A stretch of DNA of 63,511 nt, filler included, from Octopus bimaculoides (lineage: Eukaryota): the NCBI RefSeq assembly GCF_001194135.2. It is 10 parts of 10 records of this genome, joined end to end, with 100 filler letters (N's around TTAATTAATTAA, not from the genome) between each part and the next. Parts side by side here need not be neighbours in the genome. Positions count along the whole stretch, not along the records: positions 10,930 to 18,024 come from NC_069006.1; 9 more parts are not named here. One strand, 5' to 3'. Below the pieces are notes generated by a model. That model did no database searches. It saw only the letters and a list, made by a program, of their open reading frames with translations, and had not been told where the DNA came from. This document shows, piece after piece, positions 1-63,511 of the stretch (the first letter of the stretch is position 1; each line of letters begins with the position of its first letter). The position numbers were made by a program, and so were the translations under genes.

Positions 1-859
1 TAATCAAAATCGTGTGTAACGTCTAAACGAGACTGTTCTCTCCCTCCCACTATTGCCGGACTACTAAGCTGTCTCGCCCTCTAACAACAGCAGCTGTTCA
101 TGTGAAACCAATTAATTATTAGTTGAAAACTACTGTACCGTAACTTGGTTATTCAATTTTGGTGTAATATTTCTCCCTTATAGAGAAACCTGCCCCAGAA
201 TCTCTTTTCGTCAGTAGCACCACCCATTTTATTTTCGACATACTACGAAAGGATCTGGTTCCAACAAAAGTAAAATACATTACGAACAGCGTATTTAAAA
301 CGACATTACTAATCTATCCTTCCTGTTTGAAGGAGGTATGATTTGAGGAATATTTGGCTGTTTTTTTTTTCTGTGTGTTGAGCCTAGAGTAATGCAGGTC
401 TAGCTAGACTACTTCTGAAAAGACGAGTCTGTTAGAATACCTTTGGTCATATGTCGGCCAGAGGTAAACAACAACATTTTGAATAACTTTCCCCAACAAT
501 TGTGGGAGCCTGTATGGGATCGCTCGAGATACTAAAAATGGTAGCTAAATCTCTCTAAAACCATCCTCAAAATTTCTTATAAGGATGAAGTTAAGTTATA
601 AGGGGAAAAGTTGATCATATCAGAAAAATAGGAGTCATCAAGGATTGGATAAAAATTGTATAATAAGTAGCAGTCGACAATTCTAATAGATATGTGGTTA
701 GTATAGAGGTCGATATCAGTGAAGAGAACGATATAGTAGTGTGTCTACTTCGATGCATAATATATACCATCTTGTAGTTCTGATATTATGGTCACGCATA
801 AACAATACAATGTAAACAAATGGATACCACAAAGCAACAATTATATTCTTTTCTACTCC

Positions 860-1215
860 AGGCACAAGGCCCGAAATTTTTGGGGAAGAGCCAGTCAATT
901 AGATCAACCCCCAGTACGCAACTGGTACTTAATTTATCGACTCCGAAAGAATGAAAAGCTAAGTCGATCGGAATTTGAACTCAGAACGTAAAGACAGACA
1001 AAATACCTATTTCTTTACTGCCCACAAGGGGCTACACACAGAGGGGACAAACAAGGACAGACAAACGGATTAAGTCGATTAAATCTACCCCAGTGCGTAA
1101 CTGGTACTTAATTTATCGACCCCGAAAGGATGAATTTGAACTCAGAACGTAACGGCAGACGAAATACCGCTAAGCATTTCGCCCGGCGTGCTAACGTTTC
1201 TGCCAGCTCACCGCC
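860..1215 (-). mobile_element. tRNA-derived SINE, family A (two tandem, partly deleted copies)
   Basis: Minus-strand head GGCGGTGAGCTGGCAGAAACGTTAGCACGCCGGGCG and B-box-like GAGTTCAAATTC. Core ccccagtgcgtaactggtacttaatttatcgacccc occurs twice here and recurs at about 22410, 46650, 48210, 49320, 55310 and 57405. Confidence 0.85.
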
Positions 1216-1399
1216 TTGCAACAATTATATTCTGCAGAATGTAAAAGCAGGATTAAAAGAAGTTGATGCATGCTTTTCGGGCCCTGCGAGCCGGGGTACT
1301 CAAGCTGAAGATAATGCTCGTTTCTTTGTGGTCCCGATTTTTTTATATCCATAGTGTTGGAGAACACAGTAGACTGAATCGTGGTCACAGAAGCCACTG

Positions 1400-1640
1400 G
1401 GCTTAGCCGTAAAACACCCAAGGATTCCTCAAATTCGTTGCTTGTACTACGTATACCCATGAAGAGGCCAGTGGGATCCACTCTCGGGTGGAAGTCAAAA
1501 AGGGACACCGGAGGTGAGACAGACTTGTTAAGACCAGTCAAGACTTGACTGAAGACTGTGGAACATGTTTTGACAGATATTGACAGTCTGACTTGGGAAC
1601 TGACTCATCACAGTGCTTGCCACCTTGCTGGGTAGAAATC
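1400..1640 (+). mobile_element. Degenerate RTE-like LINE C-terminal remnant
   Basis: One frame reads GWKSKRDTGGETDLLRPVKT, resembling the W-K-R-x-R-G-G..W..VK.D tail of RTE ORFs. Heavily decayed. Confidence 0.3.
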
Positions 1641-2592
1641 TCTCTGATACTTAATACGAAAAGGGGCAAACTAAAACTAAGATGTATGACTGACTATTCT
1701 ATTTCCATATTCTTATGTTTGCGTATGTGTGTAAAGCTACGGCTTTGAGAGTTCCTCGGATATTGTTGCAGGCAGCCAGCAAATATTCACGTAACCTATC
1801 TTTAAAACGCTAACTCGTTCGTCATATGCACAATGCATCTCAGAGCTTGCAGATTATGCAGTATAGTTTAGTAGTCTCCTGGGTGCACATGTTCTTTGTG
1901 TCGCTTTGTTTTCTTTTCTTCTCTTGGCTGGAACATAATCTCCTTCTCCTGTGCAACATGAGATATTGGTTCCCATTACCATTTTCTTTTATTCTAACCT
2001 TCTCCCGTTTATCCCACCTCCCACACAGTCTTCTTAATTTCTTAGACTTTGTCTTTCACAGCAATCTCCTCTCACTCTCTACATCACACTCTCATTTTTA
2101 TCATTTGCTTGCCCAAAGCCAAACCTACTTTTTTCATTTTCATACGACGGTTAAAAGGTATTAGATTCTTCACTCCTCATGGCATTGAAACCTATTGATA
2201 TCTTCTAGGACCTAAATTCCATCACAAACTTTCTTGAAATTCTGGGTTTTATCTGTGTTCACAACAGCTCGCCTCGGCGGTTCTTCGCTTCTTCAATAAA
2301 AATCCAGTTCAAAATCCTTATCCAGGTGGTCTATGCTAAATGTTTGTAATTCTTCCATTTCATATTCTCTAACAAATTCTACAATTGTGAGATCTTACAA
2401 GGATCTTATAGACCTCAATCTGAGTAACTTTTGAAATAGAAAGTTATTCAAAACTGGCTGCGACTTCCAAAAGTAATTATTCACTGTGGTAAAAATTACT
2501 TGGATTAGATACAAAATCCTGAAGTTACTTCCCTTGCTGTTAAACCGCCAAATCAATCTTGATTGCTTAGAGTCTAAACCTTAGACCTATCA

Positions 2593-2650
2593 ATGACCAT
2601 TCTGCCTTTCTATGACAATCCTGCCTTTGTATGACAATCTTGCCTTTTCG
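2593..2650 (+). repeat. About 19-bp tandem repeat, 3 copies
   Basis: atgaccattctgcctttct / atgacaatcctgcctttgt / atgacaatcttgccttt. Confidence 0.8.
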
Positions 2651-4379
2651 CAGATACAATGTGGCAATGATTTTATTATCCAATATGTTATTTCACTTCT
2701 AAGACCACTAGAGTGAGATCGATGGAAGATTTCGCTGTTCCTTGTAATAAATTATGTGACTACCTAATGGTTCCTTGGCTCGGTGTTTCTTTCTTTCGTC
2801 TTTCGAATGAAAGGGTATCTGGTTCTTTACCGAGTTCATAGACATAAACTAAAAAATCTACTTCGGATTCAATGACATGAAATTATGTTAAATGTTATAT
2901 TAAATGTTATAGTGTTGTATTAAAATCGCTATTGTATATTGTTACATATATTGTAGTGTACCATTATATTTTATTATATCATATTATATTATATCATATT
3001 ATATCATATAATATTATATTATATCAGATTATACTGATACATAGTATTCGCAAATGTGATAAGACAGCAGACATTATTAAATGCAAAAGCTCATTTACTT
3101 TATACCATTTTAAATTATTTTAAGACACAGGGTACTGAAGCGATTCTTGACAGTAACTGGGTAACGGCATTCTGTTTTAGTAGTTTTATAGGAAATATAA
3201 ATTACAGAAGATTGTCTTCTCCTAAAGATATCTAATATATAAAGTGCTAGGCGGGCAAAAAAGAAGAACGAAAAAAAGTAGTATTTTTCCCAAGGGAAAA
3301 TGTCTTCAGTTTAGTAAACAAGAAAACATTTTATTTCTTTATTACTAAGTTAATATTTCTAAGTATAAAGTAATGTTGTCATTTCAGACGTTGTCTAATG
3401 TTTCGGAGGATGAAACGTGCTGACATTTCTGTTGGAATGCTGTAAGAAGATGTTAAAAAAAAAATGAAGAAAAGAAAATGTTCTCATTATTTTAACGTTT
3501 CTTTAAAACTATTTCCAGCCTTGTCTTTTATACGATTCCCTTCGTCCATCTGTTTTATTTTCATTAGTATTTTTAAAAAAAATTATTTTTCACTATGCTT
3601 TGACATTGGCTCGTGTTAAGCAAGGTTTAATGACAATGAAAATAAAATGGGTGAATTCAGTAGCAACATGACGTGTAAATTAGACGATCTTTGTTTAACT
3701 AAATAAGATAAAAAATATAGATATATGAGCACCCGTGACTATTATATCAGTAGATATTCAATGATATTAGATCAGAGGATTATCAGTTGAAAAAAACCCC
3801 TCTTCAGTAAGGGCCACTTCGGGGTTTTCTGTTCCTAGGAGCATGAGGAAAGACAGAGAGAGAAATTGGTAGAGAGCAGTAAGACCAACAACAACGACAA
3901 CAGTTCACAGAGGTCGCTGATCCAATGGTATTATCTGTCGAAGGTCTGGTACGGGAAGAGAAAGAAGAGCTCTCCTTGTCTTCTGTTCCAGAAGTGGTGG
4001 ATATCGAAGCCTTAAGCCAGCAGTAGATTACTACCACCCAATCCATTTTCAAGCACGTGGAGAAAATATGCACTGAAGAGGAATAGCAGACTGTTGCAGA
4101 GACAAAAAAAAAATGACAGAAAAAGGTCGATGAGCGGGAGCAAAAGGTGTGTTAAATATACCAAAAGCCCCACCACCACCACCACTTTGTGAGAGAATAT
4201 GGAGTTCAAGATCGTGAGAAGGAGCAATGTGTTACTGACATTACAGCTGAGTCATTAAACAATTAAGAATAACGACGTGGTGTACTAAGTGGAGTCTGAT
4301 ATACAGGAGTCGGACAAAAGATGTTGGTGAAGACCACATCAATAATTTACCACAGTTGTTGCTTGCTGCTGATGCTGCT

Positions 4380-4640
4380 GCTGCTTCGTGCTCTTGCTTG
4401 ATGGGGCTGAGGTCATCCCAGCTTAGTGATCCCAGAGGCGTCATCGTGCATAGAGCTGACCAGGTTCGCCAGTACTCCCCATCGTCGGCGGTCCCATGCC
4501 AGTCCCTCTGCATCCTCCAAGATGACGTTGAGCGTCTGCAGAGATTCCTTAATTACGCCCAGCCATCTAGTGCGGGGCCTACCACGAAGCTTCTTCCAGA
4601 CTGCAGCAGAAATCAGAAACTCCCAGAAGACCATCAAATG
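4380..4640 (-). mobile_element. RTE-clade LINE 3' end
   Basis: Translation KKLRGRPRTRWLGVIKESLQTLNVILEDAEGLAWDRRRW matches the RGRP..RW.D.I..DL....A.DR..W C-terminus of RTE ORF2. Confidence 0.7.
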
Positions 4641-4856
4641 CTTTTTAATATAACTAACTTAAAATATGTGCAGTCCCCTTTGGTATCAACACAACGAGTT
4701 GCAGGCAAGCAAAGTCGCTGAGCTCTTTGAGAGGGTAGATTATTTTGTTTGTGTTTCATGTTTTTAAATTACGACTTTTACGTATTCTGTTTTAATTGCT
4801 GTTTCATACAATTATATATTTATTGTTTTTCTTAAGTTTTATCAAATTTTTAATGT

Positions 4857-5014
4857 TCTCTGCATAACGTTTTTACTCCTCCCTTTGCCAAAACATTAAG
4901 AAATAAGCGAACGACAGATTGCATATCCTGTTATAATGTCCTCTGTATAAGTCTTTATTCTTCCCCTTGCTAAAACATTAAGAAATAAGTGAACGACATA
5001 TTGCATGTACTGTT
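4857..5014 (+). repeat. 82-bp period tandem duplication, 2 copies
   Basis: aaaacattaagaaataag(c/t)gaacgaca(g/t)attgcat at 4890 and 4972, with flanking similarity. Confidence 0.85.
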
Positions 5015-6209
5015 GTCTTAGACGTGGCTAAAACAGTGGATAGTTACAGCTGGAATGTCTTCGAAAATAATTTTGTTTGCTTGATCAGGATTGTCCTGAG
5101 GCTAAACAAAAACAACGGCAGCAGCAACAACAATCTTTATAAAACAGGTTATGCTGAAAAGTTTTAAAGTGCACGGAAAGGCATTCCAAAGGGATTTGTA
5201 ATAATTCAAGCAGAAGTGGAATGCAATCGTCTGGAAGCGAAAAAACATTTCTAAAAATACATTCATTTTATTTCTGATAAACAATTTTTTCTAAAGAGTT
5301 TCAGAAGAATATTAAACAGCATTTTAAAATAATACAAGAATTGGTGAAGAACAAAACTGTCAAAAGAAAATACCTTGCGGTCTTTAGTCGTGACTCTTTA
5401 CGTACTGAGTTCAAATGGTGTCATTTCTGTTTTTGGCTTTATCTTTTCTTCTCTTTCTGGGGGAAAGTAAAATAAGTAAACTCTCGATAAAATAAGTCCA
5501 TCTCAAATCCTAGGGATCAATGTAATCGACTGACCGCTCAAGTCCACTTCTAACAATCAATAGGATTGAAGATGCGTTGATTGATCCCCCCAAAAAGGCA
5601 GGTAATGAACTGTAGTTAATGAGCGGAGGCAAACAAACACAAGAAATTAATAAATTTTTAAACAAATGAAAAATAGCAAAAAATACAAAATGAAAGAGAA
5701 AGAGTGCTAAGTAAATAACAAAAAAAAAACGGAAAAATTTCTGTTGCTGCTGCGCATCTGCAGAGTGTACAAACTGCAAAATCTTATATACAGATACAAA
5801 AAAATTTGGTGTGTGTTCTTAGTCGTTTCTGCTTTAAGAAAATTGTTACTAATGGATTTTACTAATGGAAGGAAAACGCCCCTAACCATAAATAACTCTC
5901 GCAAGATGGCGCTGATAGACGACGGCACGAAATGTAGTAAATTTTGTTTTGTCAATACATAAAATTTATTTAAAAGATATGAAAGCACACAGACACACAG
6001 ACACACAAACTCACACACACGCATCCATCCATCCATCCATCCATCCATCCGTACGTACATACATACATACATACATACATACATACATACACATGTATGC
6101 GTGTATGCTTGTATGTATGGGGAATTTTTTTTTTTTTTTGCATAGTANNNNNNNNNNTACGTCACGATCTAGTCAATTACTTTTCCTTTTCCTCCAAAAT
6201 GAGGGCAAA

Positions 6210-6242
<33 letters not shown>

Positions 6243-7081
6243 ATTGTTGTTGTTGTTGTTGTTGTTCCTAGATCAGCCCTAATCGAGCGTAACTATGGTG
6301 CCATACCATCACTATGTTTGTCAGAAACTGCATTGTCCAATATGCCCAAGACGGTAAGATGTGATTTGAGGAAGATTTGGCGGTTATTTCAAGAAGGCTG
6401 AAGGTGCTAAAGTTGGGAAAAGAAGTAAAGTTTCAGATTAAACGAAACACTAGATGTCGTTTAGTTGCATTCCTTAATCTTCTGAGTTTGATCCTCCTAG
6501 GCACAACAATATACATAGCAGCCATGCAATGGGGTTGATTTTATTCAATTAAACTTCCCCCCTCGACAAAATATTGTGGCCCCTGGCTTAAAATTACAAA
6601 TCAATAGAAGAGTTCCCATAAGAATTCAATAAGATCAATAACTGTAAAGAAGTCGTTGGAGCTTGACTTACCCTAACTTTAGAACCTGGCTACAGTACTG
6701 AAACCAATAAGCAAGTTTTTGGTGAATTGTTTGCCCTCGATGTGGTTTTCATCAATGAATCGTGAGTGAATTTGAGAGACAATTATTTTTCTTTTTTTAT
6801 TAGTTGAAAAAGAAAAAAAGATTTGTCTTTGAAAGCAAGTTTTGAGAAAATACATGTGTGGCATTGAAAAACTGATATCAGATTCGTGATCAGCAGATTG
6901 ACACTCGTTGATGCTGCATCGAAGAGGCCAGGGAATAGAAGAAAGAAGACATGCACCCAACACCAGAGCTGAAGACACCTCNNNNNNNNNNNNNNNNNNN
7001 NNNNNNNNNNNNNNNNNNNNNNNNNTTAATTAATTAANNNNNNNNNNNNNNNNNNNNNNNNNNNNNNNNNNNNNNNNNNNN

Positions 7082-7152
<71 letters not shown>

Positions 7153-7199
7153 CGGTGGTGAGATTGTCGCCATTTTATATTTTTAATTTCGCTCATGCA

Positions 7200-7745
7200 C
7201 ATTGTTTGCTTTTGATCTTGTCGATTACACAGTATAGTAGGATCAATTGGGCACCAAATGCGAGGAAAACAGCACCATGACACAATTCACGTTGCCAGAA
7301 ATTTGAAAACAACATGTCTTACTGCTTGGCATTCGCACCGGAAGCGCGAATGCCAAGCAGTGCTTTCATCCGTTGTTCGGGGTGTAAATCTGAGGACAGT
7401 GTAATTTGAGGACATGTACCGAGAGTGATAAAAATCAAACATCCAGTCATCATGGTGCTTGGAGTGATAACTAGTGATGGTGACGTTATGCCTCCACCAT
7501 CTTCCAACACGGCCTCAGACTCAACACGGAGGCCTCCAATCAAGTGTCTGGAGTGGGTAGTGTTTTCCTGGGTCAAGTGGGTGGCTGCTAAAAGACACTA
7601 CGTCCGGCAACAAGACTCAGCACCATGTCACACAAGCAGGAGAACCCAGTAATGTCTGTCAGACAATTTCTGCGACCACATCATCCATAAAATCTGGTCA
7701 CCTAACTCACCAGGCTGCAACCCCCTTAATTATTATATTTGGGGA
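7200..7745 (+). mobile_element. Tc1/mariner (maT/DD37D-like) transposase remnant
   Basis: KHPVIMVLGVITSDGDVMPP ... YVRQQDSAPCHTSRRTQ*CLSDNF ... IWSPNSPGCNPLNYYIWG corresponds to the maT motifs HPASVMVLG, QQDSAPAH and WPPSSPDLNPLDY. Stops and deletions present. Confidence 0.85.
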
Positions 7746-7862
7746 CAATATGATTTATTGTTTCTTTTCCATTTCCACATATTCTGCAGTTACTTGTATT
7801 TCTCTTCATTACATGTTTCTGGTAATTTCTGGTGGGAAGACTTTGATCTTGTGCTGCAATTA
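7745..7862 (-). mobile_element. R4/Dong-like non-LTR retrotransposon fragment (zinc-knuckle region)
   Basis: Minus strand reads GFLIAAQDQSLPTRNYQKHVMKRNTSNCRICGNGKETINH, the AAQDQ.L.TR / CRxC..ET..H motif of R2/R4-group elements. Confidence 0.75.
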
Positions 7863-7939
7863 AAAATCCTTCAGTCTCTGCTTTGAGTCCCGAGCTTCTC
7901 AGTCATTGTTGGGATTTTGGTTTGTCTATTTCTTTTCTG

Positions 7940-7940
<1 letters not shown>

Positions 7941-8011
<71 letters not shown>

Positions 8012-8103
8012 GTTATTATTATTATTATTATTGTTATTATTATTATTATTATTATTATTGATATTATTTTTATTATTATTATTATTGTTGTTGTTGTTGC
8101 TGA

Positions 8104-8143
<40 letters not shown>

Positions 8144-8152
8144 ATTATTATT
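7941..8152. repeat. (TTA)n/(GTT)n compound microsatellite
   Basis: Directly visible. Confidence 0.97.
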
Positions 8153-8454
8153 CCTTCGTAACACAGTGTAGGTAAAAATGCACCGGAGTCTTTAGTCATC
8201 TGTTAAGTCACAACAAGGACTTCAAACTTATAATACTTACCTTAAGATGTGCGCAGTGCCCAATAAGGCTGCTTTTTGCAAGACATCAATCTTGCATGGG
8301 GTTTCCAGTTACCTTCAGAAGTCTTGAAGTTTCAATGGGATTGAGCCCAACCACTGATATCACTTTAACAGTACCCTGCTTGCATTCCGTACAGTCTTGC
8401 CATTTCCACTTTCAATTCGGAGTATTTGGTAATTTTTTCAACCTCTTTACTCAC

Positions 8455-8455
<1 letters not shown>
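8153..8455 (-). mobile_element. R4/Dong-like retrotransposon 3' end (REL endonuclease tail and 3' UTR)
   Basis: Minus strand gives KYSELKVEMARL ... VKVISVVG ... LQKAALLGTAHILR, the typical R4/Dong C-terminus. Flanked on both sides by (TAA)n runs. Confidence 0.8.
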
Positions 8456-8516
<61 letters not shown>

Positions 8517-10139
8517 GTCTAAATTCCCGAATGTCAGGTGAGTATCTTCCTTCAGTGTATCTTGTGTATGCACATAACCATTTTAAACACAGCTCGTCCG
8601 TTATCCCTGTAAAGACCAGAGTTTATAGAAGTAAAACTCTTAAAGTATTCAACATATCTAATGCTATAAGTTTGCACTTATCAGCACTGACTAACGAAAC
8701 TATGCTTACATCGAATGGACCATCAATTCGGATACTTAAACTAGGTAGATTTCTTATCGAAAATTAGAGTCTTCTTAACTCGTTTTATTATCTCTGTTAA
8801 AAATTTCACTAAAATCCTGTTTTGCGTAGAAGTGTTTTTACAGACAGATAGAAAATTGTACTATATCAAACTGGATAAATTTGGCGTTGCCAAGTGATAA
8901 ACGGGTGTATTTCTTTTATCACATTAAGATCGGTATGATTTCTAATGTTATTTTAACTTTTCTTTGAATGTTTCTTACTAACTAATCTACTCTTTGATTT
9001 AACAGGGTTGATTAACCTACATTTAGTTTTAAGAGAAACATACACTTTTGAGACTTAATCGTGATTAACGCTGTAATTTTGCTAAGGCATCTTGTCTTCT
9101 ATCAATATTAAGCATTATTTTCCCCCGTCTTTCTCTAAATATAAATAATACAGCAAATTTGCGGACCTGTTTCCATATATTTCATAGTTTTATTATCAAG
9201 TAATTGCACGTGTAAGTTCTAACTTGTTTCATAAAATGTTTTAATGCTGATGAGTGAAGAGGAATTTATTATATACATCCTCCTTTTTTACATTACATCT
9301 ATCCAGCCTTTCTGTATTATTAACATTATATTACTTCACTATCAGTCTGTTATAGCCTTTCCTATACTAATGCCTTAATCGTACCATATCGTCTTAAATT
9401 TAACATAGTCAATTTTTTTCTAAGCTATGTAACCCCTTTGCTTAATTCTTGAATTAGCTATTGTGTTATTTTTGGCTAACGGAACTTGACAGAATCCTGC
9501 TTTAAACACAACATATAACCCCTCGAAATAAAAAAATTTTTTTTTAGAATTTTCATAAAATTTTGCGAATTTGTATTCTATATGCGGCAAATCACACGAC
9601 TATGAAATAAAAAAATAATTTTTCGAAATTTCATAATAAAATTTTGATTTATTAATTTTCCATTTTTATTTTAGAAAAATGAAAAATTAAAATTTAGAAA
9701 TTAAAAGAGTAAAAGAGTAAGAGTATACATCATGTGTTAATATCTATCTGTGTATGTGTCACTGTGTGTCGGTGAATTTTTGCGTGATATACGAGTGTGT
9801 GCATGTGTGTGCTTGTGCACCAGTGTGTGAATACGTATGTATAAGCATATAATAATACAATGGCGAATTAATAAGCTTATACGTCAAAGCGGATGTTTAG
9901 TGACTGTTGGTAGTTCAGTATTGCACCGTCAGTCGTCTCCTGACTGTAAACCGTCCAGTTATTTACGTAAGGAGTTTGACATCATGCAACATAGATACAC
10001 CCATTGCTAAATTAATACTGAGACGTCAATGACAGAAAAACTGTGCTGCTGGATTGAATTATGACGGGAACAAGACAACAACGAGGACGACCACAACGAC
10101 GAAGAAGAAGGAAAATAAGACAATGTTAAAATAATAATG

Positions 10140-10143
10140 ATGG

Positions 10144-10212
<69 letters not shown>

Positions 10213-10250
10213 CAATAATAATAAGAATAATAATAATAATAATAATAATA
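10140..10250. repeat. (ACT)n/(AAT)n microsatellite
   Basis: Directly visible. Confidence 0.95.
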
Positions 10251-10695
10251 TTTTTTAAATTTTTTAAAAAAGGAAAAGAAAAATATTTAATCAAACAGTT
10301 TTGTATAAATTTGATGATATTCTCATGTCATTTTCTTCATTCCTCCAGCACGTGATGTTAATAACCCGCAAACATATTTCTCCTCATGCATTTTGAGAAG
10401 TAAAAGTGAAGTAGGTTCAGAATATTTTCCGAGAATATGCACCTTTCAAATCTTTTTCAAATCTTTTTTTCTGTCTGTTTCTTTTCGGCTGTCATAAAAT
10501 TGAAACTCAAAAACTGATGATTTCATTCCATCAACGTGTGGACACTGGTTGCTCTCCTTCATACTTTAAATTTAAATTACAATAATTTTGAATTTTTAAT
10601 ACTTCCTATTTTGAACTTGACAAAGACAGACTTACTGTCGAAATATCGTTCAACCAATAAAATATTTATGACAATCGAATAGCGCTCTACGTCTT

Positions 10696-10697
<2 letters not shown>

Positions 10698-10751
<54 letters not shown>

Positions 10752-10829
10752 TAATAATAATAATAATGATAATAATAATAATGATGATAATAAAAATAAT
10801 AATAATAATAATAATAATGATAATAATAA
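10698..10829. repeat. (AAT)n/(GAT) microsatellite running into a gap
   Basis: Directly visible. Confidence 0.95.
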
Positions 10830-11044
10830 NNNNNNNNNNNNNNNNNNNNNNNNNNNNNNNNNNNNNNNNNNNNTTAATTAATTAANNNNNNNNNNNNNNN
10901 NNNNNNNNNNNNNNNNNNNNNNNNNNNNNAATTACACCACAGTTATTTTGTGATCTTTGCTACCTTGGTTTCTATTAACCTATTTATTCTATCCGAATTA
11001 TTATTTATTAGGATAAAATAAATACATATAATTATATATATATA

Positions 11045-11297
11045 GGTAATCTTCAAGTTTAGGGGGATAAAAAAAATAAATAAAAATATTCAAGGGAAAT
11101 AACTGAACGACTTACCAGTATTATCCGTTTTCTTCTAGCTGTTTATAAATAAATCACACCCTAACCCTAACGTCAATCAAATCACGTGTGTGATTTATTT
11201 ATAAACAGAGATGTACGGAGAATACTGGTAAGACGTTCAGTTACTTCCCTTGAATATTTTTATTAATTTTTTTATCCCCCTAAACTTGAAGATTACC
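11045..11297. mobile_element. 253-bp foldback MITE with long TIRs (MULE- or Merlin-like)
   Basis: Begins GGTAATCTTCAAGTTTAGGGGGATAAAAAAA and ends TTTTTTTATCCCCCTAAACTTGAAGATTACC. Inverted similarity extends about 115 bp per arm. Flanks are compatible with a 9-bp TSD ATATATATA (11036-11044 / 11298-11306), but this is ambiguous within (TA)n. Confidence 0.85.
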
Positions 11298-11753
11298 ATA
11301 TATATATATATATTTAATGATCTGAGGTCTTAGCCATCGCGACCAAGGCCATGCTGGAGCAAAAGCCACTAATATAGTGTATAGCAACTTGGATTTTTTT
11401 TACTGGAGAGGCGTTAGACCTCCCTTGCATCTGACCAGAATGTAATGGAAACCAGTTCGTTTTCAATCGCATAAAACAACAGCAACTTCTCAGGGAATTA
11501 AAAAGAAATATCGTTTGTATTTATAAAATAAAATACAGTTCTGCAGAGAACGGTGTCTGATAAGTCCCCCTCTTTAAATTGTAGGTTTTGAATGATATCA
11601 GAAATAATTGTTAGTCAGGTGAAGTGGAATCCTAGAAGGACAGATTACGTTATGGATAGGGGCGAATTTGGAAAGGTTTAACGTACCTACCATTGTTGTT
11701 CGATTTCTTGATATTTTAATGAAAGAAGAAGAGAGAATAGGGACGGAATGTGG

Positions 11754-12338
11754 TTAATCTGTGGCTCGAAGTGTCACCTTTTTCTTCAAGGTGGAATAAA
11801 AACTTGAAGTCTGTTCTATGGAAATCTTTTTGCTTTCCTTAGAAACTTGTGCATTTATATCAGGTGATAATGATGAGATGTCACATTTTTCTTTGTTCCT
11901 TTCATAAACAGTGAGTAAACTTTTGATGAAAACAGAACCACTTTCCTCAGTTCGGAAAGCCTTGCTTTCTGGAACAGTGGCAAAAGTAACATATAGATCT
12001 GGAACATTGAAATATTGCTTCACGTCTTCCTTTTCTGAATTAGTTTCACCACCTTTGCTACATTCCGCGTCCTCTTTGACTTGAGGTTCACTTTGACAAG
12101 TATTTTTATTAGTTGGACAAGCATCGGTATCTTTCGCGACATTATTCTTATTAGGTTTAATTTGACAAGTATTTATATAAACGAATTTTGGTTTGTCGTT
12201 CAACTGAGTACTCTTTACAATTATATTAATAGTGGAATAAGATGATTCCTTATCATCAATTCCAATAATATTCCTTATTGAACATAACGAAACAATCTTC
12301 ACAGGCTGTATTATCTGCCTTTTCTTTTACAATTAATA
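11754..12338 (-). pseudogene. 5'-truncated, frameshifted paralog of the CARD-caspase at 15506-16471 (3' part of p20 plus p10)
   Basis: Strong similarity to the intact copy (YFNVPxLYVTFATVPE..AFR..ESGSVFIKSLLTVYERNKExCDISSLS.DIN.QVSKES ... STLKK.V.LRATD*). The 22 nt encoding LMSHGVLG (15913-15934) are replaced by 5 nt (12275-12279): a net 17-nt loss that shifts frame and removes the catalytic His. No CARD-encoding sequence is visible upstream. Confidence 0.85.
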
Positions 12339-12799
12339 TTGTAAAAAAAAAAAAAAAACTTTAACACGAAATAACTTTAAAATATATAACCTTTTCTCAA
12401 CAACACTAAGAGTAAAAGATGTTTTATATGACACATTCTACCAGTGTCCCAAGTTTGAAAGTGTTTCGTTTGAAAACAATGGTGTCCGCCAAATCAGAAA
12501 GATCCCACAAACTGTTTGTTATTTTTTTTTTTCAAAGAACGTTATTCACAAACATTGTTCCTGTGCATGTTTTCACATTGTATTTTCATTTTCCATGTTT
12601 TGCATTTAATTTGATGTGCATAGCTGTGTAGCTAAAGGTTTACTGCGCCAAACTCTGCAATTATATTCTATATCTATCATGATGCATGTATTGCTTTTTC
12701 TATTTTACTACCTGTCTGCAAGCACATGTTTCTGTTACCTCGATGTGTTTCGTATCTGCCCTGGATCGCTACATTCTGCTTATCGACTGTTCATCTGAG

Positions 12800-13755
12800 A
12801 GGGGAGTTATGTAGTGACCCCTGGCGGCTACGACGACAAGCGAAAAACAACTTCAAGACACAGTCCTAGAGGCGCAGAATTAATTAAGCAGGAAATAGAT
12901 AGATTACTTTCAGAGGACGTAATTCAGGGAAGCCGCATACCCACGCAAAGAGATGAGCATCAAAACAGTATTTTCCCATCTGCTCAACCTCTTTCCATTA
13001 TTTGGGTCATCAAGTTGCATCCACTCTGACAGAGAAACCCAATTTGATAATAAGAAGCTCCAGGACTTCTTTCACGCTAACGGGTCAATAGAAACTAGAA
13101 CATCTCCCTATCGACCTCAAAGCAACAGTCAATGTGAAAGGAAGACCATAAATCTAGCACTTAGTTCCCTACAACCAGATAAAGGATAATGGTTGACAGC
13201 TCTTCCTATGGTACTATCTGCCATGAGAGGACTCCTCTGTACAGCTACCAACACAAACCCTCATGAGCGAATGTTTAAATTTTCAAGATCATCGACAGTG
13301 CGAACCATTCTACCTGAATTTCTCCAGAATACCGGAAGCACAATACTGCATCGTTGGCATGTCAGAAATAAGGGGGATCCACTTGTAGAAAGTTGAATTG
13401 TTGGAAACGGGCGAATAGATACAATGTCAACACACAATCTCGCTCCAGCGGGAGAATCTTTCAATGAAGGAAGCAAAGATAACACACAAAAACGACCAGG
13501 GCTAACTAGACAAACTGTGTTCGATACAGAAAAAGATCCACGAATAATAAATCAACAAGGAAGTGACCCTGACTATACACCAATAGTCCGGCACGTGGAG
13601 ACGTGAGCTGATTAGCAAACTAGCGAAGAGGACCCGAAAGAGAATAGTACAGGCAACAAAACTTGCGAAAAATACCTGAACGAAAATAATACAAGTAACA
13701 AAGCGACAACTATTCAAGGACAAAAAGTAACGAGGAAATTGAGATCAGGACGCTT
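12800..13755 (+). mobile_element. Internally deleted Ty3/Gypsy pol remnant (RT start fused to integrase core and tail)
   Basis: TTSRHSPRGAELIKQEIDRLLSEDVIQGS resembles the RT N-terminus KSRRYS..FI..EI.RLL.EG.I.PS. RTSPYRPQSNSQCERK, WLTALPMVLSAMRGLLCTATNTNPHERMF and HVRNKGDPLVE correspond to integrase core and C-terminal motifs. Multiple stops. Confidence 0.85.
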
Positions 13756-13857
13756 TTTTTTTCTCTCAGGGGCTATACGCTTTGAATGCACCGTAACTAA
13801 CTTTTCACTCAGCATGGAAGATTGTTATGAATTTTAATATCCTATTATTAATTCCTT

Positions 13858-14232
13858 TAGCTTGCTTACCAACCACATGGTTTTGGGTTCAGTCCCACTG
13901 CGTGGCATCTTGGGCAAGTGTCTTCTACTATAGCCTCGGGCCGACCAAAGCCTTGTGAGTGGATTTGGTAGACGGAAACTGAAAGAAACCTGTCGTATAT
14001 ATGTGTGTGTATATATATATATATATGTATGTGAGTTTGTCCGCCCAACATCGCTTGACAACCGATGCTGGTGTGTTTACGTCCCCGTAACTTAGCGGTT
14101 CGGCAAACAAGATCGATAGAATAAGTACTAGGCTTCCAAAGAATAAGTCCTGGGGTCGATTTGCTCGACTAAAGGCGGTGCTCCAGCATGGCCGCAGTCA
14201 AATGACTGAAACAAGTAAAAGAGTAAAAGAGA
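13858..14232 (+). mobile_element. tRNA-derived SINE, family B (near full length)
   Basis: gggttcagtcccactgcgtggcatcttgggcaagtg head, internal (TA/TG)n, ccccgtaacttagcggttcggcaaa core and gactgaaacaagtaaaagagtaaaagag tail. Recurs at least 10 times in the window. Confidence 0.9.
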
Positions 14233-14490
14233 ATATATAAAAATATAGATGTCTTATTTTGTATTGAGTACAAAACTGCGGCAGTGTCGAATGACGTCGA
14301 CAGCTGGATGTTGTCTTCACCAAATATCAAACAACGCGTCTTAATTGTTGGACAGCTGTGGTTAACGGATTAGACGGCGATTAGATTAGAGTTTGAAGGA
14401 AAACCTTCTTTGAACTAGTTTATGACGATAGTTTTATAAGTATGTAATGATCTGAGATCTAACTCGCCTCACATTCTATATTCTTTGCTC

Positions 14491-15159
14491 GGATCTAGTT
14501 TGTTTGGTTGCCAGCATATCAAAAATTTAAGTTCAGCCAAATTTTTAAAAATTTGGCACAATAACATACTTTTCCAAACTGAATTGCTGGCGTTATTGAA
14601 ATTTTTCCAGGAAATTTTCTTTAAAAAGTTATGGACGTTTAAAGTTTGATCCTTTTCACCCAGTCAGGAAACAGAATATGGAAGCTGTCACTTTGTCAAC
14701 TATAGGCAAATCAAATTTTGCTCTCCGCTCGCCATATAATCCCTCATAAGTTTCTTTATTTTTTGCTATTTTCAGGAAAAAAAATGCGAATATGTATTCC
14801 ACTCATCGGAATTCATGCAATTGTCCAAAAATAAAACAAAAAAATTTTTGGGTGCATGATTTAAGGCCTGTTTGGCTGCTATTTTTAGCACATCTGACAA
14901 CCACTTCAATGAGTGGAAAATATTTGTCAATACGTGCTTTGTCGCACACAAAGGAATTCTCATGTCTCGCTTGTTACAATGGAAACAGGTATGAATGTGT
15001 TTGTGGTTTACGATTGGCTAAAAATACCCAAAATTTTCAATAACACTTTATTGATTTATAGCGAAAATAATTTTCACGTAGTTCATTACAATGAATATGA
15101 AATCAATTCGAACAGAATTGATGCCGGCGACCAAACATACTAGATCCCCTCCGCTTCCT
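14491..15159. mobile_element. Non-autonomous DNA element with about 30-bp inverted ends (Kolobok-like right end)
   Basis: ggatctagtttgtttggttgccagcat (14491) is the inverted match of atgccggcgaccaaacatactagatcc (15121-15147). The right end is ...CTTCCT followed by TTAA (15160-15163). The outermost left terminus is not recognisable. Confidence 0.55.
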
Positions 15160-15505
15160 TTAAGCCAACCAAGGCCATGCTGGGGCAAAAGCTCTATTGA
15201 TACTTTATAGCACCTTGGATGTTCTACTGCTATAGTTACCTCCCTTGCATCTGACCAAAAATCGTTTGTATTTATAAAATAAAAGAAAGTTCTGTAGAGA
15301 ATGGTGTTTGATAAAGCCTCCTCTTTAAATTGTTGGTTTTGTACCGAAATCAGAAATAATTATTAGTCAGGTGAAATGGAATCGAAGAATAACAGATAAT
15401 GTTGTGGATAGGGGCGAATTTGTAAAGGTTTAATGTACATACCATTGTTGTTCGATTTCTTTATATTTTAATGAAAGGAGAAGAGAGAATAGGGACGGAA
15501 TGTGG

Positions 15506-16471
15506 TTAATCTGTGGCTCGAAGTATCACATTTTTCTTCAAGGTAGAAAAAGAACTTGAAGCCCGATCCTCAGAAATCTGATTGCTTTCCTTAGAAACTT
15601 GTGAATTTATATCAAGTGATAATGATGAGATGTCACATTCTTCTTTGTTCCTTTCATAAACAGTGAGTAAACTTTTGATGAAAACAGAACCGCTTTCATC
15701 AGATCGGAAAGCTAGGTTTTCTGGAACAGTGGCAAAAGTAACATATAGATGTGGAACGTTGAAATATTTCTTGATATCTTTCTCAGTAGGATTAATTTCA
15801 CAAGTATTTACATAAATGAGTTTAGGTTTGTTTTTCAGGTGAGCACTCTTCTTTAGTGTTTTGTTAATAGAGGAATAAGGTAATTTCTCACCATCAATTC
15901 CAACAATATTCCCTAAAACCCCATGTGACATCAAGAACATAACGAAACAATCTTCACGGGCTGTACTTTCTGCAGCTTCTTTTAGAATTATATCTTCCAT
16001 TTCCTCGGCCGTTTTATTAGAATAAAGATGAACATCGAAATTGAAATCAGTGAAAAGTTTCGTAATACCCTCCACATCCTTTTCACTTCCGAACCTTTCC
16101 TGGTACTTCTCCTCATCGTCAAATTTCCCATTATTTATTAATATAACACGGCCATGTGTTTTGAATTTCATCGGGTAGACTGTCTGCTCGTCTAATAGTT
16201 TGAGTATTTCATTATGTTCTGACTTTTTCAAAGCCGACACAAATTCACGGGACCCATCTGGTAGTTTCTTATGTAGGATATTGTGTAACCGTCGCTTCTG
16301 ATTGTTAGAATCTCTTTCAGACATTATTCCATCTATATTGTTCTCAGTCAATAAACCATTGGCTAAAGCTTCATCTAAAAATGAATCTATATCGTCCAAA
16401 TATTTTACAAAATCAACTCGGAGTTTTTGAAATTGATTCTTAGAAATATAGTACAGTTGTTCAGCATTCAT
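15506..16471 (-). CDS. Single-exon CARD-domain caspase-like cysteine protease (clan CD, C14A-like), 321 aa, with atypical NTCEI active-site motif
   Basis: Open 321-codon ORF with an in-frame upstream TAA (16493-16495). Residues about 10-95 fit a CARD (LRVDFVKYLDDIDSFLDEALANGLLTE ... EFVSALKKSEHNEILKLL). Caspase motifs: YPM..HGRVILINN, RFGSEKD (R126), CFVMFLMSHG (H183), KPKLIYVNTC (C224), LYVTFAT.P..AFR (R256), GSVFI, STLKK. Confidence 0.93.
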   Translation of the reverse strand: MNAEQLYYISKNQFQKLRVDFVKYLDDIDSFLDEALANGLLTENNIDGIMSERDSNNQKRRLHNILHKKLPDGSREFVSALKKSEHNEILKLLDEQTVYPMKFKTHGRVILINNGKFDDEEKYQERFGSEKDVEGITKLFTDFNFDVHLYSNKTAEEMEDIILKEAAESTAREDCFVMFLMSHGVLGNIVGIDGEKLPYSSINKTLKKSAHLKNKPKLIYVNTCEINPTEKDIKKYFNVPHLYVTFATVPENLAFRSDESGSVFIKSLLTVYERNKEECDISSLSLDINSQVSKESNQISEDRASSSFSTLKKNVILRATD

Positions 16472-17689
16472 GTTTATATAAAACTTTGAATATTACAAGA
16501 ATGTGAAACTGTAAATAATACCAATTATTTCATGAGAAAAGAAAGCCAAACTGTCCACCTCTTAACCTCCTGGTTTACGAAGATAAACGTTTCGGGTTAT
16601 GTAGTCAGGTTACTTCGAAGACTTCAGGAACTAAGTCCAGTTATTTACAAACACATATATTTCAATGGCTCTTGTTAAATTTCCTTGACTCAATTAAATT
16701 TCCTTCAAAGTTCTGGATAGTTTTCCTCTGATGACATAAATTAGAGTTATTTTTTCTTTAGAAACCAATAACAACGAAATTACAAATATTTAAAGTTATC
16801 TAATTCCAGCGATTAAATTGTTTCACCAGAATACTTTTAGAAAATGTGCATTTGACATAGTTCTAACTGATTCTGTCCCATTGAAAACATTTGATCTTCT
16901 TGAGTCAGAGAAATATGCACCATTAAAATGAAGAGAAAGAAGGAAGTTATTTCTTACAGATTTTATTTTCCTGTTAATTCGATGTTACGGTCAGAATACA
17001 AAATGCTGTAGTAGTCGGCTGTTTTACAGTGCTAAGGGGAAAATAATAAAGACAAAACGAGCGCACATTTAGTAACAACTGAGTCTGTTGCAGATGTTAG
17101 GAAGAGGTGGTTTGCTAAAAATGCTATAACGTGCAGCAGCGTCTGAAAGCGAAAACGATTGTTCCCGAATATTCTGAGAGGATTCGAATTGTTGGATTGT
17201 TGAATGTGGATCGGAGTAGAATGGCAAATGAATTAGTTTACTTCTGTTAACTTGTATTTTACCCAAAAATGTTGAGTTAAACAATAGAACTTATCTAAGC
17301 TTAGCGGTTGACATTAACAAATTTCTAAGTCCTAATCCCAATAACGATGGAAAGGATCTGGTAGAAAAATCGAGGCTAGAGTTTCGATTTCCAGCTATGG
17401 ATCGAAGAGACGATTTCCATTATAATTTTGCTTGGTGATGATGAAAAGCTCGCTGGTTTATCCTTTATGAAGAATTACAAGGAGTTACAAGCAAGTAAAG
17501 TTGTGTAATTTCAAACAATCGAATGTCACCATTGTCCACACAGCGGAAGTTGAAACTATTATTCTGTTGTATCTCAAATCTGTAATCGGTTTTGCTCTTC
17601 ATGCTCTAGATTTCTTGCAATTTGGAGATTAACCTTTGTATACTTTTATAGTTAAATTTGACATATTGAGATACATATATCCTACTTTC

Positions 17690-18024
17690 AAAGAATTGAT
17701 AATTGTGTTTTTTCAGATCTGATCATGATTTCTTCAAGTAGACACAGATGTGTGAATAATCTTGATGGCTTCTATTATATCTGTGGCTCCTTCACACTTA
17801 TCCGTGAAAGGCGCAAAACCACATCACTTGTGACTCAAGCTCATAAAGCCTATTTTGGAATTCTCCGAGTTGATCAACACAAAACATGGGGCCCTCATAT
17901 TGTTTGTCATAACGGTGAGGAAATGCTTCGTGACTGGACAGCACAAAAAGCTTTGGCGAGAAAAATAGGCTTAAAGTATCTTATTCCAATATTCCTTCAA
18001 CAATGAGACCTATTGTGCACTCTG
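17690..18024 (+). mobile_element. DNA transposase N-terminal fragment, Chapaev3/CMC-like
   Basis: MISSSRHRCVNNLDGFYYICGSFT ... AYFGI..DQHKTWGPHIVC..L.DWT, followed after a deletion and frameshift by KNRLKVSYSNIPSTMRPIVHS. An acceptor-like ttttttcag precedes the ATG. The family assignment is from motif recall. Confidence 0.65.
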
Positions 18025-18124
18025 NNNNNNNNNNNNNNNNNNNNNNNNNNNNNNNNNNNNNNNNNNNNTTAATTAATTAANNNNNNNNNNNNNNNNNNNN
18101 NNNNNNNNNNNNNNNNNNNNNNNN

Positions 18125-18187
<63 letters not shown>

Positions 18188-18536
18188 TTCTCTTTTATAT
18201 ATATATGAAAGTATCCCTGTCTGTAGTTCTCTTTGTCTCTCATATTCCCTATGTGTCTATCACTTCCTGTTTCCTCGCCTTCCCTGATGTCAGTCACCCT
18301 CATTATTCCACATTTCCCTGAATCTAACACTTTTGCACCCCTCTCATTTTATCATGCAATAGCCCAACCCTCGTAGTCAGTCGATTATCAATCTTTATTG
18401 AAATCCAATTAGCCTACAATTGAACTGGATGTTAGTTCAACATGTATACAAAGTTTGGTAAAGATTTGTTCTCTGGTTTCGGCAGCAAGATGGTAACAGA
18501 CAGATAGACAGACAGAAATTGCTATTTATATATAAA

Positions 18537-18580
<44 letters not shown>

Positions 18581-20705
18581 AATAATAAATGAGTATATGC
18601 ATATATACGTACAGGTATGTGCATACCTACGTCTACCTGTATATATAGGTGCATATCTGGGTACAGGACATTGCAAACAAAACGTAGACAAGAAAATAAT
18701 AATAACCAGAGTACAGAAAACACACAAGCCACATAGAGAACATTTTCCTTCATCAGCTNNNNNNNNNNNNNNNNNNNNNNNNNNNNNNNNNNNNNNNNNN
18801 NNNNNNNNNNNNNNNNNNNNNNNNNNNNNNNNNNNNNNNNNNNNNNNNNNNNNNNNNNNNNNNNNNNNNNNNNNNNNNNNNNNNNNNNNNNNNNNNNNNN
18901 NNNNNNNNNNNNNNNNNNNNNNNNNNNNNNNNNNNNNNNNNNNNNNNNNNNNNNNNNNNNNNNNNNNNNNNNNNNNNNNNNNNNNNNNNNNNNNNNNNNN
19001 NNNNNNNNNNNNNNNNNNNNNNNNNNNNNNNNNNNNNNNNNNNNNNNNNNNNNNNNNNNNNNNNNNNNNNNNNNNNNNNNNNNNNNNNNNNNNNNNNNNN
19101 NNNNNNNNNNNNNNNNNNNNNNNNNNNNNNNNNNNNNNNNNNNNNNNNNNNNNNNNNNNNNNNNNNNNNNNNNNNNNNNNNNNNNNNNNNNNNNNNNNNN
19201 NNNNNNNNNNNNNNNNNNNNNNNNNNNNNNNNNNNNNNNNNNNNNNNNNNNNNNNNNNNNNNNNNNNNNNNNNNNNNNNNNNNNNNNNNNNNNNNNNNNN
19301 NNNNNNNNNNNNNNNNNNNNNNNNNNNNNNNNNNNNNNNNNNNNNNNNNNNNNNNNNNNNNNNNNNNNNNNNNNNNNNNNNNNNNNNNNNNNNNNNNNNN
19401 NNNNNNNNNNNNNNNNNNNNNNNNNNNNNGTTATATCAGTACAACAAGACATTTTGGACAGCCGAAGGTGGGTGAATGGTGGTTGGTGAAGGCGCCAATG
19501 TGATTTAAGAAAAAGGAAACGGATTGTATTAAATTAGTTACAGAAATGCCAAACCTTTTTTCTTTGCACTTCCATGTTTTATGGACTTAGGTATTTGTTT
19601 ACGAAGACAAAGACACAATGAAAAATATGCGCATGCATAAGTATAATGAAATATAAAATAATAAATATGTGCTTGTGTGTTTGTGTTTGTGTGTATGTGT
19701 ACGTATTTGTGTGTGTGTTTATTTGTATTTCTGTGTGTGCGTGCGTATGTGTGTGTGTGTATGCGTTTGAGGCCATATAGAAAATTCTTTGACAGATTTT
19801 TCTCAGGTAATTTAAAGACATTTGGGTCCTAAAATAATGATGTCATTGGCCGACGGCGAAATTTCAGTGGAGGATCAGAAAGGGTATATTAAAAAAAGAA
19901 AGAAAGAAAGAAAGAAAGGAAGGAAAATAATTCATGGAGTGTTGTTTTACTTTCCTGGCACCAGGTTTTTCTCACGAAGCAATACTGTGGAGAACAAATA
20001 AAAAAACAACACGCTCAAACATAAATGTTTAACGTATATATGTATACACACACACACACATAATGTATGTAGGTGTATGTATATATATATATGTGTGTGT
20101 GTGTGTGAGTGTGTGTGTTTAAACTAATAAAAAACAAAATAATAAAACATAAAAGGTCATATAACTTACAAACGTGACAGGTTTTCTTATATTTCTTTAA
20201 CAGGCTTTTAATATTAAGAACTCCACCCAATTGTGGGTATTTTATGACACGGAACTAATGATATAGGATTAACTATTCACAAGGAAAACTCTGTGTGTGT
20301 GTGTGTAGTTGGTGTTGTAACAGTCATTTTGTTGTTACTAGTATAGTGAAAGATAGTAGCCGTTGTTTTATTTTAATGTTTGGATACTCTCCGTTTGGCT
20401 AAGATATTCCTAAAATGCTTTACCCCACTTTATAATTTTATGTGTAGATTGAACAACGGTAACTGGTTCAGTTGGGAATATGGCTTTTCCTTTATAAACT
20501 CTTCTGAATTCGCTAATGTCACGCTACGCTGCACATTCCCACAGGTACCCAATAAAAAAACTGGAAGTGCATACGTGTGTTCGTTTGTTTGTTTCTATAG
20601 AAACAGATGTGTTTGCGTATGTAGATATACGTATATGTGTATATGTATGGATGTAGGTATCCGTATATGTACGTATTTATTTATGTGTACGTATCTTTAT
20701 CGTTT

Positions 20706-20915
20706 ATCTTTTACTTGTTTCAGTCGTTAAACTACAGCCATGCTGGGGCACCGCCTTGAAGAGTTTTTAGTCGAGCGAATCAACCCCACTCCTGTTTTTT
20801 TTTTTTGTTTTTTTTTTTTTGCTAAACCTGGTACTTATTTTATCAGGGTCTTTTGCCAAACCGCAAATCACGGGACGCAAATACACCAACACCAGTTTTC
20901 AAGTGGTGGTGGGGG
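20706..20915 (-). mobile_element. SINE family B, 3' half
   Basis: ttttacttgtttcagtc ... gccatgctggggcaccgccttgaag, the antisense tail of family B. Confidence 0.8.
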
Positions 20916-21357
20916 AACACNNNNNNNNNNNNNNNNNNNNNNNNNNNNNNNNNNNNNNNNNNNNTTAATTAATTAANNNNNNNNNNNNNNNNNNNNNNNN
21001 NNNNNNNNNNNNNNNNNNNNATATATATATATATATATATATATAATGTATGTATATGCATGTATATATGTCTATGTAGGTGGCAGTAATGGAACTGAAC
21101 TCGAAACCGCGTACAAAGCGAGCTTCTTAACCACACAGTCATGCCTTCATTAATTATATCCCACCTTTCACATATGAACTTGTTTATAATTATTTATCTT
21201 CTCCTTTACCTGTAATGTAAGCAAGACAAATTAGTCTATTATTAATTTATTATAATGCCTATAAATGTCATCTGTTCTATTTCAAGTGTTTGAAAGCCTT
21301 TCTTTAAGATGATGTATGTGTATATTACATAGATATGTATACATGTGTATAAATGGG

Positions 21358-21400
<43 letters not shown>

Positions 21401-21751
21401 AAGTTTATATGTGAGCGTGCGTGCGCGTATTAAGATGGGAAAAAACCCGGTATTAAGCTCCCTACATGTATAAGACACTTGATACAGGTCACATGGGGAT
21501 ATACGTCACATGGGGTAAACAAGACCAGTAGCTCCGTCAACTTCAGGAAAGACGAGCTTTAGATCAGAAGAGACATTGGCGGAACATTACAACTGGCCTT
21601 TTCTAACCGAATGTTTTGTTGTTAAAATTAATGTGGAATAACCCGGTTATACAACTCCAATACCGAATGTATTTTAACAGCTTTTTTTTTTTTTTTTACA
21701 TTTCCTAATAATACTTCCTGGAGTTTTAAAGTCATCGAATGGCAGTGAGTG

Positions 21752-22153
21752 GGCGATCTTTCGGTACGATTACCTAAATATCGGCCTTTTCCGTAAAAAG
21801 TGTCTTCGGCGATCTTTACCAAAGATCGGCCTTTTCCGTAACACCCGCACGGTCTTCACCACGGTGTTAGGGTTAGGGCTTTGTATCAGGGTTAGGGTCT
21901 TAGGGTTAGGGTTTTAGGGTTAGGGTTAGTGTTTAGGGTTAGGGTTACGGTTACGCTTAGGGACGGAATTCCCTAACGCAAACCCTAAAACCCAGCCCTA
22001 ACCGTAAACCTAACCCTAACCCTAACTGTAAACCCTTCAAAATAAATCGCGCTCTCTGTATGTCTTTCGCTGTTATGACATAGTTTCCCTGTTTCTCTCC
22101 AACACTTTTTACGGAAAAGGCCGATATTTAGGTAATGGTACCGAAAGATCGCC
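21752..22153. mobile_element. 402-bp MITE with 52-bp TIRs, 8-bp TSD and an internal head-to-head telomere-like array
   Basis: TIRs at 21752-21803 and 22102-22153 are 51/52 complementary. AGTGAGTG is duplicated at 21744-21751 and 22154-22161. The interior holds 10 exact TTAGGG units (21867-21962) followed by 5 exact CCCTAA units (21971-22025). Confidence 0.93.
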
Positions 22154-22407
22154 AGTGAGTGTCCTAAGGAGTATAATAAGATTCAAAAGGGGTCCATTGG
22201 TAAAAGATAATGGAGAACCACTGGTTTAATCCGAAACGACAGAGGAAACTGGTTTGGCCAAACAAATACTCAAATCATAGTTTGTCTACGATAATAATTC
22301 AAGCGAGACCCTTGGTTGAGACACAAGTATTTAGCTTAAAGACCATGGCAACAAGGTATCCCTCTGTCTCGTACATAATATTCCTTTCTACACCCAAACC
22401 CTAATTT

Positions 22408-22580
22408 GGAGTGGGGAAGGTTTTAGTTAATTATATCGATGTCAGCGCTCAACTGGGACTTCTTTTATCAACGTCGAATGATATGAAAGTTACTGTCGAT
22501 CTCGGTGGTATTTGAACTCGGAACGGAAAGACAGACGAAATTTTGTCCGTCGTGCTAACGGCTCTGCCAGCAGGCCGCCC
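22408..22580 (-). mobile_element. SINE family A, diverged
   Basis: aactgggacttcttttatcaacgtcgaatgatatgaaag ... atttgaactcggaacg ... cgtgctaacggctctgccag. Confidence 0.75.
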
Positions 22581-22661
22581 CCATCTCGTTTATCATATTA
22601 AGAATATAATGATATTCAAGCCCCGAACATTGAATTGAAGGTTCGGTGGCTCAATACTTTT

Positions 22662-22724
<63 letters not shown>

Positions 22725-22948
22725 NNNNNNNNNNNNNNNNNNNNNNNNNNNNNNNNNNNNNNNNNNNNNNNNNNNNNNNNNNNNNNNNNNNNNNNNNNNN
22801 NNNNNNNNNNNNNNNNNNNNNNNNNNNNNNNNNNNNNNNNNNNNNNNNNNNNNNNNNNNNNNNNNNNNNNNNNNNNNNNNNNNNNNNNNNNNNNNNNNNN
22901 NNNNNNNNATATATATATATATATATATATATATACGTGTGAATATAT

Positions 22949-23348
22949 TCTTTTATTCTTTTACTTGTTTCAGTCATTTGATTGCGGCCATGCTGGAGCA
23001 CCACTTTAAGAAGTTATAGTCGAACAAATCGATCCCAGGAAGTATTCTTTGTAACCCTAGTACTTATTGTATCGATCAATTTTGCCGAACCGCTAAGTTA
23101 CGGGCACGTAAACCCACCAACATTAGTTGTCAGGCGATGTCGGTGGAGGGGACAAATACAGACACAAACATATACATATATAAATATATATGTATATAAG
23201 GCGGGCTTCTTTCAGTTTCCGTCTACCAGATCCACTCATAAAGCTTTGGTCAGCCCGAGGCTATAGTAGGAGATATTTGCCCAAGGTGACACACAGCGGG
23301 ACTAAATCCAAAATGATGTGGTTGGGAAGCAAGCTTCTTACCACACCA
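22949..23348 (-). mobile_element. SINE family B (near full length)
   Basis: Reverse complement of the 13858 copy, including tttgccgaaccgctaagttacggg and gggcttctttcagtttccgtctacc. Confidence 0.88.
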
Positions 23349-35275: not shown

Positions 35276-36126
35276 ACACACACACACACACACACACACA
35301 TATACCAAATTGCCGATTACATTGGCACGAATGACACGCATGACGAACCATCAAAGCACTCNNNNNNNNNNNNNNNNNNNNNNNNNNNNNNNNNNNNNNN
35401 NNNNNNNNNNNNNNNNNNNNNNNNNNNNNNNNNNNNNNNNNNNNNNNNNNNNNNNNNNNNNNNNNNNNNNNNNNNNNNNNNNNNNNNNNNNNNNNNNNNN
35501 NNNNNNNNNNNNNNNNNNNNNNNNNNNNNNNNNNNNNNNNNNNNNNNNNNNNNNNNNNNNNNNNNNNNNNNNNNNNNNNNNNNNNNNNNNNNNNNNNNNN
35601 NNNNNNNNNNNNNNNNNNNNNNNNNNNNNNNNNNNNNNNNNNNNNNNNNNNNNNNNNNNNNNNNNNNNNNNNNNNNNNNNNNNNNNNNNNNNNNNNNNNN
35701 NNNNNNNNNNNNNNNNNNNNNNNNNNNNNNNNNNNNNNNNNNNNNNNNNNNNNNNNNNNNNNNNNNNNNNNNNNNNNNNNNNNNNNNNNNNNNNNNNNNN
35801 NNNNNNNNNNNNNNNNNNNNNNNNNNNNNNNNNNNNNNNNNNNNNNNNNNNNNNNNNNNNNNNNNNNNNNNNNNNNNNNNNNNNNNNNNNNNNNNNNNNN
35901 NNNNNNNNNNNNNNNNNNNNNNNNNNNNNNNNNNNNNNNNNNNNNNNNNNNNNNNNNNNNNNNNNNNNNNNNNNNNNNNNNNNNNNNNNNNNNNNNNNNN
36001 NNNNNNNNNNNNNNNNNNNNNNNNNNNNNNNNNNNNNNNNNNNNNNNNNNNNNNNNNNNNNNNNNNNNNNNNNNNNNNNNNNNNNNNNNNNNNNNNNNNN
36101 NNNNNNNNNNNNNNNNNNNNNNNNNN

Positions 36127-36185
<59 letters not shown>

Positions 36186-36479
36186 TATTTGTATATCTAC
36201 CCCAAACCAGCGATCGCAATTCGTTCCGAGGTGACTAGAGTACATGGTGCTGAGGAGCTGCAAAATACAACGAAATATCGATATCCGCCATTCTCGATCG
36301 CTTACGAAGTGAATTGTCTCGCCTGATCTCAGGCTTCTTAATTTGTCGAGGACTTCAAACAGATTAGATTTGAAGCTTAAAAATCTACACTTAGAGACTC
36401 GAAACAAAAGATAAATGACAAAATTTGTTTCGTTTTGAAGTTTATTACCGAGAGTAAACGCTATGTAATTAGTTTCTTT

Positions 36480-36700
36480 TCAACGGCTGACATAAAGTAC
36501 ATCTTGAGATCTTCCCATTGCTGAAGGATTATTTGTATACATTTCCCTCTGATCCACTAATGAGTCATGCTCAAGTTGACAAGCTTTTTTGATAGCACGC
36601 ATTACTACCATTCATTATTGAATAACCGTCCTTTTAATCATTTCGACGAAGAGCGCCAACACTCAACCAGTTTGCAATTGCCAATATCTGGGAAGTTAAA
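36480..36700 (-). mobile_element. Possible hAT transposase remnant
   Basis: Minus strand ... KKLVNLSMTH*WIRGKCIQIILQQWEDLKMYF resembles hAT TRWLS ... IL.QW..LK.YF. Very decayed. Confidence 0.3.
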
Positions 36701-37443
36701 TTAAAAGGCAAGCAAGCGAACGTCTTATGGCAACATAAAGTCAAACTGTCGCACGTACATCCAAAAACAATTTAATCTTTTATATCACAAACCTAATAAT
36801 TTAGGTTCATATTTCTCACTCTGATAACAATTATATTGCCCACATACATTATTTGCTCCATCTGCGGCAAATTCAATGCAATTATCTATATCAATGTTAT
36901 TCGTGTTTTAAAAAAATTGTTTAATTGCCTTATAAAGACATTCACCTTACAAAGGATATTTGCATTCCTTGATGTTTATAGGGAAAATACCACAAACGCG
37001 CAAATTAGTTTTGTAATGTTTGTATCTGCTTATTCGACAATTTACGTGATTTCCAGTTAGAAAAGCTGTAAGCTTACACCTCGCGCAAAACGGGAAGAAT
37101 AACGTTTTCTTTTTTATTAGACTAATGCATTTTTGTTCGATGTAATTTAACACGTCAAGAACACTTCCTTTGCTGTAACTTGTTAGATAAATCAGCTAAA
37201 TCTATCAATCGAAAACTAAACTGACACGTTGTTTGTTGTTTGCCTTTTTTTCCGTCGTTAGCATTGCAGAGACTGTAAATTAATCTCCTTTACTGTGCTT
37301 GAGCTGTTTACAGAAACAAGTGCCTAAACCCCGAGTACGCTTGCCTCCTCATGGAGACGCCACGAAGAAAAAACCAGTCAGTATGTTCGCAACATCTACG
37401 AAACTGCAGGGGATGCTAGATATTGGTTACATATAACTGTACA

Positions 37444-37833
37444 CGGAGGCGCAATGGCCCAGTGGTTAGGGCAGTGGACTCGCGGTCACAGGATCGCGGT
37501 TTCGATTCCCAGACCGGGCGTTGTGAGTGTTTATTGAGCGAAAACACCTAAAAGTTCCACGAGGCTCCGGCAGGGGATGGTGGCGAACCCTGCTGTACTC
37601 TTCCACCACAACTTTCTCTCACTCTTACTTCCTGTTTCTGTTGTGCCTGTAATTCAAAGGGTCAGCCTTGTCACACTGTGTCACGCTGAATATCCCCGAG
37701 AACTACGGTAAGGGTACACGTGTCTGTGGAGTGCTCAACCACTTGCACGTTAATTTCACGAGCAGGCTGTTCCGTTGATCGGATCAACTGGGACCCTCGA
37801 CGTCGTAAGCGACGGAGTGCCAACAACAACAAT
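37444..37833 (+). mobile_element. Full-length tRNA-derived SINE, family C
   Basis: A box TGGCCCAGTGG, B box GGTTTCGATTCCC, about 380-bp body and (CAA)n tail. CpGs retained. Confidence 0.85.
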
Positions 37834-37849
37834 AACTGTACATATTTGC

Positions 37850-38090
37850 CTTCGGCACCCTCCCTCCGGATTTTAGCCTTTTTTAAACACTCAATAAAAT
37901 ACCCCACAAGCAACAGGTATTTATCATTATAGTGGGCGTTGTTTGTCCAGAGCCCGTTCCACTCTTTCGTCCTATCCTTCCAACTTGTATTGGCCCGGTA
38001 TAACAAAAACCACAATCCAAGCAGTTATGAGGGTGCAGGACTTGTTTGAAGTTGCCCTTTCTTAGATTAGCAACTAAAGAGCTGAAGGGT
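37850..38090 (-). mobile_element. Possible L1/Tx1-like LINE C-terminal remnant
   Basis: WNGLWTNNAHYNDKYLLLVGYFIECLKKAKIRRE loosely resembles Tx1 ORF2 tails. Confidence 0.25.
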
Positions 38091-38327
38091 CTCATTTACC
38101 CCGGGTCAGTTGGAGTGACTGTGAGTGACCTTCTTCCGGGGGCAATTCCGTGACATGCTAATTAACCAATAGCCGGGACCCAGGTCAAGTAAACCCGGGA
38201 ACAATAGTGGCTAAGACGTAGTTCCACATTCCTCAAAACCCTAGAACTCCCTTACCAGGGCCCCACAACCGGATGCAGTTTAAAGTCATAATCAGGACAT
38301 ATATTCATCTATCAATACTATCTTGTA

Positions 38328-38522
38328 CCTTTTACTTTTCTCAGTCATTGGACCGCGAACATGCTGGAGCACCACACTGAAGGGTTTAGTCAAACAAATC
38401 GACTCCAGGACTAACTTATAAGACTGGTACTCATTCTATTGGTCTCTTTTGCCGAACTGATAAGTCGTAGCGACGTAAAGAAAGCAACATCTGTTGCCAA
38501 GTGGTGGTGGGGAACAAACACT
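38328..38522 (-). mobile_element. SINE family B, 3' half
   Basis: cttttactttctcagtcattggaccgcgaacatgctggagcaccac ... tttgccgaactgataagt. Confidence 0.78.
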
Positions 38523-39954
38523 CTTTTTAATTTCGTGTTTTTCACTTCTGCATTTTGGACCCAGGTAGGAGGCAGAATTGGATGCTGGGATTGCAGGCGT
38601 TGGCACAGCAATGCTCCAGCTCCGTCGTTAGATCCACAGAAGGGAAGTTGATAAAAGGGCCTATTTCAATTGTCGTTTCTATCTTCACTTATGGCCAAGA
38701 ATGTTGGGTAATGAATGAAAGACTACGATCGTGAATACAAGCGGCCGAAATGGTGTTCCTCCGAAGGGTCGTCAGGAGTAACGATACTCAAGTGGTGGGG
38801 GGGGGGAGCTCGGAGATCAGGAAGTCTGTCAAGTCTGTTCAAGTCTGTTCAGGTCGAATTGTCACTTCTCTGCATTGCAAAATCACAGTTCTGGTACTAC
38901 AGACATGTGATTAGAATGATGCAGGAAAAAAATCGCAAAACAGATCCTTCAATCTGAGACAATTGGCAAGAGACCTAAGTGGGGGAAAGATCAACAACGA
39001 GATGGTTGGATAATATCCATTGTCTCAGTTGCTTAAGCTTGGGAATCCAGCTGGCAAGTTAAATGACGGTTGCATCCAGGGCCGGATGAAGACCCATAGA
39101 GGCCCTAAGTACTTAAAAGATTTCGGTGCCCTCAAGTATATATGTAAATGGTTCAGGATTTACGCAAAAATAATTCAAAATGTAAACGATAGTAAACTAT
39201 GAAATAAATTTTTAGTTTTCTATATGAAACAAAATTCACAGTAAGACGGAGAATAATGTTTATTTTTGTATGCATCCATTTTATTTACATTTGAAAGGTT
39301 TTCTCCTTCGTTTTTTTTTAATTGCCAAATCTTCGATGATATCATTAAAATTAATTTTACGTAAAACTTCTGCTTCTATACTTAGTAGAGATTAAGGCAT
39401 TACGAATATTATTTTAGCAAGTTTAATGAGATTTATTTCGTACCGTAAACTATTTTCATTTCTGTGATGCCCCAAGCCTGCGCTTATATTGCTTAATGAG
39501 TTAATCCAGTGCTGGTTGCATCTGAAAGGACCCCACAGAGGAGGTGCCAGAGGACTCAACCTCTGCGACTTTCTCAGGAACAGTGAACAGAAAAGATGGA
39601 GAGATAGATGGATAAATATGTCAATTTGTCTAAGTGAAAGCATTCTTTCTGTTTTAAAGATTTCCCATGACCAGTTAAAGTAGGTTTAAGCACGTCTGTT
39701 AATACACAGTTACAACACTCACACACTGCATTTCTGTCCTTGCCGTGGGTAATTTTCCCAACCACAGTCGTACTATCTACATCATTAGTACCGCATTTGA
39801 CGGCCTCTAAAAAGTACATCTCCCCGAAATTATATCTCAAAAAATCACTCCGGGTCCTTATGCAAAGTTGAATCTCCCACAAGTTAATTTTGTCCTTGAT
39901 TCTCATGGTCATAGCTTAATTTTAATCCAGATAGTCTCTTTCACCATGCTCCGT

Positions 39955-40044
39955 CTACTACTACTACTACTACTACTGCTGTTGCTGCTGTTGCTACTAC
40001 AGTTAATACTACTGCTGTTGCTACTGTTGCTGCTGCTGCCACTG

Positions 40045-40090
<46 letters not shown>

Positions 40091-40262
40091 CACTACTTCT
40101 ACCACTATTACTACTGTTGCTGCTGCTGCTGTTGCTGTTGCTGTTGCTACTACTACTAATACTACCACTATTACTACTGCTGCTGTTGCTATTACTACTA
40201 CTACTACTAATACTACCACTATTACTACAGCTGTTGTTACTACTACTACTACTACTAGCAGT
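39955..40262. repeat. (CTA)/(CTG)/(TTG) compound trinucleotide repeat
   Basis: Directly visible; source of the poly-L, poly-S and poly-V ORFs. Confidence 0.95.
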
Positions 40263-40756
40263 ACAGTAATGTTTTCTGCTAGAGATCAAGTATTTTCGGA
40301 ATGTTTCCTAATGTTCTACAAGATTATTTTAAACATTGCATGTTTTATTGCATTAAAAGATATTTTCCCTAAAAACGCGCTGCTGAAATCGAGGTGCGTC
40401 TAACATTCCCGCGTTTTTTTTAATGCCACGGAATGCAGTATTTCAATTTAATATAACGAGGAGCTGTTAAAAAGGTTCACTAAATGTTTATAACGGAGAT
40501 ACGCTGACAAAGAGTACAACAGTGGTCGCCAACNNNNNNNNNNNNNNNNNNNCGAGTCCGCTACCCTAACCACTTTGCCATTGCGTCTCCAAATATATAT
40601 ATTCCTGGTTATGTCTGGTGTGTAACCGGTCAGGAAGTTAACCGACAATATAAAACTATAAACACTCAATTTCTTTTTTCGACTGTGCTTTTGTCTCACT
40701 TATGGACAATTAACCGATAATAAACCACACAGACATACACAAACATACGTACATAC

Positions 40757-40789
<33 letters not shown>

Positions 40790-40847
40790 CTTATATGGAT
40801 TTATATATATATATATATATGTGTGTATNNNNNNNNNNNNNNNNNNN

Positions 40848-40910
<63 letters not shown>

Positions 40911-40974
40911 TGTGTATGAGTGTATAACATCAACAGACATTGCTAACGCACATCCATTAATAATATATAAAAAA

Positions 40975-41235
40975 ATATGATGAATACCTCAAATAACCAC
41001 AACCAAAATGGCATTAACATTCTAAAATGCAATTGTTATTCACGAAACGTATGTCCAGTCAATGGCAATTGTTTAGATAAATCAATTATCTCTGCAGCCA
41101 CTCGTACATCTAACGGTAGACAGAACAGTGTAGATTACATCGGATTAACAACAAATCAATTTAATGTAAGATATTATCAGCATAATTATACCTATAAAAC
41201 ATTACGAAGACGTTACGATAAAAGTCTTTGAAAAA
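40975..41235 (+). mobile_element. Naiad-type PLE fragment: zinc knuckle and GIY-YIG start
   Basis: KCNCYSRNVCPVNGNCL (CxCx5Cx5C) followed by DYIGLTTNQFNVRYYQH. Confidence 0.8.
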
Positions 41236-41426
41236 ACATATTATATTGCTATTTTAACATTGTACAATATGTACACACACACATGCACACCCACATACAT
41301 ACACCCGCGCGCGCGCGCACTGTGAACACATGTACACACGCTCATGAATATACATACATACATGTAGATGTATAAAAACAAATATATATACATATACATA
41401 TGTATAACAAATGGATACATATAAGC

Positions 41427-41830
41427 GCAGGCATGGCTGTGTGGTAAGAAGCTTGCTTCCCAATCACGTAGTTCTGGGTTCAGTCCTACTGCGTGGCACC
41501 TTGGGAAAGTGTCTTCTACTATAGCCTCGGGCCGACCTAAACCTTGTGAGTGTGTTTCGGAGATGGAAACTGAAAGAAGCTCATCGTATATGTATATATA
41601 TATATATATGTATATATGTGTGTATATGTATATATATATATGTGTGTATATGTGGGTATGTACGTGTGTGTGCCTTTGTATCTGCGTTTGTTCCCCCCCT
41701 CACTGCTTGACAACCGGCATTGGTGTGCTTACGTCCCTGTAACTTAGCGGTTCGGCAAAAGACACCGAAAGAATAAGTACTAGGCTTTAAAAAATTCCTA
41801 AGGTCAAGTCACTGAAACAAATAAAAGTAT
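41427..41830 (+). mobile_element. SINE family B (near full length)
   Basis: Colinear with the 13858 copy. Confidence 0.85.
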
Positions 41831-42519
41831 AAAAGAAATGTATATTATATCTATNNNNNNNNNNNNNNNNNNNNNNNNNNNNNNNNNNNNNNNNNNNNNN
41901 NNNNNNNNNNNNNNNNNNNNNNNNNNNNNNNNNNNNNNNNNNNNNNNNNNNNNNNNNNNNNNNNNNNNNNNNNNNNNNNNNNNNNNNNNNNNNNNNNNNN
42001 NNNNNNNNNNNNNNNNNNNNNNATTACAGAAAATCATAACGCCACACAGTGGACTTCTCAAAATAACCACATTTAGTACCTAATGCGAGGAAAAACAACC
42101 AACAGAAGACGACCAACTTTCTTTTAAATAAACTTAACTGTGTATCGGCCGATTTCGCGATTACTAGAATGAATCTAGATTTCGTTCATCAGCACAGTAT
42201 TGTCCCAAAAATATATATAAATAAACAGAATTCTCGCCTCACCAAAAACGAACACACTACGTATCCGACAGAGTAAAGGGAATGAAGTTTATCTGTATAT
42301 ATCTTCATCAAAGAAGCGGGAATACTTCCGGGTTGCTTCTGGTTCCCATGTGGAGACAGGAATAAAAATTCAACATTGAATATATTCCGTGTATATATTT
42401 GATAAATAAATTCAAAAAGGGATAAAACTCTTTTACAAATATATATGTATGTATCTATATATATATAGATATACGTATGCTTGTATGTATACATATATAT
42501 GTATGTATGTATCTATGTA

Positions 42520-42555
<36 letters not shown>

Positions 42556-43002
42556 TGATATAATGCGTACATATTCATGAGAGGGGGAAGAAAGAGAGGG
42601 TGAATCAGTTCATATTCCTTGGAATGAGGTTTGTGCGCGCGTGTACATGTGTGTACGTGTGTCTTTTGTGTGCGTGTATATGTTTGTGTGCGTGAGCGCG
42701 CGCACAGAGACACACGCACACACACACGTATATATTACATTATCATGGTATTGACCAGATTATCGGATGCTGTTATACATTGCTGGTCACGATGCGCTTC
42801 GCATTGTTTAAAATTCGAATGATGACACCCCACTGGCTAAACGAACAGCCCAACAGTCCCGCCTTATTGGAGGGCTATCTTGTATGTGTACATATATATA
42901 TANNNNNNNNNNNNNNNNNNNNNNNNNNNNNNNNNNNNNNNNNNNNTTAATTAATTAANNNNNNNNNNNNNNNNNNNNNNNNNNNNNNNNNNNNNNNNNN
43001 NN

Positions 43003-44267
43003 TATTATAAAGATAAAATATTGGAAATGTTAACAAACGAAACCTACTACAAAGAAGAACCAAGGCACTCAGAAAAAACAATAATAAGTAAAATCAGAAG
43101 GCTAATCAATGAATTCCAAGATTCTTTCACTGACAAGGAAAAAGAGTATATATGCAACTCTGTTATCAAAGAGAGCAATTTTTACGGATTGCCTAAAATC
43201 CACAAAAGTTCCGAAATACAAAATGCCATAAATAAGCAGAAAAACCAATACGTAAAAATACTAAGACCTGCTGACCTCAAACTAAGGCCACTAGTTGCTG
43301 GACCACAAGCTCTAACACAACAGCTAAGTCATTTTCTTGATATACTCTTAAAACCTTTGTGCCCATTAATACCTAGCTATGTATGGGATGGCATATATTT
43401 CATCCAACACATTCACCCCACTGTTGCAGAAGGTACTATACTAAGTTTTGATGTCACTAATCTCTATGTCAATATACCTCACAGTTTAGGCCTAGAAGCA
43501 ATCAAACACTGGGTAGAAAAACATAGAGAACGGATAAATGATCGCTTCAAGACTGACTTCATCATCAAGGCCACACGTCTAGTGCTAGAGGAAAATACCT
43601 TTAAATTCGACAACAGAACATATCGGCAAATAAAGGGTACGGCTATGGGTATGCGATTTGCGCCCTCATATGCAAACTTAGTTATGGGATACTTAGAAGA
43701 AAAGCTCTATGAGGAAGTGGAAAAAACTTTTGACCAAGAATACAAAAAACATGTCATTAAAAAATGGAAACGCTTCCTGGATGATTGTTTCATTTTTGGG
43801 GAAAAAATCGACTGAAGATCTAAATGTATTTAACAATATACTAAACGCACTTCACCCTTCCATCAAATTCACAACAGAATCCAGTTGCAATGAACTACCA
43901 TTCCTGGATATCCACATAAAAATACAAAACTGCACAGTCACAACAGACATATTTTACAAAAAAACCAATACACACCAATATTTAAACTTCTATTCTTGTC
44001 ACCCATTACACATCAAAAGAAACATCCCATACAGCATGGCCAGACGCATCTGTGCTATAGTAAGTGACCCTAAAATGCGTGAAACCAGACTCAATGAACT
44101 GAAAGGCTTCCTTCTATACAAAAATACCCCTTAGGCCTAATTAATGAAGGAATTAAAAAGGCGATGGAACTGAATATCACCCAACTACGGACACCAAAGG
44201 AAAAAGTTTATGAAAATACGATTCCGTTCATTAACACATACAGTCCTGGAATAACTAACATATTCCA
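43003..44267 (+). mobile_element. Penelope-like element RT segment (bounded by gaps)
   Basis: FYGLPKIHK, LRPLVAGP, SFDVTNLYVNIPH, QIKGTAMG..FAPSYANL, WKRFLDDCF, HPSIKFT, LPFLDI and YLNFYSCHP..KRNIPYSMARRI. At least one frameshift near 43800. Confidence 0.93.
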
Positions 44268-44368
44268 NNNNNNNNNNNNNNNNNNNNNNNNNNNNNNNNN
44301 NNNNNNNNNNNTTAATTAATTAANNNNNNNNNNNNNNNNNNNNNNNNNNNNNNNNNNNNNNNNNNNNT

Positions 44369-45053
44369 CTATGGTTAGGGTGTTTAGTGGGGTAGTCTAT
44401 CGTAACCTTAATACTCAGGGGGATGGAGTTAGCTATTTGCTGGATGCTCTCCATAGTATTAGTTTCTATTTCTATTTCAAGAGTACTCTCTTGTGGGGAT
44501 GTCTTTACCACTACGTTGATATCATCGACATATCGAGAGTACATATTCACGAGTATGGAGTTCTGTGTCAGGCGTTCCTTAAGCCTTCTGTCCCACCATA
44601 CCATGAAGAGATTGGCCACATCACCGGTGATACTAACACCGATGGCTGCCCCCTCGTCCTGGGCGTATAATTTGTTGTTAAACTTAAATGTGTGGCCTTT
44701 TAGGGTAACCTTTATGCTGGCTCCTAGCGCATGTGCGATCATTTTCTTTACCTGATAGATATTAGTGGGGGTCCGTATGGCTCTGGTCCATCCACTCCAT
44801 CTCTCTATAGGGGTCTTCCTAGCCATAGAGGCAATTGTGGGTGGTCTACCTCTTAAACGTCTACTAGGGCAGAAATCTCTAAGGTCGTATTTATCTAGAT
44901 ATACATCGTCATATATCAATCTAAGTAGGAGGCCCAGTTCTTCTGTGTTGACATTGCGGAACTCCACTTCGCTCTCGTTGATCATCTCCACGCACTTTTC
45001 TACCGCAAAATCCACGTCTATAGATGGGTATAGTGATACCACATCCATGCTAC
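44369..45053 (-). mobile_element. PLE RT core (motifs A-C), inverted relative to the adjoining segment
   Basis: SMDVVSLYPSID, QDEGAAIG..ITGDVANLFM and YSRYVDDI; open until the gap. Confidence 0.88.
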
Positions 45054-45905
45054 ATGATGTGGACAATTGTTCTTGGACCCCAGAAGCGCACAACCAACAA
45101 TTTCCAAGCCTTGAACAACGATATCCCGACGCTGTATGGGCTTCGTAAGGACCACAAAGTAACTACTAATCCTGTAGTGGGACCACCAACAAGACCAGTC
45201 TGTGGAGCGAATGTCGCTAGCAACTACAGGATTTCCTACTTCCTCTCAATGATCATATGCTCCATAATTCGGATGTCACCTGAGGTTTATGACAGCACGG
45301 AAGATCTCAGCAGGATCAACAACTGTAACAACACCTCCAACCTGACAGGGTGTATAGTGGGTAGCGTTCACCGCATGCAGTTCTTAGGTTACAGCCATAA
45401 AGAAAGGATCAGAGTATACAAAGGAGCTATGAGGAAATTTGAAACTATCAAACGTAATGATAGGAATGAGATTTTCCCACTCTATAGGAGCAAATCATGG
45501 AACACCACTGAAAGGATTAAGAAGAAAATAGGGAAGGCCAACTCATGGTATGATAGCCACAAATACCAGAGCGTCATGTTCGTCGACACCACCCCTAGAG
45601 ACGAACTGGCGTACCGCTTTAGAAGGGCCCTAGACAAACTTAAGCTAAGAATTAAGGTTGTTGAAAGGTCAGGCAACCCTATCAAATCCCTTATCAGTAG
45701 AACATACCCTTTTAGTAGAATCCCCTGCACTGATTGGAACTGTACTGTATGTAGATTTAGCCCACAAACAAACTGTAAAACCAGAAATGTGGTCTATAGT
45801 ATAAGATGTACAGAGGGACGATGCAGTAACAAGACAACGACATATGTAGGCGAAACAGCACGGAGCATAGGGGAGCGGGCAAATGAACATTGGAGGGAAC
45901 TTAAG
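45054..45905 (+). mobile_element. PLE RT N-terminus fused directly to thumb C-end and GIY-YIG
   Basis: PTLYGLRKDHK, PPTRPVCGA and YDSTEDL ... IVGS, then HRMQFLGYS ... PLYRSKSW, CTDWNCTVC ... NCKTRNVVYSIRC and YVGETARSIGERANEH. Confidence 0.88.
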
Positions 45906-46139
45906 GAATGGAAGAGCTCAGATATTTACAACGCCGAAAAACAGTCGAATTTAATCATAACATCTTCTGCTAATATAGTGATAGAATTTGGCCAGAAGAA
46001 ATTTTCATATTTTACCATTGAAAGAGATAAAACTTTGCCGAGCCCTAACTCTTTGCATTAATGGCTTTTCTATCTCCCCTGTCCCATATTCCGCGTGCAA
46101 CAAATACCTAGGAATTAATGAAAATATTGTCGCTTGCAG

Positions 46140-46470
46140 CTTGTCGCTTGGATAGCAGGGATATGAAATTATATTTCGTTGGTTGCGTGGACAATAACTG
46201 AAGCAAACTCACGAACATTTATGTGAATGTTTATTGCTGAACATAAAGGTATTTGGTGTTGGCTATATACAATACACAGCATAAATATTTGCTGACTTGA
46301 GTGAGAGAAAAACTGCGCCGTGTCCGAAGAAATTACTTATGAGACGTTGTGTGAATGTTCAAGATGAGTTTGTCCGAGAACCTGGCGTTGTCTGTGCAAA
46401 TGTCCCAAACAGTCTGTATGACAAGAGTGGAGACGCGTGAGTCAGCCATCCGCCTTCGACGCTGTACGAT
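46140..46470 (-). repeat. Interspersed repeat, inverted homolog of about 48590-49075
   Basis: Reverse complement gives gaacattcacacaacgtctcataagtaatttcttcggacacggcgcag ... tagccaacaccaaata ... agcaataaacatt ... gagtttgcttcagt, all found at 48786-49005. Confidence 0.8.
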
Positions 46471-46653
46471 TAATTGTGCGCCAAAATGGCTTTTTCTAAG
46501 AGACAAGAACATTCAAGAAAATCATTTCACGCCACAGACTCACACTGATTTGTCGATTAATAGACCAATCACATGAAACCATGGTGGTTCATTCGTGGTG
46601 TCTCACCGAATATCTTGCGGTTAGGTTTCGAATTACCGCTACAATATATTTTT

Positions 46654-46872
46654 TATTTCTTTATTGCCCACAGGGGGCTAAACAGAGAGAGGACAAACAA
46701 GGACAGACGAAGGGATTAAGTCGATTACATCGACTCCAGTGCGTAACTGGTACTTATTTAATCGACCCCGAGAGGATGAAAGGCAAAGTTGACCTCGGCG
46801 GAATTTGAACTCAGAACGTAACGGCAGACGAAATACCGCTAGACATTTCGCCCGGCGTGCTAACGATTCTGC
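46654..46872 (-). mobile_element. SINE family A
   Basis: Near-consensus match to the 1000-1215 copy. Confidence 0.9.
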
Positions 46873-48204
46873 AGATTAATCAAAGAGCATTACACCAGAC
46901 TAAAAAAGACATGGCACTCAGAGTTTTCCTCTTACAAAACAATAATGTATTTTCAGTATCAGTACTGATACCAACATTTGGGATACTTGACGGCTATAGA
47001 TGTAATCCGCTCGATAGATATTAAAACATGAACCTGAAACTTCAAATTATCACAGAAACAATGATNNNNNNNNNNNNNNNNNNNNNNNNNNNNNNNNNNN
47101 NNNNNNNNNNNNNNNNNNNNNNNNNNNNNNNNNNNNNNNNNNNNNNNNNNNNNNNNNNNNNNNNNNNNNNNNNNNNNNNNNNNNNNNNNNNNNNNNNNNN
47201 NNNNNNNNNNNNNNNNNNNNNNNNNNNNNNNNNNNNNNNNNNNNNNNNNNNNNNNNNNNNNNNNNNNNNNNNNNNNNNNNNNNNNNNNNNNNNNNNNNNN
47301 NNNNNNNNNNNNNNNNNNNNNNNNNNNNNNNNNNNNNNNNNNNNNNNNNNNNNNNNNNNNNNNNNNNNNNNNNNNNNNNNNNNNNNNNNNNNNNNNNNNN
47401 NNNNNNNNNNNNNNNNNNNNNNNNNNNNNNNNNNNNNNNNNNNNNNNNNNNNNNNNNNNNNNNNNNNNNNNNNNNNNNNNNNNNNNNNNNNNNNNNNNNN
47501 NNNNNNNNNNNNNNNNNNNNNNNNNNNNNNNNNNNNNNNNNNNNNNNNNNNNNNNNNNNNNNNNNNNNNNNNNNNNNNNNNNNNNNNNNNNNNNNNNNNN
47601 NNNNNNNNNNNNNNNNNNNNNNNNNNNNNNNNNNNNNNNNNNNNNNNNNNNNNNNNNNNNNNNNNNNNNNNNNNNNNNNNNNNNNNNNNNNNNNNNNNNN
47701 NNNNNNNNNNNNNNNNNNNNNNNNNNNNNNNNNNNNNNNNNNNNNNNNNNNNNNNNNNNNNNNNNNNNNNNNNNNNNNNNNNNNNNNNNNNNNNNNNNNN
47801 NNNNNNNNNNNNNNNNNNNNNNNNNNNNNNNNNNNNNNNNNNNNNNNNNNNNNNNNNNNNNNNNNNNNNNNNNNNNNNNNNNNNNNNNNNNNNNNNNNNN
47901 NNNNNNNNNNNNNNNNNNNNNNNNNNNNNNNNNNNNNNNNNNNNNNNNNNNNNNNNNNNNNNNNNNNNNNNNNNNNNNNNNNNNNNNNNNNNNNNNNNNN
48001 NNNNNNNNNNNNNNNNNNNNACACACACACACACACACACACAGAGTCCTAAAGTTGTAACTGAATTTAAACTTAGTGTTAAGAGTTTTAAATAACTATC
48101 ACAAGGTATTTTGTCCAACGCACGAGCGATGCGGTTAGTGACTAACTTCAAATTTTTTTCCATCGACTTCAAATCACAAATTTGGTGGAAGGATTATAAT
48201 TAGT

Positions 48205-48420
48205 TATATAAGTTTCAAATTTTTGGGCACAAAACCACCAAATTTAGGGGAAGGGGTAAGTCGATTACATCGACCCCAGTGCTCAACTGGTACTTATTTT
48301 ATCAACCCCGAATGGATTAAAAGCAAAGTCGACCTCGGCAGAATTTGAACTGAAAGCGTGAAGACTGACGAAATGCCGCTAAGCATTATTCTGACGTGAT
48401 TTTGCTTGCTCGCCACCGTA
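48205..48420 (-). mobile_element. SINE family A
   Basis: gtcgattacatcgaccccagtgctcaactggtacttatttt ... aatttgaact. Confidence 0.85.
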
Positions 48421-49321
48421 AGTTATAGTCAGGTATACTAACTCCAGTACTTGATTGGTACTTTACTTTGTTGATCCCGGAAGGATGAAAGTGTAGCGGA
48501 GATTCGAACTCTGACTACTTGATCTTGATACGGCTCTACAAGTGAGCTCATACAGTTTCACGTGATTGATCTATAAATCGATCACTCAGCGTGAAGATGT
48601 GGCGGATGTTTTATAAGTTAACCCTTTGTCACCTTATAAAAACCGTTTGGCGTTTAGCTCATCGCAGAATGTTGAGAGTAACCGACTGATTCAAAGACCT
48701 CGCTTTTTGTCAGGCAAACCTCCAACGTTCGTGCAGGTAGCATCGGATTTTTGCGCGGATGATTCGTTACTCGGACACCGATTCTGAACATTCACACGAC
48801 GTCCCATAAGTAACTTCTACGGACACGGTGCGGTTTTCTTTCATACCAGTCGGCAATTATATTATTAATATTTTTCATTGTAGATAGTTAACACAATATA
48901 CCAGTCGGCAAGTGTATTGACATTTTTCATTGTAAATAGCCAACACCAAATATCATGCCCAGCAATAAACATTAAAATTAAATAATCATGAGTTTGCTTC
49001 AGTCATTATTCACGTAGCCACCAACGATATTCCACATGTACACTACAACATGGTAATAAAGCCATCCATGGCGACTTATACATTTAAAATATATCATCAT
49101 TAACCTCCACGACACGAGCAACCAAGCACCTCTCACGACATAAAGGGAGAGTTATCTTCGACAGGATTTGGGCTTGGAACAAAAAGCAATGGAAAAATAT
49201 TACATTCCGACGCTCTAATGATTCCGCCAATCCACTACCTTCGTTCACCTGCATTCTTCTCCCCTCTCCCATACTGCACTTGCTTCCACACAGGTCTCTT
49301 CTCCCAGCCTTATTTTACTGA

Positions 49322-49532
49322 TATTGGTTTCAAATTTTGGCACAAGGTCAGCAATTTTAGGGAAGGGGTAAGTCGATTACATCGACCCCAGTGCTCAACT
49401 GGTACTTATTTTATCGATCTCAAAAGGACGAAAGGCAAAATCGACCTCGGTGGAATTTGAACTCAGAGCATAAAAACGGAAGAAATATCGCTAAGTAATT
49501 TGCCTAGTATGCTAATGCCACCTCGCCGCCTT
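49322..49532 (-). mobile_element. SINE family A
   Basis: Same core as above. Confidence 0.85.
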
Positions 49533-50633
49533 TTACTACGCTAATATTTTAAAAAAAAAACAACTTTTGTTACATTTATTCAAATTTCAAAAAATCGCCT
49601 GTTATTTTGCAAAGGAGCCGGAGTTACCTCCCTTAGAATGTATATTTTGGTATAATGACTACACTATAAATACAAAAATTACAATACTGATTTTGTATAT
49701 GTTCTTCTCTGTTTATTACTTTCTGCAATATTTAATATTTTTCGAAGAAGAAACGCGGCCCTAAACGATTCATCCACTGGATTCAGATATTATAAAGTTT
49801 ATTGCCAACTCACTACATATATATATACACACGTGAGATGTATGTATGCATATATGTACGTGAGAATGTATGCATCTGTGTACGTAAACTGCAAAATATC
49901 CATGACTATACAATAAATGTATACATAAAATGTGCATATATCTTACCGCCAAGAACAGTTTCAAATGTTAACTGTGTCCCATTGAACATATATCTCTGGA
50001 GAATTGTTTTATATTTAAATATTTGTAAAAATGACAGAGAATTATCGAGTTGGTAAAATGTTTCGGGTTGGTAAAATATTTGAAATTACTGAAATAGAAG
50101 GCGAAGTGTAAAATATAGGTTTGTTAAGGGAAATAACTCTGTGAAGACTGATAGGTGACATAAATATATTATGTCAACGTGTTTTATGCTGTTTTCTTAA
50201 ATAATATAATTGTTAGTCTCTCTTATACTTCGATATATTATACTGAAGATTTTTTGTTTGAAAGCGATTATATTATGGTTGTTTCCAACGTTATGACGTT
50301 TAACTGTAAACTACAGAGAAATTAACAACTAGAGTTACGTACCTTTGTTACAGATACGCGTCTAAGAACCAAAGAAGGAGCCTTCTCACAGTCGGTCCAA
50401 TTGCTAGAAACAGAAGAGAAATTTCCCGCAATTCACACCTTATTAACTGTAATAAAGGAAAGACACATTGGACTATGTGGTCTAAAAGTATACCAAAAGC
50501 CAAGATGGTCACAATTAGTACGCTTTTAATCACAGGACAACTTTATCAGGGCCGATACAGGGCCCACGAAAATGAGGTGTCTCAGCCCGTTGCCTCTCGT
50601 ATACTTAAGTACACATAATCTATCACTCGCTGC

Positions 50634-51101
50634 TCTTTTTGTGTGTGATCTACAAGGGAGATTACTTTAGGTTACTTTTTAGTTTATTTTTCAGTTTCTA
50701 AAAACCCGTAAGATGTTGGTTAAAGATTTTTACAATGTGATCAGCGACGAGACGAAGGCAGTTGCATTTTTACAAGAAACCAGAAGGCAGCTGTATTTTT
50801 ACAAGAAACCAGCACAAAATTCACATCATTTCTTAAGAAAAAGAAACGTACCACTCTGCCGTGTCTACAATTTAAAGGGAGATTGCTTTAGGTTACTTTT
50901 TAGTTTACTTTGTGTTAGTGCTATTTTCCGTGTGATCTCGTGAACGAATTTACTTTGGTGGATAATCTACGGGCTTATTTTGATTATTATATGGTTTTAT
51001 TATTATTAAATAGTAAGAATTTTGGAAAAATGCATTTACAATGTTAAGTGTGTACAAAATATTTAAAAAGTAATCTCTCTTGTAGATCACACGTCAAAAG
51101 A
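50634..51101. mobile_element. Non-autonomous DNA element with about 35-bp inverted ends
   Basis: tctttttgtgtgtgatctacaagggagattacttt (50634) is the inverted match of aaagtaatctctcttgtagatcacacgtcaaaaga (ending 51101). Internal direct duplication of gggagatt(a/g)ctttaggttactttttagttta. Confidence 0.6.
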
Positions 51102-51102
51102 A

Positions 51103-51173
<71 letters not shown>

Positions 51174-51942
51174 TTGTCTGTTTGCCTGTACACACACACG
51201 TACATACGTATATAAGCATACAGAAATAGGTTAATGCGATCCAAAGACCCCGGTGAAGAAAGCAAGCTTCAAGCAAGTATACAGCTGGTATAGATGACAA
51301 AATGTGGACTATATGAGATGAAAGATTGTAAGTTACACACTTCGTCCAATATTCAAATCAAAGAAGATTTCGATAAGTTGACAATCACCATACATCTTAC
51401 GGCTTAGCAACTAAAGTTGTTAAAAATGCGAATAAAAATCCGAGAATGTTCAGAATGAAAGATGGAAATAAAGTTTATAAATGTTTCATAGCTAAAACAA
51501 TGTTTGGAATCTAACGAAAGCGGGTGGAGATCAATGCGTAGAATTTACTTGAGTGGATGGGGTATTAAGGAAAGAAGAGACTGTTATGGTAGTAGTTTGA
51601 TTGCAGAGAGATGAGGCATCGTGTTTGTAGATTAGGAGTTTCAGTATGTTGGTAAGGGGTGGCCATATTTTGGATACATCCTAAGATGTTTATAATTGCT
51701 GCAGCAGTAGCACTTTTCCAGACGCGGAACAGTATTTCTGGCTTTTACCCAGGTATAGCTACTGTACAACTTAATCCGATATTCATTTCATCAGTCTTTA
51801 CTTACCGAACGACTAAGTATACTTACCTGTTAAGTTACGATCCTCAGACTTATATGACATCTCTTTCACAGACATAACTTTAAGCACCACAAGGTACTTA
51901 CACCGCTATACAAACACGCGCACGCGCACACAGTGTGTGTGT

Positions 51943-52022
<80 letters not shown>

Positions 52023-52258
52023 CTACCTATATAGGATGGAGGTCAACTCAATAATGAGTATGACTCTTGCGATGCCTAGATGACCTTTTAGTCCAGATGA
52101 TGATTTGCAGTTTTTACCACAACTATTACATAAATTAATTGCTGCTAAGGATACAGTATTTCGTTATGTAACCATAACATACTACAAGTACATGCGTTAG
52201 CGGTGCGATTCAATCTATTTTAAAATTTACCAGTGATAACTTTGAATATATTCCTTAA

Positions 52259-52286
52259 AAATAGCCACTAAATTTAGTGGCTATTT
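52259..52286. repeat. Perfect 28-bp palindrome
   Basis: AAATAGCCACTAAATTTAGTGGCTATTT equals its own reverse complement. Confidence 0.95.
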
Positions 52287-53628
52287 AAGTAATATACGGA
52301 GGTTAATGGATTTGATGTGGTGCTAAAGAAAGTAGGAAGAACTCCTGAATTATGCATATACATCCATTACTTTTATATAATATGTATATTATTTTCTATC
52401 CATATGCACCCATTATTTTTCTATCTTCGATCGCATTGTTTATACAGATGTATTCATATACGAAACGTCGAAAATTTCATTGCTGGCTCTAATTTCTACA
52501 GAAAATCTGTAGAGATAATTTTAAAAAGTGTTACATAAATGTCTCTTCTCAGCTAAATGCTAGCAGAATGATGACAATTGCTACTGTATATAGACATGTG
52601 TCTCTTCAGGTTACCAATAGAAAGACAACATTTATTACAAAATTGACATATAATCTTTTCATGTGGCAGTGATTTATTATTAGCTTGCTCTGATTCATGT
52701 ATCCTTGAATAAATAAGAAGACCAGCCTTAGATAGTCAAATATGGTTACAGGTTGAATATTAGAAGGGATTGTTAATATTTATGGGGTTTCTTTTCTTTG
52801 TCTTGTTTTAGTTTGGTATGTTTAATGTTATTCTCTCCGAAACACATGGACACATTCAGTATATAGTTTTCCCATAATTCCCTCGCAATTAAAATTTTTT
52901 CAACTTTCCACACAAATATTACTTTCTTTTCGTAGGAAGAGTAGATTTAGAGTATTTCAGATTTTAGGGTAGTTTTTGTATCTTTCGGCCTGTGAGGGGA
53001 ACTTTTCTGAAAATGTAGTTTCTCATAGAATTTTTTTCACCTTCACGAACTACTTGGACTACCTACAAATACTCGGTTTCATGGAGAAAGAGCAAAAGAA
53101 ACTGACACAGATTCTCCAAATCCAATCTATTAGCGGCACTGTGAAGATTTGTAAGACATTGCAAAAATTCTCCGTCTGAGACTCTTATGTGAATAGATGC
53201 ACACACTCGGGTGTATGCATCAACCAACACACCAACTCAATCACATATTTACAATCACCTGGAACTCTCTTGTCACTTCGTTAGCGACTGGCTTGAACTC
53301 TCTCAAGAACTTAAATAAAACTCACGCAGATATATGTATATGCATTCACAACAATACTAATTAATGACATATAGTTTATCATAAATGGCAGTACAACTAC
53401 CAATGTAGTACCCCCCCCCCACCAAAAAAAAGGACAACTTGCTTATTGACGGAATTTGAGCCATCTACCGACCTCATTGCTAGTGACTGTGTCACCTATT
53501 AAGTTCCTCTGTATAAAAATTACACACTATGACTTATCTCCCACATAATTCGTTAGCCACCTAAGACCCACTGCTACAGTTTAATATAGCTAAATATCAT
53601 CATTTGATTCCATATTTATGATCCTTTC

Positions 53629-53695
<67 letters not shown>

Positions 53696-54335
53696 TTATA
53701 CATAAATATATACGTACATACATATATATATACATATACATACATATATACACACATACATATATACACACATACACACATATGTATACACACATAAATA
53801 TATATAACTCTCCATGAATTTTATATTTTAAAAATTTCTGAATGCTTCTGTCTTATGAAGTTCCCTATATTGTCGTTAAAAGCATGAAGCAGGAGTAAAA
53901 ACAGTCCGACAACTGATGAGGAGTTATCTTCTTTTGGCATTTTGTCCTGTACTTTTCTNNNNNNNNNNNNNNNNNNNNNNNNNNNNNNNNNNNNNNNNNN
54001 NNTTAATTAATTAANNNNNNNNNNNNNNNNNNNNNNNNNNNNNNNNNNNNNNNNNNNNCAACGTTTCGAAGATAAGGCAGGACGTACTCTAGAATAGTCT
54101 CTTCCTGAGTAGTGGATCAACCAACTAAACAGAGGATTCCAAGGTGGCAAACGTAAACCAAGACAGGAAAAATTGGACAGTGATATATATATATATATAT
54201 ATAAAGAAAGAAAAGTGAAAAAAACACAATGGAAAATGGTATGATTGAACTATTGACATTATGATTGTGAAAGATGCTTGTTAACTATTCAGCCAATCCC
54301 GTAATATGACTATTAAAGTTTTTTTTTTTCCACAG

Positions 54336-54418
54336 GTCTTCCATGACCAAACATTTCACTCAGTGGCCTCTCTCTCAACAGATGTACCTGTCCTAACATG
54401 TAGTGGCATCGCAAAGAG
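54336..54418 (+). CDS. TAT: Tyrosine aminotransferase internal exon (83 nt)
   Basis: cacag|GTC ... AAG AG|gtatg. VFHDQTFHSVASLSTDVPVLTCSGIAKR aligns with vertebrate TAT LSTDVPILSCGGLAKR (PLP-binding Lys). Confidence 0.95.
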
Positions 54419-54481
54419 GTATGTTTCAACAATTTGAATTCACTGAATAAGAAGGATGAAAATAAAATCTATTTTCATTTT

Positions 54482-54635
54482 TTTTTTTTACTTATTTATT
54501 TCACTCATTGGACTGCGACCATGCTGGGACACTGCCTTGAAAGGTTTAGTTGAACAAATTGACCCCAGGACATTTTTTTTTTTTGTTTAAGTTTGGGTCA
54601 TACTCTATTGTTCTCTTTTTTTGCCAAATTACTAA
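54482..54635 (-). mobile_element. SINE family B 3' fragment in a TAT intron
   Basis: cattggactgcgaccatgctgggacactgccttgaaaggtttagttgaacaaattgacccc. Confidence 0.75.
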
Positions 54636-54712
54636 GTTTATTATTATTATTATTGATATCACACTGTCATTAATAATTGCTATTCTCTATTCTATTCTTC
54701 TATTTCTGCTAG

Positions 54713-54782
54713 GTTCTTGGTCCCAGGATGGCGAATGGGATGGATTGTCATCAACGACCGTGGAGGTGTCTTTGAAAAAGAA
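54713..54782 (+). CDS. TAT: Tyrosine aminotransferase internal exon (70 nt)
   Basis: ctag|G TTC ... GAA|gtaatg. (R)FLVPGWRMGWIVINDRGGVFEKE matches RWLVPGWRLGWILIHDR. Phase continues from the previous exon. Confidence 0.96.
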
Positions 54783-55311
54783 GTAATGTTGCTTTTCATG
54801 TCATTGTTGTTGTTATCATACTTAGAGTTATTATGAGAGCTGAATATAGTGACGATTTTGTTGTTGCCATTGTTAACTTTTACATGCACACACACACATT
54901 GTCCCATATATATCAGCTGCATTAATTGTGGTCTCCTTCAAATACTCACATGTCAAAATCGACAGGATTGACCATCATAGTAGATATAGAAACACGGCTA
55001 ATATAGCTATATCCCTGTAGATTGACAAAATGATGGATATCTTTGATTTTTAAAAAAAAACTTTATTGGGTTCTTATCAGAAGGGTCCACATCATTTTGA
55101 GCGATCCCCGAGAAGCAAGCAACCAATCTGTTTATATATTCGACAAATCCAATATCTTGCAACTTGATGTGAAGAGCCTTCACAGTTAGCTTTGTCTATT
55201 TTGTGCCGGTTTCCGTCCTGTTCCCATCATGATTTCCTCTTTCTCCTAGTTTTACTTTCAAACCATTGGGGCCTAGATCTTCCACTTCTGGTACCTTTAA
55301 CTGCTTGATAT

Positions 55312-55515
55312 ATTGGTTTCAAATTTTGGCACAAGGCCAGGAATTTTGGGGGAAAGGTGCTAGTTGATTACATCGACCCCCCAGTGTTCAGTTGGTACTT
55401 AATTTATCAACCCCCACAAGGATGAAAGGCAAAATCAACCTTGGTGGAATTTGAACCCAGAACATGCAGACTGATGAAATACCACTGAGCATGCTAACAA
55501 TTCTACCAACTCATC
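55312..55515 (-). mobile_element. SINE family A in a TAT intron
   Basis: Same core as other family A copies. Confidence 0.82.
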
Positions 55516-55744
55516 ATCACTTATTCTTCAATATTTCTTCATGGCATTTTCATCATATCTCAAACCACTTAATTTCTCACAAAACAGTGCCACTTTATCA
55601 GTAAGATCCTTTTTTAATGTTTTTTTTTTTTCAAAGACTATAATGCAATAAGTTATAATTGGATTGCTATCCCACTTATTGTAACACTAATGAGTTCTGA
55701 TAATTAACGTATTACGTTGTTGTTGCTATTGTTGTCGTTTCTAG

Positions 55745-55873
55745 ATACGAGGTGGTCTCCTGAATCTCAGTCAGAAAATCCTTGGACCATGTACCTTGGT
55801 GCAGGGTGCCTTGCCAAATATCCTGAAGAACACAGAAAAGAGTTTCTTTGACTCAATTATTACCATTGTTGAA
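55745..55873 (+). CDS. TAT: Tyrosine aminotransferase internal exon (129 nt)
   Basis: tttctag|ATA ... GAA|gtaggt. IRGGLLNLSQKILGPCTLVQGALPNILKNT matches [27 protein letters not shown]. Confidence 0.96.
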
Positions 55874-55879
55874 GTAGGT

Positions 55880-56260
55880 GATTGATTTATTGACTTACCA
55901 ATTTGAATTATTGTTCAATTGATTGATTGATTCATTCATTGAAAGAATGATTAACTAAGTAATTAATGATTGGGTGAATAATTGAGTGGTGACTCACTGA
56001 GTTATGATTGAAGGTTGATAGAGTGATTGCTTGGTTGAGTTATTGATTGATTGATTGAATGATTGATTAGTTGACTTATTTTTGATTTATTGGTTCAATA
56101 GTTGATTGACTGATTCATTGAGGGTTTGATTGAATATATAATTAGTTCAGTGATTAATTGAATGGTTGAGTTGTTGATTTATTGGCTTATATATTTGACT
56201 GACTAATTAATTGACATAGATTTATTGGTTAATTGATTGATTGTGCCTTAAGTGATTAGT
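55880..56260. repeat. Degenerate (GATT)n low-complexity tract
   Basis: Repeated tgattgattg/ttgact units. Confidence 0.8.
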
Positions 56261-56717
56261 TTATTGCAATACTTTTGCAGTTTTTGAGAGTATAATTAGG
56301 GGTTTGTGTTGAAGCATATTGCATTAAATTTTAGTTGGTATTTATTTATAAAATTTACCCTCTATAGAATAAGGCAGTTGTTCAGGAATCTTTTCCAATT
56401 TTCTTTCAAATAACAGCTGAAATTACTCCCCAAAATTGTGAGGATTGTTTATAGATCTTCAATTTGGATCAGCAGGTTAGCATAACCAGGTTAGCATGTG
56501 TTGGCACAACTTTAGTTGCCATGGTTTTTACCTGATGGGTGGTTTCATGGTTTTTCCATGGGTAGATTCATTGAACATGGAGCAAGTGCTTCCTACAATA
56601 ATACTAAGGCTATATACAATAAATTTTTCTATCCATAAGTATTTAAGTCTAGCCAGTATATATGTGTGTGTGTATGTTATATACATTTTTGTACTGTCTT
56701 TTAATTTTTTTGCATAG

Positions 56718-56801
56718 GAAAATGCCAAATTCTGTTATGAAAGTTTCCTGAGAATTCCAGGACTGAAACCAGTAATGCCACAGGGAGCATTGTATATGAT
56801 G
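56718..56801 (+). CDS. TAT: Tyrosine aminotransferase internal exon (84 nt)
   Basis: gcatag|GAA ... ATG|gtgagt. ENAKFCYESFLRIPGLKPVMPQGALYMM matches [28 protein letters not shown]. Confidence 0.96.
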
Positions 56802-57264
56802 GTGAGTAGCAAGTTGTAAGAATCTATATTTAAAAAAGTGATTCTGTCCTCCACCCTTCAATTATGAAACTCAAGCCATGTCTAACTTAGAAAAAGACAT
56901 AGCTATATGGTTAAAATATTTGGGATTTGATCCAAAGTTTAGCAACACTTTAGGAATGGCTTCTCAGATTAATCATCACTTTCCAAGTTGAACCTGATAG
57001 AGGAAAGCTTCTCCTATATTATGTGTAATGATAATGGACTTTCCTGTCAAAGACGACGTATGAGCTCACTGCTTGCATGAAATCAATGTTACCTCTACAG
57101 GTGCACAAGTGTACTACGTTAGATGTTGAAATGGTCACAGAGCACATGAAATGAGATGTTTTGCTCAAGAGCACAATTCACCACTCAGTCTAGAAATCAA
57201 ATCCATGACCTAGCAATCGTGAGTGCAGCATCCAAACCACTATGCCACATGCCTTCACGTGTGT

Positions 57265-57296
<32 letters not shown>

Positions 57297-57404
57297 CGTC
57301 GTCGTCGTTTAACGTCTGCTTTCCATGCTAGCATGGGTTGGACGATTTGACTGAGGACTGGTGAAACCAGATGGCTACACCAGGCTCCAAATTCTTTCTA
57401 CTAA

Positions 57405-57598
57405 AGGCACAATTCCTGAAATTTTGGGGGAGGGGACTAGTTGATTACATCGACCCCAGTGTTTCACTGGTACTTAATTTATCGACCCCCCGAAAAGACG
57501 AAAGGCAAAGTCGAACTCAGCAGAACATAAAGACAAGATGAAATGCTGCTAAGCATTTTGCTTGTTTGCTAATGATTCTGCTAGCTTGCTGGCCACCT
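57405..57598 (-). mobile_element. SINE family A in a TAT intron
   Basis: Same core as other family A copies. Confidence 0.8.
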
Positions 57599-57607
57599 TA
57601 CTCTAAT

Positions 57608-57668
57608 GGTAATGATTAAGAGCGCTGGCTACTAACCCTCAGATTCCAAGTTCGATTCCAGGCAGTGA

Positions 57669-57730
<62 letters not shown>

Positions 57731-57735
57731 TTAAT
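57608..57735 (+). mobile_element. Short tRNA-like SINE head with (AAT)n tail
   Basis: ttaagagcgctggctactaaccctcagattccaagTTCGATTCCaggcagtgacctg directly followed by about 60 bp of (AAT)n. Confidence 0.6.
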
Positions 57736-59149
57736 AAGCTAATCTACCCACTACAAATTCCTCTGCAAATTAAGATATATAAATCTCGCTTTATGAGACG
57801 CTCTCATATGTTACTTTTCTCTGCAAAATAGGGATAGTTTATCTTGTTCAGGCTATATTATTAGCATTATTCTGCGATTGAGAATTTAAAAAATCATTTA
57901 ACTTTCTAAAGACATCTCAACGCTTCTAAAAGCAAACTTCGTTTGTTTATTTATGTTTGTCGTANNNNNNNNNNNNNNNNNNNNNNNNNNNNNNNNNNNN
58001 NNNNNNNNNNNNNNNNNNNNNNNNNNNNNNNNNNNNNNNNNNNNNNNNNNNNNNNNNNNNNNNNNNNNNNNNNNNNNNNNNNNNNNNNNNNNNNNNNNNN
58101 NNNNNNNNNNNNNNNNNNNNNNNNNNNNNNNNNNNNNNNNNNNNNNNNNNNNNNNNNNNNNNNNNNNNNNNNNNNNNNNNNNNNNNNNNNNNNNNNNNNN
58201 NNNNNNNNNNNNNNNNNNNNNNNNNNNNNNNNNNNNNNNNNNNNNNNNNNNNNNNNNNNNNNNNNNNNNNNNNNNNNNNNNNNNNNNNNNNNNNNNNNNN
58301 NNNNNNNNNNNNNNNNNNNNNNNNNNNNNNNNNNNNNNNNNNNNNNNNNNNNNNNNNNNNNNNNNNNNNNNNNNNNNNNNNNNNNNNNNNNNNNNNNNNN
58401 NNNNNNNNNNNNNNNNNNNNNNNNNNNNNNNNNNNNNNNNNNNNNNNNNNNNNNNNNNNNNNNNNNNNNNNNNNNNNNNNNNNNNNNNNNNNNNNNNNNN
58501 NNNNNNNNNNNNNNNNNNNNNNNNNNNNNNNNNNNNNNNNNNNNNNNNNNNNNNNNNNNNNNNNNNNNNNNNNNNNNNNNNNNNNNNNNNNNNNNNNNNN
58601 NNNNNNNNNNNNNNNNNNNNNNNNNNNNNNNNNNNNNNNNNNNNNNNNNNNNNNNNNNNNNNNNNNNNNNNNNNNNNNNNNNNNNNNNNNNNNNNNNNNN
58701 NNNNNNNNNNNNNNNNNNNNNNNNNNNNNNNNNNNNNNNNNNNNNNNNNNNNNNNNNNNNNNNNNNNNNNNNNNNNNNNNNNNNNNNNNNNNNNNNNNNN
58801 NNNNNNNNNNNNNNNNNNNNNNNNNNNNNNNNNNNNNNNNNNNNNNNNNNNNNNNNNNNNNNNNNNNNNNNNNNNNNNNNNNNNNNNNNNNNNNNNNNNN
58901 NNNNNNNNNNNNNNNNNNNNNNNNNNNNNNNNNCCCTAAAACCATTTCTCTTCAAACTCACCTCCCATCATTATTTACCCCCCTCACTCCCCACCCCTCT
59001 CTGTCTCTGTCTCATTTTCTTTCCCTTTCTCTCTAAACCCACCTCTCTTTGTCATTTCTCTCTCTCTCTCTCTCTCTCTCCCTCTCCAAACAATCCTTTC
59101 ACTTTAATCTCTGCTTTCTCGTCTTTCTAAAATCCATCTCTTTCCTTCA

Positions 59150-59645
59150 AAATTTTATTCTCATTCTCTTCCTCTCTGATTATGTATCCATCTATTTCAA
59201 CATCTCTCTCCTTCTCTCTCTTTCTCTGCCTGTCTGTCTCTCTTTCTCTGTCTGTCTGTCTCTCTTTCTCTGTCTGTCTGTCTCTCTTTCTCTGTCTATC
59301 TGTCTCTCTTTCTCTGTCTGTCTGTCTCTCTCTCTCTGATTATGTATCGATCCAGTTCCAACATCTCCCTCCTTTTCTCTTTCACTCACTTGCTCTCTCT
59401 CTCTCTCTCTCTCTCTTTCTCACTGATTATTTATCCACCTATTTCAACAACACTCCCTTTCTCTCTCCCTCTCACTCACTCACACTCCCTTTCTCTCTTA
59501 CTCTATCTCTCTTTCTCTCTCTCCTTAATTATCCATCTATTTCAACATCTCTCTCTAACTCCCTTTCACTCTCTCTGATTTTGTATCTATCTCTCTCATT
59601 CTTTCTCATTCTCCCTTTCTCACTCTCTCTCCCTGATTATCCATC
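59150..59645. repeat. CT-rich tract with an interspersed about 35-bp minisatellite motif
   Basis: ctgattatgtatccatctatttcaacatctctc variants at about 59176, 59336, 59422, 59525, 59576 and 59633. Confidence 0.8.
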
Positions 59646-59760
59646 TTTACTATTTTGTAGCATGGAACCCCCAAAACCTTATATGGAGCTTTAGGGGCCA
59701 TATAGTCCCCAGTTGAGAACCCCTGTTCTAATCTGCTATCTCATACTCTTTCCTTCACAG

Positions 59761-59907
59761 TGTTTCCAGATGCCCAACTACTTCAGGCTCGTCCTCACTC
59801 TGCCACATGATAAGGTCCAGGTGGCACTCGGCCGCCTCTCTGAATATTGTGCCAAGTATTATTCACCTTTGACTTACAATTCTGCCTCCAGTGATGCGGA
59901 AAAGTAA
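59761..59907 (+). CDS. TAT: Tyrosine aminotransferase terminal coding exon
   Basis: tttccttcacag|TGT. CFQMPNYFRLVLTLPHDKVQVALGRLSEYCAKYY ... EK* matches [34 protein letters not shown]. Stop TAA at 59905-59907. Confidence 0.95.
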   Translation, partial: CFQMPNYFRLVLTLPHDKVQVALGRLSEYCAKYYSPLTYNSASSDAEK

Positions 59908-59920
59908 CGTACGTTCACTA

Positions 59921-60130
59921 TCTTATCTTTCGTCTTTTACTTGTTTCAGTCTTTAGTCTGCTGCCATGCTGGAGCAGCACCTTGAAGGGTTTACTTGAAC
60001 TAATTGACACCTGTATTATTCTTTTTCTAAAGCCTTGTACTTGTTCAATCAGTTTCTTTCTGTCAAACCACTAAGTTACAGGGACAGGAACAAACCAACA
60101 CCAGTTCTCAAATGGTAATGGGGGACAAAC
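59921..60130 (-). mobile_element. SINE family B 3' half directly after the TAT stop codon
   Basis: cttttacttgtttcagtc ... gccatgctggagcagcaccttgaagggttt ... aaaccactaagttacaggg. Confidence 0.8.
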
Positions 60131-60140
60131 ACACACAGAG

Positions 60141-60201
<61 letters not shown>

Positions 60202-60227
60202 CATATACATACATACATACATATATC

Positions 60228-60476
60228 ATCATTATCATCATTTAACATGCGTGTTCCATGCTAGCATGAGTGGGACGGTACCACAAGAGTCAGCCAGGCC
60301 AAAGCCTGCACCAGACTTCTGTGTCTGCTTTGGCAGAATTTTTACAGCTGGATGCCCTTCCTAACACCAACCACTCAACTGAGTGGAATTAGTGCTTTTT
60401 ACATGGCACAAGCACAGGCAAGGTCAGTTTTGGCAAGGTTTTTACAGCTGGATGTCCTTCCAAATACCAACCACTT

Positions 60477-60480
<4 letters not shown>
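60228..60480 (-). mobile_element. Probable LINE/SINE 3' end with (GAT)n tail (related copy at about 57295-57395)
   Basis: catcattatcatcatttaac ... ttccatgctagcatg ... and a twice-repeated tttttacagctggatg(c/t)ccttcc motif. Confidence 0.5.
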
Positions 60481-60512
<32 letters not shown>

Positions 60513-60843
60513 NNNNNNNNNNNNNNNNNNNNNNNNNNNNNNNNNNNNNNNNNNNNNNNNNNNNNNNNNNNNNNNNNNNNNNNNNNNNNNNNNNNNNNNN
60601 NNNNNNNNNNNNNNNNNNNNNNNNNNNNNNNNNNNNNNNNNNNNNNNNNNNNNNNNNNNNNNNNNNNNNNNNNNNNNNNNNNNNNNNNNNNNNNNNNNNN
60701 NNNNNNNNNNNNNNNNNNNNNNNNNNNNNNNNNNNNNNNNNNNNNNNNNNNNNNNNNNNNNNNNNNNNNNNNNNNNNNNNNNNNNNNNNNNNNNNNNNNN
60801 NNNNNNNNNNNNNNNNNNNNNNNNNNNNNNNNNNNNNNTTAAC

Positions 60844-60970
60844 ATTTAACACACTCACCATTAAAATTTCCACTTATTTCTTATTGAAAAGGTTGCAAGA
60901 CGCAACAAAAAAATTTTAGGAAAATAAAAATAAGAAATAAGTGGAAATTTTAACGGTGAGTGTGTTAAAT
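60844..60970. repeat. Inverted repeat with 42-bp arms and a 43-nt spacer
   Basis: 60844-60885 and 60929-60970 are 41/42 complementary. Confidence 0.93.
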
Positions 60971-61284
60971 TTTAAGGCGCGATAAGAAAATGACTCTCCC
61001 CAGATACAACAGTATATATATATATATATATATATGTATACATACATGCACACACACATACACGCAAGGTGGTGCTGAAAAGTTTCTGGCTTGAAGGGTA
61101 CTGTGAAAGTCCTGGTTGAAGGCCCAACCTTCTGAGTTCTTTAACAGGGCTTTAAAAAAACCCCAAGGACTGCTGCTGCAATAAGTGTGTGAATCTGAGA
61201 AGGGAATATGTTGGTTAAAATCATAATTAACTGCCATGTTTTCCACTATAGACCCCCCAACTGGTCTAGGCCTTATAGAGGTTT

Positions 61285-61450
61285 CAGTGGCTGTGTGGTT
61301 AAGAAGCTTGCTTCCCTATCATGCGGTCTGGTCTTGAGTGCAATCTCACTGTGTGGCAACTTGGGAAAGTATCTTCTAGTATAAGTTCAGAGTGAGAAAA
61401 GCTTTAAAAAAGAATTTGGTAGATAGAAAGTGAAAAGAAGCCCACCATGT
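61285..61450 (+). mobile_element. SINE family B 5' half, diverged
   Basis: gtggctgtgtggttaagaagcttgcttccc ... gtggcaacttgggaaagtatcttct. Confidence 0.7.
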
Positions 61451-62270
61451 GTGTGTGTGTGAGTGCATGTGTATATGCATGTGTGTGTGCGTGTGCATGG
61501 TACTCCTCATTCTAACCATTAGCTGAGTATCACAAAAATTTACTACCCTTCCTACAACTTATAAACACCAGCTAACGAATAGATATGCAGACATTTCAAT
61601 GACTTTTTTTTTACTTTCAGGCTCTTCTTCATGTCCCATGATGCCCATGAGTATATATAACTGCACATACACCATACACACAACATGTACGTATGTATGT
61701 ATATATATATATATNNNNNNNNNNNNNNNNNNNNNNNNNNNNNNNNNNNNNNNNNNNNTTAATTAATTAANNNNNNNNNNNNNNNNNNNNNNNNNNNNNN
61801 NNNNNNNNNNNNNNATGCTTCAAGCGAACTACAATACTCTCCTATATATATATATATATATATAGATAGATGGTTATTTCTATGGCCAATCCGTAGGATC
61901 ATTGGTTTCGCACCTATAAAGCTCTTAGCTGTTATAGGCAACTTGTCAGACTCAAATGGCCGGCCACACTACCCCTGTATATAGTTTTTAATATGTGTCA
62001 ATGTGTATAGAATAATATATCAGTTGGAAAAAGTAGAGAGGTACTAAAGTTGTCAAGAACTCAACTCCCAGTAAAATACATTTGAAATCTAATGAGTACA
62101 CTATGTATGAAAGGGCTAATTTTGTTAAAACATGAAAACCAGACTGTTTTAACTTTATTCAACTGATATATATATTTAAGAAATAGTTGAGGTTCAGTTG
62201 AATTAGGTACTTAGGTTGAAGCACCAAGTCAGTCTGGTATTATCCGCACAGCTTGAAGTAAGGTGAATTA

Positions 62271-62450
62271 AATCAAAATAACAGGATTTCAAGTAGTGAT
62301 CCAGTACGACCGTTTCAAGCAGCTCCATTTAATTGAACAATGCAATCATTACATCAATTTAAACTGAGGTAATGATTGCATTGTTCAATTAAATGGAATT
62401 GCTTGAAACGGTTGTACTGCATCACCTCTTGATATCCTGTTATTTTGATT
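62271..62450. repeat. 180-bp near-perfect foldback (MITE-like)
   Basis: aatcaaaataacaggat ... ccatttaattgaacaatgcaatcattac pairs with gtaatgattgcattgttcaattaaatgg ... atcctgttattttgatt around a very short centre. Confidence 0.9.
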
Positions 62451-62463
62451 TTTTATATATATG

Positions 62464-62501
<38 letters not shown>

Positions 62502-63511
62502 TGCACATATTTAAGTTGTAATAACGAAATCAAGCCAAATGGTGATCATTTAATACATCCAACTGCTCTATTGACACCCACTGCAAAGTCACAAATAGCC
62601 ATAATAGCAAAATATGTATAGGGAACATCATACTTGAAGTAGATACATTGTTGAAAACATTATAAACTGCAGTATTTGTCTCGAGAATGCATCTCTCAGA
62701 TGTATAGTAGTAAAAAACAGAAATATTCAGTAACAGATGAAAATTGTCCAGCAGGGATGATAGCACTGCTAGATGCACATTTCTGCATGTATCTGCTTTA
62801 TGTACAATACACAGGTTGCTTTTATAAACTGGTACTGATTCTGTCACTCATAATGAATACACACACTGACATATTGTGGAGAGACTTTAACCTACAAATG
62901 TGCGTGTGTAGACTTAATATATGTAAAATAGATAAATTCTTAAATATTTGTAATTCTTAAACAAAATCCTGCTGCTTTCTCCCCACCCCCCCGTCCTTCA
63001 TCCATGTTTAAGACTCAAACCTATTTCTTCATCAATTCTGCTAAAAATTAAGATCATGTGGATATAAGAATAACTGGTAAGATTTGAGAAATTAATTCTA
63101 GTAATTTGAACCTGCCTCTGGTTTGTCTGTAATTAACAGGGTTAAATTACCTTTTGGCTCTGGGTATAGGATATTCCATAAATCACTGTAAATTTTCGTC
63201 TTCATGTAGTGGTTCTACAGTGGAGTTTAATCCTGCTGTCTTCTATTTTAACCCAAAGAAAAGAAGAATGGAGGGGATTTAAACCCAGCACATAAATCTA
63301 ATGAAGCCACTCTTCACCCATGCCCACCACTGTCTAATATCAGTGAGCTGCACTTCCCCTGTTTATGGCCATGTGTACTTTGGTCTTGATCCAAGAAGAC
63401 TTAAGGTACGGACCATGGACATTGTACAGAGACTGGACCAGGACCAGTGAGATTCAGTGAGTCTTTGGCTGAGAGAGAACAGAGCTATGTCAAGAGACTG
63501 AACATAAACCA

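What the first reader, a model, noticed from the sequence alone, without database searches (positions are those of the whole stretch)
15506..16471. Intact CARD-caspase with a rewritten active-site pentapeptide (NTCEI instead of QACRG)
Seen: an uninterrupted ORF with CARD, SHG (H183), KPKLIYVNTCEI (C224), and arginines at the two positions that form the Asp-binding S1 pocket (R126 in RFGSEKD, R256 in AFRSDESGSVFI). Established: metazoan caspases carry QACxG; the Gln contributes to S1, and the Arg-Gly after the Cys organises the active-site loop. Here Q is N, A is T, R is E and G is I, while the dyad is kept. The paralog also has NTC(Q), so the change predates the duplication and is unlikely to be a sequencing error. 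Inference: a lineage-specific initiator-type caspase family with altered activation or specificity, or a cFLIP-like regulator that kept its Cys. It is the best candidate here for an undescribed cell-death or immune component.
Basis: partly seen in the sequence, partly recalled or inferred. Interest (0 to 1): 0.75.

Follow-up and report, generated by a model that had tools for sequence, protein, structure and literature searches.

The report
Octopus CARD-caspase with altered active site
This is an intact octopus gene for a cell-death-type protease (a caspase with a CARD recruitment domain) from an octopus-only, tandemly duplicated gene family whose active-site motif has drifted from the animal-wide QACxG to N-T-C-E/Q-x; the family is already annotated but has not been studied.

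Summary
Window 15506-16471 (minus strand) is an uninterrupted 321-codon ORF encoding CARD + caspase, with H183, C224, R126 and R256 where stated and NTCEI in place of QACxG.

The piece comes from Octopus bimaculoides (CM046626.1). The gene sits in a roughly 45-kb array of at least six intron-less paralogs plus fragments. Every member, including one in Argonauta, has Asn for the S1 Gln and no Gly after the Cys (NTCQx, NACRV, NSCQV). A squid-type relative still has QACQP.

The gene is under purifying selection: dN/dS is 0.24 against the intact O. vulgaris ortholog, with no indels. A deep-alignment AlphaFold model (pLDDT 93) matches caspase-7/3/8/9 (TM 0.81-0.89).

Some paralogs carry Cys->Tyr, and those forms appear in a published O. 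vulgaris skin-mucus proteome. The O. vulgaris/sinensis orthologs have R256->P.

Best reading: a probably active, CARD-recruited protease of a fast-diversifying octopod family that mixes live and dead members. Whether it is an enzyme or a decoy, and what it cleaves, is untested.

Databases call the family "caspase-7/3/8-like", and one phylogeny mentions divergent Octopus CARD-caspases that may belong to it. I rate it a new variant of a known kind, of moderate interest.

The parts
15506..16471 (-). Complete single-exon coding sequence of the CARD-caspase (321 aa plus stop).
   Evidence: ORF list. Identical to a called gene on O. bimaculoides CM046626.1. dN/dS is 0.24 against the O. vulgaris ortholog, with no indels.
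16193..16432 (-). CARD prodomain, residues 14-93.
   Evidence: Pfam CARD at 27.2 bits, above the 23.9 cut-off. The AlphaFold model shows six helices with a broken first helix and pLDDT 92-98. The CARD alone has no significant sequence match in the PDB.
15575..16153 (-). Caspase protease domain (p20-like plus p10-like), residues 107-299.
   Evidence: Pfam Peptidase_C14 at 113 bits. PDB phmmer hits: coral PaCasp7a 1e-22, caspase-7 1e-21. Foldseek TM 0.81-0.89 to caspase-7/3/8/9.
16094..16096 (-). Codon of R126, the first S1 arginine (Arg179 in caspase-1 numbering).
   Evidence: Alignment to caspase-7. Arg in 20 of 20 octopod family members and 82 of 85 other caspases.
15920..15928 (-). S182-H183-G184: catalytic His and oxyanion-hole Gly.
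   Evidence: Invariant across the 22-sequence Octopus alignment.
15794..15808 (-). Active-site pentapeptide N222-T223-C224-E225-I226, in place of QACxG.
   Evidence: Family motifs are NTCQ[VFIA], NTCE[IA], NAC[RQE][VA], NSCQV and NTYQ[FI].
15752..15793 (-). Short loop after the Cys (residues 227-240, NPTEKDIKKYFNVP), equivalent to the L2/intersubunit linker. It contains TEKD232.
   Evidence: There are 31 residues between C224 and R256, against a median of 54 (minimum 27) in 87 other caspases. Some paralogs carry a roughly 39-aa insertion here.
15704..15706 (-). Codon of R256, the second S1 arginine (Arg341 in caspase-1 numbering).
   Evidence: Alignment. Arg in 19 of 20 family members. It is Pro in the O. 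vulgaris and O. sinensis orthologs.
16509..16520 (-). tattatttacAG: a possible 3' splice acceptor 38 nt upstream of the ATG, which would mean a 5'-UTR intron (inference only).
   Evidence: Sequence. The motif is conserved in the O. vulgaris ortholog's upstream region. No transcript data were available.
11754..12336 (-). Truncated paralog (pseudogene fragment). It holds only the equivalent of residues ~161-321, has the LMSHG segment deleted with a frameshift, and keeps YINTCQI and the long linker insertion.
   Evidence: tblastn and three-frame translation. The 3' half plus 234 nt of 3' flank is 87.7% identical to the intact gene.

Best explanation
The ORF is a functional, single-exon gene for a CARD-caspase. 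It belongs to an octopod-specific family that has been amplified in tandem and turns over by birth and death of copies.

Most likely mechanism (inferred): the CARD recruits the protein to a CARD-bearing sensor or adaptor. Proximity-driven dimerisation then switches on a His183/Cys224 protease. This protease still binds an acidic P1 residue through R126 and R256. Its S1 pocket and post-Cys loop are remodelled: Asn for Gln, no Gly, and a loop much shorter than in most related caspases. P1 and subsite preference and the need for linker cleavage therefore probably differ from canonical caspases.

Cys->Tyr paralogs in the same arrays probably act as cFLIP-like partners or inhibitors.

The biological setting is probably stress, immune or epithelial cell-death signalling rather than core developmental apoptosis.

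Shown here: gene integrity, domain make-up, fold, family distribution, purifying selection, and protein-level expression of paralogs.
Inferred: catalytic activity, specificity shift, CARD partner and physiological role.
For: Integrity and domains:
- Intact ORF with CARD and Peptidase_C14 above Pfam cut-offs.
- High-confidence AlphaFold model (pLDDT 92.9, pTM 0.82) matching caspase-7/3/8/9 at TM 0.81-0.89 and E about 1e-22.
- Dyad, oxyanion-hole Gly and both S1 arginines present and nearly invariant in the family.

Selection:
- dN/dS is 0.24 against the intact O. vulgaris ortholog (CARD 0.16, p20 0.23, p10 0.38).
- 42 amino-acid differences are observed, against 66 +/- 4 expected from 93 random substitutions. 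Only 2.9% of such simulations keep the ORF open.
- No indels in 966 nt of CDS, against 5 indel events in 799 nt of upstream flank.

Family:
- At least six apparently full-length intron-less copies within about 45 kb in O. bimaculoides, a similar array in O. vulgaris, and an intron-less copy in Argonauta hians.
- Catalytic-core windows have the lowest paralog dN/dS (0.27-0.43). CARD residues 31-60 run at about 1.0-1.2, which fits partner diversification.

Expression:
- Paralogs P0179/P0180 (NTYQF), P0005 and P0012 (NTCQF) are listed in the O. vulgaris skin-mucus proteome. P0180 and P0179 have 14 and 12 peptides (PMC11431876 supplements).

Precedents:
- Dronc (PFCRG) cleaves after Glu as well as Asp, and the first pentapeptide residue is part of the S1 pocket (PMC2180229).
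- Coral CARD-bearing DXXDases are proposed to be activated on death platforms (PMC7586219).
Against: - No transcript or peptide evidence for this particular gene. Its 90% cluster holds only the genome copy, and its orthologs' accessions were not found in the parts of the proteome supplements held here.
- The O. vulgaris and O. sinensis orthologs carry R256P, so Asp/Glu binding through that arginine is dispensable in at least one lineage.
- Paralog dN/dS is high (0.45-0.81). Neighbouring copies are frameshifted or truncated.
- The post-Cys loop is at the short end of the range seen in related caspases (31 residues against a median of 54). If uncleaved, it may not support the canonical active loop bundle.
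- Activity, specificity and the CARD partner are all untested. Krasovec et al. did not detect Apaf-1 in molluscs (PMC10959488).
Confidence: 0.55

Rival explanations
1. Pseudo-protease or regulator. The protein folds as a caspase and keeps its Cys, but it works mainly as a CARD- or dimer-interface scaffold. It would activate or block catalytic paralogs, as cFLIP-L, caspase-12 and the CARD-only decoys do.
For: - R256P in the O. vulgaris and O. sinensis orthologs, with the ORF still intact and equal numbers of derived changes in the two lineages (21 vs 20).
- Cys->Tyr paralogs exist in O. bimaculoides and O. vulgaris, and the O. vulgaris ones are listed in the mucus proteome.
- The pentapeptide lacks the Gln, Arg and Gly of QACRG, and the loop after the Cys is short.
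- The p10 part evolves faster than the rest (dN/dS 0.38).
Against: - His, Cys, oxyanion-hole Gly and both arginines are all retained in the O. bimaculoides protein.
- His is in 20 of 20 and Cys in 18 of 20 family members.
- Catalytic-core windows are the most constrained.
- A pure scaffold would not need them.
Confidence: 0.25
2. An ordinary Asp-specific apoptotic caspase. The database label 'caspase-7-like' would be essentially right, with a CARD in front as in cnidarian CARD-caspase-3/7. On this view the pentapeptide changes are functionally neutral drift.
For: - The best sequence and structure matches are effector caspases-3/7 and coral PaCasp7a.
- Both S1 arginines are kept.
- Asn for Gln is conservative and also occurs in bivalve CARD-caspases with NACRG.
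- Non-Gly fifth positions occur in about 20% of related caspases.
Against: - Identity to any non-cephalopod caspase is at most 34%, and no orthology to caspase-3/7 is evident.
- Tandem amplification, pseudogenisation and dead members are not typical of core executioners.
- Squid and octopus have separate QACRG caspase-3/7 genes (PMC9389742; a distinct 'Caspase-3' A0A7E6EUP3).
Confidence: 0.2
3. A recently duplicated, unexpressed copy on its way to becoming a pseudogene. The open frame would be a survivor in a birth-and-death array.
For: - The neighbouring copy in the window is a truncated fragment.
- O. vulgaris has two frameshifted duplicates of the ortholog.
- No transcript-derived copy of this protein is in the collection.
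Against: - dN/dS is 0.24.
- The amino-acid differences are 6 SD fewer than the neutral expectation, and only 2.9% of neutral simulations keep the ORF open.
- No indels in the CDS, unlike the flank.
- Intact orthologs exist in two species.
Confidence: 0.08

Closest known systems
Coral CARD-containing caspases PaCasp7a / OfCasp3a (PDB 6WI4; PMC7586219)
   Same: Both have an N-terminal CARD fused to a protease domain most similar to effector caspases-3/7. PaCasp7a is the best PDB sequence hit (1.2e-22) and a good structural match (TMt 0.82). The coral enzymes are proposed to be activated on death platforms through the CARD.
   Different: Only 28% identity. The octopus protein has NTCEI in place of the usual QACxG, a shorter post-Cys loop than most related caspases, an intron-less gene in a tandem array, and no biochemical data. 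The coral enzymes are shown to be DXXDases.
Drosophila Dronc (PFCRG), and C. elegans CSP-1/CSP-2
   Same: These are long-prodomain (CARD) caspases whose pentapeptide departs from QAC at the first two positions. For Dronc this goes with cleavage after Glu as well as Asp (PMC2180229).
   Different: The substitutions differ (P-F versus N-T). Dronc keeps Arg-Gly after the Cys and is a single-copy apoptosome initiator. No specificity data exist for the octopus family.
Squid (Euprymna scolopes) CARD-caspases 'EsCasp9/EsCasp10' with QACQP (PMC9389742), and the unnamed 449-aa relative P0028
   Same: P0028 is the closest relative outside octopods: 35% identity, CARD plus caspase, QACQP, and no Gly at position 5. 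The squid paper singles out a Euprymna-specific CARD-caspase group with this same motif.
   Different: These proteins keep Gln-Ala, have a post-Cys loop 11 residues longer, and P0028 has two CARD-like repeats. That P0028 comes from a squid is inferred from the shared motif only; the source run's organism is unknown to me.
Lophotrochozoan 'caspase-Y' and bivalve 'caspase-2-like' CARD-caspases (PMC10959488, PMC11463336, PMC7836458)
   Same: These are lineage-specific, duplicated CARD-caspases of molluscs in a phylum where Apaf-1 was not detected. The bivalve members are reported to have 'very different p20 motifs'. Two bivalve CARD-caspases in my search have NACRG. Krasovec et al. list two divergent O. 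bimaculoides 'caspase-Y1/Y2'.
   Different: I could not confirm that Y1/Y2 are members of this array, because the supplement is not held. In their whole-family tree those octopus sequences fall outside the CARD-caspase clade. No paper I found describes the N-T-C-Q/E-x motif, the intron-less array or the Cys->Tyr members.
Vertebrate inflammatory caspase locus (caspase-1/4/5/12 with COP/ICEBERG/INCA decoys) and caspase-8/cFLIP
   Same: This is an analogy of organisation: tandemly duplicated, fast-evolving CARD-caspases that mix active enzymes with catalytically dead or truncated paralogs acting as regulators. Vertebrate caspase-1 proteins are the only non-octopus hits of the word-indexed search.
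   Different: Only 24-29% identity and no orthology. The vertebrate genes have introns and QACRG. The regulatory role of the octopus dead paralogs is an inference from my own knowledge of the vertebrate systems.

Membership tests
Caspases (MEROPS C14A; Pfam Peptidase_C14) | Caspase/haemoglobinase fold with p20-like and p10-like halves | tested here: met
   Pfam at 113.3 bits over profile positions 2-216 of 233. AlphaFold pLDDT 92.9. Foldseek TMt 0.81-0.89 to caspase-7/3/8/9 over about 228 columns.
Caspases (MEROPS C14A; Pfam Peptidase_C14) | Catalytic His (SHG) and Cys dyad | tested here: met
   H183 and C224 align with the catalytic residues of caspase-7. His is in 20 of 20 and Cys in 18 of 20 family members.
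Caspases (MEROPS C14A; Pfam Peptidase_C14) | QACxG active-site pentapeptide | tested here: not met
   The gene has NTCEI. Only the Cys matches. The family shows N[TAS][CY][QER][VIAF].
Caspases (MEROPS C14A; Pfam Peptidase_C14) | S1 pocket made of Arg179, Gln283 and Arg341 (caspase-1 numbering) | tested here: inconclusive
   Both arginines are present (R126, R256). The Gln is replaced by N222. The orthologs in O. vulgaris and O. sinensis have R256P.
Caspases (MEROPS C14A; Pfam Peptidase_C14) | Cleavage after Asp | not testable with these tools
   Needs a recombinant enzyme assay.
Caspases (MEROPS C14A; Pfam Peptidase_C14) | Intersubunit linker with an Asp processing site | tested here: inconclusive
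   The loop is short and contains TEKD232. That Asp is not conserved among paralogs, which have SEKE[DY], DKKN and similar.
CARD-caspases (initiator or inflammatory type) | N-terminal CARD six-helix bundle | tested here: met
   Pfam CARD at 27.2 bits, above the 23.9 cut-off. The model shows six helices with a kinked first helix and pLDDT 92-98. The domain is too divergent for a PDB sequence hit.
CARD-caspases (initiator or inflammatory type) | Orthology to caspase-2, caspase-9 or caspase-1 | tested here: not met
   The exhaustive search gives only 7 representative clusters below 1e-30. Four are octopod (three Octopus, one Argonauta), one is from an unidentified run, and two are mite proteins. 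All other caspases have at most 39% identity with no subfamily preference. No tree was built.
CARD-caspases (initiator or inflammatory type) | Recruitment and activation by a CARD adaptor platform | not testable with these tools
   Only a hint: a 490-aa CARD protein lies next to the Argonauta gene.
Lophotrochozoan caspase-Y (Krasovec et al. 2023) | Placement inside the caspase-Y clade in a CARD-caspase phylogeny | not tested
   The paper names two O. bimaculoides caspase-Y sequences. Their accessions are not held, and I built no phylogeny.
Pseudo-caspases (cFLIP-like) | Loss of the catalytic Cys and/or His | tested here: not met
   Both are retained in this gene. The feature is met by paralogs P0008, P0009, P0021, P0179 and P0180 (NTYQ) and by the distant relative P0135.
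Effector caspases-3/7 (the database label) | Short prodomain, QACRG, orthology to caspase-3/7 | tested here: not met
   The gene has a CARD prodomain, NTCEI, and 26-28% identity to human caspase-3/7.

The most novel reading that the evidence does not exclude
Octopods run a private CARD-caspase system. It would be an intron-less tandem array, possibly born from a retrocopy, whose members carry an Asn-for-Gln S1 pocket and a shortened activation loop. Those features would give them non-canonical P1 specificity (Glu as well as Asp, as in Dronc) and activity without linker cleavage. Cys->Tyr paralogs would act as built-in regulators, diversifying CARDs would couple members to different sensors, and the system would operate in skin and mucosal defence.
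Probability: 0.15. Interest if true: 0.7.

Novelty: new variant of a known kind. Interest (0 to 1): 0.45.

Why it matters
Cell-death and innate-immune signalling in cephalopods is almost unexplored. Molluscs appear to lack Apaf-1, so how their CARD-caspases are activated is an open question.

This family offers a compact natural experiment. It comprises a set of recent paralogs (at least six apparently full-length in O. bimaculoides, more in O. vulgaris) that vary exactly at the active-site pentapeptide (NACRV, NACQA, NTCQx, NTCEI, NTYQx), the post-Cys loop (short, or about 39 aa longer), the L3 substrate loop and the CARD surface.

Testing them side by side would show how far the QACxG motif can drift while activity is kept. 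It would show whether Asn at the S1 position shifts P1 preference. It would also show whether dead paralogs regulate live ones.

There is a practical point too. The octopus 'caspase-3-like' protein proposed as a welfare biomarker in skin mucus belongs to this family and is not a true caspase-3, which changes how that marker should be read.

Tried and rejected
- The first AlphaFold run used only the 22 Octopus sequences and gave a poor model (pLDDT 66, p10 below 50), with weak Foldseek matches. It was replaced by a 107-sequence alignment.
- A second word-indexed homolog search with a cephalopod profile added nothing beyond Octopus and vertebrate caspase-1.
- The CARD alone has no significant sequence hit against the PDB.
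- The contig for O. sinensis isoform X6 (P0004) is not on record, so the O. sinensis ortholog could not be examined at the DNA level.
- I tried to identify Krasovec's 'Octopus caspase-Y1/Y2'. The supplement is not held and the preprint version does not mention octopus.
- A literature search for NACRG, NTCQ, NACQG and QACQP returned only the squid paper, for QACQP.
- I searched the mucus-proteome supplements for the accessions of the query's orthologs and of several short-form paralogs and found none. Some files were cut when stored.
- I considered that the 28-residue block around the Cys, identical between the two species, signals special constraint. I rejected this as not significant: such a run is expected about once by chance at 13% divergence, and a 31-residue identical run also occurs in the CARD (my calculation).
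- I considered that copies c4 and c5 in O. bimaculoides are truncated pseudogenes. I rejected this because their breaks coincide with assembly gaps.
- I considered acceleration in the O. vulgaris lineage after R256P. It is not seen (21 vs 20 derived changes).
Full report

Yes. The piece 10930-18024 contains one long ORF, 15506..16471 on the minus strand, 321 codons from an ATG. From the piece's base composition, an open frame of this length is expected about 1e-6 times.

Pfam finds Peptidase_C14 (113.3 bits, residues 107-299) and CARD (27.2 bits against a cut-off of 23.9, residues 14-93).

- SHG at 182-184
- KPKLIYVNTCEI at 215-226
- R126 in RFGSEKD
- R256 in AFRSDESGSVFI

In the phmmer alignments to human caspase-7 and the coral caspase PaCasp7a (PDB 6WI4), R126 and R256 align with the two arginines that bind the P1 aspartate. 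N222-T223-C224-E225-I226 aligns with QACRG.

**2. Where it comes from**

The protein is identical to a gene called on Octopus bimaculoides chromosome record CM046626.1 (assembly GCA_001194135.2). The reverse complement of the piece equals L001 8448-15542.

The coding sequence has no intron. A pyrimidine-rich ...tttacAG sits 38 nt upstream of the ATG and is conserved in O. vulgaris. This suggests a 5'-UTR intron, but that is inference only.

**3. The family**

The word-indexed search found 21 related protein clusters. All are from O. bimaculoides, O. sinensis and O. vulgaris (56-88% identity) and are named caspase-7-like, caspase-3-like or caspase-8-like. After them come only vertebrate caspase-1 proteins at about 1e-9.

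The exhaustive HMMER search of 1.8 billion representatives found 3087 caspases at E up to 0.001, but only seven below 1e-30:
- three Octopus representatives;
- Argonauta hians 'caspase-7-like' GAB1602177.1 (44% identity);
- an unnamed 449-aa protein, P0028, from sequencing run SRR27666087 (35% identity);
- two mite proteins.

I stitched four overlapping loci into one stretch of the O. bimaculoides chromosome (8.836-8.900 Mb). About 45 kb of it holds these copies:

| Copy | Motif | Notes |
|---|---|---|
| c1 | NTCQI | P0006 |
| c2 | NTCEI | the query |
| c3 | (fragment) | the truncated paralog in the window |
| c4 | NACEA | N-terminus hidden by an assembly gap |
| c5 | NTYQI | has an internal assembly gap |
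| c6 | (fragment) | reverse strand |
| c7 | NACQA | 321 aa, intact |
| c8 | NACRV | P0010 |

The stretch also has 16 kb of assembly gaps, which could hide more copies.

O. vulgaris has a similar array of intron-less genes of 321, 360, 211 (twice) and 370 aa. The Argonauta gene is also intron-less, and no second copy lies within 10 kb of it.

**4. The motif is a family trait**

I aligned 107 sequences (A3). All 20 octopod sequences have Asn at pentapeptide position 1. Position 2 is T (16), A (3) or S (1). The Cys position is C (18) or Y (2). Position 4 is Q, E or R. Position 5 is V, A, I or F, never Gly.

Among the 87 other caspases, the counts are:
- QACRG 37
- QACQG 17
- NACRG 3
- NSCRG 1
- D[TAS]CRG 4
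- non-Gly at position 5 in roughly a fifth

Two of the NACRG proteins are bivalve CARD-caspases: Mytilus coruscus 'CASP9' and Pinctada 'Caspase-2'. Each single change therefore has precedent, but the combination is octopod-specific in this sample.

P0028 has QACQP. The same motif is reported for a Euprymna-specific group of CARD-caspases (PMC9389742). The likely path is therefore QACQP-like in decapodiforms to N[ST]CQx in octopods.

The stretch between the Cys and R256 is 31 residues, against a median of 54 (minimum 27) in the others. A subset of Octopus paralogs has a 28-39-residue insertion there.

**5. Fold**

A shallow alignment gave a poor model. With the 107-sequence alignment, AlphaFold gives pLDDT 92.9 and pTM 0.82. 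The model has a six-helix CARD with a broken first helix, followed by a complete alpha/beta protease domain.

Foldseek matches caspase-7, -3, -8, -9 and PaCasp7a at E about 1e-22 to 1e-20 and target TM-scores of 0.81-0.89. I could not read coordinates, so no active-site distances are reported.

**6. Is it a working gene?**

The intact O. vulgaris ortholog (L002 3397-4362; CAI9741477.1) is 86.9% identical in protein and 90.4% in DNA. It also keeps NTCEINPTEKD.

Evidence for coding constraint:
- Nei-Gojobori dN/dS is 0.24 (dN 0.065, dS 0.272). By region it is CARD 0.16, p20 0.23, p10 0.38.
- Ninety-three random substitutions would give 66 +/- 4 amino-acid changes; 42 are observed. Only 2.9% of such trials keep the frame open.
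- The CDS has no indels. The 799 aligned upstream columns have five indel events at similar substitution identity (88.7% vs 90.4%).

This is clear purifying selection on the protein.

Among paralogs dN/dS is 0.45-0.81. In 20-codon windows pooled over paralog pairs:
- the catalytic core is lowest, 0.27-0.43 around SHG and KPKLIY;
- CARD residues 31-60 reach 1.0-1.2;
- residues 271-300 reach about 0.95.

Column entropy peaks in CARD 41-60, in the pentapeptide and linker (221-240), and in the L3 loop (251-260). That pattern fits diversification of partner and substrate surfaces. It is not a formal test of positive selection.

**7. Evidence that cuts the other way**

- The O. vulgaris and O. sinensis orthologs have R256->P. 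Comparison with the rest of the family shows this is derived in that lineage. The second S1 arginine is therefore dispensable there.
- There is no excess of derived changes in that lineage (21 in O. bimaculoides, 20 in O. vulgaris).
- O. vulgaris also carries two duplicates of this ortholog with a frameshift near codon 210.
- Several paralogs have Cys->Tyr: P0008, P0009, P0021, P0179 and P0180.
- A distant relative from another sequencing run, P0135, has lost both His and Cys.

**8. Expression**

I have no transcript data for this gene, and its 90% cluster holds only the genome copy.

For the family there is protein-level evidence. The O. vulgaris skin-mucus TMT proteome (PMC11431876) lists:
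- A0AA36BVN1 and A0AA36BW82, with 14 and 12 peptides;
- A0A7E6FPB4, 'caspase-3-like isoform X5', proposed there as a welfare biomarker;
- A0A7E6FRF3.

The cluster look-up shows these are P0180, P0179, P0005 and P0012 of this family. P0179 and P0180 read VNTYQF, so they are Cys->Tyr forms. Peptides may be shared among paralogs, so this is family-level evidence only.

**9. How it most likely works**

Shown: a CARD, a complete caspase fold, the dyad, the oxyanion-hole Gly and both S1 arginines, all under purifying selection.

Inferred: CARD-mediated recruitment and proximity-induced dimerisation, as in other CARD-caspases. The closest solved relative, coral PaCasp7a, is a CARD-bearing DXXDase proposed to be activated on death platforms (PMC7586219).

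The first pentapeptide residue lines the S1 pocket. Dronc (PFCRG) cleaves after Glu as well as Asp (PMC2180229). A shift or broadening of P1 and subsite preference is therefore a reasonable expectation for Asn222. The loss of Arg-Gly and the short loop suggest a different activation geometry.

Acidic residues are always present in the short loop (TEKD, SEKE[DY], NED). D94 at the CARD/protease boundary is invariant in Octopus and is Glu in Argonauta. These are possible processing sites, but that is speculative.

The mix of Cys and Tyr members in one array recalls caspase-8/cFLIP and the caspase-1 locus with its decoys (my own knowledge). It suggests that the dead members regulate the live ones.

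**10. Comparison with what is known, and novelty**

The protein is a caspase by fold and dyad. It fails the QACxG signature and is not an ortholog of caspase-3/7, -2, -9 or -1.

Mollusc CARD-caspase diversification is known:
- caspase-Y (PMC10959488, PMC11463336);
- bivalve caspase-2-like proteins with 'very different p20 motifs' (PMC7836458);
- two divergent O. bimaculoides CARD-caspases noted in passing.

I found no description of this motif, of the intron-less tandem array, or of the Cys->Tyr members.

I therefore rate it a new variant of a known kind: real, evolutionarily constrained and uncharacterised, but not a new category. Interest is moderate (0.45). It would be higher if a P1 shift or a live/dead regulatory pairing were shown.

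Noticed in passing
window 11754-12336 (-): Truncated paralog. Only the equivalent of residues ~161-321 is present. The LMSHG segment is deleted with a frameshift, and YINTCQI and the long linker insertion are kept. Its 3' half and 234 nt of 3' flank are 87.7% identical to the intact gene, while the part upstream of the Cys is only 73% identical. This suggests a recent partial duplication or gene conversion.
   Followed up: yes
window 12953-13189 (+): Degraded retroelement integrase fragment (Pfam rve, E 8e-4, 20 bits, below the cut-off). It lies in the higher-GC block (about 12.4-14.4 kb) upstream of the truncated paralog, where that paralog's missing 5' half would be expected.
   Followed up: partly
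L002 10001-10962 and 16422-17383 (O. vulgaris OX597839.1): Two near-identical duplicates of the query's ortholog, each with a frameshift near codon 210, just before the catalytic Cys. They are annotated as 211-aa 'caspase-7-like' proteins (CAI9741479/80). They could be pseudogenes or CARD-plus-partial-p20 decoys.
   Followed up: partly
L002 3397-4362 (O. vulgaris) and P0004 (O. sinensis): The orthologs keep NTCEI but have Pro in place of the second S1 arginine (AFPTDESG instead of AFRSDESG). This state is derived relative to the rest of the family.
   Followed up: yes
P0179, P0180, P0008 (O. vulgaris, 370 aa); O. bimaculoides copy c5 (P0009): Paralogs with Tyr in place of the catalytic Cys (NTYQF/NTYQI). 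P0179 and P0180 are among the caspases listed in the published O. vulgaris skin-mucus proteome. The 'caspase-3-like isoform X5' biomarker of that study (P0005) also belongs to this family and is not a true caspase-3.
   Followed up: yes
P0003, P0004, P0005, P0012 (O. sinensis RefSeq isoforms X1-X6): The RefSeq isoforms of one O. sinensis locus combine the CARD of one paralog with the protease part of another. For example, X6 is a foreign CARD joined to the query's ortholog from residue ~96. This could be read-through splicing between tandem genes or a gene-model artefact. It was not checked against reads.
   Followed up: no
L006 1-207 (Argonauta hians BAAFZT010000022.1): A called 490-aa protein with a CARD (and no caspase domain) ends about 10 kb upstream of the Argonauta family member. 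It is a possible adaptor or partner candidate.
   Followed up: no
Linker insertion of long-form paralogs (e.g. P0003 ...YVNTCQFKHEKDN...STKENTCRSETQ...; window fragment ...YINTCQIKPNKNN...NKNTCQSEPQ...): The roughly 39-aa insertion after the catalytic Cys contains a second 'NTC[RQ]S' string. It may be a partial internal duplication of the active-site segment.
   Followed up: no
window 13617-13702: Two copies of a 42-nt tandem repeat (77% match) inside the retroelement-like block.
   Followed up: no
L008 20920-20963 (O. bimaculoides): A phospholipase A2 (Pfam Phospholip_A2_2) gene flanks one end of the caspase array.
   Followed up: no
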